Position numbers and translations under genes: made by a program | Notes under the pieces: generated by a model | Database searches by the model: none | What the model was told of the DNA's origin: nothing | The model's input: the letters and a program-made list of their open reading frames with translations, nothing else | In this document: one piece after another, positions 1 to 64,000 of the stretch | Position numbering within the stretch: position 1 is the stretch's first letter | Layout: each line of letters begins with the position of its first letter | NCBI GenBank assembly: GCA_013166775.1 | Contig: JABLTJ010000010.1 | Coordinates: 32,746 to 96,745 of the forward strand | Direction: 5' to 3' | Origin: Promethearchaeati archaeon | GTDB taxonomy: Archaea; Asgardarchaeota; Heimdallarchaeia; Heimdallarchaeales; Heimdallarchaeaceae | Length of the DNA: 64,000 bases

Positions 1-1
1 A

Positions 2-727
2 CAAAATTTCGTTACTAAACTAAATCTTAAACTTGTCAAGCTTCTGAATAAACCCTATGTTAATGAAGGGGATGACGAAGAAAAAATTGTAAGCAAAGAT
101 TTTATTCATCTGAAAGTTTTTCCAGAACTTTTATACAATTGCTTGAATTATTATCTTCAATTACTTAATATCGATACTTCAATGAACTGGAGTGAAGACA
201 AAATCAAAATCCCAAACAGGAACTATATTCAATCTTTTCTTTATCATAGATATTACAATGCTTTGGTTTTAACAGAGATATTGGAGAGAAATCTAGCTGT
301 TCAGATTTTCAAAGATTATATTGATTCTTATGTTAAATCACAATCAACAGATTGGAGAAAATACGAGAACTTAGAAGAATTTAGGGAAGCTAGAATACCT
401 AAGAAAGATGATCCACCTAACATAGGCTGGATTATTGTACAAGGAATTATTGAAAATGGTAAATACCCTCAGAAAAAAATAACATGTATGTGGGCTGATG
501 CTATCACAGATTTACCTGACACTGAATTAAAATATCTTGCAGCATGTTATGGAGATTTTCAAGGATATAATAATAATAATGAGAATTTTGTATTAACAAT
601 GAGTCATACAATTGTTGAAGGATATCCTTATTGCGATTGTATTGTACATGATATAAGAGTAAACAAAGATCTAACACATCCACCAAAGGAATTTTTTGAT
701 AACATATGGCAATTGAAAGAAGATTGA
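2..727 (+). CDS. L-2-amino-thiazoline-4-carboxylate hydrolase-like (V4R-type fold) protein, 5'-partial
   Basis: Frame is open from base 2 (QNFVTKLNLK...), upstream of the ORF-track start at 143. C-terminal motifs TCMWADA, ACYGDF, HTIVEGYPYCDC. Collinear with the next gene. Confidence 0.7.
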   Translation, partial: QNFVTKLNLKLVKLLNKPYVNEGDDEEKIVSKDFIHLKVFPELLYNCLNYYLQLLNIDTSMNWSEDKIKIPNRNYIQSFLYHRYYNALVLTEILERNLAVQIFKDYIDSYVKSQSTDWRKYENLEEFREARIPKKDDPPNIGWIIVQGIIENGKYPQKKITCMWADAITDLPDTELKYLAACYGDFQGYNNNNENFVLTMSHTIVEGYPYCDCIVHDIRVNKDLTHPPKEFFDNIWQLKED

Positions 728-740
728 AATTTGCAAAAAA

Positions 741-747
741 GAGGTGA
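741..747 (+). promoter_or_regulatory. Shine-Dalgarno-like site GAGGTGA
   Basis: GAGGTGA ends 4 nt before ATG 752, supporting 752 rather than TTG 731 as the start. Confidence 0.6.
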
Positions 748-751
748 AAAA

Positions 752-1624
752 ATGGAGTTTGAAAAAATAGGCGTTTATAATCCAGATGCTTTGTATGCTT
801 TACAGGAGATACAACCTCTGGAATTTGCACTGCGTTCACCAATTAAGCGTTTAGATTTTATAATAGGCTTTCTTAAAAAAAGGAAACCAGAAATTGTAGA
901 AGCTTATGTTAAAAAGCTTGAAGAAAAATACGGAAAATTGGCGACAAAATCATACGTTGATCAATCTGATATTGATATTAAGAAAATGATATCGGATTTA
1001 TCAAATCTAAAGGAGTTTCCTGATTTAGCGAAAAGAAGTCTAAATCTTTTTCTTAACTTACTAGAGATTGAAGATAATACTGACTGGATCAAAGAAAAGA
1101 CAAAAATCATTCAGAAGAATTATATTAAATCATTCTTGGGACCAAAATATTACAACATTGAGAGCTTAGTGAATATAATTGAAAGAGAAGAAGCAGTTCA
1201 GTTATACAAGAATTATATTACTGAATTTATGATCGATTACTATAAAGATATGGAAGATAATGTAGAAGATCTAGATGCTTTTTGGAAAAAACGCTTCCAA
1301 AACTATGCGGAAGATGAATCAGATCATTGGGTTGTCATTCATAGTAAACCTAACAAAGGTAAACTGATTTACCGAAAAGATGTTTGTCTTTGGATTGATG
1401 CTATGGAGGATTTTACAGATACAGAGTTTAAATATCTAGTGTGCTGTTATGGTGATTTTCAAGGAGCTAAAAGAGAGAATAAGCATTTCATATTAACAAT
1501 GGATCATACAATTGCAAAAGGTGATCCTTTTTGTAGTTGTATTCTCCATGATACAAGGATCGATTGGGATCTAACACATCCCCCAAAAGAATTTTGGGAT
1601 AGCATTTGGCCATTACAGGAATAG
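752..1624 (+). CDS. ATC-hydrolase-like (V4R-type fold) protein, tandem paralog
   Basis: Motifs VCLWIDA, CCYGDF, HTIAKGDPFCSC, DLTHPPKEFWD are shared with the upstream gene. Confidence 0.72.
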   Translation: MEFEKIGVYNPDALYALQEIQPLEFALRSPIKRLDFIIGFLKKRKPEIVEAYVKKLEEKYGKLATKSYVDQSDIDIKKMISDLSNLKEFPDLAKRSLNLFLNLLEIEDNTDWIKEKTKIIQKNYIKSFLGPKYYNIESLVNIIEREEAVQLYKNYITEFMIDYYKDMEDNVEDLDAFWKKRFQNYAEDESDHWVVIHSKPNKGKLIYRKDVCLWIDAMEDFTDTEFKYLVCCYGDFQGAKRENKHFILTMDHTIAKGDPFCSCILHDTRIDWDLTHPPKEFWDSIWPLQE

Positions 1625-1665
1625 CAGAATAAATAAAAAAATTAAGTGTTAATATATTGTAATGT

Positions 1666-2157
1666 TTACTCAACTTTACTAAGAATCTGGAGAAAGAATA
1701 AACCTAGAGTGTTTTTGTGAAATAGAGTGTATATCCCAACAACTCCAACTGCAAGTAACAATATCAAAGGATATGGTAATGCAAATAGTCTATTCTCAAT
1801 TAGTACTCTTATACCTAGATACAACACATAGATTGTCAAAGCTGAACCTGCTGAATATATACTTGTTAGGAGGAACCATCCTGATTTTTTCTTATTAATA
1901 AAAAGTAAATTCGCTGCTAAGCTTATTATTGCTAAGATAAGAAAAATGGTTCCAACCAATTTGAATAAAGGATCAAAATCAGGTAAATCGTCAATTTCCC
2001 CATCTGGTAAGTAAGAAGACCCTCTTGAGATAATTAAAAGAAATGTACCTATACCCATTCCCAAAACTGCTAGTATGTAAGTTAGAATGATGGTTGTTTT
2101 TCCTTGAGAAGAGAATGCTTCAGAGTCATCTGGATAGAAAAATGATAAATTGCTCAT
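1666..2157 (-). CDS. hypothetical membrane protein (about 4 TM)
   Basis: 163-aa ORF with four hydrophobic segments. Confidence 0.65.
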   Translation of the reverse strand: MSNLSFFYPDDSEAFSSQGKTTIILTYILAVLGMGIGTFLLIISRGSSYLPDGEIDDLPDFDPLFKLVGTIFLILAIISLAANLLFINKKKSGWFLLTSIYSAGSALTIYVLYLGIRVLIENRLFALPYPLILLLAVGVVGIYTLFHKNTLGLFFLQILSKVE

Positions 2158-2227
2158 TATTTTAACAAAGGTTCAGATATTTATAAAAATTCCATCTCTA
2201 GAAAGAAGAAGAAAACTTGCTAGACAA

Positions 2228-3010
2228 CTATTTTGCTGGTTTTTCATTTGCTACAGAATTTCTCATAGTAAGTTTCAGAGATGTAAATAGTGCTGCAAAT
2301 CCTAATGTCCCTGCAATAATAAAGAATGGCCATAGTTCTCTGTATTCAAGGAGATTGAAGTACACGAACAGCATACTAGTACTAATTCCTAAAAACATTG
2401 ACCATCCCCAGTAAAACAATGAATCTATCCATGTTATAGTTGGTTTTTTTAGACCAAAATATGCAATAATCGCAAATCCACTCCACATACCTATTCCTAT
2501 TATTGGATATATTTGCCATTCTTCCCAATTGAAAAATAATCCAAAACCCAAAGCAAGCATAGCAGTCAAAGTTGTGAGAAATAGAATTACGGTCCATAAA
2601 GTTAATAGATAGAGAGGTTTACGCTGTTTCTCCATCAATGAGAAATGAATTCCTCCTGCCCATTATACTAAATGAAAAGTAACCATAACAGGCATAGCTT
2701 GAAAATCCTCCACGCTCCTAAATTGGAATAAGCAAGAGCAATCATACTGATAGTAGTTGCCATAAACAGAAAGAACAACCAAATTATGATTGTTATTGTA
2801 GGTTGAATATACCTTTTTCTAAAAACGAGATAAAAAATCGTCATCAAAACTATGAGAACTACCATTCCGAATAGGACTACAAAACCACTCCAGACCAGAT
2901 AAATCATGCCGAAGAACAAACACAAATAAAATCCCTATTATACTACTAATTATCCAAGTCCAAATAGTTAAGCCAAACAGGTATTTTTGTCTTTCTTTTA
3001 TTGAAATCAT
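2228..3010 (-). pseudogene. disrupted multi-TM membrane protein with internal repeats (fragments 2819..3010, 2668..2925, 2228..2638)
   Basis: Fragments share a basic-patch + hydrophobic-W unit (KERQKYLFGLTIW / RKRYIQPTITIIIW / EKQRKPLYLLTLW / KKPTITWIDSLFYW). They join via frameshifts near 2925 and ~2710 and an in-frame TAA at 2663-2665. 2228..2638 could still be expressed alone. Confidence 0.5.
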
Positions 3011-3214
3011 TAAATTACGCTTTTATACATTAATATAATTTCACTATAAGAATAATGAAAATCTATCAAATTATCCTATTTATTTGTGTATATTCCCAGT
3101 ACATCCCATTCAAAAAATTTTATAAAAAAAGAAAAGAAGTCTAAAGAGATTGTGTAAGAGTAGATAATAATAAACTTAAAGTTTGATTGTTACTTACTTG
3201 AATTACTTGCTGAC

Positions 3215-3412
3215 TTAGACTGTAGTTACGTTTGTTGCTTGAGTACCTCTATCGGTATCTTCAACTTCGAATTCAACCTCATCTCCTTCTCTGAGATCAT
3301 CAAATTCACCTGAAACTGCTGTGCGGTGGAAAAAGAGATCTTTTTCTTCTCCTTCAACAGTGATGAATCCATAACCTTTGTCTGAGATGATTCTTTTGAT
3401 ATTTCCTTTCAA
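3215..3412 (-). CDS. cspA: cold-shock domain protein (CspA family)
   Basis: RNP1 KGYGFI and RNP2 DLFFH; 65 aa; TTG start with TGAGGA upstream. Confidence 0.93.
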   Translation of the reverse strand: MKGNIKRIISDKGYGFITVEGEEKDLFFHRTAVSGEFDDLREGDEVEFEVEDTDRGTQATNVTTV

Positions 3413-3475
3413 ATTAATTCCTCAATTTAGTTATTTGTTAGAATCCTGTTAGAGATTCTTTAATTAAAAATGGAT

Positions 3476-3510
3476 ATTCAGAAATTAGTTAATCTTTTAA
3501 GAGTTAAACA
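3476..3510 (-). promoter_or_regulatory. conserved element upstream of csp gene 1
   Basis: attcagaaattagttaatcttttaagagttaaaca resembles 5393..5429; both lie 63-64 nt from their start codons. Confidence 0.5.
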
Positions 3511-3598
3511 GAAATCTAAACCATCTTATTTTTAATTGTAATAAAAAATTGATTTATCGCCTAATAAAGTATACTATTAATACAAACTAATAATCAGA

Positions 3599-3982
3599 TT
3601 ACAAACCCTGCAATAAAATATAGTGAATATTGTAAATTATTCTCTGAAGTTTACCATCCTTTTGAGTTTTTTCATAGATTTCTTTGATTTTAATTTCATT
3701 ACCTGTTTTGCCAATTACAGAATATTCTTCCTCTGTTCTTGTATATTTAAGATCAAATTCCTCTTCAAAGAATACTTCGAGATAATCGATCTTTCCATTC
3801 TCTAACGCATCTTCAAATTCATCATATGAGAGCCCAAATCCCTTTTCTGGAGGATGAACGCCTTGTTTTATTAATTTAAGAACAATATCTTCATGGTTAC
3901 AAGCTGGGCATTGTATGATATCAAATAGGGTTTCATAATCTTCATCAAACCTGTTTTGGCACTTTTTACAGTAAAACTTCAT
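3599..3982 (-). CDS. Zn-ribbon-containing hypothetical protein
   Basis: N-terminal CKKC...CPAC. Confidence 0.65.
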   Translation of the reverse strand: MKFYCKKCQNRFDEDYETLFDIIQCPACNHEDIVLKLIKQGVHPPEKGFGLSYDEFEDALENGKIDYLEVFFEEEFDLKYTRTEEEYSVIGKTGNEIKIKEIYEKTQKDGKLQRIIYNIHYILLQGL

Positions 3983-4115
3983 TTATTTGTATTAGTGATA
4001 CTAGTTTAAAAAACTATACAAATCAAATATTACTTATAGAAATTTCCACTATTTTCTCTTTTCTAAGATAATAGAACAACACAACTTATTTAAAATTCAA
4101 TTACAGTTTTCATAT

Positions 4116-4505
4116 ATGAGTGAACGTGAAGTAAAATATTACAAGATGTTAGCTAAGAAATATGAAACTGCTGAAAAAATGTTTGAAGCAAAAGAAGACT
4201 ATGATGAATTAGAAGCTGATAAAGCTAGTTTTCAGAAAAAACAAGCTAGGGGAAATGCTGAAGTACAAGAACAGCAGCTAAAAATAGTAAAGTTAAGAAA
4301 TGATGGTAAAGAAGATAAAGCTCTGAAACAAGAAATGAAATTAAAGAAGAAAGAAGCAAATATTGCTCAATTCAAAAGAACAATTCAGGAAATTCAATCG
4401 AAAATAGAAAAGAAGAAACTAGAAGTTCTTAAAAATGAAGGTGAACTTCAAAAAATAGAAACCCAGTTAAGAGCGGATTTTGCAGAAAAATTTACACAAA
4501 TGTAA
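4116..4505 (+). CDS. coiled-coil helical-hairpin protein
   Basis: 129 aa, K/E/Q-rich heptad pattern. Confidence 0.7.
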   Translation: MSEREVKYYKMLAKKYETAEKMFEAKEDYDELEADKASFQKKQARGNAEVQEQQLKIVKLRNDGKEDKALKQEMKLKKKEANIAQFKRTIQEIQSKIEKKKLEVLKNEGELQKIETQLRADFAEKFTQM

Positions 4506-4943
4506 ATCATTTGATATTCTTTTCTCTTTATGAACTATAGTTACATAATTTGGAGCTTCTTTTTTTATGCCAAGAAGCCATAACCATCTCTTAAAATCTA
4601 AAATAAATGCAATAATTGTGATTCCTATTTGTGGTAGAAGCACAGCTATACCTGTAAAGATAAATTGACCATAATAATATGCACTTAACATCCCTAAAGC
4701 TGCTGAAAATATTTCTACACTCACCTTAATCTATCCTGGAACGGATAATCCTATAGTTTTTGTATCTAGTGATCTTTTATCACCAGGGGTGTTTAGTAGA
4801 GCTAAAGAAAGAATGCTTAATGCGAATAATAAACCAAATCCATAACATATTAAGATAGCAGATAATAGTAACCATAACCATGTAGTTAATTCTGTTAAGA
4901 ATCTCATAATAGGAGGCACATATAGCTTTTTTGATTCAGACAT
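4467..4943 (-). pseudogene. YrdB/DUF2568-like membrane protein split by an in-frame TAG (4731-4733)
   Basis: ORFs 4731..4943 and 4467..4724 are in the same frame: RFLTEL...NTPGDK...SVPG*IKVSVE. Confidence 0.6.
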
Positions 4944-5080
4944 TTTTAAAACTTCGATCTACTTTCTTTATAAGATAAAAGAGCTAGTATTTACCAAAAT
5001 TAACGATTAACTTCTTTTTTGGTATTTCTCCTATTAAGAATATGTGATAGCATCTAATGCAACCTGTTAAACGACTTCTT

Positions 5081-5118
5081 AAAAAGAAAAGATGTATGAT
5101 ATTTTTTCAATATCGTAC
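5081..5118 (-). terminator. hairpin + U-tract downstream of csp gene 2
   Basis: On the minus strand gtacgatatt/aatatcatac forms a stem with one mismatch (5094..5118), followed by ttttcttttt. Confidence 0.35.
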
Positions 5119-5132
5119 TTTTACTTAGATTC

Positions 5133-5330
5133 TTATATTGTTTTAAGATTTACTGCTTGAAGTCCTCTATCAGTTTCTTCAACATCGAATTCTACATTAT
5201 CTCCTTCTTTTAGATCACCGAATTCAACAGTAACTCCAGATTGATGGAAAAAGATATCTTTCTCATCGTCTTCAGTTTGGATAAAACCAAAGTTTCTATT
5301 ATACATTATTCTTTTGATTGTGCCTTTCAT
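5133..5330 (-). CDS. cspA: cold-shock domain protein (CspA family), second copy
   Basis: NFGFI and DIFFH motifs; 65 aa; GGAGGA upstream. Confidence 0.93.
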   Translation of the reverse strand: MKGTIKRIMYNRNFGFIQTEDDEKDIFFHQSGVTVEFGDLKEGDNVEFDVEETDRGLQAVNLKTI

Positions 5331-5392
5331 TTAGCTTTCCTCCATTTATTTTTCACTTTTAGGAAGTGACATCCAATAAATTGAAACATAGT

Positions 5393-5429
5393 AATCAGAT
5401 GTAGCTAAATCTTGTTAAGAATTAAAACA
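5393..5429 (-). promoter_or_regulatory. conserved element upstream of csp gene 2
   Basis: aatcagatgtagctaaatcttgttaagaattaaaaca resembles 3476..3510. Confidence 0.5.
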
Positions 5430-5561
5430 ATCATAACTAACTAGTTCAAATCTACTTAATTAACACTACATAGAGGGTTCATAAACTATTGGGTAAGCTT
5501 AAATTAAAAAATAAAAGAAGCTCTAGAACAAAATTATAAGTATTCAATCTTTTTCCTACTT

Positions 5562-6161
5562 ATGGAATCAGATTCTAAAAAACCTGATGATGAACAGAGA
5601 ATTCGTAGTCTTCTATACAAAATTCAAAAGGGTTATACTGACAGGGATGAGAATGTGGTCTCTGAATGGGCTGAAGACCTATTTGATGAACGGGTAACGA
5701 TAATTGGTACAAGTTCAATTAAACCTGGAGATTTTGAATGGAGGAATGGACATGCAGCTGCTATTGAAATGTTTAGAAGTGACTGGTTAAATTGGGGAGA
5801 TGTAAAACTTTCAACCGAAGAAGCAGAGATAGATATTGAAGGAAATGCATCATGGGTAGCAGTATATGCAACAGTTACAAGGGATACAAAGAAAAGCGTA
5901 AATCATTCTGCAGAAGTGAGTCGAGAGCGATCATTAAAACGAATAAAGCAGTACTCTGAAAAGGAATGGACAACAAAACAAGCTCTTTACGAGATTATTT
6001 ATGATGCAAGTATGGTTTTAACACAGTACGAAAGAAGTGATATATTTATTTGGCCAATTAGAATAACTCTTGGATTGTTTCAACGAAATAATAAATGGTT
6101 AATAAGACAAGTACACTTTTCATTTCCAGGAAGAGGATTTCCAAATGTAAGATTAGAATAA
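5562..6161 (+). CDS. SnoaL-like / NTF2-fold protein
   Basis: GYTDRD...IIGT...EWRNG pattern and C-terminal RITLGLFQRNNKWLIRQVHFSFP. Confidence 0.75.
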   Translation: MESDSKKPDDEQRIRSLLYKIQKGYTDRDENVVSEWAEDLFDERVTIIGTSSIKPGDFEWRNGHAAAIEMFRSDWLNWGDVKLSTEEAEIDIEGNASWVAVYATVTRDTKKSVNHSAEVSRERSLKRIKQYSEKEWTTKQALYEIIYDASMVLTQYERSDIFIWPIRITLGLFQRNNKWLIRQVHFSFPGRGFPNVRLE

Positions 6162-6257
6162 TAAAACATTTTATTTTCTCTAATTGCTTTGCAAATAGAA
6201 ATATAAATGTTTGAAAAGTAATAACCAACCTCAATAAAATATAATACTTGTGTTAGC

Positions 6258-7121
6258 ATGAATGAACAGGAAAATTTCGATGAAATAGAAAAACAAAAGT
6301 TATTCTCTCCAATTATTATGTTTTTACTATTAAGCTTTGTAATAACTTGGGGATTATCTTTGTTGTTTATCTATCCTCTCAATTTCATTTACCAGATGAG
6401 AAGCTTTGATAGTTTCATTGGTATTCTCTGTACTATTGCTGTTGGATTACAGAGTTTTGGTCCTACATTCGCAGCAATAATAACAATAGTTTATTATGAA
6501 GGTAAAAAAGGTTTGAAAGAATTTGGAAAACGTTTCATAAAAATCAAAGTCAAATTTTATTGGTATCTCCTGGTTTTCTTTTTACCAGTGATAGTTTATT
6601 CTATACCTATCATAGCAAATCTGATTTTTGGTAATCCAAATAATTACTCTTACTTTGATACAAGTATTTGGGGTATAGATGTCTCTGTTATTATAATCAA
6701 TATTGTTTTTGCAGGTTTAGCAGAAGAGCCTGGTTGGAGGGGATTTGCAGTTCCAGAGATGAGTAAGAAGCACCGACCAATCGTAACAGGTATGGTTATT
6801 GGTGTATTCTGGGCTGTATGGCACCTGTTATCGTATATTTACGGTGGAAGATCCTGGTCAACTTTTCCTCAGTTTGTTTTTACAGTTACTATTATCTCGT
6901 GTATCTATGTATGGATCTATATGAAAACAGAAAGTGTTCCCTTAATGATTATATTTCATGTTATGCATAATCTCTCAAATCGAGTATTTATTAAATACCA
7001 TAAACCAATCTGGGGAGGTTTAATCTATCTTCTAGTTCTCTCTTTTATTATCATACTTGATAGATCATTTGTATTTAAAAAACCAAACCTGCTGGATTCT
7101 GAAGAAGAGATTGATTCTTAG
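6258..7121 (+). CDS. CPBP-family intramembrane glutamic endopeptidase (CAAX/Abi)
   Basis: EEPGWRG, WAVWH, HVMHN motifs; multi-TM. Confidence 0.92.
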   Translation: MNEQENFDEIEKQKLFSPIIMFLLLSFVITWGLSLLFIYPLNFIYQMRSFDSFIGILCTIAVGLQSFGPTFAAIITIVYYEGKKGLKEFGKRFIKIKVKFYWYLLVFFLPVIVYSIPIIANLIFGNPNNYSYFDTSIWGIDVSVIIINIVFAGLAEEPGWRGFAVPEMSKKHRPIVTGMVIGVFWAVWHLLSYIYGGRSWSTFPQFVFTVTIISCIYVWIYMKTESVPLMIIFHVMHNLSNRVFIKYHKPIWGGLIYLLVLSFIIILDRSFVFKKPNLLDSEEEIDS

Positions 7122-7235
7122 ATCTTTAATGAAAACAATTTCCCAAAAACCTTTTTCTAAAATGAAAAATGTGTTTTATTCTAATAGATATATATAATCC
7201 GAAACACCATTCAATATTATATCAACATTATATTA

Positions 7236-7448
7236 GTGGTGAAATCATTGGATAGAAAAATCCTCAAAGAAAAACAAAGAGAATTAAAAGAAAATGTACG
7301 AGGAAAACCATACTTCAATACTATAAAACCAAAAATCCGTTTTACGATTGAAGTTTTCAAATTAATTTTTAAAGATATTAAATCTACTAGATTATTTCAT
7401 TCTAAGAAATCGAAAACTCAAGACGAGAAATTGATTGAAGACTCATAA
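7236..7448 (+). CDS. small basic hypothetical protein
   Basis: 70-aa ORF filling the gap; no motif recognised. Confidence 0.4.
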   Translation: MVKSLDRKILKEKQRELKENVRGKPYFNTIKPKIRFTIEVFKLIFKDIKSTRLFHSKKSKTQDEKLIEDS

Positions 7449-7523
7449 TTTCGCTTTAAGCGCGTTCTAAACTTGTTACTCGAAGCGGTTATACTTTTAT
7501 ACATATAACTGAAAAAATAGGAT

Positions 7524-8597
7524 ATGTCTAAATATTCTATTAAATCAAAATTAGGGGACTTAATGAAAAGTCCTAAGGCTAGAGCAGTTTTGGAGAAACA
7601 TTTACCTGGAATCTCTAAAGATCCTCAGCTGAAGAGGGGATTTAAAATGACACTGAAGTTTATTGCTAATATGCCCGGTTCTGGTTTCCCCAAAGAGAAA
7701 CTACCTGATATAGACGCTGATTTGCAGGCTATAATAGAGGATGATGAAGAACTTCTCTCAGTACAAGAAGATGTCGAAGAACCTATTCCCTCAACACTGG
7801 GTTATACTATCAAGGAAATTCCTGAAGCTACGAAAAGGTTGGAAGGAAAAGTTGTAGTTCTTACAGGTGCTAGCGCGGGGCTCGGAAAGCAGATGTCTAT
7901 CCGTCTTGCTCAGGAAGGAGCAAAATTGGCTATATGTGCCAGATCAGTGGATAAGTTGAAGATCACAGCGGATTTATGCGAAGCTGAAGGAGCTGAAGTA
8001 CTAGCTGAAAAGTGCGATGTCTCGAAATATGATGATTTGAAGAAATTTGTTGATAAGACAGTGAAGAAATTCGGAACTATTGATGTCCTTGTTAATAATG
8101 CAAATTATGAAGCAGATCGACAGCTTTTTCTAAATCAAGATGTGGAAGAATTAGACAAAGCTTTACACACAGGTGTTTACGCCCACTGGCACTTGATGAA
8201 ATTAAGCTATCCTTACATGAAAGGAAAATCCTCGTCAATAATCAATTTCACTTCAGGAACCTATCAAGTAGGTTTGGATTTGTATGCTTCTTATGCTGCT
8301 GATAAAGGAGCAATACGTGCTCTTTCTATGGTAGTTGCTCGTGAGTGGGGAGCTGATGGCATTCGAGTGAATACAATTAGTCCTGTTGCCATTACCGATA
8401 CCATCGTGGATAAACTTTCACCAGAATACTCCGCATGGGTAAAAGGTATGATGAAGGACAATGCTATGCAACGGGTTGGTGATCCTTATTCAGATATCGC
8501 ACCAGTTTTGGTCTTCCTTGCCTCAGAGGAGAGCCGATGGATCACAGGACAGAACATCAATGTGGATGGAGGACAAAGAGAGACAATACATATTTAA
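7524..8597 (+). CDS. SDR-family oxidoreductase with an extra N-terminal ~70-aa helical domain
   Basis: TGASAGLG, DVLVNNA, YAADK (YxxxK), WITGQNINVDGG. Confidence 0.9.
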   Translation: MSKYSIKSKLGDLMKSPKARAVLEKHLPGISKDPQLKRGFKMTLKFIANMPGSGFPKEKLPDIDADLQAIIEDDEELLSVQEDVEEPIPSTLGYTIKEIPEATKRLEGKVVVLTGASAGLGKQMSIRLAQEGAKLAICARSVDKLKITADLCEAEGAEVLAEKCDVSKYDDLKKFVDKTVKKFGTIDVLVNNANYEADRQLFLNQDVEELDKALHTGVYAHWHLMKLSYPYMKGKSSSIINFTSGTYQVGLDLYASYAADKGAIRALSMVVAREWGADGIRVNTISPVAITDTIVDKLSPEYSAWVKGMMKDNAMQRVGDPYSDIAPVLVFLASEESRWITGQNINVDGGQRETIHI

Positions 8598-8768
8598 TCC
8601 ATGTTGAAGGATATTCAGTTTATTTTGAGCTTGTATCCTCCTACTTTCTTCTTTCTTTATCAAAAAGACAAATAATTTTTTTATTAGTTACTGATGGACA
8701 ATTAACTTTACGAACTAAATTTGATGAAATAATTTCAGAGTACTTTATATTCTATTACATTGAAAATC

Positions 8769-9350
8769 TTATTTCTGTTCAAGTTTTTTTGCTAAGAAAA
8801 TGTATTTTCCCCATTTTTTTTCCTCTCCTGAAAATCTAACTTCTTCATGTATTATCTCCCATTTATTATTAGACTCTTTTAGTGCATTCTTTAGTAAACC
8901 CTCTCTCAAAGATAAGCTCCCTATGCGTTCATTTGAATAAGGAACTTTTATGAAAAGTAAACCCCCTTCTTTAGTATTCTCTATAAATTTGTTAAGAATA
9001 CCTATTTGTTCAATTTGATAAAAGAAATAATGAAATATGTAACTTAATACAATGATATCAAATTTCTCGGAGAAGCTGTATTCCTGAATATCACAAACCA
9101 CTCCTTTAACCTTAGAATTCTCACGTTTAGCTTTTTCATTCATTATGTCAATAGCTATCTCAGACATATCAATCCCAATAACATCATAACCTAATGATGC
9201 AAGATAGAAACTGTTTCTCCCAAGACCACAAGCAACATCTAAGGCTTTTCCATTATCTACTTCTTCTAGAAACTCTACCAAATCTTCGTCAGGTTCATCA
9301 ACAAAACAAAAAGCGTAATACCACTCTTCATCAGAAGACATAATGTACAC
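8769..9350 (-). CDS. class I SAM-dependent methyltransferase (TehB-like)
   Basis: ALDVACGLGRNS, GIDMS, FDII motifs. Confidence 0.85.
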   Translation of the reverse strand: MYIMSSDEEWYYAFCFVDEPDEDLVEFLEEVDNGKALDVACGLGRNSFYLASLGYDVIGIDMSEIAIDIMNEKAKRENSKVKGVVCDIQEYSFSEKFDIIVLSYIFHYFFYQIEQIGILNKFIENTKEGGLLFIKVPYSNERIGSLSLREGLLKNALKESNNKWEIIHEEVRFSGEEKKWGKYIFLAKKLEQK

Positions 9351-9418
9351 AATATCAAAAAAATCAAATAAATCTTCTTATTTCAAATATAAAATTGCAA
9401 GTTAGCTTATTTACATGT

Positions 9419-10645
9419 TTAAGATTCTAGATTTTTCTTGTTCTTTTTGAAGAACCTGAGTATACTCTTTTCTTTCTTTATTCTCATTCCAAATAGGAAA
9501 CGCAAAGTATTCTCTTCTCTGATGATTAGTAATAATAGGGAGGTTGCTACAAATGCTGATACTACAATAATTATGTATTTCGCAAAAATCGCTAGATTCA
9601 GGGGTATCACAAAGAAACCTATCACTATTATAACTGTTTGATGAATGATATAGAAAGGTAAAACTAATTCATTAAGATATCTTCTACTTTTAGTGTTTTT
9701 GTTTAAGAATTTGCTACCCATAGCAAAAAGTACTATTAACCAGCTCCAAGCATAGATATCAGCTAATACTAAGAATAACAGATCATTTGGGAAGAAGAAT
9801 TGCGAAACTCCAAGTAAGACAGCTGTAACTAATACAATAATCACTGAGGGAATAGCATGTTTCTCGATTGTTGTTTTAAACTCCTTATCTAATGCAAATG
9901 CGAAACCATAGACGAAGAACAAGAACTGTGACATAGGTGTCCAACCACCAAATAATGGAATTATACCACCTAGAATGCCATTAAGAAATTCAAATAGGAA
10001 AACAGGTATTATCAGCAGAAAAATCATTCCTGGTTTTCTGAAAAAAGCTGTAATTTTTAGAAATCCAGTTTTAGTATTTTCCTTTCTTAAAAATAAGAAT
10101 AAAGGAAATGCGATTATTGAGAATCCAAAAAGCAGAAGAAGAAACCATAAGTGATGACCAAAAATTGCAAAATTTCCTCCTAGTTCATAAATTCCTTTGA
10201 AGATTTTTGGATAATAAGCAAAATAAGAACCTGAAAATTCTGAATAATAAATTCTTTCCAAGTAAACTTGTAATGGAATGTGAGTAAATATGCCAATTAT
10301 GAATGGTACCATTAAACGAACTGATCTATCAAGTAAATACTTGCTATTTTTTATGTTTCTGCTTTTCATAAATTCTATAGCGTAGTAAGTGCTCATACCG
10401 GCTAGTATGAAGAAGAATGGCATTCCAAATCCGCCAAGGTAATAAACAAATGCAGTCATACCAATAGAACTTTCAGCATTCATTATATGCCAAGGAAGAT
10501 CTTCGCCTTGAAAGAAACGAGCACTATGAAAGATGAATACAAGAATAATTGCAATAACTCTCAACCAATCTAAATCATACCTTCTTTCCTGCAGTTTTGG
10601 TGCAGATGTGGAGGTTTTGTCTAATACTTTGCTCATATTTATCAC
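9419..10645 (-). CDS. acyltransferase-3 family (OpgC/MdoC-like) membrane acyltransferase
   Basis: RRYDLDWLR, MPFFFILAG, HHLWFL, LPFYIIHQ; about 10 TM. Confidence 0.9.
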   Translation of the reverse strand: MINMSKVLDKTSTSAPKLQERRYDLDWLRVIAIILVFIFHSARFFQGEDLPWHIMNAESSIGMTAFVYYLGGFGMPFFFILAGMSTYYAIEFMKSRNIKNSKYLLDRSVRLMVPFIIGIFTHIPLQVYLERIYYSEFSGSYFAYYPKIFKGIYELGGNFAIFGHHLWFLLLLFGFSIIAFPLFLFLRKENTKTGFLKITAFFRKPGMIFLLIIPVFLFEFLNGILGGIIPLFGGWTPMSQFLFFVYGFAFALDKEFKTTIEKHAIPSVIIVLVTAVLLGVSQFFFPNDLLFLVLADIYAWSWLIVLFAMGSKFLNKNTKSRRYLNELVLPFYIIHQTVIIVIGFFVIPLNLAIFAKYIIIVVSAFVATSLLLLIIREENTLRFLFGMRIKKEKSILRFFKKNKKNLES

Positions 10646-11902
10646 CTAATTCTCTGATATCTCTTTTTTTCTTATAAATCGAAGAATTCCTTTTTCTTTC
10701 TTAATTCGCATTCCAAAGACAAATCTTGAAGAATTGAATTCTCTAATGATAATTAAAAGTAGGAAATTTGCAATGAAAGCACTAACGAGTATAATTAGAT
10801 ATTTAACGATAATTGATAATTCTAATTGAACTACGAAATAACCTATTATTCCTACAACAACAAAATGGATAATGTAAAACGGAAGAACTAGTTCATTGAG
10901 GAATTTTCGGGCTTTACTATCCTTGTTCAAAAATTTTTCTCCTAAATTTATTATCAATATAAGTAAACTAAAAGCGTAAATAGTTCGAAGTAAATAGAAA
11001 ATTGCTTCGATGTAATGAAAACTTGGATTAACATAGAGATCATCTAGAAATCGCAAATTTAAGAAAACTAATGGGACTGCGGTGACAACTGTCAAAATTA
11101 TAGCTAGTTTGTTGTTCTTCTTTAATGACTGTCTAAATTGCTTATCATATGCGAAAAAAAATCCATAGATATAGAAGAAGATGTAAGAAATAAAATCCCA
11201 ACCTCCTAATCTTCCGAGACTAAACCATGTTTCATTTGTATTGTGCAAAACTTCTATAATGTAAATGGGAATAATCAGAAAGAAAAGTATCCCTGGTTTA
11301 TTCATAAAAGATGCAATTTTAGATATACAAGAACGATTTTTCTCTTTTCGTAATAGAATGAAAGGGTAAAATAAAATCATAGATATAACAAATAGTATGA
11401 CAAGAAACCATAAGTGATGACCGAAGAGAGAAAAATTCCCTCCAAAACCATAAAAGCCTTTGAAATATTGCGGATAGAATGCAAAAAAAGAGACAGTATT
11501 TGGATCTAAAAATCCTTTATTTGCCCACTCAAGATAAACTAAGATAGAAATATAAGTTAACATACCGATGAAATATGGTACTAAAAGTCTAAGGAACCTA
11601 ACAAGAACATATCTATTATTCTTAATCCCTCTCTTTTCCATAAATCCTATAGCATAGAATGCACTCATTCCAGCGATTAAAAAGAACAAAGGAATCCCCA
11701 TAGCTGTTACGAATGTCATTCCTATCGAGATATTAACATTAGTTTCAGCATTTTTAATATTCAAACCTTCAGCGTCAAAAAACTTAGTACAATGATAAAC
11801 AAATACCATGAATATCGCAATTATCCTTAACCAGTCCAAATCATATCTTCTTTCTAAACTAGAGAAAGTAGAAATTACAACTGCTTCATCTATTTCATTC
11901 AT
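10646..11902 (-). CDS. acyltransferase-3 family (OpgC/MdoC-like), paralog 2
   Basis: RRYDLDWLR, PLFFLIAG, HHLWFL, LPFYIIH. Confidence 0.9.
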   Translation of the reverse strand: MNEIDEAVVISTFSSLERRYDLDWLRIIAIFMVFVYHCTKFFDAEGLNIKNAETNVNISIGMTFVTAMGIPLFFLIAGMSAFYAIGFMEKRGIKNNRYVLVRFLRLLVPYFIGMLTYISILVYLEWANKGFLDPNTVSFFAFYPQYFKGFYGFGGNFSLFGHHLWFLVILFVISMILFYPFILLRKEKNRSCISKIASFMNKPGILFFLIIPIYIIEVLHNTNETWFSLGRLGGWDFISYIFFYIYGFFFAYDKQFRQSLKKNNKLAIILTVVTAVPLVFLNLRFLDDLYVNPSFHYIEAIFYLLRTIYAFSLLILIINLGEKFLNKDSKARKFLNELVLPFYIIHFVVVGIIGYFVVQLELSIIVKYLIILVSAFIANFLLLIIIREFNSSRFVFGMRIKKEKGILRFIRKKEISEN

Positions 11903-13155
11903 TCGATCACCTTTTCCTTACGAAAATATCTAAACAGTCCCTTCTCTTTTTTAACTCTCATTCCAAACAGAAATCTAAGAGAATTGAACTCCCTTATTAT
12001 TAACAGTAAAAGAAGAATTCCTATTAGTGATGAAGAAATGATTATCAGATACTTCCATATTATTGCAATATTAAGTTGAATAATGAAAAATCCGATTACA
12101 ATCAATAGAGTCTGATGAAGTATGTAGAACGGAAGAACTAATTCATTCAAGAATTTCCTTGCTTTACTTTCTTTATTCAAGTACTTCTCTCCAGCATATA
12201 GAATAACAATTAACCAGCTCCATGCAAAAATAGTTCTAAAAAACCAAAATAGTAAGATAATATACGAGAATCCTTCTGGTGGAGTAATGAATAGTTCATC
12301 AAATTTGAAATTTATTAGAATACCGAGAGTTACTCCTGATAAAATCCCTATAATTAATGATGCTTTAACATGCTTCTTGATTATTTCTTTGAACTGTTTA
12401 TCATATGCTAAGATGAATCCATAAATGTATAGAACTAGAAGTGAAATTATATTCCACCCACCAAAACGAGGAATATCAGTTAAAAACATTGTATAGATGA
12501 ACTCTAGAATAAACAAGGGTAAAGGGAATAGATAAATCATTCCTGGAATTGAGAAAAATTTAGCGAATTTTGCTAACCCCTTACGTCTCTTCTCCTTTCT
12601 CATGAAGTTGAATAAATTATATGTAAGAAGTGTGAAAATAAAAAGCAAAACTAGAAACCATAAATGGTGTCCATAGAAAGCAAAATTTCCTCCATTAAAA
12701 CCATAAAGACCATTGAAATAATCAGGATAAAACTCAAAAAAAGATCCTGAAAAAACTCCTGTATTAACTCTTTCAAGATAAACCTGGAGAGTTATATGTG
12801 TGACTAAACCTACGGAAAAAGGAATCATTAATCTAATAAATCTTAGTAAAACATATTTTCTCCCTTTTATCTCTCTAGCTTCTAAGAAACCCATAGCATA
12901 GAAAGTTCCAAGACCTGCGATTGTGAAAAATAATGGCATACCTATAGCTGTCAGAAAAGACATATATCCTGTAATCATTGGATTCGTTTCTGCATTTCGA
13001 AGATGCCAGTCTTCTGCGTCAAAGAATCTTGTTCCATGATAAACAAAGACTAGGAATATAGCAATTATTCTTAGCCAGTCTATATCATATCTCCTCTCTA
13101 ACAGAGTAAAAGTAGGTACTGAAGCAGAATCAGAGTTTGAATCCAAATTTACCAC
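11899..13155 (-). CDS. acyltransferase-3 family (OpgC/MdoC-like), paralog 3
   Basis: RRYDIDWLR, MPLFFTIAG, HHLWFL, LPFYILHQ; 4-nt overlap with the next gene. Confidence 0.9.
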   Translation of the reverse strand: MVNLDSNSDSASVPTFTLLERRYDIDWLRIIAIFLVFVYHGTRFFDAEDWHLRNAETNPMITGYMSFLTAIGMPLFFTIAGLGTFYAMGFLEAREIKGRKYVLLRFIRLMIPFSVGLVTHITLQVYLERVNTGVFSGSFFEFYPDYFNGLYGFNGGNFAFYGHHLWFLVLLFIFTLLTYNLFNFMRKEKRRKGLAKFAKFFSIPGMIYLFPLPLFILEFIYTMFLTDIPRFGGWNIISLLVLYIYGFILAYDKQFKEIIKKHVKASLIIGILSGVTLGILINFKFDELFITPPEGFSYIILLFWFFRTIFAWSWLIVILYAGEKYLNKESKARKFLNELVLPFYILHQTLLIVIGFFIIQLNIAIIWKYLIIISSSLIGILLLLLIIREFNSLRFLFGMRVKKEKGLFRYFRKEKVIE

Positions 13156-13508
13156 TTCAAGCCTTAAATAAGGCGTTTAATAGTTTTTAAAGAATTTGAA
13201 TAATATAAATTTTCCCCACATTTTAGAAATGGATCAAAATTCACTAAAAATGCTTGTTTTAAGGTCTACTTCCAAGAAGGGAGACTAACCAAGAAGGTAT
13301 GTTCTAATTTAATATCTATTCAGAGAAAGAGAATAGAATTGGTTGGCTCAATGATCAATTTTTACCTCAAATATACATACTTTTTGTTAACCTCTCTCGA
13401 AAGCTTTATTAGTAAAAATGTGATATATTCTAGTATATTTCCTAAGAAAAAAAAGAAATTAGGCAATAAGACCAATTACTATAAAATTTAGTCTTTAGAG
13501 GGTTCAGA

Positions 13509-16500
13509 TTGAGAATAATCTATGCTAAAATAATTGTAGTAGCAATTATGATTTCAAGCCCCCTCTTTTTACAAAATTTCAATAACGCTACACCATTTGA
13601 TAATATACTATCTAATACATTATCAAATAATAACAATAGTTTAAATAATAAAACTAATGAGCTTGAACATTTGAAGCAATCTCCTTTTAGTTATACTCCC
13701 ATAACTTCTCATTCCTCAGAAGGGGTTAACCTCAATGTTAGTGATAAAATATCTTTTTCTCACAGTTTCTCTTTAAATCTTGATTCTACGAATCACTATA
13801 CCAATTCTTACTCTATTAACTCTTTTACTGGATATACTCCAGAGTTATTTTACAATATAACTGACATCACTGCAATTCCTGAGTATTTCCCTGTAGAAAC
13901 TTCTTGGGGAGGTTCAAATATAGAATTAGCATACAACCAGTATTTATCTATCCTTCAAGGTTTTGATGTTCCATGGGATTATGCGGAATTTGTTGGAGCG
14001 GATATTTATCTAGAAACAGTTGGGAGTGGTTCTCTAGGAAGTGTTGAACTTGAATTGTGGTTGATAGAAGATGAAGGAGTATTTCCTGATATGAACAATC
14101 CAAATAATCTCTCTTTTGATTTTTCTGCTCCTTATACAAATGCAAATCCTGTCCCTTCAGCTGCTACAAACAATTTTACTTTTTATGATTTTAATGATAC
14201 TATAATTCCTAAAGGAGATTATTTCATAGTAGCAAATTTATCAGTTGTAGATATAACAGATCCAAGTCAAAGATTTGCATGGAACTACAAAACAGGTGTG
14301 CCGTATAATGGTAAAAGCTATCTTTGGGATCAATCTGCAACATGGCTGAATCGAACAAACAATTATGATTTTCCATTAATTCCAAAATTGCTCCCGTTAG
14401 ACATAAATAAAAATCCTAAGACATTCACAAACCCTGCAAGTGCTAATCTAACTGATAACGGAAACCCAATAACAACTGTAAATCAATTAATATTAGGAAC
14501 TGGAGCTCACGATCTTTCAACAAATCTGTCAATTTCAATTTCATTTAATAATAGTTATTCTTACTTAAGAACATATAATGGATTATCATCTTTCCATGCA
14601 TGTAATTCTACATTTTTAGATTACAGCATTTATTGGAATATAAGCTGGAGTGTTGACCAAATAGATTTTTCTCCTTATTCAAATCCCGAAAGAGAACATA
14701 TACTGCTTTCTCCATCAGATTGGAATACAAGTTTTTATACAATATTAGTTAACAATACTACTCCTACAGATATCACTCGAATATCCGCTGGTTATCTTAT
14801 AGATTTAGATCTTCTTATACAGAACAAAAATTATTTTGCAGCAGATTTGAAATTGGATACAACGAGTCCAAATTATCTCTATAGCACTTGTAACACTAAT
14901 GGAACTCTTGAAACAAATTCCTACCGTCTAGGTTATTGGACACCTATAAATATTACTCATTCTTTGGGTGTAGAAGGTTCTTCAATTAACTGCGAAGTGT
15001 GTATTAAAGACATATCTCTTCTAGATATCTCCATGGGAGAACTAAATCTTTCAATTTACAATCCAGAAGGAAATATTAATCCACTTAAAATTAATGGTTT
15101 TGATAACTTAACCTACATAGATACAAGTTTTTATTCCATAGTTGAATCAGATCAAATATCTCCAGGAATTTATCAAGTAAGTACTGCTTTTGATCCTTCA
15201 GTTTATGGATCTGATCAACCTGGATATTGGACTCTTACTTATTTCTGGAATAATGGTACAGAAGTTGGATTCTTCTCAAGAAGAATATCTGTAAATATAT
15301 ATACTTCAGCATTGTTTGAGTGGCAAGTAACTCCTGATACTGATATTTGGACTTTTGATAATTCCGAAAAAATAAAAAGAATCTTTGGCGACACATTAAA
15401 TGTTAGGGTCCGATGTTATAGTAAAACAGAACCTTTTTTCTCTGGAGAAGGAGTCTATATATCTAGCGCAAACGTAACCTATCAAACAAGTATGTTAGAA
15501 GAAGGTGAATTAACCTTTCTTGAACCATTCTACAGCTCTTCAATTCCCCTCCTTTATGAACCAGGAGAGTATTATGTTATGTTATATGCAAGTGGGTTAT
15601 TCCATGATTCTTCTTCTATTCAGATACCTGTAACGGTATATCATCAATTTTCGATTGAAACATCTAAAACTGATTATTATCTAAATTTCAGTAATTCTGT
15701 AGGTATAAAGTTTCAGCTGAATGACATTTCAAATCTAAGTAAAATAATAACTCCCGATGATATAGTAATATCAATAAACAGCACTATTGTGAATTCCAAT
15801 TATTATTCAAACAGTTCAATAAATGATCAAATCGAAATACTTCTTGATACGTCATTTCTTGGGTTAGAAATAGGAATATATGAATTTGGAATAATGGTTT
15901 CAAAGAAATTCTTCTTAGAGGATTATAATCATGAAAATGAAACTGTATCGGTTTATTTACATATTGAAGAAATTTCTTCCGTTGTAAATAATGTTAATTT
16001 TAATAATACTATCTATCATAACAATCAAACAATTATTTCCTTTAGCTACTATGATACAAATCATTCTGAGTTTATATCAGATGCATCTGTTTCAGTATAT
16101 GCTGATATTAATGAATATGAAGTAATTTCAATCTATTCAAATAATGAAGCTTATTATGTTTTACTTAGAATATATGAACCATCAGTTAATTCTTTGAATG
16201 TGTTTCTTAATGTTTCTAAAGCAGGATATTGCTCCATACTCAATCTACATCTAGCAACATTGAATATAAAACCTAATGAAATCATTTCCCCTACTAGTCC
16301 ACCAAATCCTGCTTCTTTGATAGCTTTGATAATTGTTGTATCTATGATAATTATAATTTCTGTATCAATAATTATTTTTATTCAAGTAAAACGAAAGAAA
16401 AAAAAGAGATTAGTTAAAACACAAATTGAATTAGAACGTGCTAGAAATATTTTTCAAAGCGTTATCTTAACGAAAAAAATACTGATTGTTCATCATCAAA

Positions 16501-17078
16501 CAAGCTTACCAGTTTTTTATCTTGATTTAGAAGCTAAAAGTGAACTAGATTCTGCACTTGTTTCTGGAATTCTTGAAGCGATTTCTTCAATAGGAACTGA
16601 AATTTCTGGATCACCATCTGGTATTAAGAAGATAGAATATTATGATTTTGAAGTTTCTAGGGCTTATAGCGGTGCTTTTGCAATCTATCTATTTTCGGAT
16701 AATCTTGTATGCAATGAAATATTTGATGGTTTATCTAACATAATTAATTGGTTTGACATTACCTTTAGTCATCAATCTGTGGGATGGGATGGATCGATGA
16801 ATATTTTTACAGAATTCCAAGAGTTAATTGAAGAGAAAATCTCTGAAGAAATTTACCTATGGTTATTATATTCCATTGAACTCTCTTCGGAAGGGTTAGA
16901 TTTTTCTAGAAAGCTTTCAAAAATTGATAAGGAAATTATCGGTTTTCTAACTACTAATGGAAAAACTTCTGTAGCTGTGATTCTTGATAGATTAGAAAAA
17001 TACGAGAAAGAAGAAATTTTAGTAGCTCTTTTCATTTTATTTGAGGAGGGAAGAATAGTTGGAGAAGAATCTCTATAG
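13509..17078 (+). CDS. single-pass surface glycoprotein with cytoplasmic longin-like + winged-helix tail (receptor-like R1)
   Basis: N-terminal hydrophobic signal; ~900-aa beta-rich ectodomain with many N-x-S/T; Pro-rich stalk; TM ~16317-16383; KRKKKKR stop-transfer; tail KKILIVHHQTSLPVF...LVSGILEAISSIGTE...IKKIEY. Confidence 0.75.
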   Translation: MRIIYAKIIVVAIMISSPLFLQNFNNATPFDNILSNTLSNNNNSLNNKTNELEHLKQSPFSYTPITSHSSEGVNLNVSDKISFSHSFSLNLDSTNHYTNSYSINSFTGYTPELFYNITDITAIPEYFPVETSWGGSNIELAYNQYLSILQGFDVPWDYAEFVGADIYLETVGSGSLGSVELELWLIEDEGVFPDMNNPNNLSFDFSAPYTNANPVPSAATNNFTFYDFNDTIIPKGDYFIVANLSVVDITDPSQRFAWNYKTGVPYNGKSYLWDQSATWLNRTNNYDFPLIPKLLPLDINKNPKTFTNPASANLTDNGNPITTVNQLILGTGAHDLSTNLSISISFNNSYSYLRTYNGLSSFHACNSTFLDYSIYWNISWSVDQIDFSPYSNPEREHILLSPSDWNTSFYTILVNNTTPTDITRISAGYLIDLDLLIQNKNYFAADLKLDTTSPNYLYSTCNTNGTLETNSYRLGYWTPINITHSLGVEGSSINCEVCIKDISLLDISMGELNLSIYNPEGNINPLKINGFDNLTYIDTSFYSIVESDQISPGIYQVSTAFDPSVYGSDQPGYWTLTYFWNNGTEVGFFSRRISVNIYTSALFEWQVTPDTDIWTFDNSEKIKRIFGDTLNVRVRCYSKTEPFFSGEGVYISSANVTYQTSMLEEGELTFLEPFYSSSIPLLYEPGEYYVMLYASGLFHDSSSIQIPVTVYHQFSIETSKTDYYLNFSNSVGIKFQLNDISNLSKIITPDDIVISINSTIVNSNYYSNSSINDQIEILLDTSFLGLEIGIYEFGIMVSKKFFLEDYNHENETVSVYLHIEEISSVVNNVNFNNTIYHNNQTIISFSYYDTNHSEFISDASVSVYADINEYEVISIYSNNEAYYVLLRIYEPSVNSLNVFLNVSKAGYCSILNLHLATLNIKPNEIISPTSPPNPASLIALIIVVSMIIIISVSIIIFIQVKRKKKKRLVKTQIELERARNIFQSVILTKKILIVHHQTSLPVFYLDLEAKSELDSALVSGILEAISSIGTEISGSPSGIKKIEYYDFEVSRAYSGAFAIYLFSDNLVCNEIFDGLSNIINWFDITFSHQSVGWDGSMNIFTEFQELIEEKISEEIYLWLLYSIELSSEGLDFSRKLSKIDKEIIGFLTTNGKTSVAVILDRLEKYEKEEILVALFILFEEGRIVGEESL

Positions 17079-17171
17079 GTATTAGTGATTTGCATTTCTT
17101 TCTTATTTTCTCTTTTTTCAAAAAAAATGCAACTTTCCTCTAGAAAATTTAATCACAAAAATATTTAAATA

Positions 17172-17636
17172 TTGATATTATTAGTTTTTTTTTGCAAGAG
17201 TGATAATCTGAATGATATACTAGATTTTAGTAAGAAATACTGGCTCGATGAAAATTGTGCGAGAACCACTGCTTGTGGAATACTTGATTACTACAAATAT
17301 ACAGATGCAAGTGAAATTCTATTCAAATCCTTTGCTCCTTTTGGTGAAGGTCTTGGGGAAAGACTAACTTGTGGATCTGTTATTGGTTCTTTAGCTGCTC
17401 TGAGTTACATCCTTTCTGAAAAGGTTCTAAGTAAACAAGAAATATTAAAAAAGGCAGATATTTTCAAAGAATCTTTTCGAGAGGAATTTGGAACTATACA
17501 ATGTTCTGCTATACTTCAACCATATTTAAAACAAAACGAATCCTACCCAAGCGATCCTGTCAGACTGGATATTTGTACAAAAACAATTAAAAAAGCAGTT
17601 TTAGAAGTGGAACGAATTATTGAATCCTTGAGTTGA
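17172..17636 (+). CDS. C_GCAxxG_C_C family putative redox-active protein
   Basis: NCA...PFGEGLG..TCGSVIG...GTIQC...IC; true start may be slightly downstream. Confidence 0.8.
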   Translation: MILLVFFCKSDNLNDILDFSKKYWLDENCARTTACGILDYYKYTDASEILFKSFAPFGEGLGERLTCGSVIGSLAALSYILSEKVLSKQEILKKADIFKESFREEFGTIQCSAILQPYLKQNESYPSDPVRLDICTKTIKKAVLEVERIIESLS

Positions 17637-17984
17637 ATCAAATTTTGTAGGAACTATTGAAAATTAAGTAAGTATAGAGACGAAATCATTCCATTCAAAG
17701 TTGTCTTTCTAGATGTTTTGCTACTCTAATCTTATCGGAACCTTTTATTCCTTTCAGAAACTTATGCTCATTATTAAGTTCGCTGAATTCTTCTTTTTCA
17801 TATTGGATTCTTCGCTGCGGGAAAATTCTGTATAAAAGTAAGATGATCTTTTCTTTTATTTCTCGCATTAGTATCAATATAACAATGCACATTCTTCTTA
17901 TATAAACATAGCCTATTTTCAGAAACCTTAATATTTTATAAGTTTATTATTATTTAGTTCAGATTTGTAAAGGAGACAGAAATA

Positions 17985-18665
17985 GTGAGTTTTCGTCAAA
18001 AATTCCAAGATGCTTTCATGATCAAAAAAATACTGGTTGTTCATACAGAGAAATGTATTCCTATCTTTGAGATAGATCTAAGAAGTGAAATTGAAATAGA
18101 TCCATCAATAATATGTGACGAATTAGAGACAGGAACTTTAACTCAGATGCAAGAAACCCTTGGAACTACAGAGGTCTTCAGAATTCAGTATTATAGTTTT
18201 ACAGTTTTAACTTCAATTTTAGGACCTTATTCTGTGTATCTATTTGCTGAAGCAGAAACAAGTCCGATTGTAGAAGCTGGTGTAAAAGAACTAGCAAAGT
18301 GGTTTAATATAATTATGGGATACGATGGTATTGAATGGAGCGGTTCTGAAGAGATTCAAGAGTATTTCAAAGACAGTATAATAAAGAAAGTGATGGAATT
18401 ATTTAGTATTTGGATGCTGTATCCTTTAGAGATTAATCGAGAAGCTATGAAAAGAATCTTTGGAAGAAATGAATTACAAAGAAAAATAATGTCTTATTTT
18501 AAAGAAAAAAAGCAAATTACTTCCGTGAAACTACTCGACGAACTAATCAAGATAGCAGATGAAGAGGAAATACTAGCAAATATCTATGATTTAGTGGAGC
18601 AAGATTTCTTAAGAACTGGAACAACTGATGAATATACACAAACTTTCTTTGAATTGAAAAATTAA
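17985..18665 (+). CDS. soluble longin-like + winged-helix protein (S1), divergent paralog of the receptor tails
   Basis: FQDAFMIKKILVVH...IPIFE...IDPSII...LAKWFNII.GYDGIEWSGS...WMLYP; no TM. Confidence 0.72.
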   Translation: MSFRQKFQDAFMIKKILVVHTEKCIPIFEIDLRSEIEIDPSIICDELETGTLTQMQETLGTTEVFRIQYYSFTVLTSILGPYSVYLFAEAETSPIVEAGVKELAKWFNIIMGYDGIEWSGSEEIQEYFKDSIIKKVMELFSIWMLYPLEINREAMKRIFGRNELQRKIMSYFKEKKQITSVKLLDELIKIADEEEILANIYDLVEQDFLRTGTTDEYTQTFFELKN

Positions 18666-19006
18666 AACCAATAGTTCCTAGCTTCTTCCTTTTGCACAAT
18701 CTCTTTAGAATTTTAGAGAAATACTTTAATGATTTAAATAAATATTTTAAAGAGATGTTATTGTAAACCTAGGATTTTATAGAAATTGAAAAATACAAAG
18801 ATTCAAAAATCACTATAAGCTTTGAGATGATTGTTTGAAAGTGGATATGAGTTCTAATAAGAAGACAGTTTTCTTCAGATGCAGAGAAAATATAGAAACG
18901 ATTGAAAAAACTCCATTCTACTGTATTTTCTTTGCCTTTAATTCATTCATTTATATACAATAAAAATTTAAGTAAGATAATATAATAAAGCAGAATAAAG
19001 GGGAAT

Positions 19007-22000
19007 TTGATGACTCATTTTATGTTCAAAAATGAAATCATTTCAAAAATATTAACTCTAATAATTATCTCATTATTGATACTTGTATATCTACCTCAAA
19101 ATAGCATTCTAGATGACAATAAATCATTTTCCTCAGAGTTATTAGATAATTCAAAACAAGAGGGATTTGAAAACTATGAGAACGATTATTTGAAAAATAG
19201 ACCTTTTAGTTTTGCTTATACTCCAATAGATAATTTAACTGGAACTGGAGACAATCTTGTAGTGACAGATGAATTAGCAGTTTCTCATTCTGTAAGCTTA
19301 TCACTAACTTCAGGCAATGGATATTCTGATTCATATACAATATCCGGAATTTCAGGATTTACAAATCAAAATCTAGAATACGATTTATCTATTTCTTCAA
19401 GACGAGATGATTATATTATTCTTGAGTCAAGTATTGATAATAAAAATGCAGATTTAGATTCAAATCAAGTTAGAGTAGCACAAGGTTTTGAAGTTTATTG
19501 GGATTATGCTGTCTTTTATGGTGCAGATATTTACTTAGATGCAACTGGATCAACTTTAGGAAATGATCAGCTTGAATTGTTTGTAGTAAAAGCAGATGGT
19601 CTTGGACAACCAAATATGAGTGATATAAGAGCAATTGACTTAAATGGTCCTTATAATTCCTCCAACACAATCCCTGCAAGCTCAACTGGTAATTATGCAT
19701 ATTACGATTTTACAAATATCTCCTTAAGTGGAAATGCCATACTTGAAAATGGAAATTACTTCATAGTAGCTAATCTTTCATCCTATGATGTGTCAGCAGA
19801 TAACTTCTTTTGGGTTGGAGAACAAGGCGGTTCTGAAACTTATCCTAACTACCTACATGATGGTACTAGTTGGAGTCTTCCTAATGATGAAACAAGAGAT
19901 TTAATTGTGGATTTGAAACCATCTTACTCAAACGGAACTTCACTTGTATTTACAGATCCAACTGACGTATCCCTTCAAGATAATGCACAAGCAGTAACTT
20001 CACTCACACAGCAAATAACATCAACTGGTCTTCATACAATTACTAGTGATACTTCAATAGATATAAGCATGAATAATAGTTATCTATTCAGCAATGTTCT
20101 AAGTTGTATAGCGACCTATTACGCAGATAATTCCACATATCCCAATTATGATATTTCTTGGGAAATCATTTGGAATATCCCTCAAGTCGATCTCTTGTCT
20201 TACTCAAATCCAGTAAGGAACCACTACATCTTAGCTCCAAGCGATTGGAGTAATACTGTTTTTTCACTTTCATTAAACGATATACCTATCACCGTATTAA
20301 GAAATTTAGCAGGTTACGAATGTGATATTCAAATTCTATATTCAGGAAGTGAATATTTGGAGGGAGATTTCAAATTACAAACCTCGAGTCCTAATTATGT
20401 TACGAATACAGAGATTTCAGATGGTGTTCAAGTTACGAACGAATTTACTTTAGGTTATTGGACTACTGATACAATTGATGCATTCGGGCATGAAGGTTCA
20501 TCGGTTTTTGTGGAAGTAGGAATAAACGATATTTTGCAGAGCGGTGGAATATTGAATTTTACTCTATTTAACAGTGATGGGAATATCATTCCTTGGAAGA
20601 ACTCCAGTTTATTACCAGCGAATCTTAATTATATAGATACATCATATTATTCAGGACTTGGTTATTTCGATCCTGGAGAAAACGTTTTCAAACACAATAT
20701 CTCTATTGATCCTTCAATAAGTGAGAGTGATAAAGAAGGACAATGGACCGCATTTGTCCTGTGGCAAAACGGAACTGAAGTAGGCTTATTTTCAAGTTCA
20801 ATCGTTATAGGAAAACCAACTCTTGCTGAGTTTGCGTGGGAAGATACATTAGGTCAAAATGATATGACAAATGATACAATGATAGAATTAACTAGGATTA
20901 ATGGACATGGGATACACATAGAAGTAGATTATTACAATATAAGCGATCCATTCTTCTCTGGAATTGGAACGCCAATCACTCATGCAATTGTTAATTATAC
21001 TGCTAGCTGGGGAGATTCAGGATCACTTCCCTTTGTTGATACTCAATATGTTCTTGATATTATAACTGATGCACCCACTGGTGTCTATACAATAAACTTG
21101 ATTGCTTCAGGACCTTTCCTAGAAACTCAATCAATTCAAATTTCAGTAAGAATAGTTCATCAGTTTGAAATATCACCTGTACGTAACAGTTATGCTGTAA
21201 ACTATACGAATGAAGTTACAGCAATTTTCGAACTAAGGGATATTTCTTTTGGAAATGTTCTTGTGGAACCAGATAGCATTGTCCTAAAATTCAATGGTTC
21301 AACTTTAAGCGTTGCTGATTATACTTATAGTTTTGATAATCAAAGGATAAAAATAACAATAGATACAGGAGATATTCTAGGTTTATCATTAACTCCAGAT
21401 AGTTATACATTACTAGTTTCCGCAATCAAAACGGATTTTGTCTCTGATTATGGCATAGATACAGCAGTGGATAGTACAACGATTGTTGTAACAACTATTC
21501 ATACACACATAGCGATTGAAGAAACAGTTACAGAAACAGATTCTAACAGTCAAATATCAGTAACTTTTAGATTTGTTGATTTAAACCATTCTGTTGATAT
21601 AGAAGGTGCCTCAGTAGATGTAAGATTCGATATTGATGAAATAGAATTAGTTTCATGGAATGAGAATAACGGGTTATATACTCTTTTAATCAGAATAAAT
21701 GAACCCTCAATAGCTACATTAAATGTTTTTATTGACATTTACAAAACTGGTTATCAATCTCAGATGAATTTTCTTTTAAGTTCAGTTTCAATTAATCTCC
21801 CAACAAATGGCGGAGGAATACCCTTAGGGGTTCTAATTGGTATTATAGCTGGTATCGCTGTTGTTATTTTAGCAACAGTAGGTTATTTTGTATTCAGGCG
21901 AAGAATGCAAGCTACAAAGGATGTTAGATTAAAGTCAAGATCTAGAGCAAGAGCAATTTTCCAAAGTACTATGATGATCAAGAAAGTTATTGTAGTTCAT

Positions 22001-22582
22001 CATGAAACCAGTCTCCCAATTTTCGAAAAGGATGTAGATAAAAATGCAATTGTTGATCCATCAATTATAACAGGTGTACTGCAGGCTATCTCTTCTATTG
22101 GCACAGAAATGATAGGTGCCCCAACAGGTGTGAAAAAAATAGAATATTATGGTTTTGTCGTAACAAGTGCCTATAGTGGAGCTTACACAGTTTATGTGTT
22201 CTCTGAAACTGAAATAGAACCTGAATTTGAAACAGGTGTTGATAATATTGCAAGGTGGTTTGACTTAATTTTTGGTTATGATAGTGCTCAATGGGATGGT
22301 TCAATGGACATTTACAATGAATATAGAATCTCGATTGAGGAAAAAATTTCTGAAGAGTTATTTTTATGGATGCTATTTCCTATTCATGTTCCAGATAAAG
22401 AAATGGACTTAAATATTCTGAATCAAGTAGAAAAGGAAATCTTAGAAGCAATTACTCAAAACGCAAATATGACTGTAATTAAATTAGTCGATCAGTTAGA
22501 TAAATACGATAGTGAGGAAGTAATTTATCATCTTTTTAATCTTGTAGATTCTGAACACATAATAACAAGCTATACAGATTAA
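19007..22582 (+). CDS. single-pass surface glycoprotein with cytoplasmic longin-like + winged-helix tail (receptor-like R2)
   Basis: Collinear paralog of 13509..17078 (shared YTPI, QGFxVxWDYA, TxSPNY, LGYWT, WxNGTEVG, PFFSG); TM ~21818-21895; tail IKKVIVVHHETSLPIFE...IITGVLQAISSIGTE. Confidence 0.75.
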   Translation: MMTHFMFKNEIISKILTLIIISLLILVYLPQNSILDDNKSFSSELLDNSKQEGFENYENDYLKNRPFSFAYTPIDNLTGTGDNLVVTDELAVSHSVSLSLTSGNGYSDSYTISGISGFTNQNLEYDLSISSRRDDYIILESSIDNKNADLDSNQVRVAQGFEVYWDYAVFYGADIYLDATGSTLGNDQLELFVVKADGLGQPNMSDIRAIDLNGPYNSSNTIPASSTGNYAYYDFTNISLSGNAILENGNYFIVANLSSYDVSADNFFWVGEQGGSETYPNYLHDGTSWSLPNDETRDLIVDLKPSYSNGTSLVFTDPTDVSLQDNAQAVTSLTQQITSTGLHTITSDTSIDISMNNSYLFSNVLSCIATYYADNSTYPNYDISWEIIWNIPQVDLLSYSNPVRNHYILAPSDWSNTVFSLSLNDIPITVLRNLAGYECDIQILYSGSEYLEGDFKLQTSSPNYVTNTEISDGVQVTNEFTLGYWTTDTIDAFGHEGSSVFVEVGINDILQSGGILNFTLFNSDGNIIPWKNSSLLPANLNYIDTSYYSGLGYFDPGENVFKHNISIDPSISESDKEGQWTAFVLWQNGTEVGLFSSSIVIGKPTLAEFAWEDTLGQNDMTNDTMIELTRINGHGIHIEVDYYNISDPFFSGIGTPITHAIVNYTASWGDSGSLPFVDTQYVLDIITDAPTGVYTINLIASGPFLETQSIQISVRIVHQFEISPVRNSYAVNYTNEVTAIFELRDISFGNVLVEPDSIVLKFNGSTLSVADYTYSFDNQRIKITIDTGDILGLSLTPDSYTLLVSAIKTDFVSDYGIDTAVDSTTIVVTTIHTHIAIEETVTETDSNSQISVTFRFVDLNHSVDIEGASVDVRFDIDEIELVSWNENNGLYTLLIRINEPSIATLNVFIDIYKTGYQSQMNFLLSSVSINLPTNGGGIPLGVLIGIIAGIAVVILATVGYFVFRRRMQATKDVRLKSRSRARAIFQSTMMIKKVIVVHHETSLPIFEKDVDKNAIVDPSIITGVLQAISSIGTEMIGAPTGVKKIEYYGFVVTSAYSGAYTVYVFSETEIEPEFETGVDNIARWFDLIFGYDSAQWDGSMDIYNEYRISIEEKISEELFLWMLFPIHVPDKEMDLNILNQVEKEILEAITQNANMTVIKLVDQLDKYDSEEVIYHLFNLVDSEHIITSYTD

Positions 22583-22748
22583 TATATCTGTTAGATTAAA
22601 ACAAGTTCTGAACTACATCAAATCTGTGAAGATTCTATGAAAAAACTAATTTCATGTTTTGTCAAAAACACTTATATTTGGTTTTGTAGAGACTATACTG
22701 GGTTAGAGAAAACTGGGGTTAAAATGTAACTGATAAACAATACATTCA

Positions 22749-23459
22749 GTGATGGAACATAGATTTAAGGGGATTTTCTTGGTGGTAGAAGAAATATCAA
22801 TTTCTAAATGGAAAGGGAAAGCAAGGGAAATCTTTCAGAGTGTGTTCATGATAAGAAAGATAATTGTCGTACATCATGAAACTAGTTTACCCGTTTTTGA
22901 GCAAGATTTCTACGAAAATTCAAATATTGATTCTTCAATTGTGACAGGTGTTCTACAAGCTGTTTCCTCAATTGGAAGGGAAATTACAGGCTCTCCTACA
23001 AGTATCAAGAAGATAGAATTCCATGGGTTTGTAGTGACAAATGCATATAGTGGTGACTATACTGTTTATCTGTTCTCTGAAAGAAGTATTCATGAAGCAT
23101 TAGCAGATGGAGTACAGCATATCGCCAAGTGGTTCGATGTGATTTTTGGTCATGATGGGGCACAATGGGATGGTTCAATGGATCTGTTCAATGAATACAA
23201 AGTTACTATAAGAGAAAAAATTTGCAAGGAATTATTTCTATGGTTTCTCTATCCAATACATATTTCTGATTTAGATCCTGAACAAATAAAACCTCTTAGA
23301 CCAATTGAAAAAGATATTATATCGTTAATTAAATCAAGAGAAAGAGCAACTACTATGATATTGATGGATCAACTAAATAGTTACACAAATGGAGAGCTTC
23401 TTGAAGCTTTAGTACAACTAGTAAAATCCAATATAATCTTAACAAACTTTTGTGATTAA
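22749..23459 (+). CDS. soluble longin-like + winged-helix protein (S2), close paralog of the R2 tail
   Basis: AREIFQSVFMIRKIIVVHHETSLPVFE...IVTGVLQAVSSIG...AQWDGSMD...ELFLW; no TM. Confidence 0.75.
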   Translation: MMEHRFKGIFLVVEEISISKWKGKAREIFQSVFMIRKIIVVHHETSLPVFEQDFYENSNIDSSIVTGVLQAVSSIGREITGSPTSIKKIEFHGFVVTNAYSGDYTVYLFSERSIHEALADGVQHIAKWFDVIFGHDGAQWDGSMDLFNEYKVTIREKICKELFLWFLYPIHISDLDPEQIKPLRPIEKDIISLIKSRERATTMILMDQLNSYTNGELLEALVQLVKSNIILTNFCD

Positions 23460-23524
23460 TTTAAGTCCAATAAATTAATAAGCTTATTATAATAGAATAA
23501 GATAACATTTCATAAGGTTGTTTT

Positions 23525-23863
23525 ATGGAAAAAATGTTATTTGTAATATGGACAGCAAACAAAGGAATATTCACACATGTGATGATGAATGTTTTAGATT
23601 TTAAAGAAAAGGGATATGAAGTCGGTGTAGTTTTTGAGAGTGACGGATGCAAGCATATTAGTGAATTTGAAAGCAATACTAACGAAAAATTCGAGAAAAT
23701 GAAAGAATTGAAATTGATTTTTTCAGTGTGTAAAGCTTGTGCTAAAGGAATGGGTGCATTAGATTCAGCAAAAAGACAAAACTTACCAATTCATGATGAT
23801 TTATGGGGACATACTCCTTTGGAAAAATGGGTTGCAGAAGGATTCAAGATAGTATCAGTTTAG
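23525..23863 (+). CDS. DsrE-like family protein
   Basis: HVMMNVLD, VFESDG, VCKACA, GHTPL motifs. Confidence 0.75.
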   Translation: MEKMLFVIWTANKGIFTHVMMNVLDFKEKGYEVGVVFESDGCKHISEFESNTNEKFEKMKELKLIFSVCKACAKGMGALDSAKRQNLPIHDDLWGHTPLEKWVAEGFKIVSV

Positions 23864-23887
23864 AACAGTAAAAATGTTAGAACTAAT

Positions 23888-24844
23888 TTATCCTTTTACT
23901 AAGACTAGTACAACTCCAGCAATAGTCATAAAGACCCCAAACAAGCCGATAAGACTTGTTCTTTCTTTGTTCAAGAACCAAGTTACAGGTAATGCAAATA
24001 AAGGACTTGCAGCTGCAATTAAAGACATAAGCTCAGCTCCTGCTGATCTTGCTCCTTCTGCATAGAAAAATGCTCCAAGTGATGTGCCTATGATTGAAGC
24101 TACTATCAACCACACCCACGATTTTTTTGACCATTGACCAATTTGAACATAAGGTTTTCTCCATGCCATTAATAATAATAAAATAGCAGCAATTGGAAAT
24201 CTTGCAGCATTACCAATTAAACTACTCGCTGTTTCAGTGTTAAGTAAATCTGCTATATCATTTAGAACCCAATCTATTAGAACAACTCCTATCGCCCAAC
24301 TAATAGCAGCGAGTAAGCCAGCAATAACAGCTAACCATGTTGTTTTTTTTGAGATATTTTTCGTATCCTCTTCGATTTGTTCTTCATTATTTTCCTGTTC
24401 AAGTTTTTTGAGATTCTGTTCTTGACTTATAGCTATTAGTAAAACTCCACAAATTATCAAAAACGCAGAAATATAGAAAATATAGTGAATTTCTGAATGT
24501 AAAATGATTACTGAAAATAAGAATGTAAAAAGTGGAAAAGTCATTGAAATTGCTAGAGCTTTTGTAGTTCCTAGAGTTTTTTGAGCTTGAAAATAAAATG
24601 TGTCCCCTAATACTTGAGCACAAATTATGCTAGCAATAAGAAGTAACCAAATCTTATATGAGAATGTAAAAATTTCTACGAAGAATCCCATTATAGCTAC
24701 AGCTATTACAAAAGTTATTGCACCAATTGTTGTTCTTACTGCATTAATTTGTAATGGTGATGCAATTTTTTCCACTTTTCTAATCATGGAATTGGAAGTA
24801 GCAAAACACACTACTGCTAGTACTGCAAAGATTCTTCCATCCAT
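23888..24844 (-). CDS. DMT/EamA family transporter
   Basis: Two 5-TM repeats; GDTFYF...ISMTFPLF and AASPLFA...LNKER. Confidence 0.88.
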   Translation of the reverse strand: MDGRIFAVLAVVCFATSNSMIRKVEKIASPLQINAVRTTIGAITFVIAVAIMGFFVEIFTFSYKIWLLLIASIICAQVLGDTFYFQAQKTLGTTKALAISMTFPLFTFLFSVIILHSEIHYIFYISAFLIICGVLLIAISQEQNLKKLEQENNEEQIEEDTKNISKKTTWLAVIAGLLAAISWAIGVVLIDWVLNDIADLLNTETASSLIGNAARFPIAAILLLLMAWRKPYVQIGQWSKKSWVWLIVASIIGTSLGAFFYAEGARSAGAELMSLIAAASPLFALPVTWFLNKERTSLIGLFGVFMTIAGVVLVLVKG

Positions 24845-24891
24845 AAGAAATGCACTTTACTCGTAGTACTTGACTATTTTGGTGTATGTGG

Positions 24892-25155
24892 TTACTTTCT
24901 TGTTATTTTGAAAACAACTGGATTCTTATAATCAGGACAGCAGATAGTTACGCTTTCAGAGTCTTCTTCCCAAGGAAAACTTGATCCAATCCTTATTCCC
25001 AAAGCATATGGATAAATGGTATGAAAAGCAGCAGCACAAATTTGTCCTCTCTCTTCTGGGTATTTATACTTATCACCAATTTTATGACCAAAAGGACATG
25101 TACCAGCTTCCAATATTTTAACAACTTCAATCTCAACTTCGTTATCAATACTCAT
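24892..25155 (-). CDS. TIGR04076-family small Cys protein
   Basis: GTCPFGHKIGD...ICAAAF...CCPD..NPVVFKI. Confidence 0.8.
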   Translation of the reverse strand: MSIDNEVEIEVVKILEAGTCPFGHKIGDKYKYPEERGQICAAAFHTIYPYALGIRIGSSFPWEEDSESVTICCPDYKNPVVFKITRK

Positions 25156-25187
25156 GATTTCACAATCCTAATAAGGTAAACAAACTA

Positions 25188-25682
25188 TTATTTTTTTACC
25201 CCATAAAGTTTTTCTCTAATTTTTTTATCAGTCCAACCTGTAGCTCTTTTGAAAATCCAAATAACCTGACCTAGATGATTGCTTTCATGATTGAGAAGAC
25301 CAGCAATTGCTCTCTTTCTAGGACGTTTCCCGAAACCAGTATCAAGTATTTCTTCTTGTTGTTCATCAGTCATCTTTTCGATTCCTTCTTTAATTGCATC
25401 AGATATTCTGTGAAATTCTTTTACTAAATCTTCTAAAGAAACAGTATTATCAGGCAAAGTTCCATACTCAAATCCTAATTTTGTTTCTTCAAATCCAGCA
25501 TTTGGCACAAGATTTTTGAACCAATTGAGAACGGAAATTAAATGACGGAAGATTAACTCAGGAGACCAAGTGTCCTCACTGTAATTCTTGTGAAAAACTT
25601 CCTCTGGAACAAGTTTAAAAAGTTCTAAATGCTCGTTGCGATCCTCTTCAATTAATCTATAGTAATCAGCTAATGTGAACAT
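25188..25682 (-). CDS. DinB family protein
   Basis: WS..LIFRH and HESNHLGQV metal-site motifs. Confidence 0.85.
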   Translation of the reverse strand: MFTLADYYRLIEEDRNEHLELFKLVPEEVFHKNYSEDTWSPELIFRHLISVLNWFKNLVPNAGFEETKLGFEYGTLPDNTVSLEDLVKEFHRISDAIKEGIEKMTDEQQEEILDTGFGKRPRKRAIAGLLNHESNHLGQVIWIFKRATGWTDKKIREKLYGVKK

Positions 25683-25729
25683 ATCTTAAGAGAAAGATAT
25701 CAGTTTATAAACTTGATTGCGATAATATA

Positions 25730-26989
25730 TCACTTGAATTGAAACCAGAACCAGAAACACCAATATAAGATGATTAAAACAGCTCCAATAGCACTTGGAA
25801 TTCTTTTTTTACCTTCAAGAAGTTTAATTGCAGAGATATTGACAGCTCCAAATATTCCCATAAAGATTATACTTGCAATTGTTGCTACAATCCTGATATC
25901 AAAGAAAACAACAAAAAGCATACTAATGATTCCAGATAATATAATAGCTCTAGCAGGAACTCTAGTTTTTGGATTTATTTTTGAGATCGCAACAGGAATA
26001 ACTTTCTCATGTGAAAGCATATAGGAGAGTCTAGAAGATCCTAATAAGGTTGCATTAATCGCTGAAGCTGCTGAAACTATCGCTGCTATGGCCATAATCC
26101 ATTTTCCAGCTGATCCTAGAAAGACACTTGCTGAGACAGTGAGAATAACTTCCCCGTATGATTCTAAGTCAGAACTCCACCCTAGAACCCCTACAGTAAC
26201 TATTGCTACTGCAACGTAGATAATTAAAACAACTATTATGGAAAAATACATACCAATTGGTAGATCCTTCTTAGGATTCTTCATCTCTTCAACAGAATTA
26301 GATAGAATTTCGAAACCCTCCATAGAAACAAAAATCAAAACAGAACTTGCGACTAGTGAATAACCATCTCTTATGAAGAATGGATCTGTGAAATTATCCC
26401 TTTTAATTGCAAAAATTCCTACTAGTATGTATAAAATAAGAATAGAAACTTTCACTAAAACGAGAATATTTTGAGTCCTACTTGATTCTTTGATTCCTAT
26501 CAAATTTAATCCAATAAAAAGGACTACACTTAGTAATTGAAAGAAAAACGCAGAAGCTGATACTTGATAGAAGAACAAATCAAGTGTTCTATCTCCAAAG
26601 ATTTTCCAAACCTCCCCCAAATACCAACCAAAAGTCATTGCATACAAACTAACAGAAAAACTATAACCAAACCATAAAATGATACCTATAACACCAGACA
26701 AAGATTTTGATTTAAAAGCTTCACGGACATAAATAAAAGCCCCTCCAGCTCTTGGGTGTTTTAAAGCAAGGTGAACATAGCTATATGCTGTAAAAGCACT
26801 TACGATTCCTGCTAAGAGAAAAGCTAAAAACGCTCCGGGACCTGTATCTGCTATAACAATTCCCAAAACACTGAAAACTCCACCACCAATAAGTGCACCT
26901 ATAGCTATCCCTAGTGCTTCTTTTAATCCCAATTCCTTTGAAAGCTCAACAATATCTGAGCTTCCATTATTATCTTTATCGTTTGACAT
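25730..26989 (-). CDS. APC-family amino acid permease
   Basis: GALIGGGVF, PRAGGAFIY, FVSMEGFE, EEMKNPKK, SSRLSY. Confidence 0.92.
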   Translation of the reverse strand: MSNDKDNNGSSDIVELSKELGLKEALGIAIGALIGGGVFSVLGIVIADTGPGAFLAFLLAGIVSAFTAYSYVHLALKHPRAGGAFIYVREAFKSKSLSGVIGIILWFGYSFSVSLYAMTFGWYLGEVWKIFGDRTLDLFFYQVSASAFFFQLLSVVLFIGLNLIGIKESSRTQNILVLVKVSILILYILVGIFAIKRDNFTDPFFIRDGYSLVASSVLIFVSMEGFEILSNSVEEMKNPKKDLPIGMYFSIIVVLIIYVAVAIVTVGVLGWSSDLESYGEVILTVSASVFLGSAGKWIMAIAAIVSAASAINATLLGSSRLSYMLSHEKVIPVAISKINPKTRVPARAIILSGIISMLFVVFFDIRIVATIASIIFMGIFGAVNISAIKLLEGKKRIPSAIGAVLIILYWCFWFWFQFK

Positions 26990-27087
26990 TGGTACCCCAT
27001 TGGCTGAACAAATTAAAGCAAAAAATTTATAATTCTTGTTATTTAGTCAATATAATTCTTTTTCTGAGTCTATATATCTAAAATAGC

Positions 27088-28008
27088 TTAGGGCAAAGAA
27101 ACTACAACAAAGTAGTAAATAAATAACGCAACCACTGAAGCAAAAAGACTCCAGTGAACCTTCCTATTCCATGAAGACAAGTATCTACCATGAAGAATAC
27201 CAAATGGAATAAGTAGAACTACTGCCAAGAAAAGCATAAAGAAAGGTATGTTTGCTAACCCATCTAATATATTGTGATTAATAGAACTAAATCCTAAAAG
27301 TGAAATAATAATTACTTCCCAAATTAGAATCCAAACGATACCTACCATAGCTGTAATCCCTTTCTTCTTATCCTCCATCTCTGTTGTTCTAAAGGTTAGA
27401 AAAGTTGGGATCATGGTAAAAGGAATGAAAATCCCTATCAGTGAAATAACTGCTCCTTGCACCCATATTATATTCGTTGCACCAATTTTCTGTCTTCTAG
27501 CAGCAATATGCTGAGCTAACATATGCCCCCCAAAAACAATAAGTGTGGAAATGAAAGTTGTTAGGAGTTTCCATAGATAATCAGATGATAATGGAATTCC
27601 TTGCCAAAGACGAAAATCAAACAATTCATTCAGAGACAATACAATTCCTACAAAGACAGAAATTACCAAAACATTGTAAATATTCCTGCTAAAACTATAC
27701 AACGTGAAAAAAGAAGATCTCGTTATAAATCTATCTTGAGGTTCAACATAGACTGATTTCTGCTCAATATCACGAGGAGAATAATACTGCTTTTGTTTTC
27801 TACTTACCTTTTCTTTCTTTTCAGTAGCTTTGGGAATAACAGGACTAACCTTTGCTTTTCTATATTCATCAGTTTGATACATTCCTATCCTTGGACAATC
27901 ATGCTGCTCTGGTAGTCTATGTTTTGCACAATATGATTGATTACAAAGTTTACATTTAAAGGGTAAACTTTCTTCCTCTTTACAATCAGGATAAGAGCAG
28001 TTTTTCAT
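27088..28008 (-). CDS. AN1-type zinc finger fused to an M50-like membrane domain with degenerate active site
   Basis: CSYPDC...FKCKLCNQSYCAKHRLPEQHDC; HMLAQH in place of HExxH; LLIPFGILHG in place of NxxPxxxLDG. Confidence 0.75.
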   Translation of the reverse strand: MKNCSYPDCKEEESLPFKCKLCNQSYCAKHRLPEQHDCPRIGMYQTDEYRKAKVSPVIPKATEKKEKVSRKQKQYYSPRDIEQKSVYVEPQDRFITRSSFFTLYSFSRNIYNVLVISVFVGIVLSLNELFDFRLWQGIPLSSDYLWKLLTTFISTLIVFGGHMLAQHIAARRQKIGATNIIWVQGAVISLIGIFIPFTMIPTFLTFRTTEMEDKKKGITAMVGIVWILIWEVIIISLLGFSSINHNILDGLANIPFFMLFLAVVLLIPFGILHGRYLSSWNRKVHWSLFASVVALFIYYFVVVSLP

Positions 28009-28048
28009 TATTATACAAGGATTCTCATATACACTTAAAGAATTTGCT

Positions 28049-28921
28049 TTATAACATATGATGAATACAAACTCCAGTATTGAGGAGCTTATCTCTAATT
28101 TTGCTAGATAAAGGTTTGGAAATTTTCTTCAAGAGATTTCTTTGTTTCGATTTACCAATTATTACTAAATCGGGTTCATCCTTACCAGAAATAAATTTCA
28201 ACGAAGATAAAACTTTGTGACCAACAATAAACTTGGGTTGAACAATCTGTCCGAAAATATCCTCATATCTTTTGAGGTAAGTTCTAAATGAATTCTGTTC
28301 TTTTTTAATCTCCTTCTCTTTAAGAACTTCTCTTAGAGGTAATGCAGCAGGTACTGCAGCGATGTGATAAACCTTAACTTTGGCATTTTTTTGTGGTGCA
28401 GCAATAGCTGATGCCCATCTAAGAAGAAAAGGATCTCTTGTAGAATAAGGTAGTAAAACAGCTATGTTCTTTAGTTTATCAGAAATTTTCTTTAACGTAG
28501 GGGGAAAGACTTGAAGAATTTCAGTATGAATATAAGGTATTATTGAAGTTGAAATACTCTTAGTTGTCATTTTATCAAGAAGAGTGGGTCTTCTTCTTCC
28601 AGACATAATCACAAGATTATGCCTGTGTTTCTTCCAATATTCGATTATTGCTTCAGGAATATTCTTCTTATTCTCGATAATCAGGTCGTGTTCGATTTCA
28701 TATTTCGAAAGTTTTTTGAGATAATTATCGATGCTACTACCAACATCTGTTCCTATATGTAAAAGATCTATTTTTCCCCCATATTCATGTGCTATATAAA
28801 ATGCGATTTCCAACCCCATACACTCAAAATCTTGACCACCTATTGGCACTAAAATTCTATCAAGATTCAAGAAATAAACATCTTGAAAATCAGGGTGTAA
28901 TTTTGAGGGAATCCTTGACAT
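28049..28921 (-). CDS. tandem universal stress protein (two USP domains)
   Basis: RILVPIGG...NLVIMSG and IAVLLP...PDLVIIG. Confidence 0.78.
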   Translation of the reverse strand: MSRIPSKLHPDFQDVYFLNLDRILVPIGGQDFECMGLEIAFYIAHEYGGKIDLLHIGTDVGSSIDNYLKKLSKYEIEHDLIIENKKNIPEAIIEYWKKHRHNLVIMSGRRRPTLLDKMTTKSISTSIIPYIHTEILQVFPPTLKKISDKLKNIAVLLPYSTRDPFLLRWASAIAAPQKNAKVKVYHIAAVPAALPLREVLKEKEIKKEQNSFRTYLKRYEDIFGQIVQPKFIVGHKVLSSLKFISGKDEPDLVIIGKSKQRNLLKKISKPLSSKIRDKLLNTGVCIHHML

Positions 28922-28988
28922 TCTCTTGTTCGATAACGGTTAAAACTCATCTAATATAAAGATTATTCTAAAAATTTGTTAGAGCAAT

Positions 28989-29999
28989 CTAGACTTGCTC
29001 TCGTAAATCTATTATATCCTCAGCTGATGGACCAGTACCAATAATTGAAACTTTGATTCTAGTCTCGGATTCAATCTTCTCGATAAACTCCTCTATTTCA
29101 CCTTTTATCATATCAACATCATTGGCTTTTGCTATTTGTGGATAAAGAATATCAAGTTTAGTTAAACCAATCTGTGATGCTCCATTCAATCTTACTGCTT
29201 TTCTAGCAAGGTCGTAATTGAATGGTGCAGCTCTTCTCAATCGTCCTGTGACAGCTCCATATTCTTCCCATCCCCTTCTCATTGTTTCTTCGGGTGATAG
29301 TTCTCCTGGTAGCTCCCCTGTTCCTACTCTAGTAATAAAAGATTTCATGATAACCATAACATCAGTAACTCTTGTTGGACCTACTCCAAGATCTGAACAA
29401 ATCGCAGCTGCAGAAGTGTCCTTAGATGTAACATAAGGATAACTTCCATGAAACAATGAAAGTAGTATTGCTTGACTTCCTTCTGCCATTACTCCATTGC
29501 CTTTGTCTAACTCATCATTAATTTCTACACTAACATCAGTAAGATAAGATTCTAGTTCAGGAATTTCTTTAGCTATTTTTAATTTACGTAGCACTCTGTC
29601 AACATTTGCTGGACCAGTCCCACTTCCTGTTGACCCTATCTTTACTTTGAGATGTTCATTAGAAGAATCAATGTTTATATGTTCTTGTTCAATGATTCCA
29701 CATTGAAAATCTACACCCATTCTATCATGAGTTTTGGTCACATCTAGTTCTTTTAGTAAAATCTTAGGGTCAACTAAAACTCCAGCACCTATTAATAAAC
29801 GAATCCTTGGATTTACAAAACCAGATGGAACCATTCGAAGCTTATATTCTTGCTTTTGAAACTGAATTGTGTGACCAGCGTTTGTTCCTACTCCAGCTCT
29901 TGCTACAATGCTTGGTTCATCTTTTAAAGCTAGAAAAGAAAGAATCTTACCTTTTCCTTCATCTCCCCAAAAACCTCCACAAACAACAGTAAATGACAT
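28989..29999 (-). CDS. purA: adenylosuccinate synthetase (short archaeal type)
   Basis: WGDEGKGK, NAGHT, EGSQ, YPYVTS, GAVTGRLRR, TKLD. Confidence 0.97.
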   Translation of the reverse strand: MSFTVVCGGFWGDEGKGKILSFLALKDEPSIVARAGVGTNAGHTIQFQKQEYKLRMVPSGFVNPRIRLLIGAGVLVDPKILLKELDVTKTHDRMGVDFQCGIIEQEHINIDSSNEHLKVKIGSTGSGTGPANVDRVLRKLKIAKEIPELESYLTDVSVEINDELDKGNGVMAEGSQAILLSLFHGSYPYVTSKDTSAAAICSDLGVGPTRVTDVMVIMKSFITRVGTGELPGELSPEETMRRGWEEYGAVTGRLRRAAPFNYDLARKAVRLNGASQIGLTKLDILYPQIAKANDVDMIKGEIEEFIEKIESETRIKVSIIGTGPSAEDIIDLREQV

Positions 30000-30109
30000 A
30001 CAAGAATAGACAAGGAAAACTCATTGTTAAATTTTTCACATCAACTCTGATATAGTATTAAATTACATTGAGAAAGAAATATTAGTGCAACAAGAATCTT
30101 GTTCTCATC

Positions 30110-30958
30110 ATGGATTACGAATTAGTGGAATTTGAATCGCCCTTTTTCACACTATATAAGTTGCATGAAGGAATCTATGCCGTAATTGCCACAGATCATG
30201 CTCTAACTGGTGCAAATGCAGGTTTTTTTAATATAGGGAATCATACAATTCTATTTGATACTTTGGCAACTCCTAATGCAACTCAGGATTTACTAAAAGC
30301 ATCTGAAATCTTTACTTCAAGAAAACCTACGATGGTTATAAATAGTCATTATCACGGAGATCACATTTATGGAAATTATGCAATTCCCTCTAGTGTTCCA
30401 ATAATAAGTAATCCAACAACTCTAGCAATGATGAAGAAGTATACTTTAGAGAAGTTAGCTGAATACCAGAAAATTGCTCCATCAGAGATAAACTAATACA
30501 AAGAACAATTGAATTCTGAAGAGAATCCCTCAAAAATTTTTGAAATAGAAAACGATATTAAATTCTTGGAAACAATAATAGAACCAAATTTTCATTTAAG
30601 AACTCCTGATTTGCTAATTGATGATTCCCTTATTGCTCAAGGTAGTGAAAGAATGGTACAAATTCTCAATGTAGGAGCCGCACATTCAGAAGGAGATATC
30701 ATAGCTTACTTCCCTTCAGAAAAAATCTGTTTTATGAGTGATCTCTTATTTGAAAATGTAGAACCCAGTTGGGCAGAAAAGGAAACAGTAATGCCATTTG
30801 CTGTTAATCCACTTCAACATTATAAAATTCTTGAAAAATACAATAAGAAAGAACTAATAGCAGCTGTTCCAGGTCATGGAAAACTGATTTCTGCTGCTTC
30901 TGTTTTCGAGAAAAATATGGATTATTTAAAGCTAAAATATCAAGAAGTGTTGAAATAA
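30110..30958 (+). pseudogene. MBL-fold metallo-hydrolase split by an in-frame TAA (30494-30496)
   Basis: SHYHGDH in the 5' part; AHSEGD, SDL and VPGHG in the same frame after the stop (SEIN*YKEQL). Confidence 0.8.
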
Positions 30959-31014
30959 AATACGCTTTAACAAAAAACTAATAAATTACCTCTCTAAGTC
31001 AAGCTTGAATAACA

Positions 31015-31578
31015 ATGTCCATATTTGGAGTTGTAAAGATTGTACTTTTAGGTGATTACGCAACAGGAAAGACAACCCTAAAAAGAAATTTCATGGGTCT
31101 TCATTTAGATGAAGCTTATATGAGTACCCTAGGTGTAGATTTAGCATCTCACAAACACGAAGACGAAGATATGGAAATAACCTTTCAGATTTGGGATCTT
31201 GGAGGACAACCAGAATTTAAAGAACTGAGAAGTAAGCAATATGCAGGAGCAGAGGGGGGACTACTGGTTTTTGACAAAAGTCGTCCTGAAACTTATTCTA
31301 ATTTAGAGAATTGGTTAGAGGAATTGAATGCCTCTCTAAAAGAAAGAGTTCCTGTGCTAATCCTTGGAAATAAAAACGATTTAATAGATGGAGAAAACAA
31401 TTTGAGGATCGATACTGAAGCACAGCGATATCTCAATGAGACTAAAGATCTGTATCCTAATATTGAATTAAGAGAATACTATTCAACTTGTGCTTTGACA
31501 GGTATGAATGTTTACAAAGCTTTTCTAAATCTTGGGCGAATTATCATCAGAAGTAAAAGTGATGAGCTGAAAATATAA
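31015..31578 (+). CDS. Rab-like Ras-superfamily small GTPase
   Basis: G1 GDYATGKT, G2 TLGVD, G3 WDLGGQ, G4 NKND, G5 TCAL; no C-terminal prenylation Cys. Confidence 0.92.
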   Translation: MSIFGVVKIVLLGDYATGKTTLKRNFMGLHLDEAYMSTLGVDLASHKHEDEDMEITFQIWDLGGQPEFKELRSKQYAGAEGGLLVFDKSRPETYSNLENWLEELNASLKERVPVLILGNKNDLIDGENNLRIDTEAQRYLNETKDLYPNIELREYYSTCALTGMNVYKAFLNLGRIIIRSKSDELKI

Positions 31579-31627
31579 GATAGAGAAAGAATTAAAATAG
31601 GTATTATCTCTGAACCGTTAAAAGAGA

Positions 31628-32548
31628 TTGGTTATTACTATGGCTGATGGAATCCTTGCTCAATTTGGCTCAATCCTAGCAATGCTTGTACCTATTTTAG
31701 TATTTGTTGGGTTATACCTTGCATTTTACATCTGGGGAAAATATGCTAACAGAAAGAAGAAAGAGTTTTATTTTGATGATGTTCTTACTGCAATCGATCC
31801 TTATATCGAGAATTATTCTAGAAAAGATCCAAATGATAGACAAATAGAGATAAGATGTCAACTAAATGAAGAATTTGAACTTAAGAGTGCTTCAGCTTGG
31901 TTAATATTACTTCCAAGAACAAGTTTCCCAACTATGTTGGTAGATGGATTGTTCTTCAGAAATAAGGATTCCTTCGGTTTAGCTGCTAATTTCGCTGAAA
32001 AACCTCGTGTTTTATTTGAAGTGATTCCATACAAAATGAAATCAGCAATAAGAAAGGATTTTGATTATTTAGTAGAGATAGATGATATTCCAACTCCTGA
32101 TCAAGACACAAACGAGGCTTTTCTAATTAAGTCAAATAGACCAAGAGCAATAAACCAGCTAATAAGAAGCAAAATGTTTCTCAAAAATCTGAAAGATTAT
32201 TCTAAAGAAGTGCAATGGATATCTGTAAGAACAGATGAACCACATTTTGAAATGAAATTCAGCATGACAGGAAAACCTGCAGATTTGTTAACTCTAGTTA
32301 AGTTCTCTATGACAGTTCTGAAATTCTTTGGAAAGGTTACTGAAAGAACAAAAGATTTACCTATACCTTCAGTTTTGAAGAAAGAAGTAAAGAAAGTAAC
32401 AGAAAAAGAAAAACAGAAACAAGAAAAAGAGAAAGAGAAATACATGAAAGAAAGGGAAAAGAGAAGAGAAAAAGCTAGAAAAGAAGAAGAAAGAAGAGCA
32501 AAGAAAAGAGCTAAAGACGAATCAAGAGCAAAGAGAAAAAGTGAATAG
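31628..32548 (+). CDS. CCDC47-like (PAT complex / DUF1682) single-pass membrane protein
   Basis: TM ending YIWGKYAN, alpha/beta domain, then a long K/E/R-rich C-terminal coiled coil; likely start at ATG 31640. Confidence 0.6.
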   Translation: MVITMADGILAQFGSILAMLVPILVFVGLYLAFYIWGKYANRKKKEFYFDDVLTAIDPYIENYSRKDPNDRQIEIRCQLNEEFELKSASAWLILLPRTSFPTMLVDGLFFRNKDSFGLAANFAEKPRVLFEVIPYKMKSAIRKDFDYLVEIDDIPTPDQDTNEAFLIKSNRPRAINQLIRSKMFLKNLKDYSKEVQWISVRTDEPHFEMKFSMTGKPADLLTLVKFSMTVLKFFGKVTERTKDLPIPSVLKKEVKKVTEKEKQKQEKEKEKYMKEREKRREKARKEEERRAKKRAKDESRAKRKSE

Positions 32549-32690
32549 AAAAAAGCTTAAAATAGTCAAAATGCATTTTTCCTTTGTTTGAGGAAATAAT
32601 TTAAATATCTTAATAAAAGAAGGTAATTGAAAACCATTCAGTTAATTAATTACATCTATTCCAACTATTCTAAAGAAAGAAGGTTTCAAT

Positions 32691-33548
32691 ATGCCAGATA
32701 AGAAAATTAAAATTATTGTAGATAGTACTAGTGATTTACCAGATGAGCTTGTAGAAAAATATGATATAGACATAGTTCCTATGTACATTCATTATGATAA
32801 TCAAATATATGAGGATAGGACACAAATAACCTCAGAAGATTTTTATGACATATTAAGAAATATTGATGAACTACCTACTACTTCAGCTCCAAGTCCAAGG
32901 GATTTCTGGGAAAAAGTAACAGAGAGTTTGAAAGAATATTCCACTATTTTTATAGCTACGATCTCTTCTAAGTTTTCTGCAACCTATCAGTCAGCAGGAA
33001 TTGTAATAAAGAGGTTTAAAGATAAGAAGATTCATTTAGTCGATTCGAAATTTGGTTCAGGGGTGCTAGCATTCTTAGCTTTAGCTGCTGCAAAACTCTT
33101 CAAGAAAGGAGTGACTGGTGAAGAATTAGTTGAGGAAGTTGAAAGAATACGAGATGAATCTATTCTTTTAGGGTATGTCGATAATGTTGAAAATCTAAAG
33201 AAATCCGGAAGAATTTCTCACCTCAAATATTTTGTGGGAACACTGCTGAAAGCGAAGCCAATAATCGAAATTAAAAACGGAATACTAGAAGGAATAGGTA
33301 AAGCTACTGGAAAAGTGAAAGCTCAAGAGAAAGTTGTTGAAGAAATAGTTTCCCGAATTCCAAAAGATAAGAAATATGACTTAATGATTACACATGGAGA
33401 TGACACTGAATCTGCGGAAAAGATAATGAATGAATTGGAAAAAGAGTTAACACTGGGAGAGAAAATTATCAACTTTCTAACTCCAGCTCTAGCAGTTCAT
33501 TTAGGGATAGGAACTATAGTAGTATCACTATCACCTAGCATTTCCTAA
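32691..33548 (+). CDS. degV: DegV family fatty-acid-binding protein
   Basis: IIVDSTSDL, PTTSAPS, ISSKFSATY, LKKSGRI, KPII, HLG. Confidence 0.92.
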   Translation: MPDKKIKIIVDSTSDLPDELVEKYDIDIVPMYIHYDNQIYEDRTQITSEDFYDILRNIDELPTTSAPSPRDFWEKVTESLKEYSTIFIATISSKFSATYQSAGIVIKRFKDKKIHLVDSKFGSGVLAFLALAAAKLFKKGVTGEELVEEVERIRDESILLGYVDNVENLKKSGRISHLKYFVGTLLKAKPIIEIKNGILEGIGKATGKVKAQEKVVEEIVSRIPKDKKYDLMITHGDDTESAEKIMNELEKELTLGEKIINFLTPALAVHLGIGTIVVSLSPSIS

Positions 33549-33571
33549 CGAAAAGTGATTTTAGAAGATTC

Positions 33572-35116
33572 CTAAATCTCTTTAGCCTTAAAATTCATAG
33601 CTTTGTCTATAATTTTATGTATATATTTTGGTATATCAGAAGCCATAAGGCCATCACCGAAATTTTCAGATGCTAGTTCTCCTGCTGCTCCTGAAATAAA
33701 GGCTCCTAGAGCTGCTGAGATAAAAGTATCATCTGTTACAGAGAGTATAGATGCAACGATTCCTGTAAGAACATCACCAGTACCTCCAACAGTCATACCT
33801 GGATGTCCAGTTTTGTTTATTTTGGTTCTCACACCATTAGAAATAATATCATTTTCTCCCTTAAGAAGTATTGTTGTTTTCCATCGCTTTGCAGCTTCTT
33901 CCACAATTTTCATATCTTTTTCCAGTACTCCAGTAAACTTTTTCTTGAAAATTCTAGAGAATTCTCCCCCATGGGGAGTTAAAATAGATTTATGGAACTG
34001 CAGCAAGGATAGATGATTTTCTTCCATTACACTAAGAGCACTAGCATCAATTATAACTTGTCTTTGTTCTTTATTTTTCAGAAATTCTAGAAGCGTTTCT
34101 TTTGTTGTTATTGTAACCATCATTCCAGGACCAATGACAAAAGCAGATCCTTTAAGTCTTGGATGTTCAAAAGTTTTTTTGATATCAATAGGCTCAATTT
34201 CATTTTCATGTGCTGGAATAGTAATGAAATCTGGAGCAAATGAAGCTACAGTTTCTCTAATGTTCGCTGGAGTAATTATGAAAACCAGATCTGCTCCCGT
34301 TCGAAAAGCCCCAAAACCCGCGAGAGCTGGAGCACCAACATAATCCTTAGAACCTGCAATAACAGTGACAACTCCATTTTGTCTTTTATGACTGCTTTTT
34401 TTCCTTTTAGGGAAGAACCATTTCAAATCTCCAATCCCAACACATATTTCTGATTCTTCAGATATACCTATATTTCGTACAATGATTGATGATTCTGTAA
34501 AATCTTCTTGTTTTATTTTATTTCTTCCAAGGCATATAATCAGTTTGGGTTTTTTTACATAAATCTCGCTAAGAATTTCAGGATTATATCCTGAAGGAAT
34601 ATCTAAAGATATGATGTCACATTCAAGATTTTTATTCAGGAACTCTACAACTGTTTTGTACGGTTCCTTTAATTTTCCTTGTATACCAATTCCAAATAGG
34701 GCATCCACAACAATCGATCGCTCATTAATCTTATTAAGAACTACTTCCACATTTTTTTTGGTTTTTATTTCAAACCATCTATCATTTGGTAAAATTTCTA
34801 ATAATTTATCGTAATTCTTTTGTGAAGCTTGAGAATTGAATCTTTTCTTATCACCAACTAGTATTATTTCACAATTGAAGCCTTCCTCTATAAGATATTT
34901 AGCAGCAACTAAAGCATCTCCTCCATTATTTCCAAAACCAGACAACATAACGATGTTCTCTATTGAATTGTTCTTAGCGTATTTACTGATTTCTTCTGCT
35001 ACAACTTTACCTGCTATTTCCATCATCTCAAAAATAGTGATTCCTGTTGCAAAGACATTATCTTCTAATGCTCTAGTCATTTTAATGGTAAATAGCTCAG
35101 GATCGTTTTCATTCAT
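33572..35116 (-). CDS. nnr: bifunctional NAD(P)H-hydrate epimerase/dehydratase
   Basis: GNNGGD, DALFGIG, DIPSG; SHK..G, GPG, DASAL, TPHGGEF, GGTGDVL. Confidence 0.95.
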   Translation of the reverse strand: MNENDPELFTIKMTRALEDNVFATGITIFEMMEIAGKVVAEEISKYAKNNSIENIVMLSGFGNNGGDALVAAKYLIEEGFNCEIILVGDKKRFNSQASQKNYDKLLEILPNDRWFEIKTKKNVEVVLNKINERSIVVDALFGIGIQGKLKEPYKTVVEFLNKNLECDIISLDIPSGYNPEILSEIYVKKPKLIICLGRNKIKQEDFTESSIIVRNIGISEESEICVGIGDLKWFFPKRKKSSHKRQNGVVTVIAGSKDYVGAPALAGFGAFRTGADLVFIITPANIRETVASFAPDFITIPAHENEIEPIDIKKTFEHPRLKGSAFVIGPGMMVTITTKETLLEFLKNKEQRQVIIDASALSVMEENHLSLLQFHKSILTPHGGEFSRIFKKKFTGVLEKDMKIVEEAAKRWKTTILLKGENDIISNGVRTKINKTGHPGMTVGGTGDVLTGIVASILSVTDDTFISAALGAFISGAAGELASENFGDGLMASDIPKYIHKIIDKAMNFKAKEI

Positions 35117-35191
35117 TAAGAGAAGTTTATTCTGCTTTCTAATAACTCTTTTTAATAAAAAAATTAAACAAAAAATAAGAAATTGGGAAGA

Positions 35192-35761
35192 TTATACAAT
35201 TCCCAAATACTTTCGAGCTTTTTTATGTTCTTTTTCTAGTTCTTCCGCTATATTAGAGAACAATTGAATCGCTTTATTTGTCAACTCCTGAAATTGGTTG
35301 AAAGCATCTTCAAATGACTTTAAGGAATTCATTAAAAGTTCTTCTTCGGTGTCTCCTTTTTCAATGAAAGTCATTGTTTTACTTAAGTTTCGAAGTATAG
35401 TTTGAAGAAATCCTATTTCCTCTTCTTCATCCTTGCATAACTGCATCATTTTTTTAGGTCCTTTAAGTGGAAAATCCAAACCATCCATCTCAATCATTAA
35501 ACCATAATTTTCTGCATTGATTTTCTCTAATTCTGAGAGTATTTTACCTAGATTAGTAAGATCAGACATGATTTCAGTCTTTTTTGAACTAACGCTAGTT
35601 CTGTTTTTCATTATGTTCTTAATATCTTCAATTATTTTTGGACATACATCTACAACACTTATGACGATATCACTCCATCTCTGAATAATATCTTCTAAGT
35701 TGTTTTTAAAAGAACCCGTTGCATATGCTAGGGAATCTGTTCTTCTATATTTTTCACTCAT
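35192..35761 (-). CDS. all-helical hypothetical protein
   Basis: 189-aa ORF with GGTGA SD-like site upstream. Confidence 0.65.
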   Translation of the reverse strand: MSEKYRRTDSLAYATGSFKNNLEDIIQRWSDIVISVVDVCPKIIEDIKNIMKNRTSVSSKKTEIMSDLTNLGKILSELEKINAENYGLMIEMDGLDFPLKGPKKMMQLCKDEEEEIGFLQTILRNLSKTMTFIEKGDTEEELLMNSLKSFEDAFNQFQELTNKAIQLFSNIAEELEKEHKKARKYLGIV

Positions 35762-35977
35762 TTAATTCACCTTTTTTTTCGAAATGGTAAAAATACTAAA
35801 TATATAGATACAAACAAAAAAGTAAGACACGTCCCTTTCGGAAACATTACAAGATAAAGAGGTTCACGAACATAATTAAACTTATAGTTTGATTCAAGAA
35901 GGAGTGTTTTTTCGAGATTAAAATAATAAAGTCATTAACCGATGCATTAAAAATAATATTACATTAATTCAACTAGA

Positions 35978-36982
35978 ATGCCCTTCACATTGAATAATAA
36001 TGATGTAAAAGGAAAAGTTCTGGATGTACAATTATACATAGCTCAATGCGCTGTTTTGGCTCATAATATTTTATACTCTACTGAACTAAAACCAGGAGGA
36101 GCATCTTTTCTTCATGAATTTGATGATACAAAATCAGAACACTTTCTTGCTGGGGCAAGTAGTTTATTTTCTCCAATTTTCAGTTTAGCTAAAAGAGGTA
36201 TATTAGTAGCTGGTAATCATCTCTGGTTCGAAGATGCAGAACTAGGATTTATAATAGAAAATGGACTTAAAAAAGCAAAAACATGGTACAGATCTTCAGG
36301 AAACACAATTTTTGGAACTTTACTAATGTTCGCTCCAATAACTCTAGGCATAGCTCACTGTTTTGCAACTGAAGGAATGAAAACAAATACACAGATAAAT
36401 TTAGACAACGTTGTGAGTATAACAGAACAATTTCTTAAAAATTCAACTTCTGAGGATTGTATTTATCTCACCAAAGCTTTGAATAATTGTGTTTCTAACA
36501 GAATACTTCAATCTGATAAACAAGAAGATAATTTTAACTCATTCATGGAAATTCACAGAAATGAAAGAACAAATCTGTTTGAATACACAAAATTCTATGA
36601 AGGAAGAGATCTAGTCTTCCATGAGTTATCACACAGATATCAAATCTCGTTGAAATGTGGATTTTCAACATTCAAAAGAGTTTATGATGAGAATAGCAAT
36701 TTTAGAAATGCTACAACTCAAACATATATTACTTTGCTTTCAGAGAAGAAAGATACACACATTGCTAAGAGATTTGGTAATGAAATAGCAACTGAAGTAA
36801 ATAAAAAAACAAAAGAAACTATTAAAGCTGGTGGGATATTTACTCAGGAAGGAAAAGAATCAATCAAAGCGTTAGATACTTATCTTCGAACATCTCAAAA
36901 GAGAGAAATAAATCCTGGCTCTATTTCTGATATAACAGCAACTACGATTTTTCTAGCACTGCTTCAGGGATTTCGTCCTTAA
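35978..36982 (+). CDS. citG: triphosphoribosyl-dephospho-CoA synthase (CitG) family
   Basis: KPG, GNTIFG.LLM..P, DTHIAKRFG, INPGSISD. Confidence 0.82.
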   Translation: MPFTLNNNDVKGKVLDVQLYIAQCAVLAHNILYSTELKPGGASFLHEFDDTKSEHFLAGASSLFSPIFSLAKRGILVAGNHLWFEDAELGFIIENGLKKAKTWYRSSGNTIFGTLLMFAPITLGIAHCFATEGMKTNTQINLDNVVSITEQFLKNSTSEDCIYLTKALNNCVSNRILQSDKQEDNFNSFMEIHRNERTNLFEYTKFYEGRDLVFHELSHRYQISLKCGFSTFKRVYDENSNFRNATTQTYITLLSEKKDTHIAKRFGNEIATEVNKKTKETIKAGGIFTQEGKESIKALDTYLRTSQKREINPGSISDITATTIFLALLQGFRP

Positions 36983-38009
36983 CTACTATATCTTTCTCAA
37001 ACACCCTTTTTGTCAATTCTAACAAATCTGAAGTTGAGATATGGTGATCATAGTCAAGAAATAGAATTCGATTTACTAATTTAATGACGACTGTAGCTTT
37101 TTCTTGTGTTGTAAATATCTGAACATGAACTGGAGCAGTGAATAGATACTCAAGTCCCTTTTCAGCAGCTTGAAAGAGATCACTCAATATTTTATGAAAT
37201 CCGCTTATATTCTCGTTAGTCAGAGGGGAAACCAATGAACGGTTATAAATCTCTATTTTATCTGGATTAAATGCTTCAGTAAACATATCTAGGATTTGTT
37301 TATGAGATTTAGTTTTGAATTGTCTGAATCGTTTTACTTCAAATTCTTTGATTTTTGATTCCATTACAATGATAACAAAAGGAAATATAATTGTCTGAAT
37401 TAAATTTCCTTGATGAGTAATATGATGACCCATACCCTTCTCACAATTATTCATGGATGAAACTACTTTTCTCAGACTCTTTCCGAGCACTTGGAAAATT
37501 GTAAAACTATCAATGTTATAATTTGGCGCATTTGCCATAACAACCAAGGGTTCATTTTCATTTGAAAACATACACCACGCTTGCATTTTTCCTCCTTCAG
37601 GATCTTCAAAAAGCACATCTGCTATCTCGACTCCACACTGCAAGAGAATATTTCTGCATTCTTCTTGAAACCCATGAAAAACACTTACATTCCCTGAAAA
37701 TCCTTCAAAATGTTCTTTGTAATTACGATAGAAATTCTCCGAAATGCAATCACTTACATAATCCGCATATTCATTGGGCATCTCATCAGATATCTGAAAA
37801 ATAAAAATCAGAGAATCCTTTGATTTAAGAAGATATTGACTCTCTTCTAACAGAACACGAGATAGTTTTTCCTTTTCTATTTCTTCAACAAATCTCAGAA
37901 TTGCTGTGATCAAACCTGAAACTAAAACCTCATCTCCCCTAGAATATTCTTCATAATCAAAAATAGGAACCCCATGTTCAGTAATGATTAATATTCTTTT
38001 TATGAGCAA
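36942..38009 (-). CDS. multi (likely triple) longin/roadblock-domain protein
   Basis: RILIITEHGVPIF...DEVLVSGLITAILRFVEE is a longin signature; two further beta-beta-alpha-beta-beta-beta units follow. Confidence 0.68.
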   Translation of the reverse strand: MLIKRILIITEHGVPIFDYEEYSRGDEVLVSGLITAILRFVEEIEKEKLSRVLLEESQYLLKSKDSLIFIFQISDEMPNEYADYVSDCISENFYRNYKEHFEGFSGNVSVFHGFQEECRNILLQCGVEIADVLFEDPEGGKMQAWCMFSNENEPLVVMANAPNYNIDSFTIFQVLGKSLRKVVSSMNNCEKGMGHHITHQGNLIQTIIFPFVIIVMESKIKEFEVKRFRQFKTKSHKQILDMFTEAFNPDKIEIYNRSLVSPLTNENISGFHKILSDLFQAAEKGLEYLFTAPVHVQIFTTQEKATVVIKLVNRILFLDYDHHISTSDLLELTKRVFEKDIVVKDEIPEAVLEKS

Positions 38010-38012
38010 GTT

Positions 38013-38891
38013 TCAACCACCTAATTTTATTGATTGCAAGGATGTTCCTATTTCTGATAAATCAGGAAGTTTTCCTTCAATTTTTTGTTTAGATATAATA
38101 TTATGTATCTTCTTCAATAAATATTCGATTGTTGTAAATTTGAAATCTCCCTGATAGAATATAAAATTGTAATGATATAAGGATAATAGATAACTATCCA
38201 AACAAGCGTGTTGAATTAATGCATAGAAGTTGGTATCCCCTATTCTAATCTTTTCCTCCTTTGTTGATAGCAGATAATCCATTCTCTTTGAGGACAAACG
38301 AATTAATTTAGTGAGATAAGTAGAATTTTGCTTGTTAAATATCTCTGGAGAGCTAAATATCACAAATCTTCCACGTCTTTTGTACCCAGCAATAATAACA
38401 GGTTGGTTGTCCATCAGAGCTAATGGGATATAGTTTTTTATTCCTCTTTCCTTAAGTAAATCTTTTCTAGTTTCATACTCAATTACATGAGCTTGTGTGA
38501 TTTTTAACTCTGAACCTATCAAGCGTGTATCAACTGGTATCCTTGGTAATCCATAAACATAGTTTGATTGAAAGGAAATTCCGAGTTCCTTCCTAAATTC
38601 ATCAAAAAATCTACCTAAATCATCCCAAGGTGGTGAAGGTAAAGTAAGAACCAAACAACCTCCAATATCGATATATGAAGTAAGCTCAATGTACTGATCT
38701 TGAGTTATTTTTTTTCTTGGTAAACTGATAAATAAAATATGAGATTTTTCGAGAATATTTCTATCTAGTCCAGTACCAATCTTCTTTATAATGTTAAACT
38801 TGATTTCTGCTATTTCTATGTCCACAACACTCGTTATCTGTTTAGGTTGAATAGACTCATTGAGAGTGGTATCAATAGAGCAGAGTTTCAT
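38013..38891 (-). CDS. GIFT-domain (GldG/IFT52-like) protein
   Basis: ILFISLPRKKITQDQYIELTSYIDIGGCLVL, LGISFQSNYV, PVIIAG..RGRFVIFSSPEIF..QNSTYL. Confidence 0.6.
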   Translation of the reverse strand: MKLCSIDTTLNESIQPKQITSVVDIEIAEIKFNIIKKIGTGLDRNILEKSHILFISLPRKKITQDQYIELTSYIDIGGCLVLTLPSPPWDDLGRFFDEFRKELGISFQSNYVYGLPRIPVDTRLIGSELKITQAHVIEYETRKDLLKERGIKNYIPLALMDNQPVIIAGYKRRGRFVIFSSPEIFNKQNSTYLTKLIRLSSKRMDYLLSTKEEKIRIGDTNFYALIQHACLDSYLLSLYHYNFIFYQGDFKFTTIEYLLKKIHNIISKQKIEGKLPDLSEIGTSLQSIKLGG

Positions 38892-38975
38892 CTATCTATG
38901 AATTGGTAGTGTTCATTTAAACCTATTGCGTTTTAGGAAGAAAAAAACGATGAAAGAAGAACCAGCTAGATAGCA

Positions 38976-40046
38976 TCATTCTTTCTTTTCTTGTTGTCTA
39001 ATCTTGAGGATTTTTCTTAAATCTCTTCTGAGTTTTCTAGCTGCTGCACTTTCTGGAGTATATCTGAGAGATGCTGCAACTTCTTTGTAAGCTTCTTGAT
39101 AATCTTCCTTAGCTTTCAGACTTATGGCTCTAAGTAGATGAGCTTTTGATATTAAATGAGGAACACTAACGGATTTTTCTTCGGTTTCAGCAAGAATTCT
39201 TTTAGTGTATTCAAGCACTTTATCATGCTTATTCTTTTGAACATAAAGTACTGCTAATTTTGACAGAATTGCAACATTTTCCTTATCTTCCTTAAGATAA
39301 TCTTCAAGTACCTTTATACTTGTATCTTTTAGATCTGATTCATTATAGTACTCAGCAGCTTTTACAACCATAACTGGATCATTCATAGTTCCAAAACGCT
39401 TGGTTCTATAATAGAAAAACAGAAAGATTCCCACTCCTCCAAGGAGAGAAAGAATCTCCAAGACTATGATTAAAACGTCTTTAACAATAAATATCTCAGC
39501 AAAGATGAAGTAATGTGAAGCAATTGCAACTACCGAAGTAATTCCCAACCATATCCAATACTTTGTTCCATATAGCAGTTCAAATTTATTTTTTTTGTAT
39601 ACTTCTTCGCTTTCACCTTCAATTACAGGAAAAATTTCTAGACTATCTGTAACAGTTATGTGTCCTGCAAATTCTAGTAATGAAAGAACAAATAATGCAA
39701 TAAAATTGAAAATCAACACTGTCCTAATCTCTTCTTCAGCTCTAATGTATCTACTCAAGAGTAGTATATCGAATAGAATTATGGAGATTAAGTTATAATT
39801 TCGTAAGGATCTAATATGAGCTAAATAGATCGATCTGGTTTGATGAACTTGTTTAGGTAGTGGTCTTCTTCTGAAACGGACAACAATCCATCCAACTAGG
39901 AATACGATAATGGACGGAAATGAAGCAAATCCTATTGGTGCACTTGTTCTTATGTCCGAAAAAGACAAGATGAAAATTAACAATCCAACTATAATCATGA
40001 CTAAATCTTCTTCCGACATAGCCATATCAATTTCATTTTTACTCAT
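38976..40046 (-). CDS. multi-TM protein with C-terminal TPR repeats
   Basis: About 6 hydrophobic helices, then TPR-like LSKLAVLY..., AHLLRAISL..., YQEAYKEVAASLRYTP. Confidence 0.72.
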   Translation of the reverse strand: MSKNEIDMAMSEEDLVMIIVGLLIFILSFSDIRTSAPIGFASFPSIIVFLVGWIVVRFRRRPLPKQVHQTRSIYLAHIRSLRNYNLISIILFDILLLSRYIRAEEEIRTVLIFNFIALFVLSLLEFAGHITVTDSLEIFPVIEGESEEVYKKNKFELLYGTKYWIWLGITSVVAIASHYFIFAEIFIVKDVLIIVLEILSLLGGVGIFLFFYYRTKRFGTMNDPVMVVKAAEYYNESDLKDTSIKVLEDYLKEDKENVAILSKLAVLYVQKNKHDKVLEYTKRILAETEEKSVSVPHLISKAHLLRAISLKAKEDYQEAYKEVAASLRYTPESAAARKLRRDLRKILKIRQQEKKE

Positions 40047-40116
40047 ATCAGTAACTTTCCTTATGATAAATATGGGTAGTAAAGATATTCATAAGTTTGA
40101 CGAATCAATAATAAAA

Positions 40117-42726
40117 CTATTCATTCTTGATTTCTGGTCTTTCTACAAGTTTGGTACAATCTTTTGCAAATCCTTGTAAATCTTCTTCTTCAAGTACATT
40201 GGCTAGTCTCTGAACAGCTTCAAGATGGTGAACAAGTGAATCTAACCAACTGTAGATATCTCCAGCATAAAGCTGAATGTTATATAATTTTCTAGTTTCT
40301 GATGCAATACGAGTAGGTGAATAACCTTGCTTTCGCAATTCTATGATAATCTTTGAGAAATTTATTTCTCCACACCCGCAGAATGGTTTGTCAGCACATT
40401 TGCAATCCAAGAAAGTTTGTGTCCACTTAGTGAATGTCTCAATTATTAAATCAGTAGGTTTTCTTCTTCCCCAACCATTTCCTGAATAAAGATCTAGAAT
40501 AGCACCTGAAAATATGTTAGTAGAAACTGTTGATTTTATTACTTTTTCTATTTCTTTATGGATTTTTGGAGTCAGGTGTGCTCCTCTAAAAGTCTGAATC
40601 TTTATTGCTAGTTCAAATGCAAAATCATCTGAGAAACCCTTGTTTTTCTGTCTTCTAATCTCTTGTACTAATCTCAAAGCATATGATGGAGCTAAGAATG
40701 ATAATGATACAGCTTTTCCTAATTTTGTTGGATAGATTATCTTGTTCTCTGTATAGATCATTTCCATTTTCTTTAGTGCATTCATATTATTTCGTAATGG
40801 ATTCGATCTTCCTAAGATATTCGCAAATATCATTTTATCATCAGAGATACTTACTTCTTTGAAAGCAACAACAGTTGCTAACACTTCTTCTTCTTCTTGT
40901 ATTGTCTCGAGAAAAGGGTCTACATCTTCAATAGGTTTAGTTAGGAGTTCAAAAGCTATCTGTTCCTCAGTCTCTTTTTGTCCTGCATAGATTTTCCTTC
41001 CTGGTTCAACAAGCAAAAACACTTTTCCTTTATCGTGAAAACCTAATCGTCCAGCTCTTCCTAACATTTGGTGAAATTCTGCAACTGATAACCATTCAAT
41101 TCCCATCGCTAAGTTCTCAAAGATTACTGTGGATGCTGGAAAATCCACTCCCGCACCAAGAGCTATAGTCGTCACAACAGTTGAGAATTTTCCTTTTTCA
41201 AAACCTCTTTCAACCATCTTTCGTCTCATAAAAGTTAATCCTGCGTGGTAATGGTTTGCTTTTACTCCTTTATTCCTCAGTTTTCTTGCAACGCTTTCAC
41301 AATTTCTTCTAGAATTAGTAAAGACAAGTGATTGACCCTGATAACCTGTACTCGATTTTATTTTTTCTTCATTCTTGCATAGCTTAAACAGGTACTCAAA
41401 TCTATCACCCTCATTATCTGTTATGATAGCGTGTCTTTCCAAAGGAATGGGACGATCTAGATATTCTATATAATCAGCAGATAAATCTTCAGCAAGTCCT
41501 TTTGTGTTACCGATAGTTGCTGACAGGTAGATGAATTGTGCTCTTGGGTAGAGAGCTTTCAATCTAGCAATTAATCCATTTAATCTGAATCCTCTCTCTT
41601 TTGCGACCAGCATTTGGATTTCATCTATTACAATTACTCCAACATTTCCGATTGCGTCACTTCTATTATCTCTTAATAAGAAATCAAATGCTTCATATGT
41701 CGCAACAATTATATCAGATTTCGTAAAATCATCGTCAATAATTGGAGAAAACTCACCATCAACTTTGATTCGACTCATTCCTACACGAATAGCGGTTTTG
41801 AGTCCGATTTTTTGATATCTTCTTTTGAACTGTTCATACTTTTGATTTGTAAGGGCTACCAAAGGAGATAAGTAAATAAATTTCTTCTTCTGCAAAGCTT
41901 TTGGGATACCTGCTAATTCTGCAACCAAGGTCTTTCCAGATGTGGTTCCAGCAACTATGAGCAAATCTTTATTGTCAAGTAATCCTCCCTCAATTGATTT
42001 TTCTTGAATAGGTAATAGATTTTTGATACCCTCTGAGATTAGAATTTCTTTTAACCTCGATGGAAGATTTTTGACATCTTTAACCTTGGTAACTTTATCT
42101 GGTTTCTTAGCAGGTATTATATCGAAGATTGTCGAATCAGGATTCCTTATCGGATCTTGTTCTGTACCCAAAGAAATATTTTCTAAAACAAAATCAAGTT
42201 CTCCCTCTCTTTCAGCTTGTTGCTGAAAGAACTTTGTAAGACCTCCTGAAACAACAAGATTACTTCTTTGAAGTTCTTGAACAAGCTCTGATTTGCTACA
42301 GTAATCACAAATTCTATGACTTTTAAATTTGATTGAATCTTCTTCAAGTGTAGTCCATTTGGATCTCCTAGATAAACAGTACCAACAAGTTTGTACAATT
42401 CTCGGTTTTGAAATTTTGAACGTTTTACAGTATTCTAAAAATGATTTATTATCCCAAGGAAGATCAGTATCTGGAATCAATAAATATTCTGCTTCTCTAA
42501 GCTGTTCAGTAGCAGTTCGTGGTCGAACATAAATATTTGAGCTCTTACCAATTTTAAGATACTTGTAAACTCTAAGATAGTCTTTCTCGTAGACAAACTG
42601 CAAACTTGTGTTCATAATTGAAATTCTATCCTTCTTGCCTTTAAGAAGAAAATAAGCTATATTAGTAGATAGCTTTTCTTTGTTCCATTTGTAGAGAATT
42701 GCAACATAAGGCTTAGGAAGTTTCAT
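40117..42726 (-). CDS. archaeal SF2 Ski2-like DEAD/DEAH helicase (COG1202/DUF5814 type)
   Basis: TTSGKT, PLVAL, DEIQ, SAT, YHAGL, QMLGRAGR; C-terminal CKC..PFCGC. Confidence 0.92.
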   Translation of the reverse strand: MKLPKPYVAILYKWNKEKLSTNIAYFLLKGKKDRISIMNTSLQFVYEKDYLRVYKYLKIGKSSNIYVRPRTATEQLREAEYLLIPDTDLPWDNKSFLEYCKTFKISKPRIVQTCWYCLSRRSKWTTLEEDSIKFKSHRICDYCSKSELVQELQRSNLVVSGGLTKFFQQQAEREGELDFVLENISLGTEQDPIRNPDSTIFDIIPAKKPDKVTKVKDVKNLPSRLKEILISEGIKNLLPIQEKSIEGGLLDNKDLLIVAGTTSGKTLVAELAGIPKALQKKKFIYLSPLVALTNQKYEQFKRRYQKIGLKTAIRVGMSRIKVDGEFSPIIDDDFTKSDIIVATYEAFDFLLRDNRSDAIGNVGVIVIDEIQMLVAKERGFRLNGLIARLKALYPRAQFIYLSATIGNTKGLAEDLSADYIEYLDRPIPLERHAIITDNEGDRFEYLFKLCKNEEKIKSSTGYQGQSLVFTNSRRNCESVARKLRNKGVKANHYHAGLTFMRRKMVERGFEKGKFSTVVTTIALGAGVDFPASTVIFENLAMGIEWLSVAEFHQMLGRAGRLGFHDKGKVFLLVEPGRKIYAGQKETEEQIAFELLTKPIEDVDPFLETIQEEEEVLATVVAFKEVSISDDKMIFANILGRSNPLRNNMNALKKMEMIYTENKIIYPTKLGKAVSLSFLAPSYALRLVQEIRRQKNKGFSDDFAFELAIKIQTFRGAHLTPKIHKEIEKVIKSTVSTNIFSGAILDLYSGNGWGRRKPTDLIIETFTKWTQTFLDCKCADKPFCGCGEINFSKIIIELRKQGYSPTRIASETRKLYNIQLYAGDIYSWLDSLVHHLEAVQRLANVLEEEDLQGFAKDCTKLVERPEIKNE

Positions 42727-42753
42727 AAAAAATCACGAGATTATTCTATCTAA

Positions 42754-43350
42754 TTATTGCTTTTTTTCCTCTTTATCTAAAGAAGTAGCTGTTATATTTT
42801 GGCCACAAGCTGTACAGAATTTTGCTTTAATGGAATTGGATTTATTACATTTCGGACACTCTTTTTGCAAAGGATTTCCACAATGCTTGCAGAATTTTCT
42901 CAGAGGAGCTTCTTTCTCACAATTTGGACAGATTAATGTTTTTTCTTTTTGTTTAGCTTTTGTTTTTACTTTTGGTTGTTCTTTTGCCTCTTTTGAAATT
43001 TCTGCTAATGCTTTAGGTGAAGGGGTTCCCAACCATGATGGGACCTGGGGTTGATAACCAGATTGTGTAGAAGGAGTTTTCGAGACCGGAGCTGCTATTT
43101 GAGGTTTTGAAGAAGAAGGAGTTGTTAGAGTTGAAACTGATGACGAAATAGTGATTTCTTCTTTTGCTTCAGGGTCAACTTTATAGATATAATCTAGAAC
43201 TTTAGTTTTTTCAGGAACAGCAACTTTGTTTTTTTGTTGTTTCATCAGTGCCAATGCTAGATAGTCTTTAGCATTATTTTGATCTGTTCCACAGTGGTGA
43301 CAAATCTTTTCCTCCTCTGAAATAGGTTCCCAACAAGCTAAACATTTCAT
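42754..43350 (-). CDS. zinc-ribbon / double-zinc-ribbon protein with P/S/T-rich linker
   Basis: CLAC..CHHC; CPNC..CKHC..CPKC..CTAC. Confidence 0.8.
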   Translation of the reverse strand: MKCLACWEPISEEEKICHHCGTDQNNAKDYLALALMKQQKNKVAVPEKTKVLDYIYKVDPEAKEEITISSSVSTLTTPSSSKPQIAAPVSKTPSTQSGYQPQVPSWLGTPSPKALAEISKEAKEQPKVKTKAKQKEKTLICPNCEKEAPLRKFCKHCGNPLQKECPKCNKSNSIKAKFCTACGQNITATSLDKEEKKQ

Positions 43351-43531
43351 GAAATCACTGTTTTAATCATTTTTTTCTTATCTTGGTCTCTTATAAAACT
43401 AGCTTTCTGACTTAGAAAAACTCCACTCATAAACAAAATGTTCAGTTCTTCTTTTTATAAGTAAATTTACCTATTTTCTCTTCAATAAGAGTTTCACCAT
43501 CGAAAAGATTTTAACTTTAAGAAAAAAATGA

Positions 43532-43933
43532 ATGTTGAATATTATGGCAAAGCAAAAACCAATCAAATGTAAACATTGTGGTGAGACTTGGCTACCTAAC
43601 GATGTTCCCACCAAGAAAGAATGGAACATTGTATCGCCAATGCCGGATAAAGCTGGTAATGTTACAATAACTAGAATGGCAACTTGGGACTGCCCAAAAT
43701 GTGGAAAGAATAAGACTGGCGCTAAAGGTAAAACTAAGGGTGAATTTAAAGAAGAAGATACACCCAAATATAAGATTGAACATGCTCTTGATTCTGGAGA
43801 GAAAATTAATCTTGAAAAATTAGCTGAGGAAATAGGTTTTGATATTAACAGTATCAAAAAGATTATACCTATGTATCTGAAAAAGAAGAACATCAAGGGA
43901 GAAATAAAAGATGATTATTTTATCCCTAAGTAA
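43532..43933 (+). CDS. Zn-binding Cren7-like domain + winged-helix protein
   Basis: CKHC..KEWNIVSPMPDKAGNVTITRMATWDCPKCG, then INLEKLAEEIG...IKGEI; likely start at ATG 43544. Confidence 0.55.
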   Translation: MLNIMAKQKPIKCKHCGETWLPNDVPTKKEWNIVSPMPDKAGNVTITRMATWDCPKCGKNKTGAKGKTKGEFKEEDTPKYKIEHALDSGEKINLEKLAEEIGFDINSIKKIIPMYLKKKNIKGEIKDDYFIPK

Positions 43934-44004
43934 ATAAAGACGAAATGGCAAAGTTTTTTAAATTATTATGAAACACACGGTCAGAAAGTTCAAGAGGACA
44001 AAAA

Positions 44005-44229
44005 ATGGCATATACACCTTATAGCGGCATATTCACTGGTGGTTTTCTTACATTCATGGTTGTATTCTTTGGAATAGTTATACTTGCTACTCTGATTTGG
44101 TTCTTTCTCTATGTGGAGATGTCAGAGAGAAAAGATTGGAAAACAGGTGTTCTGATTTCTGTACTTAATGTTCTTTTGATTGCTTTTGAGATACAATTAA
44201 TACTCCTCAAGATAAATGTAATCTTCTAG
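44005..44229 (+). CDS. OST5/TMEM258-like oligosaccharyltransferase small subunit
   Basis: 74 aa, two TM; YTPY..., WFFLY.E.S..KD....LIS pattern of TMEM258. Confidence 0.68.
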   Translation: MAYTPYSGIFTGGFLTFMVVFFGIVILATLIWFFLYVEMSERKDWKTGVLISVLNVLLIAFEIQLILLKINVIF

Positions 44230-44357
44230 AATCATTTTCTGTAATTATTTCTCTTTTCTTCCACCAAATCTATGAAAAAGTTAAATAATCTGTTTAACGT
44301 AGAACACAACAAGATTAGCGTAAATTAATCTTCAAGATATCCTTATTTGTGATTTGA

Positions 44358-45212
44358 ATGGGAAGAACGATCTTTGTCAACTATTTAACAAGAAAAGATA
44401 TACTCTCCACATTAACTTCTACAGATAAGAAAATTACGAAATTATCGGATGAAGAAATCATCAACCGACTGATCAATGAAATCCATCAGAAAAAAATCAC
44501 TGTTTCCAAGATAAGGAAAGTATGGTCTAAATCTATGAATAAGTTATTTTTCAATGAATATCAGCGACTATTTTCTTTTACTCCAACAAAAAAATTCGAT
44601 ACTTCTACCAAATTGAAAAATGAGTTTCTTAAAAAAGGTAAGAAAATTGCTCAAGATTTTGAAGTTCAATTCTCAAATATCTATATGACTAAACTTTCTT
44701 CCAAACCATTGCATTATCTTTGTGCGATGTCTTTTGAACAATCAAGTGAATTTAAGAAATTCCTTTTCATTCCTCTTGAGAAACAAATGATACTTTCAAT
44801 CTTTCCTGAAATGGGAGTTGCCACATTTTGGCCAATGGAAAAAGATACAAAACTAAAATTCATTACAAAAGTATTATCTGCTATTGCAGAGAACGTTGAA
44901 GAGGTAAAAGTCAATGCTCTTCTTCTTCGAAAATATGCAACAAAAGAAACAATTAACAAACTAGGCATATCTACACCACAAGAAATTGCAGGTTTTGCTG
45001 GTCTGGATGTTATAGAGTTTAGAGGACCCAATGTTATGTTAGGTTTATCTGGGTTGAAACGAAGACATGATGCAAATGTTGATGTAATAACAAGGGTTGG
45101 TCCCTTTACTGAAATTGAATCAGAAACTTTGAGTTTAATCTGCAGTAAAGGAGCGCAGATAAGAAAATATGAAGGATTAGTATCTATTTTTAATGTTCTA
45201 AAGACAGGGTAA
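44358..45212 (+). CDS. conserved hypothetical basic protein (tentatively TBP-like / CENP-N-like fold)
   Basis: 284-aa ORF, clearly coding; the fold call is speculative. Confidence 0.55.
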   Translation: MGRTIFVNYLTRKDILSTLTSTDKKITKLSDEEIINRLINEIHQKKITVSKIRKVWSKSMNKLFFNEYQRLFSFTPTKKFDTSTKLKNEFLKKGKKIAQDFEVQFSNIYMTKLSSKPLHYLCAMSFEQSSEFKKFLFIPLEKQMILSIFPEMGVATFWPMEKDTKLKFITKVLSAIAENVEEVKVNALLLRKYATKETINKLGISTPQEIAGFAGLDVIEFRGPNVMLGLSGLKRRHDANVDVITRVGPFTEIESETLSLICSKGAQIRKYEGLVSIFNVLKTG

Positions 45213-45437
45213 TAATAAATACAGCAAGAGTCAATTAAAATTTAAATCAATTTTTACACATGTCAAATTTCCGATTATCTAAGATTAGTATTGTTAAAAT
45301 TAAAGAAAGTAAATACCCATCTTTTTTACTATTGTCGATTACAAGTGTCTCTCGAAGGTTTTTCATATTTCAAAGAGATACCTAAAAAATTATATTTGAT
45401 GAAAAAAACGAATCACAACAAAGATAAGGTAGAGTTA

Positions 45438-45998
45438 ATGATAGAAATCATTCAAATTAGTAGAGGTGGCTCTGGAGGAGTCACAGGTGCCAAAATATTA
45501 GCAGATGCTGCAATGTATGAAGACAAATTTGGGTACTCTCAAGCAATTCCGAAGTATGGATCAGAAAGAAGAGGAGCTGCAGTTGAAGCATACGTCCGAT
45601 TTGATAATAAACCAATCAGATTACACAGTCCAGTGTATAATGCTGATCATGCTCTTGTTTTAGATGAATCTCTCATCGATAGAATTGATTTTAATACAGT
45701 GAGTAGAGACGGTGTTGTGATTATCAATAGTACACAAATTCCAGAACAATTCAAAGGTTCAGGAAGAAAGATTGCACTTGTTGATGCAACCAGAATCTCA
45801 CAAGACTTAGGTTTAGTACTCAGTGGATTTACATTAGTGAATATGACAATGTTAGGAGCTTTTGCAAAAGGAACTGAAATAGTAAGTTTAGGAAATCTAG
45901 TAAAAGCAATAGAAGAATTCTGGGGAGAGAAAAGAGCTCCAAAGAACGTTGAAGCAGCGAAAAGAGCTTATGAAGAAACAAAGATGGTAATAGCATGA
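45438..45998 (+). CDS. porC: 2-oxoacid:ferredoxin oxidoreductase gamma subunit
   Basis: RGGSGGVT, YGSERRGA, VDAT, NMTMLGA; ATG 45438 preferred to the ORF-track start at 45291. Confidence 0.92.
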   Translation: MIEIIQISRGGSGGVTGAKILADAAMYEDKFGYSQAIPKYGSERRGAAVEAYVRFDNKPIRLHSPVYNADHALVLDESLIDRIDFNTVSRDGVVIINSTQIPEQFKGSGRKIALVDATRISQDLGLVLSGFTLVNMTMLGAFAKGTEIVSLGNLVKAIEEFWGEKRAPKNVEAAKRAYEETKMVIA

Positions 45999-46267
45999 CA
46001 GAAGGACCAAGTTCGCCAATATTACTCCCAATGGAAGGGGCTGCAGGAAGAACAGGTGATTGGAGAACACAAAAACCTGTAGTGGATCCTGATCTATGTA
46101 TAAAATGCAATATCTGCTGGAAGTTCTGCCCAGATAATGCAATCTATAGAGCAGACAGAGAAAAAGATCAAGCGATTAGATATGATTATGAATACTGCAA
46201 AGGATGCGGTATTTGTGCTATTGAATGCCCAAAGGAGGCAATAACCATGGTTTCGGAAGGTGACTAA
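45995..46267 (+). CDS. porD: 2-oxoacid:ferredoxin oxidoreductase delta subunit (2x[4Fe-4S])
   Basis: TGDWR..KP, CIKCNICWKFCP, YCKGCGICAIECP. Confidence 0.95.
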   Translation: MTEGPSSPILLPMEGAAGRTGDWRTQKPVVDPDLCIKCNICWKFCPDNAIYRADREKDQAIRYDYEYCKGCGICAIECPKEAITMVSEGD

Positions 46268-47411
46268 AGTGGTAGTACAATTTGAAAAAAAATCAATGAC
46301 AGGTAATGATGCAGCAGCATATGCAGCACTTTATGCAAAACCCAAGGTGATTGCAGCTTATCCTATTACTCCTCAAACAACAATTATCGAGAAACTAAGT
46401 CAATATGTTGATGAAGGAAAACTTGATGCAGAATTTATAATAGTTGAAAGTGAGCATTCAGCTCTAGCTGCTTGTATGGGTGCAGCTTGGAGTGGTGTTC
46501 GAACCTTTACAGCAACCTCATCACAAGGTTTACTATATATGGCTGAGAATGTTTTTTGGAGTGGTTACGGAAGATTGCCTATTGTAATGCCAGTTGTAAA
46601 TCGCTGTTTAGCTCCAGGATGGTCAATTTATCAAGATTTACAAGATTCAATGGCTTTCAGAGATGCTGGATGGATCCAAGTCTATACAAAAAACAATCAA
46701 GAGGTTTTTGATTCCATTCTTCAGGGATTTAGAATAGCTGAAGATAAAAGGATTGCAATGCCATATATGCCTTGTTTGGACGGTTTTGTAATCAGTCATA
46801 CAACAGCACAAGTTAATCTTCCAAATGCTGAGGATTCTTTCAACTTTGTTGGTGAATACAAAGATCCTGTAATTGAGGTTGATACTGAAAATCCATGGAT
46901 ATTCGGTGGATTAGTAGGTCCTGAAAAATTCAACAAAGACAGAAAAGATCTGATGGAAGCTATGGAACGAGCAAAGAAGAAGATAGTTGATATGAATAGG
47001 GAATTTGGTGAATATTTCGGTAGAACATATGGAAATGGTTTAGTTGAAGTATATGGAGACGATGTAGCTGACTTAACAATCGTTTCAATGGGCACTATAG
47101 CAGATGAGACTCAGGATGCAGTAGATCTGCTAAAAGAAGAAGGATTAAGTGTCAATGAATTAAGAATCAGAACCTTCAGACCATTCCCTGAAAAAGATAT
47201 AGTTGAATTTGCTAAGCAAAATAATAAATTCCTCGTTATTGATCGTTCAGTGAGTTTTGGTCATGATGGGCAACTTCGAATAGAAATCGAAGCTGTACTA
47301 AAAAGAAATAATGTTGATACTTCAGTCGAAGGAAGAATCATGGGTCTTGGCGGAGAAGATGTTCCTTACACAAAGATCGCTGCTACTGCAAAGAAAGTGT
47401 TAAAGGAGTGA
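46260..47411 (+). CDS. porA: 2-oxoacid:ferredoxin oxidoreductase alpha subunit
   Basis: AYPITPQT, ESEHSA, TATSSQGL, DGFVISH, FRPFP. Confidence 0.95.
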   Translation: MTKVVVQFEKKSMTGNDAAAYAALYAKPKVIAAYPITPQTTIIEKLSQYVDEGKLDAEFIIVESEHSALAACMGAAWSGVRTFTATSSQGLLYMAENVFWSGYGRLPIVMPVVNRCLAPGWSIYQDLQDSMAFRDAGWIQVYTKNNQEVFDSILQGFRIAEDKRIAMPYMPCLDGFVISHTTAQVNLPNAEDSFNFVGEYKDPVIEVDTENPWIFGGLVGPEKFNKDRKDLMEAMERAKKKIVDMNREFGEYFGRTYGNGLVEVYGDDVADLTIVSMGTIADETQDAVDLLKEEGLSVNELRIRTFRPFPEKDIVEFAKQNNKFLVIDRSVSFGHDGQLRIEIEAVLKRNNVDTSVEGRIMGLGGEDVPYTKIAATAKKVLKE

Positions 47412-47417
47412 TATGAT

Positions 47418-48320
47418 ATGAAAGTAACTCAAAAGGATTTATTGAATATACCCAGAAAAGCAATACTGAAAGGTCATTTTGCTTGTGCTGGATGTGGTTC
47501 AGCACTAGCATTTAGACATGCAATTGGATCTATTGCAGATAATGTGATTTTAGTAGTACCTGCAAGCTGTGCTAGTGTATATCAAGGAGGAGGAAAAGGA
47601 GCTTCATTTAATGTACCAACAATTAATACTGCTTTTGCGGCAAGTGATGCTGTTGCTTCAGGCATTCAACGCGCGATGAAAATGAAAGGAAAAGAGGACA
47701 TTAAAGTAGTTATATGGGGTGGTGATGGTTCAGGTGCTGATATCGGTATAGCAACAGAGATTGGTGCTTGTGATCGTCAAGAAAATATCTTACATGTCAT
47801 GTATTCAAATAATGTTTATGGAAATACAGGCGGACAAAGAAGTGGAGATACAATGATTGGTGCTAAAACAGCTACCACTCCACAAGGAAACACTACTCCT
47901 CGTAAGATGGTTCCTTTCATTATGATGGCTAATAATGCTAGATATGTAGCTACAGCTACTGTTGCGTATATGGAGGATTTGGTAACAAAATTCCAAAAAG
48001 CCATTTCATTAGAAGGATTCAAGTTTATGCAAATAGATTCACCCTGCCCTCCAAACTGGAGATCTGATTCCGCTGATTCTATTAAAATAGCTCGATTGGC
48101 AGTTCAAACTGGAATCTGGCCTCTTTTCGAATGGAATCGAGATACAGGGAAAGCAGTTATTAGTCGACCAAATCAGAAGTATGTCGATAAGGAAAACAGA
48201 TTACCACTAACAGATTGGTCGAGTTTGCAAGGTAGAACAAAATCAATGACTAAAGAACAGCTACAAAATCTTGAATCAGACACTGAAAGACAATGGAGTT
48301 TTCTCAAGAAATTCTTGTAA
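47418..48320 (+). CDS. porB: 2-oxoacid:ferredoxin oxidoreductase beta subunit
   Basis: GHFACAGCG, GGDG, NTGGQRS, SPCP..W. Confidence 0.93.
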   Translation: MKVTQKDLLNIPRKAILKGHFACAGCGSALAFRHAIGSIADNVILVVPASCASVYQGGGKGASFNVPTINTAFAASDAVASGIQRAMKMKGKEDIKVVIWGGDGSGADIGIATEIGACDRQENILHVMYSNNVYGNTGGQRSGDTMIGAKTATTPQGNTTPRKMVPFIMMANNARYVATATVAYMEDLVTKFQKAISLEGFKFMQIDSPCPPNWRSDSADSIKIARLAVQTGIWPLFEWNRDTGKAVISRPNQKYVDKENRLPLTDWSSLQGRTKSMTKEQLQNLESDTERQWSFLKKFL

Positions 48321-48328
48321 GTCAAACT

Positions 48329-48348
48329 CCTTTTTTCTTACTTTATTT
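48329..48348 (+). terminator. U-rich terminator after the por operon
   Basis: ccttttttcttactttattt shortly after the porB stop. Confidence 0.4.
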
Positions 48349-48412
48349 GCCTATACCGATTACCCCCATCGATGTTTTTTAATAATCAATTTCCTTTATT
48401 TTCACGACAGAC

Positions 48413-49054
48413 TTGATAGAGACGAGTGAAGTGGACGAGTTATACCAGCTGATATACGGATTTATACAAAGCGCAATTCAACTGAAAAAGTTACCAAGAC
48501 AAGGGTGGATCAGAGTTGGTATTCCTCTCTCAGATGTAGAAAGCATTGCGGATCATGCCTATAATACTGCTATGTTATCTTTGTTATTAAGTGACCTACA
48601 CAATGCAATTCATCCTGAAAAAGAACTCAATACAGAACTAGTTATGAGAATTGCTATTATTCATGATCTTCCTGAATGTAAGTATCAAGATTTTGACAGA
48701 CAACTTGCAATCCTCCTAGGTAAAGATAAGTATCAAGAATTCAAAAATCAAGTTCTAACTTCAGCTAGTACTGAACTTCTCTCTCTAATAACTAATGAAG
48801 ATGTAAAGAACAGATGGAAAGAGATGTTTGATGATTTACAAAATAAAGAATCAATTGAATCGAAATTTGTTTCTTTTGTTGATAAATTAGAAGTTTTAAT
48901 CCAAGCTCTGTCGTATGAGTCATTAGGGTACCATTCTGTTTTATTCGATGATTTCTGGAAAACATCAAAAGAATACTTAGATAGTTGTGATTTTGATGTT
49001 ATCAACGAACTTGTTCCTATTCTTGAGGAAGAAAGGGCAAGATTAGATGACTAG
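48413..49054 (+). CDS. HD-domain 5'-deoxynucleotidase (YfbR/HDDC2-like)
   Basis: LKKLPRQGW, ESIADH, IHDLPE, DKLE. Confidence 0.88.
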   Translation: MIETSEVDELYQLIYGFIQSAIQLKKLPRQGWIRVGIPLSDVESIADHAYNTAMLSLLLSDLHNAIHPEKELNTELVMRIAIIHDLPECKYQDFDRQLAILLGKDKYQEFKNQVLTSASTELLSLITNEDVKNRWKEMFDDLQNKESIESKFVSFVDKLEVLIQALSYESLGYHSVLFDDFWKTSKEYLDSCDFDVINELVPILEEERARLDD

Positions 49055-49188
49055 AATAAATCTTCTAGGTTTTTGAACACTCTTTTGTTATAGAACTATG
49101 AGTCAGTTTAAAACTGATAAGACCAGATAATATTTGAGCAGAATTGTTCAATTAGAAAGCAACTTAACAATGCTAACATTGAGACTGG

Positions 49189-50379
49189 GTGGTTCAAATC
49201 AGTACAGAAGAGAAATATCATGAGTTAGAAATTTCACCATTTCATGTTCCTTTTCTTAGAGATTTGGGCATCAAAGTAGTCTCCATAATAATGTTTGATA
49301 TAATCTATGGTCCTGTTTGTTTTCTAAAAGAATTGTCTCGATCTAATTTTGGCGATAAACTGAAAGATGTGAGTTCTCTAAGTGAAATATATACAGGTTT
49401 TGCAAGAACAAATGCTGATGTAATTACAAGCTTAGATGAACGCATCGTGCTTGGAAGATTTACTACATTTCAAGATGAAGTAGAAAACATAGTCGTTTTG
49501 CTCTTTGTTTGTGTTCCAACAGCTGATTTAGACAAACTAACTAAATATGCAAGATCACTCTCCGAAAGGACTCAAGGTGATTCCAAAATCTTTGATGAAG
49601 CTTTGAAACATCTAATCGATTCCGAAAAAGCTGAATCAGTGAAAATTCCTTATTCTGCTAGAGTAGGTAATGTAACTAAAGGACTTTCAATAGATGACAA
49701 TTCTGTAATAACTGGAACAGAGTTTAATAATTTTTACGGATTTATATTTATCCAATATCATAAAGGGACTATTGATGGCAGATTCTTTCCAAAGATTATT
49801 GTGGAGAAAAAAATGGATCTCTCCCATTTATTCAAATTTATTGATACACAGAAAAGCGAAGCTGAATTAAAGGAAGGGGATCTAATAAGTCTATACTATA
49901 AAGGATTAGAGCTTCTAGTTTACAAACACAAAGAAAAAGAAGCGATAATGATTGGAGCAAAAAAACCTCATAGTAAGATTAACTATTCATATATTGATGA
50001 CTGGTTTACCTATCTTTTTAATTCTTATATCAATGTAGCAGGTGAAACGAAAACAATTTCTACACAAGAAGCAATCTTATACTTGGACAAAAACATTTCA
50101 AGACAACCAAAAAAGCATATAATTTCAGAACTTGTTGATTTAATAATTCATGCAGAAGAAGATCACCCTGAATTATCTGAACGTCCGGAAAATATCCAAC
50201 AAAAAGGATGGATTACTCTTGATAGGAATTTCCAATTGTTTTCAGAAAATTTGAATTTATTCAAAGGTGGTAACTCAATCTATGCTATAGGTCAGAATCT
50301 TTCAGTTCCAGTATCATCAGTAGTGGAATTTGTTATATTTCTTAAATCAAGAAGACTTGTTGATGTATATAGAAAATAG
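49189..50379 (+). CDS. uDENN/longin + C-terminal winged-helix protein (NPRL2-like)
   Basis: IIMFDIIYGP (FD..GP uDENN motif); a second longin-like unit; C-terminal FKGGNSIYAIGQNLSVPVSSVVEFVIFLKSRRLV. Confidence 0.6.
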   Translation: MVQISTEEKYHELEISPFHVPFLRDLGIKVVSIIMFDIIYGPVCFLKELSRSNFGDKLKDVSSLSEIYTGFARTNADVITSLDERIVLGRFTTFQDEVENIVVLLFVCVPTADLDKLTKYARSLSERTQGDSKIFDEALKHLIDSEKAESVKIPYSARVGNVTKGLSIDDNSVITGTEFNNFYGFIFIQYHKGTIDGRFFPKIIVEKKMDLSHLFKFIDTQKSEAELKEGDLISLYYKGLELLVYKHKEKEAIMIGAKKPHSKINYSYIDDWFTYLFNSYINVAGETKTISTQEAILYLDKNISRQPKKHIISELVDLIIHAEEDHPELSERPENIQQKGWITLDRNFQLFSENLNLFKGGNSIYAIGQNLSVPVSSVVEFVIFLKSRRLVDVYRK

Positions 50380-50427
50380 CTCAAAACATATTTTCCCTAT
50401 TTCTTTTCTTACCAGTTTAGTAAAACC

Positions 50428-51513
50428 ATGCGAAAAACTATAAGAAATATTAAATTTGATAGCTGTAATATTTTATTATACGCAGTAAAAGCGAAGAATC
50501 GGTGTTATAAATTGAGTAAATTTTCTCTTTCAATAGATTCAACAGAAGAAAAAGTAAAAGACAACCTTGATATGCTAATGAAACTTTCAACTGTGAAAGC
50601 TTCGAAGATGCTGAGAGAACTAGGTGTATTTGAGATTCTAAATAGACCTAGATCTCCTGAAGAGATTTTTCATATGTTAAATTTCAACACATTAGAGGAT
50701 GAGTTTTTCTGTATATTTGATTTATTGGTAAATCAAGAACTAATAACTAAACAAGGAGAATTTTATGCAGATTCCCCTCGTCGAAAATATCTAGAAGAAA
50801 CTCTGGAAACAGAAGTAGAACAAGCTAAAGAAATTGTTCACAAACCATTCAATGCTCTTCTTGATAAATCAGTTCAGAAGTACAAAGCAATACTAAAGGG
50901 AGAACAAGGAAAACTGGATGATAGTAATTTAATTTTAACATTAGATTCACTCTATGGATCTGAATTCTTCTTCCATTTTCGTGATGTGTTTTACACTAAT
51001 TTATCTCAAAGATTACCTTTGTTTGATGCAAAAGATACATTAACGATTCTAAATTGGGGTGGTGGATCAGGTTATGATGCACTTCATCTAGCTAATCATT
51101 TCAAGAATAACGTTATGGTTTTAAGTGTTGAACCCCCAAATTCACTCTATAGATGCAAAGTTATTCAAGATCTTTATGAGGTTTATAATGTTGAATTCCT
51201 TGAGAAAGAAGGATTAGAAATAGAAATGTTAAAAGATTGTGTGGATATTTTTATGGGATCTTCATTTGTATTCAAGGATCACATGAAAGATTACATTAAC
51301 TTAATTCAAACCACTCTAAGTCAAGAAGGTTATCTTACTCTAGCTTTCATTCCTCAACTGAATCTTTCTTTGGATTGGGTGATGAGCATTCATGAACAAT
51401 ATGAATACAATTTGATTAAAGATGATTATCTAGCAAAACTTAGACATTATGGACTATCAAGAACAAAATACATAGGAATGGATAATGGTTTTGTTAGTCT
51501 TCAAAAATCTTAA
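50428..51513 (+). CDS. class I SAM-methyltransferase-like protein with N-terminal wHTH/dimerisation domain
   Basis: ELGVFEIL..PRS.EEI; ILNWGGGSG; likely start at TTG 50512. Confidence 0.7.
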   Translation: MRKTIRNIKFDSCNILLYAVKAKNRCYKLSKFSLSIDSTEEKVKDNLDMLMKLSTVKASKMLRELGVFEILNRPRSPEEIFHMLNFNTLEDEFFCIFDLLVNQELITKQGEFYADSPRRKYLEETLETEVEQAKEIVHKPFNALLDKSVQKYKAILKGEQGKLDDSNLILTLDSLYGSEFFFHFRDVFYTNLSQRLPLFDAKDTLTILNWGGGSGYDALHLANHFKNNVMVLSVEPPNSLYRCKVIQDLYEVYNVEFLEKEGLEIEMLKDCVDIFMGSSFVFKDHMKDYINLIQTTLSQEGYLTLAFIPQLNLSLDWVMSIHEQYEYNLIKDDYLAKLRHYGLSRTKYIGMDNGFVSLQKS

Positions 51514-51533
51514 AATAAAAAAGAGGGAGAAAA

Positions 51534-52676
51534 TTAGTTCTTCTTTTCAATTTGCAGTTCCGATTTTTTAGCAAGCTCTGGAACAATTTGTAAGAATGGA
51601 AGTATAGCATTTGCAATTGTAGAAAATGCGTCATCTTTATTGCCAGTTACAATCATCTTATCAATTTCCAGATTTTGGTATATTTCAGGAAGCTTTTCAA
51701 TAATCATCTCCTGGAATAAACGTGTATCTGCTTTTGCTAGAGCTTCAATTCTTCTCAGAATACCTTCTGCTTCTGCCATTTTAGCTTCTCTAATTGCTGC
51801 AGCGTCTCCTCTTGCTCTAGCTACCATCTCGAATTGTTTAGCATCTGCAAGTTTTTTAATTTGCTCAGCATTTGCATCGGCTTCAATTTCAACTTTAGTC
51901 TGATATGTATGGGCTTCTACTTCAGTTCTTTTTCTCTCTAATTCTTGAACCTTTATCTCCTTATCTTTCTCCTTTGATTCAATATCCAATTCTACTTCTT
52001 GTGTTTCAATGCCTACTTTTCTGCTTACTTCTAAATCTCTTAATTGAGTGATTTCTTGCATCTCTGCGCTTTTAAGTCGAGCTAATTTCTCTTGTTCGAT
52101 TTTCATAATTGCTGAGACATTAGATTTAAGGTTTGGATCTATAATCTCAATATCTCTAATCTCACAACTTTCTATAATTAGTCCCCAGTCAGCAGTTAAG
52201 GCGTGGAGTTCCTTAGTTACAGCTTCAATTATTGCTTGTCTGTCTCGAATGATCTTTTCTAAAGCCATGTTAGCACAAGTTGTACGAATGATACTTTCAG
52301 CAGCGTTTCTAATGATGTTCTCAACATAAGCTACTGATGACTTGTCCCAAGATGTTCTAGAAAAAGCAACTTCAGGATCAATTACTCTCCAGAATACAAA
52401 TGCAGTAACTGATATCTCTTGAAATTCTCTAGATAGCACTTTCTCCTTTGCTTCCAAGAAGGTAGAATTCGTTGTTACTGGTATGACTCTTACTTCATCT
52501 ATCAGTGGCATAACAACTGCCTTTCCACCTATCCCAGCTTTGATAACCTTCCCATTTCTAAAATGAATCATATATGTATCTGATGTAAACTTCCTATATC
52601 TGGAAGCATAAAAGAGTAGGAATAAAACCGCTACGATAACTACTCCAACGGGGATCCAAACTAATGCATTAACCAT
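51534..52676 (-). CDS. SPFH/flotillin family protein
   Basis: N-terminal TM, SPFH domain (VFWRVIDP, WGLIIESCEIRDI), AEA-rich coiled coil. Confidence 0.9.
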   Translation of the reverse strand: MVNALVWIPVGVVIVAVLFLLFYASRYRKFTSDTYMIHFRNGKVIKAGIGGKAVVMPLIDEVRVIPVTTNSTFLEAKEKVLSREFQEISVTAFVFWRVIDPEVAFSRTSWDKSSVAYVENIIRNAAESIIRTTCANMALEKIIRDRQAIIEAVTKELHALTADWGLIIESCEIRDIEIIDPNLKSNVSAIMKIEQEKLARLKSAEMQEITQLRDLEVSRKVGIETQEVELDIESKEKDKEIKVQELERKRTEVEAHTYQTKVEIEADANAEQIKKLADAKQFEMVARARGDAAAIREAKMAEAEGILRRIEALAKADTRLFQEMIIEKLPEIYQNLEIDKMIVTGNKDDAFSTIANAILPFLQIVPELAKKSELQIEKKN

Positions 52677-52826
52677 CTTTTTTCAATACCCTCATTTCTG
52701 TGGTGTTTAAATTCTAGTAATGGGGGCTTTTTAAGGTATCTAAACAAAGATAGTGGGATTAGGTTTTTGGATTACAGATATCACTTTAGAAATTTTATTT
52801 TATTTATTGGTTTACTACTCTGCGAA

Positions 52827-53492
52827 ATGAAGACTATACAAAAACCATTCACGTACTTAATCATCGTTATACTTTGTATGAGTCAGACATTCTCTCAAAA
52901 TAAACTTAATAATAACGAGAATGAACAACCTTCTTCAATTTATCAAATACGGACTTGTTCCAAAGATAAGAATTTAGGATTTCTCCTAAATAATCTAACA
53001 GAGCATGAAAGTATAATTATTAAAAACAATGATGATTTCATCCTTCAAGGATTCCCCAGAAATGGGACAAGTAATAATCCTTATAGAATTGAAAATCTTA
53101 ACTTGACTTCTGAACATCTAACAGTATATGATTAGGGAATTGATATCTCTAACACTTCAAAATACTTTATCATTCAGAATAATTTTATTTATAAATATCA
53201 CGGAAGAATAATAATAGAAGATATTTTTCAAAGCACATGTAACATAACTAACACTGTAATAAGACGAAGTATTGGTTCTGGGATCCGTGTTTATAATTCT
53301 TCTGAACTGTTTTTATCTAACAATACGATAGAATTACTTGGTCAACGAGGAACTGGAATTTATCTAGATTCTTCTCCTTTTTGCACATTGGATAACAACA
53401 GCTGTTCAACAGGATGGAGTGGAATCTATATCTGTAGTTTTTCTAGCAACTGGATTAGCTTTCTATTTTCGAAAAAAATACCTCTATGTTGA
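52827..53492 (+). pseudogene. truncated secreted NosD-like right-handed beta-helix protein with an in-frame TAG (53133-53135)
   Basis: Signal-like N-terminus; IIIKNNDDF..GFPRNGTSNNPYRIENL; continues in frame after TAG as GIDISNTSKYFIIQNN...GIRVYNSS...GIYLDSS. Confidence 0.7.
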
Positions 53493-54290
53493 ATCAACTA
53501 AATAAACTCGGTTCTTTACTGCTACGATTCTTACTTTTTCTTCTCTTTTGAATCTTTTGTGATAATCAAAGCTTTTCGCAGGAAATTTCTGAACTCCATG
53601 ACCTTCTCCTAAATCTACGTGAATTAATCCACCTTGGTTGTCAACTGGAACATAAACAGTCCCTATCTTACCAACTAATTGTACTCCTCTAATTATCGGT
53701 TTTACAGTTGTTTTGGAAATTCTTCTCCAGATGTGTGTAATTACTAAAGCAAGAAGATAGGGAGAGAAAATCACTACAATAATTCTAAAAATCCGAATTC
53801 CAATACTTGATGATGGGACTTGGAGAGTTGAGATTCCTAGAATGCCAAACATAAGAAAATATGTTGATAGTAAAAGAAAAATGGGTGCTGATGTGTGAGT
53901 TGTATCTTTAAATCCATCAGGATGAATTTCAGAAAGATCTTTATCGATTGAAATATCTTTGTCTATTATACTTACATCATGGTCTACTGCAATATCATGG
54001 TCTACTGCAATATCATGGTCTACTGCAATGTCATGGTCTACTGCAATGTCATGGTCTACTGCAATGTCATGGTCTACTGCAATGTCATGGTCTACTGCAC
54101 TGACATCGTGATCTCCAGTTCCTATGTCATGAGCTGCTACATCATGATCCCCTATTCCCAAAGCATGAGTAAAACTCTCAAAATTCAGAATTACAGAAAG
54201 TACAACTAAAATACCACCTGAAATCAACAAACCTATTGCAATATACCATAAAGCATTTTCAAAATTTAGGAGTATACTATCAAACGACAT
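53484..54290 (-). CDS. NfeD-like (YuaF/YqiJ-type) flotillin partner with His/Asp-rich repeat loop
   Basis: 3 TM, APIF..L..F..FG..G, C-terminal OB fold LVGKIGTVYVPV...G.I...KVRIV. Confidence 0.78.
   Translation of the reverse strand: MSFDSILLNFENALWYIAIGLLISGGILVVLSVILNFESFTHALGIGDHDVAAHDIGTGDHDVSAVDHDIAVDHDIAVDHDIAVDHDIAVDHDIAVDHDIAVDHDVSIIDKDISIDKDLSEIHPDGFKDTTHTSAPIFLLLSTYFLMFGILGISTLQVPSSSIGIRIFRIIVVIFSPYLLALVITHIWRRISKTTVKPIIRGVQLVGKIGTVYVPVDNQGGLIHVDLGEGHGVQKFPAKSFDYHKRFKREEKVRIVAVKNRVYLVDST
53977..54099. repeat. 18-bp tandem repeat, ~6.8 copies (TCATGGTCTACTGCAATR), encoding (DHDIAV)n on the minus strand
   Basis: Units start at 53977, 53995, 54013, 54031, 54049, 54067 and 54085. Confidence 0.95.
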
Positions 54291-54389
54291 TGCCCAACAC
54301 TCTTACAACTCTTTCAAGTAAAAATTGTACATTCAGTCTTAAAAATATATAGAAATCAAAATTATTCACAATTATGTGAAGAAATAGAT

Positions 54390-55874
54390 TTGACTAGGAT
54401 TAGAAATAAGCTTAAATTTATCAAATGTATACTCTTCATGATAGCTTTGATGGATAAAAACGATGAAGACTTAACATTCTTTGTAGAAGAGTTAAGAAAT
54501 TCAGGAATTGAAGCAACTATTCATCTGATTGATAATTCAATTCTAGACAAGATAGATTACAGAATACAAGCAAAAATTAATGCCATCAAAGAAATTTCAA
54601 AAAACCTGAACTGTTCTATTGGTATTGTTGGAGGTTTTGTTAGAGATTTGCTTTTAGAGAATCCAAGCCAAGACGTGGATTTCATAATACTCAAAGGCGA
54701 TATGCAGGATTTAACTCAAGCTATCTCAAAAGAAATGGAGGGGAAGGTAGGGAAAATGAGTAATCAAACATTAACTACTCAAATCAGATTCCCAGATGGC
54801 ACGGTGTTTGAGTTTAATGAGACTAGAAAAGAGGAATATGAATACCCTTCTAGAGTGCCAAAAGTGGAAAAAGCTTCCTTACTTGAAGATTTGAGTAGAA
54901 GGGATTTCACCATTAACACCTTCGTCTTGTTTGGTAACAAGTATATCGACGTATTTGATGGAAAAAAGGATTTAGAAAATAGGCTATTACAAACTACCAG
55001 AGAACCTTCTATAGTTTTCAATGAAGATTATTTAAGAATGATTAGAGCAATTAGATTTGCCTCAAAACTTGATTTTACAATTACTGATCAAGTTATTGAT
55101 GGAATTAAGAAACATGCAGATAATCTAGCTGAAGTGCCACATGAAAGAATTCTAAATGAACTTAAAATTTCCTTTGGATTCGATCCCACAAAAACATTCA
55201 ATTTAATGAAACACTTAGGGATTCTTGTTGCACTCTTTCCAGAAATTCCAGATATTGATCTTGAAAAAAATGAATTTCATTCATCTAGCTCATGGGAAAA
55301 AATAGCGAGTAAATTTGAATACTTGAAAGAACGAAATATTAAAGATAGCTCAGTTTTGCTTTCCGTGATTTTTATGGAGTTACAGGTGGAGGATTCTTTT
55401 CTATATAATGAAAAACGACTTGAGCTTATTAGGGTAGAAGAAATAAAACGGTTGCTTAAACGATTTACTTTTTCCAACAAGGAGATTAATGAGATTACCC
55501 TATATGTGAAATATAAAGATTCAATAGAAAATTTACTAGATTTCCAATCTTCAACCCTGGAAATGCGGTTATTCCTAAGATCTGTAGATCCCTTCCTAGA
55601 AAACTTGATTCATCTTACTTTAGCTGAGAATAGTACAAAAAGAAATCCAATTGAGTTATTCTCTTTTGTTGGTAAATTAAGAGAAATGAATAGTAAAAAA
55701 GAATTGGTTCATGTAGTACCAAAACTTGATGGAAATGAAATAGAAAAACATTTTGGCTTCAAAGACAGGGAAATTGGAGAAATAAAATTAATTCTTACAG
55801 TTGCTATAATGAAAGAAGAGATACCCAACACTAAAGAAGCTTGCATTGAGTATATCAAAAGGAAGTTGGTTTAG
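54390..55874 (+). CDS. cca: class II CCA tRNA nucleotidyltransferase (bacterial/eukaryotic type)
   Basis: VGGFVRDLLL..DVDF, RKEEY, EDLSRRDFTIN, EDYLRMIRAIRF, ERI..EL; start probably ~54450. Confidence 0.88.
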   Translation: MTRIRNKLKFIKCILFMIALMDKNDEDLTFFVEELRNSGIEATIHLIDNSILDKIDYRIQAKINAIKEISKNLNCSIGIVGGFVRDLLLENPSQDVDFIILKGDMQDLTQAISKEMEGKVGKMSNQTLTTQIRFPDGTVFEFNETRKEEYEYPSRVPKVEKASLLEDLSRRDFTINTFVLFGNKYIDVFDGKKDLENRLLQTTREPSIVFNEDYLRMIRAIRFASKLDFTITDQVIDGIKKHADNLAEVPHERILNELKISFGFDPTKTFNLMKHLGILVALFPEIPDIDLEKNEFHSSSSWEKIASKFEYLKERNIKDSSVLLSVIFMELQVEDSFLYNEKRLELIRVEEIKRLLKRFTFSNKEINEITLYVKYKDSIENLLDFQSSTLEMRLFLRSVDPFLENLIHLTLAENSTKRNPIELFSFVGKLREMNSKKELVHVVPKLDGNEIEKHFGFKDREIGEIKLILTVAIMKEEIPNTKEACIEYIKRKLV

Positions 55875-55932
55875 TGGTTTGTTTTATTTCATTTAGTTAT
55901 ATGAAAAGTTTGATAAAACATCTAAATTCCTT

Positions 55933-57789
55933 ATGTCTATGGAATCTAATGAAAATATATTGAATTTTGAAAGGTTTCTAGCAATAAATACAACAGGTGG
56001 AGCAAGATGGCACCCAGACAAAAAGAAAATTGTATTCATTAATGATGCTCCGGGTAATTATCAAATATTTTCCACAGAGATTAAGAGAGAAGAAGTTATC
56101 ACTCCAACACAATTAACAAAAGCCAAGAACAGGAGTACTGATCCAAGATACTTGAAGGATGGTACGATTATATTTCAAAGAGATGAGGGAGGAAATGAAA
56201 ACTTTCAGATTTATCTATTAGATGAAATGCAAAACGAATATCAAATTACTAATGATTTGAAAGCTAAGCATATTATAACATATTCATCTGAAAACTATCT
56301 TTATTTTAGAGCAAATATCGAAAACAAAGCTCGTTTTGATGTTTTTAGAGTAAAAATTCCAATCAAGGAAAACACATTTGAAAAAATCTATGAACCGAAA
56401 GAAGGCATTCCTTTTGCAGTATTTTCTGATGATGATAAACGAGTCATTGTGCAATTAGCATATGGAAATATGCATCAAGAAATAATGTTGATAGACACAA
56501 AAATAAAAACAGAAACAAGCCTTACATTTCCAATTTCACAAGAAGAAAAAGTTAGATGGAATGCAATAAGATGGATAGATGATAATAACCTACTTGTTGG
56601 CACTGATTATAAAAGTGATTTAAGACATCTAGGAATTATTTCGCTTAATGGAAACTTTATTCCAATTAATGATATTGAAGATAAATATGAATTATCTTTA
56701 GTTACATGGTCAAAAGAATCACCTTTTACTTTTGTAGGATTCAATGCGGATGGATATAGTGCTCTTTACAGAACAAGAATTGATCCATCAGGAGTAGCGG
56801 AAAGTGATAAAATAACTCTACCTTTTAATGGCGTAATATCCTCTGGAGATACGAGATCTTTCACTCAAGCAATGGCTTTGTCCAATGATACTAATCTTCT
56901 TGCAATAACTATGACTTCATCAAACAATCCTTTTGATATCTGGATTTTAGATATTGAGAGTAACAAGTTCTGGAATGCAACAAAAAGTGATACAGCAGGA
57001 ATTGATAGGGATTCTTTTATTGATTCTACACTTAGCCGTTTTGGAAGTTTTGATGGTTTGAAGGTTCCTTATTTTAAACATGTCCCCCTTGGAGAAAAAC
57101 CTGGAAATGGTTGGCCTACTATTCTATTAATTCATGGAGGTCCTGAAGCTCAATTTGTTCCTTCATTTAATCCTGTTATACAGTTTTTTCTATCTGCTGG
57201 TTATTCTATAATTGCACCTAATATTAGAGGAAGTGCAGGTTATGGGCGTAAATATCTTGATTTGGATAATAAAGAAAAACGATTAGATTCAATAATGGAT
57301 ATCAAACATCTCACACTTCATTTGAAGAATGAACCGGATATAGATAGTGAAAAATTAATAATCTATGGGGGAAGTTATGGTGGTTTTGCTGTTTTATCAG
57401 CAATGACAGAGCATCCCGAGATTTGGGCTGCAGGGATTGATATTGTAGGAATATCAAACTTTGTAACTTTTCTGCAAAACACAGCTCCATGGAGAAGAAA
57501 ACTAAGGGAAGTAGAATATGGTAGTCTAGAGGAAGACATGGAGATGCTTAAATCAATTAGTCCCATTCACAAAGTGGACAATATCTCTTCTCCTCTCTTT
57601 ATAATTCACGGCGACAATGATGAAAGAGTTCCTTTATCAGAAGCTATTCAAATTCACAAGATATTGAAGGAGAAGGGATTAAACGTAGAACTTCTTAGAT
57701 TTGATGATGAAGGACATGGAGTAACTAAACTCAGAAATAAAGTTAAAGCATATTCCAAAATTGTTGAGTGGTTAAGTACAGTTGTATAG
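55933..57789 (+). CDS. S9 family peptidase (acylaminoacyl/prolyl oligopeptidase)
   Basis: Beta-propeller, HGGPE, GGSYGG, HGDNDERV, DEGHG. Confidence 0.93.
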   Translation: MSMESNENILNFERFLAINTTGGARWHPDKKKIVFINDAPGNYQIFSTEIKREEVITPTQLTKAKNRSTDPRYLKDGTIIFQRDEGGNENFQIYLLDEMQNEYQITNDLKAKHIITYSSENYLYFRANIENKARFDVFRVKIPIKENTFEKIYEPKEGIPFAVFSDDDKRVIVQLAYGNMHQEIMLIDTKIKTETSLTFPISQEEKVRWNAIRWIDDNNLLVGTDYKSDLRHLGIISLNGNFIPINDIEDKYELSLVTWSKESPFTFVGFNADGYSALYRTRIDPSGVAESDKITLPFNGVISSGDTRSFTQAMALSNDTNLLAITMTSSNNPFDIWILDIESNKFWNATKSDTAGIDRDSFIDSTLSRFGSFDGLKVPYFKHVPLGEKPGNGWPTILLIHGGPEAQFVPSFNPVIQFFLSAGYSIIAPNIRGSAGYGRKYLDLDNKEKRLDSIMDIKHLTLHLKNEPDIDSEKLIIYGGSYGGFAVLSAMTEHPEIWAAGIDIVGISNFVTFLQNTAPWRRKLREVEYGSLEEDMEMLKSISPIHKVDNISSPLFIIHGDNDERVPLSEAIQIHKILKEKGLNVELLRFDDEGHGVTKLRNKVKAYSKIVEWLSTVV

Positions 57790-57793
57790 TGAA

Positions 57794-59178
57794 TTATATC
57801 CTCTTTTTAGGATTTAGAACATCTTCTATTTCTATATCTAAATCCATCTCTTCCACAATCTTCTTTATTGTTTTTCCTGTTCTATACGCTTCTTTTGCAA
57901 TTTCAGAAGCTTTATCATATCCAATTATTTTGGAAAGATTTGTAACTACCATAAGGTTTTGTTCAAGGAGCTGTTCTATTCTTTCTTTATTTGGTTTCAA
58001 TCCAATCAAACAAAATTCACTAAAGGAATTGATAGCATTTGTTAAGAGTTCTATGCTTTCAAGAAGACTAACGATCATAATCGGTTTCGCAACATTTAGA
58101 TCCATAACATTTCCATATCCCTCAGCCATGGTGATTACTGAATCATTACCAATTACCTGTATGCAAACTTGAATTAACATTTCTGCTTGAGTTTGGTTAA
58201 TCTTTCCGGGCATTATCGAAGATCCAGGCTCGTTTTCTGGTAGTATTAATTCCCCTAAACCTGCTTTGGGACCGCTTCCCATCCATCTAATATCATTTGC
58301 CATATTCATAAGAGATAATGCAAGTAGTTTTAGAATCCCACTAATTTTGACAATTACATTGTGGGAAGAGATTCCTTCTGCTTGAACTGGATTACGTGTG
58401 AAAGAAAATCCAGTAATTTTCGAAAGCTGATTGATTGCTAGCTCTGAAAAATTCTTGGGAGCATTAATACCGGTACCTACAGCTGTCCCACCAAGTGAAA
58501 TGTTGAGTAGTTCTTCGAAAGAATCGATTATTCTTTTTTCAGATACCTCAAGCTGTTTTTTATAGACTTCAAATTCCAAGGATAGAGGAATTGGTACCGC
58601 ATCTTGAAGATGTGTTCTACTTACCTTTATGATATCTTTGAATTCATCTATTTTAAAGGTTAAAACAAGTATGGTATTCTTGATTGCAGGTAGTATGTCT
58701 TTTTGAAGATTATGAATAGTTGTTAGATGCATGGTAGTAGGAATAACATCATTAGATGATTGACTTTTGTTTCATGGTCATTTGGATGAACAGGTTTTTT
58801 TTCTCCTTTCTTATGACCTAACTTTTCATTTGTTATGTTTGCTATTACTTCGTTCATATTCATATTTGTTTGAGTTCCTGATCCTGACTGAAACATATCA
58901 AGAGGGAATTGATCAAGAAACTTGTTCTCTAAAATTATTTCATCTAAAGTTTCAAGCATACTCTCTCCTAGTTTTTGTTCTACCAGCTTCAATTCTATAT
59001 TTGCTAACAAACATGCTTTCTTTACTGATGCTAATGAATGAATAAAAGAATAAGGGAAGGTTTTTCCACTTATTTGAAAATTGTTTATAGCTCTTTGAGT
59101 GTTAATACCCCAATAAACATCATCAGGAATCTCTAATCCTCCTAGGATGTCTTTCTCCTTTCGAGTATTATTTTTCAT
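57794..59178 (-). pseudogene. fumC: class II fumarate hydratase with a 1-nt frameshift near 58772
   Basis: [28 protein letters not shown] in the first frame; [[12 protein letters not shown]]MH, RTHLQDA, GSSIMPGKIN in the second. Confidence 0.9.
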
Positions 59179-59941
59179 CTTCCATCCACTTATCTCTTAT
59201 GTGTTTAATTGCTGTTCCTGGTCTTACTCCCTTTGGACATACTCTATTACACACAAAATATTGCTTGCATGCTGGAACTGCGTCGTCTTTTGAAACTCTT
59301 TCCAGTATTGCATTCCTAGGTTTAGAAGTTACTCTTGAATCTGAAATGAATCTAAATGATTTTGCTAATTGTGCAGGACCTAAGTAGTGCTCATTCTTAG
59401 CATTAATTGGACATGACCAACAAAGACCGCAAAGAATACAATAAACTAAATGCTCAATTGCATTAATTTCCTTTATTTTCTGTTTCTTCTCAGGTTGGTT
59501 TTCTTTCCATTTCTTCGTGAAAAAAGGTCTAATTTCCTTATAGAATCTCCAGAAAGGTTTCATATCTACTACTAAATCTTTTCTATTTTTCATGTTGGGT
59601 AAAGGTTCAATTAAAATTTCGTTTTCTTTCTTCCATTCAGGATTTTTACCAAAATCAAATTTAGGGAGTTTAGGCGGTTTTTTTGTTGTTTTAACTGAAG
59701 AAACCTGTGTTCTGCAAGCTAACATGGGAACCTGATCAATTGTCATCGAACAAGAACCACAAATTGCTCCTCTGCAGGAATATCTAAAAGCAAGTGACGA
59801 ATCAAGATGATCTTGAATATAGAAAAGAGCATCAAGAACTGACATACCTTTTGTAACAGGTATTTCAAACCTTTCATATCTAGGTTCTTTATCATCAGGA
59901 CTTTTTCTATAGATCAGAAAAGTTTGCATATCCGCCATCAA
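59168..59941 (-). CDS. sdhB: succinate dehydrogenase/fumarate reductase Fe-S subunit
   Basis: [23 protein letters not shown]....C.RVCPKG. Confidence 0.92.
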
Positions 59942-61704
59942 TAAACACGCTCCTTTATTTCAAACATACCTGTTTTCACAGACTTAGTTTCGAGTTTTAA
60001 TCCATCCTTTGTTCTAAAGACCAAGGAATGAACAAGAAAATCTTTATCATTTCTCCTAGTATAATCCAAAGAGTAATGAGCTCCACGACTTTCTTTTCTC
60101 CACAATGCTGCATAAGTTGTGACCTCTCCTATATCCAGCATATTTCTTAGCTCCAGTGTTCTTATCAATCCATAATTGAATTGTCGTTTCTTTGTTTCTA
60201 TATGAACTTCATTAAATTCCTCTTGTAGTTTGATTATAGATTTATACGCATCCTCAAGTTCCTTTCTTTTACGATAAACTCCTACTTTTGAGTCTAATAT
60301 ATCTCCCATTTCTTCTCTAATGACAGCTGGTGTTTTTCCTTGGTTACTGTGCCATTGTGAAAAAAGGAGTTCAGTTTCTTCAATAATTTGAATTTCAGCT
60401 TTTCTCAAATCATCAGATTCAAGAATAACTTGTTTACCCTTTTCTAGTAGCATCTTGGCTACAAATCGACCGAAAACAGCTGTTTCCAGTAATGAATTTC
60501 CTCCTAGTCTGTTCGCTCCATGAACAGAAATACAAGATGTTTCTCCGATAGCATAAAGACCTTGAAGGGGTGTTTCACAGAAATCACCATCTATTTTTGA
60601 AGCTATTCCTCCCATTGAGTAATGTTGTGCTGGTTGAACTGGAATTGGTTCTTCAATAGGATCAAGTCCAGCAAAATAAATGCAAATCTCTCTTATACCG
60701 GGCAGTCTTTCCTTAATTCTTTCGGCTCCAAGATGAGTCAGATCAAGATGAACATATCCTCCTTCAAATCCTCTCCCTTCTCTAACCTCTCTTTCAATCG
60801 CGCGTGCTACTATGTCTCTGGGTGCAAGCTCTTCTGCAGAAGGTGCAACTTTACTCATAAATCTTTCATGATTTTTGTTAAAAAGTAAACCACCCTCACC
60901 CCTAGCACCTTCTGTGATGAGTATGTTGCTACCATAAAGAGTTGTTGGGTGGAATTGAACAAATTCACAGTCTTGCATAGGAACACCAGCTCTGAAAGCT
61001 GCTCCAACACCATCTCCTGTATTAATGATTGCGTTGGTAGATCTTTTATATATTCGACCAAAACCACCAGTTGCAAGTACAACATAAGGGGTTCTGAAGA
61101 CTACTAATCGTCCTATAGCTATGTCAATAGTTAGAATTCCAGTAATTCTTCCCTCAACCTTAATTAAATCAATCAGGAAATGTTCATCAAAGAATTTAAC
61201 TCCTTCACGAATGCACTGCTCATACATTGTATTAAGAAGCGAATGCCCTGTTCTATCTCCAGCATAACAAGTTCGTGGAAAACCTGCACCTCCGAAAGGC
61301 CGCTGAGCAATTAATCCTGACTTTAGTCGTGAAAATGGTGCTCCCATACTTTCTAATTCTACAACGATTTTAGGGGCTTCTTTACACATAAAATAAGCAG
61401 CATCTTGGTCTGCTAAAAAATCTGAACCATAAATTGTATCATATGCATGTTTTTCTGGAGAATCATCTTTTCCCTCTTCTGTATTTCCTAGTGCTGCATT
61501 AATACCTCCTTGTGCAGCACCAGAGTGAGAACGAACAGGATGTACTTTACTAATTACTGCGACCTTCCATTTAGTAGAAAGCTCAAGTGCTGCCCTTAAA
61601 CCACTTAATCCCGCTCCAACAATAACAGCATCAAATTCTTCTTTTTTCAATTTTAAATCCCTTGTACCTAATATAAATCTAGGTTTTTTGGTATTATATA
61701 ACAT
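59938..61704 (-). CDS. sdhA: succinate dehydrogenase/fumarate reductase flavoprotein
   Basis: [51 protein letters not shown]; likely start at TTG 61650. Confidence 0.95.
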
Positions 61705-61795
61705 TACCTTTCTATAAAATTTACTTTTCAGTTTCAGATTTCAAGAGAATTAACAGAAATATTCAAATATACGTTTAGAAAGCTTCTATCTTGAA

Positions 61796-62272
61796 ATGAT
61801 TGAGAATAAAACACGAGTTATTAGGAATTGTATTGCAATCATTCTTGCTGGGGGGAGTATATTTGGGGGAATTTATTTAACTGTCAAAATTCTTGAGTGG
61901 GGTATTCTAACACAACCTGGTTTAGGTTCTCTAATTCTATTTCCTTCTGTAATCGCGTTTTCAATCGTTGGAGCAATAATAGGTGGAATTGCCTATTTTG
62001 AAGATGTTAATAGTTTGACATGGAGTTTTGTTGTAATTATAGTTACCTTTGGTTTTGTATTTCCAATAGTTGTTTTAATTATGGTTTTCAGAGAAATATT
62101 GCCTGAGATATCTTTAGTTAGCTTGGCTTTACTTCCTCTGTCATGGGGAGCTGGTTATGTAGTAGTTAAGAGTTCGAATTATTTCTCATTTAACTATGGT
62201 CATGATCCAAAAAAGGTTCAAAAACGACTTGAATATTTGACAAGAACAGTAGAAAGTAAAAAAACAGATTGA
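61796..62272 (+). CDS. hypothetical membrane protein (4 TM)
   Basis: 158 aa with four hydrophobic segments. Confidence 0.65.
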   Translation: MIENKTRVIRNCIAIILAGGSIFGGIYLTVKILEWGILTQPGLGSLILFPSVIAFSIVGAIIGGIAYFEDVNSLTWSFVVIIVTFGFVFPIVVLIMVFREILPEISLVSLALLPLSWGAGYVVVKSSNYFSFNYGHDPKKVQKRLEYLTRTVESKKTD

Positions 62273-62524
62273 AAATATATTCTAAAAATCACTCATAAGA
62301 TTAACAATCATTAAGAAGATTTTTTCTAGATACAGTTTTAAGTTACTAAGTAGGATTTTTTCCAAAAATAATGATCAATTTAATTGAGATATCAAAAAAT
62401 TAGAAATTAACGTCTAGAACATTTTTAATAGGAAATGTTAATATTAGTGTAAATCTAAATTATAATTTAGAAATATTGTCGGGGAACTGGGCAACTTTCA
62501 ACCAATTTAGGGGGTAAACAGAAA

Positions 62525-64000
62525 GTGGTCGAAACTAAGAATAATAATCGTAAGACAGCAGAAGAAATCGTAGATAATATTCAAAATTTAGTCAAACAAG
62601 CATCGCTCAATAGAATAAAGGGGGTATTAGAGAGCTATGTAGAGGAATGGGGAATAAAAGCTGATGTGGTGATCCCAACAAGGATTTCTTTTCCGAAACC
62701 GATCTTTCTCTATTTGGAAGAGATGGAAGAAATACCAATGGAGATCTTTGAATGGTTAAATGATTTCAGTAAGTATTATGACATGAAATACATTAATATG
62801 AAAGGGAAACTGTTTGCTTTCTATTTATACAAGGATTTTGATCTTAGAAAAGAAATAAATGACGAAGAAATTTCGCTCTATGAAGTTTATGAAAAAGAAA
62901 AGAAATCAATTATTGAAAAAGAGGATCTTAAAGAAGAAAGTGTATACAATTACAAAATAAGGAAAGGACTTATTCCATTGAAAGAGAAAGCGGAGAAATT
63001 TGAAGAATTTTTGAAGACAATCTACTCACAGAAAGACCAAAGTATGTAAGTGATATCGAGTATGAGAATCTATTTGTGAAACCTTTAGCAGAAAAGCATT
63101 TTAAGGCGTTTATTTATGAAAACTGGTTATATGATTTAAGTTATAGAAAAATGACTTATGGAGTTGAAATACTTGAAGGTGGATATATTAGAATTTTAGA
63201 AGATCCTATAGATTCTAATAGAGCATATCTGAAACGAAGTATAGAAGTAACTTTTCAAACTGGTCCAGACGATATAAATCCAAAACAAATCGAAATCTTG
63301 CACGAATTACTTGTTCCTCAAATAGATAGTGAAGGATTCTTATCTTATCCAAAGAGTTGGTCATCATTACCACAGAATTATGAGAGTTGGGTAAAGAGTA
63401 TCTTTGAAGATATATGGGATTGCGATGAGATGAAAAAACTAAAATTATTTGCATGTAAGATGACTGATCCAAATGTGAATGAACTCTATAAACGACAATT
63501 ACAACAAAGAGCTTATCATATTGTCATAGGTAAATTAATAGAAGGAGGACACATTAAGGAAATAAGTGACGCAACATACAAACATTCAGTATTACTCACA
63601 CATGTAAATCTGATGAGTTATAAGATATCAGGAGAAAAACTTGATTCCTTTATAGAAGAAACCCTTTGGAGAATTTCTTCAAGAAATTATGATGAAATAA
63701 CTTTGAATACTATACCAGAATTCCTAGACACAATAGAAATAATGGAAGCTAAAAAACCAAGACGTTTAAAAGATAAATTAACTTCCTGGATTAGTGATAG
63801 AGCGTTTGACGTAGCAATTGCAGATTTTGCAGAGGAGGATAAGGAAATATTTAGATATATAAAAGATTTTGTTGAAACTTATGGTAATTTGGGTTACTTA
63901 CATTATGTAGATGACATTCCCGACATAAATCTTGAAATTCTAAAAGATTGGTTAAGTATTATACTGCAAAACAGAAAAAGCTTAGTAAAAGATTCAACCC
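62525..64000 (+). pseudogene. large hypothetical protein, frameshifted at a T5 run (~63008-63012), 3'-partial
   Basis: ORF 62525..63049 overlaps a second frame open from 63004 to the window end (FEDNLLTERPKYVSDIEYENLF...); one extra T would fuse them. Confidence 0.55.

Follow-up and report, generated by a model that had tools for sequence, protein, structure and literature searches.

Within the 64,000-nucleotide stretch of Heimdallarchaeaceae DNA analyzed here (the window), a minus-strand gene with a TTG start (36942–38009) encodes a protein of 355 aa, P0003, whose single chain is modeled as three successive longin/roadblock domains. It is the single-copy Heimdallarchaeaceae ortholog of a patchily distributed Asgard family of tri-longin-domain (TLD) proteins that includes Ca. 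Lokiarchaeum ossiferum. The nearest known relatives of P0003 may well be the eukaryotic TLD Rab-GEF subunits of Mon1-Ccz1, Fuzzy-Inturned and HPS1-HPS4 (BLOC-3), and the protein would then homodimerize and offer a small GTPase a longin platform that partners specific to each lineage tether to the membrane, a reading to which, taken as a whole, we give an even chance. TLD Rab-GEFs govern how endosomes mature and how lysosome-related organelles and cilia form, and in the TLD Rab-GEF literature surveyed none has been described outside eukaryotes.

Domain Architecture and Orthologs of P0003

The AF2 model of P0003 (pLDDT 84.1, pTM 0.82) contains three alpha/beta units, for which DSSP has given the topologies bb-a-bbb-a (residues 3–102), bb-a-bbb (142–219) and a-b-a-bbb-a (236–338). 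The first, LD1 (aa 1–135, 37605–38009, minus strand as for all features below), is modeled as a canonical longin with a helical extension, the second, LD2 (aa 138–222, 37344–37598), as a longin/roadblock-type unit that Foldseek and VIA include in their collinear alignments with chains of Mon1/Ccz1, and the third, LD3 (aa 232–340, 36990–37316), as a roadblock-type unit. A sequence-only reading of this DNA had proposed three longin-type units for the gene, which is borne out by these topologies together with the collinear match to tri-longin RabGEF subunits; the possibility that only one longin is real has been ruled out, all three units being real. In the Foldseek search against the PDB, ranks 1–21 of the matches listed are all chains of Mon1-Ccz1, BLOC-3 or Fuzzy-Inturned/CPLANE, with E-values from 7e-10 to 1e-5 and full-length collinear alignments of 393–484 columns, and single-longin proteins do not appear before E 1.9e-4. 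In an unbiased VIA search, spans over residues 1–340 arise from chains of the Mon1-Ccz1 complex only. Against TLD subunits the model reaches global TM-scores of only 0.20–0.26, and consequently its domains are arranged differently relative to one another.

The sequence link to the eukaryotic proteins runs through LD1. P0003 taken singly reaches 16.1 bits against Pfam Fuz_longin_1 (PF19036), below the cut-off of 26.1; weak matches to this model have been found in 18 of 30 members of the Heimdallarchaeaceae TLD family, it is matched by 15 of 19 wider Asgard TLD homologs (best E 2e-10), and the TLD protein of Ca. Lokiarchaeum ossiferum exceeds the cut-off with 35 bits. Both TLD families have been aligned by hhalign over 317 columns (99.5%, E 9e-23). 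For LD2 and LD3, no Pfam match to Fuz_longin_2/3 or to the Ccz1/Intu longin models has been obtained at E<=1 (P0003) or E<=0.1 (49 family members), and their likeness to eukaryotic TLD domains is seen at the level of structure only; PDB sequences have not been reached by the profile of either TLD family. One full-length TLD gene per genome has been found in all five genomes searched, where a paralogous TLD partner of the Ccz1/Inturned/HPS4 type does not occur, and P0003 is the top match in its own genome, the next matches in G000 being single longins. Because of this single copy, the TLD protein would form a homodimer at most, and not a heterodimer of paralogs, which fits the homodimeric three-longin precursor that has been inferred as the origin of the eukaryotic TLD Rab-GEFs (Sanchez-Pulido and Ponting, PMC7703760).

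The Gene Trio and Its Distribution

P0003 is accompanied by two genes on the same strand, P0001 (38976–40046) and P0002 (38013–38891), which are separated from each other by 84 nt. The TGA stop codon of P0002 (38015–38013) is followed by the three nucleotides AAC (38010–38012) and then by the TTG of P0003 at 38009, with GGTGGT shortly 5′ of this start, so that the co-orientation of the genes and the 3-nt gap noted earlier have been read directly in the sequence; spacer and GGTGGT are consistent with co-transcription and coupled translation. P0001 (356 aa) is predicted to span the membrane several times and to end in a C-terminal tail of TPR-like character, again in agreement with the sequence-only reading. 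A Kyte-Doolittle scan has revealed five strong TM segments (aa 14–32, 38–56, 110–128, 165–183 and 191–209) and a weak one (84–99), i.e., 5–6 predicted TM helices in a membrane region of aa 14–209 (39420–40007). The tail (aa 220–356, 38979–39389) comprises ∼135 residues and probably about three repeats, with 2–3 weak TPR matches, among them TPR_19 (E 6.3e-5, aa 244–288) and TPR_2 (E 1e-3, aa 301–332), both narrowly below the curated Pfam cut-offs. Since the loop of aa 57–83 is rich in K/R and RTKR directly follows the last TM segment, a cytoplasmic C-terminus would be favored in a six-TM model. P0002 (292 aa) is predicted to be cytosolic, as hydropathy has indicated no TM segment, and its AF2 model (pLDDT 88.8) combines a GATase1-like, non-catalytic GIFT domain (aa 1–205, 38277–38891) with an extra C-terminal domain (aa 206–292, 38016–38276), in which DSSP has assigned a three-stranded meander and helices.

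Homologs of P0001 are present in 29 of 30 genomes of its own family and in none outside, and every one adjoins the GIFT gene; the GIFT gene has the same distribution, and both are contiguous with the TLD gene throughout. In each of the five Heimdallarchaeaceae genera the three genes adjoin one another, including genus g5, where the TPR gene is inverted yet adjacent. Given this contiguity despite the inversion, and the 3-nt gap between the GIFT and TLD genes, the membrane-anchored assembly suggested earlier is a reasonable proposal. TLD orthologs outside the family (sister families f2 and f3, and Loki-type lineages) have neither a GIFT nor a TPR neighbor. Accordingly, operon conservation in Asgard, which had been put forward for checking, holds across the five genera and does not extend beyond the family. 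Of 30 loci with another membrane protein in Loki-type lineages, 28 have an adjoining TLD gene, and the two genes follow one common phyletic pattern; this candidate partner is unrelated and polytopic, and it carries a V4R-like domain.

One may object that the trio are neighbors by descent only, the TLD protein working without the GIFT and TM-TPR proteins, whose membrane function would be unrelated and family-specific. Indeed, gene order within the Heimdallarchaeaceae is weak evidence because the entire neighborhood is syntenic: the flanking housekeeping genes (helicase, CitG, YjeF and DegV) keep their places across the family and do so equally in its most distant member. The TLD orthologs that lack both neighbors agree with this objection, as does the faster evolution of P0001 (36–53% identity in the family) relative to P0002 and P0003. 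However, the SD-like GGTGGT and the minimal spacer, a contiguity that outlasts the inversion of the TPR gene, and the identical family-restricted distribution of the GIFT and TM-TPR genes speak for a connection, and in Loki-type lineages the TLD gene has been independently and analogously paired with another membrane protein. We regard descent alone as an unlikely explanation.

Tandem Roadblock Units as an Alternative

Less probable still, in our estimate, is that P0003 serves as a generic scaffold or sensor built from tandem roadblock/longin units, of the PATAN/multi-Robl kind and without a specific kinship to eukaryotic TLD Rab-GEFs, its collinear match to TLD chains reflecting convergence of a common repeat. 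In the Atlas, the tandem roadblock-like units of bacterial PATAN (PatA_N)/multi-roadblock proteins superpose on most of the P0003 model: a bacterial Response_reg+PatA_N cluster attains a TM by query of 0.52 with 253 residues aligned over 1–347, and a bacterial Robl_LC7 cluster, which spans residues 119–346 including LD3, attains 0.49 with 223 superposed residues, both exceeding the MON1 cluster (0.40, 188 aligned). By shape alone, moreover, LD1 is level with many generic longins in VIA. Yet PATAN/multi-roadblock proteins carry receiver or other domain fusions, and PatA_N and Robl_LC7 Pfam matches are found in 0 of 49 TLD family members, whereas Fuz_longin_1 recurs and passes its cut-off in Loki-type orthologs; the Foldseek ranking, with TLD chains throughout the first 21 of the matches listed, likewise speaks against a generic repeat. 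Within Asgard, P0003 belongs to the same large expansion of longin/roadblock GTPase platforms as the longin, roadblock and TRAPPC3-like proteins (Tran et al., 2024, PMC10933270; Liu et al., preprint 10.1101/2020.10.19.343400). Reported there are Rag-type fusions, FLCN/NPRL2-like proteins and forms with a single longin or roadblock unit, and no description of a three-longin chain has been found in the Asgard longin/roadblock literature surveyed, these two studies included.

The GIFT Protein and Its Relation to IFT52

The GIFT domain that had been recognized from a residue pattern in P0002 has been confirmed. It is located N-terminally, as in IFT52, which is its closest solved structure by ∼2 to 2.6 Z units and shares with it the highest identity among solved structures (15–18%). 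IFT52_GIFT is the preferred Pfam match in 27 of 28 family members, P0002 singly scoring 16.6 bits, below the cut-off of 27.2; the recurrence of such sub-threshold matches, here as for Fuz_longin_1 in the TLD family, is more than chance gives. The central and C-terminal regions of IFT52 bind IFT70, IFT88 and IFT46. Compared with IFT52 (PDB 5fmr, 5fms), P0002 is devoid of both regions, since neither IFT52_central (PF23352) nor Itf52_C (PF21178) has been matched by P0002 (E<=1) or by the 28 family members, and it terminates at 292 aa with its own, unrelated 87-aa domain. Searched against 1.84 billion representative proteins, the P0002-family profile has returned nine matches, which are its own family, short fragments and one outsider, a 684-aa ABC_transp_aux/DUF2194 protein; neither eukaryotic IFT52 nor any other eukaryotic protein has been reached among these representatives.

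The fold of P0002 is shared with prokaryotic GIFT proteins (DUF4350, ABC_transp_aux/GldG and ThuA-like). Weak Pfam matches to ABC_transp_aux (PF09822) and DUF4350 (PF14258) occur in three and one of the 28 family members, respectively, and the IFT52_GIFT model itself often co-matches prokaryotic DUF4350 clusters. Atlas models of bacterial DUF4350/IFT52_GIFT clusters superpose on P0002 with a TM of 0.57–0.68, its shape neighbors being mostly DUF4350 clusters, and the C-terminal domain is covered only by a bacterial DUF4350/DUF6421 cluster (TM by query 0.68, residues 1–288). P0002 differs from prokaryotic GIFT proteins in having no TM anchor, signal peptide or nearby ABC-transporter genes: those of the GldA/GldF type are absent from its surroundings, which consist of the TM-TPR, TLD, helicase and CitG genes. 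P0002 is isolated in sequence, and in shape bacterial DUF4350-type proteins and IFT52 are equally near to it; its GIFT domain may nest among generic GIFT proteins, with which the modeled structure is compatible.

The IFT-B/CPLANE flavor that the earlier reading had perceived in the trio, with GIFT-TPR resembling IFT52-IFT88/IFT70 and the TLD protein resembling Fuzzy/CPLANE, draws on the proximity of the GIFT domain to IFT52 and on the Fuzzy-Inturned/CPLANE chains among the top P0003 matches, but such ancestry is not supported and a forerunner of ciliary machinery is very improbable, as P0002 lacks the partner-binding regions of IFT52, resembles DUF4350 proteins as closely and has no eukaryotic match, the TPR tail holds only about three repeats, and the GIFT and TM-TPR genes are confined to one family and missing beside TLD genes elsewhere; a descent of IFT52-IFT88/70 from this GIFT-TPR pair is no likelier.

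A Proposed Membrane-Held Longin Platform

We favor the GTPase platform. P0003 would most likely homodimerize, and its paired first longin domains could form a surface that binds one of the roughly 30 Ras-superfamily GTPases of the cell and controls its nucleotide state in a GEF-like manner. The genome contains 36 Ras-family matches; there is no GTPase gene in the trio operon, the nearest lying 5.4 kb away. Client Rabs of TLD GEFs carry a Y-K/R motif in switch 1 (PMC12383261), and among 32 small-GTPase-like ORFs of G000 the pattern Y[KR]xT[IVLM]G has not been found, one of them (C1:99672-100223) having YKPTCG. The link to the membrane would come from partners that differ between lineages and whose genes lie beside the TLD gene: in Heimdallarchaeaceae the cytosolic GIFT-fold protein, the translation of which is probably coupled to that of the TLD protein, together with the 5–6-TM protein and its presumed cytoplasmic TPR tail, and in Loki-type lineages the polytopic protein, whose V4R-like domain is expected to be cytoplasmic.

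Like P0003, the TLD (HerMon) Rab-GEF subunits comprise three consecutive longin/roadblock units per chain with a similar core size, and LD1 is matched by Fuz_longin_1, above the cut-off in Loki-type orthologs and below it in P0003 itself. P0003 deviates from them in having no long insertions and no extra domains, besides its altered inter-domain geometry. To reach the membrane, the archaeal protein apparently relies on separate partners as well, just as eukaryotic TLD GEFs use accessory subunits for membrane recruitment (PMC12383261); the candidate archaeal partners comprise integral membrane proteins as well as a GIFT protein, whereas the eukaryotic ones are a beta-propeller or BAR protein. 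More tentatively, and with considerable doubt, the archaeal TLD protein might represent a living form of the homodimeric ancestor, already promoting nucleotide exchange on a Rab-like GTPase of Asgard archaea at membranes, where interchangeable, lineage-specific adaptors would hold it (GIFT and TM-TPR proteins, or the V4R-like protein in Loki-type lineages).

As a family-specific addition, the GIFT and TPR proteins have no bearing on the origin of cilia, and P0003 itself bears on the origin of eukaryotic membrane-traffic switches without establishing a link to cilia. The two different membrane-protein neighbors suggest that membrane recruitment by dedicated partners may predate eukaryotes. The precursor inference of PMC7703760 would become directly testable with a three-longin protein that is compact and single-copy and occurs in Heimdallarchaeales as well as in Loki-type Asgard archaea, among them the TLD-bearing Ca. 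Lokiarchaeum ossiferum with its 6-Mb single-contig genome.

Structure of the Tri-Longin Protein

The last gene of the trio encodes P0003 (36942-38009, minus strand; an ORF of 355 aa with a TTG start), for which an AF2 model has been built on 30 sequences of the family Heimdallarchaeaceae. The model is confident (pLDDT 84.1, pTM 0.82) and has shown three alpha/beta units: a longin with the order bb-a-bbb-a at residues 3-102, after which helices extend to residue 135, a second unit with the order bb-a-bbb at residues 142-219, and a roadblock-type unit at residues 236-338. When compared with the PDB by Foldseek, ranks 1-21 among the matches listed are all entry chains of Mon1-Ccz1, BLOC-3 or Fuzzy-Inturned/CPLANE, i.e., the eukaryotic tri-longin (TLD) Rab-GEFs, with E-values from 7e-10 to 1e-5 over alignments of 393-484 columns, and single longins and unrelated multi-domain proteins first appear at ∼1e-4. 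The sequence-only reading, which had described a clear longin and, apparently, two further longin/roadblock units, is thus borne out by the model and by these ranks.

The sequence matches are weaker. Pfam Fuz_longin_1 reaches 16.1 bits in P0003 (cut-off 26.1) and is also matched weakly by 18 of the 30 family members, and the TLD family profiles A2 and A4 have found zero matches among all PDB sequences at E ≤ 10. No internal similarity has been found by hhalign among the three units in their N- to C-terminal order (LD1, LD2, and LD3), and in VIA, LD1 dominates the alignments obtained with the complete TLD model. A further caveat comes from bacterial PATAN-like models, which also superpose on the TLD model in the Atlas.

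Distribution and Copy Number

With the family's own profile, full-length TLD orthologs have been found in all 30 Heimdallarchaeaceae genomes, and the same profile also finds proteins of 354-404 aa in other Asgard families. Alignment of 19 such wider homologs with the Heimdall family by hhalign has given a probability of 99.5% (E 9e-23, 317 columns). Fuz_longin_1 is matched by 15 of these 19 (best E 2e-10), and the homolog of Ca. Lokiarchaeum ossiferum, annotated as 'hypothetical protein', passes the curated cut-off with 35 bits. Across Asgard, full-length members are patchily distributed: at the survey cut-off they occur in 25/30 genomes of Heimdallarchaeaceae, in 1/1 and 3/3 genomes of the sister families f2 and f3, and, among the Loki-type families, in 1/2 (f17), 1/1 (f18), 3/14 (f19), 53/134 (f20), and 2/4 (f21) genomes, while the rest of the own class and most other families have yielded none in this survey. 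The literature searched has yielded no paper in which tri-longin is treated together with Asgard or archaea, and Mon1 or Ccz1 is named together with Asgard in passing mention only; PF19036 has already been assigned to some Asgard proteins by automatic annotation.

Exactly one full-length copy is present in each of five genomes checked. In the genome of the window (G000), P0003 is the top match (E 5.8e-28), the runner-up is a short longin (5e-12), and the search for a second paralog has returned just single-longin matches inside larger ORFs, e.g., C76:75422-76744 (440 aa). A single copy implies that, should the protein dimerise in the way of its eukaryotic relatives, the product would be a homodimer, which is the precursor state that Sanchez-Pulido and Ponting have proposed for TLDs (PMC7703760).

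The Gene String and Its Neighbourhood

P0001 (38976-40046, 356 aa), P0002 (38013-38891, 292 aa), and P0003 are ORFs arranged head to tail on the minus strand. Judged by the names that databases give to homologs, the window belongs to the Asgard family Heimdallarchaeaceae. The gap between the first two is 84 nt, and the P0003 start lies 3 bases beyond the TGA stop of P0002, with GGTGGT just upstream of it, so that coordinates and sequence agree with the co-oriented string, its last two genes 3 nt apart, that had been read from the sequence. Directly upstream lies the gene of a Hel308-like DEAD/DEAH helicase (40117-42726, minus strand; 869 aa), extended at its N-terminus and ending in a DUF5814 domain; this gene is syntenic across the family along with that of a double-zinc-ribbon protein (42754-43350). 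Downstream, a convergent CitG gene (35978-36982, plus strand) overlaps the 3' end of the TLD gene by 41 nt (36942-36982), and the TLD gene is therefore the last of its transcription unit. Further downstream, a 189-aa protein gene (35192-35761, minus strand), whose position is kept in the most distant family member, has a weak Pfam IFT20 match (aa 140-182, E 9.5e-4, 19.8 bits against a cut-off of 27). We have rejected it as an additional IFT link, since it is a short match of coiled-coil type that stays under the cut-off, and since the convergent CitG gene lies between this gene and the trio; a coiled-coil artefact probably accounts for the match.

In each of the family's five genera the three genes are contiguous, and in one of them (g5) the TPR gene is inverted yet adjacent. 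A GIFT gene and a TM-TPR gene have each been found in 29 of the family's 30 genomes, and the other Asgard families searched have neither; the single exception within the family is an assembly of 1.2 Mb, where a contig end truncates the TLD gene. This conserved order is weak evidence of a link within the family, because synteny reaches just as far, to the most distant member, for the neighbouring helicase, CitG, YjeF, and DegV genes. Operon conservation in Asgard, which had been named as a check, holds for the five genera but not beyond them: no GIFT or TM-TPR gene has been found beside the TLD orthologs at the seven outside loci examined.

The GIFT Protein and Its Relation to IFT52

In the P0002 model (pLDDT 88.8), residues 1-205 form a GATase1-like domain and the C-terminus a second, small one, and the predicted fold is that of GIFT. 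Among the few solved structures of GIFT type (non-catalytic, GATase1-like), IFT52 is the closest. A specific reading as IFT52 is limited by several results. Pfam has given zero matches to the central and C-terminal IFT52 families in P0002. The family profile A1, searched against 1.84 billion representative proteins, has retrieved only its own family, fragments, and a single protein of 684 aa in which ABC_transp_aux, IFT52_GIFT, and DUF2194 are combined; it has reached neither IFT52 nor GldG, so that the GIFT domain does not lend itself to a sequence-based phylogeny, and against all PDB sequences it has returned noise only (IFT52 at E 1.3). In prokaryotic clusters of the ESM Atlas, the IFT52_GIFT model is routinely found together with DUF4350, and bacterial DUF4350 models from the Atlas superpose on P0002 with TM 0.57-0.68, one of them including the C-terminal domain. 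Of the IFT52-like GIFT domain proposed earlier, the modelled fold has stood, but a specific affinity to IFT52 is not supported by these results.

Candidate GTPases

The genome holds 36 Ras-family matches, and no GTPase gene has been found in the trio operon. The nearest small GTPase gene (window 31015-31578, plus strand; Ras family, 112 bits) lies ∼5.4 kb from the trio and has AYMSTLG in switch 1, lacking the YK motif; a Y-K/R motif in switch 1 is common to the substrates of TLD GEFs (PMC12383261). Among 32 small-GTPase-like ORFs of the genome, YK in switch-1 register is found only in G000:C1:99672-100223 (minus strand, outside the window; YKPTCG), a possible client of the TLD protein that we regard as a lead, not as evidence. 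Elsewhere in the genome, at C97:80330-82329 (minus strand), two adjacent genes of ∼330 aa each have a GTPase-like N-terminus, and one of them a C-terminal longin/roadblock match; the two look like a Rag-type GTPase pair.

Membrane Partners and a Possible Mode of Action

Six hydrophobic segments, five strong and one weak, are present in P0001, and its tail has shown weak TPR matches amounting to about three repeats, in keeping with the TM-TPR assignment made at first reading. If there are six helices, the positive-inside pattern would put the C-terminal tail on the cytoplasmic side.

In Loki-type lineages, the TLD gene adjoins a conserved polytopic membrane protein of ∼350 aa (A3) in 28 of 30 loci, and in 23 of the 28 the TLD gene precedes its partner on a shared strand; the two of 30 loci without the pairing both lie at contig ends. 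The pair (e.g., L016:7577-8653, plus strand, beside L016:6298-7419, minus strand; also L022-L051) follows one common phyletic pattern and is also present in Ca. Lokiarchaeum ossiferum. A3 is 56-64% identical across families and has no Pfam match; its Cys-bearing C-terminal domain resembles in shape V4R, ATC_hydrolase, and RdxA_C in the Atlas (TM 0.62-0.75 by target). TRAPP Bet3 has been proposed to descend from V4R (PMC2253512), so that the Loki-type combination of a longin with a V4R-like domain echoes the building blocks of TRAPP. A3 has been rejected as a counterpart of P0001, given an hhalign probability of 1.6% and its absence from the genome of the window.

Two unrelated membrane proteins adjoin one TLD family, which suggests that a dedicated membrane partner belongs to how the TLD protein works. 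Membrane recruitment of the eukaryotic TLD GEFs likewise requires accessory subunits (PMC12383261). We give even odds to a mode of action in which the TLD homodimer would offer a small GTPase a longin platform and would act on it like a GEF, while tethering of the dimer to the membrane would be provided by the GIFT protein together with the P0001 TPR tail.
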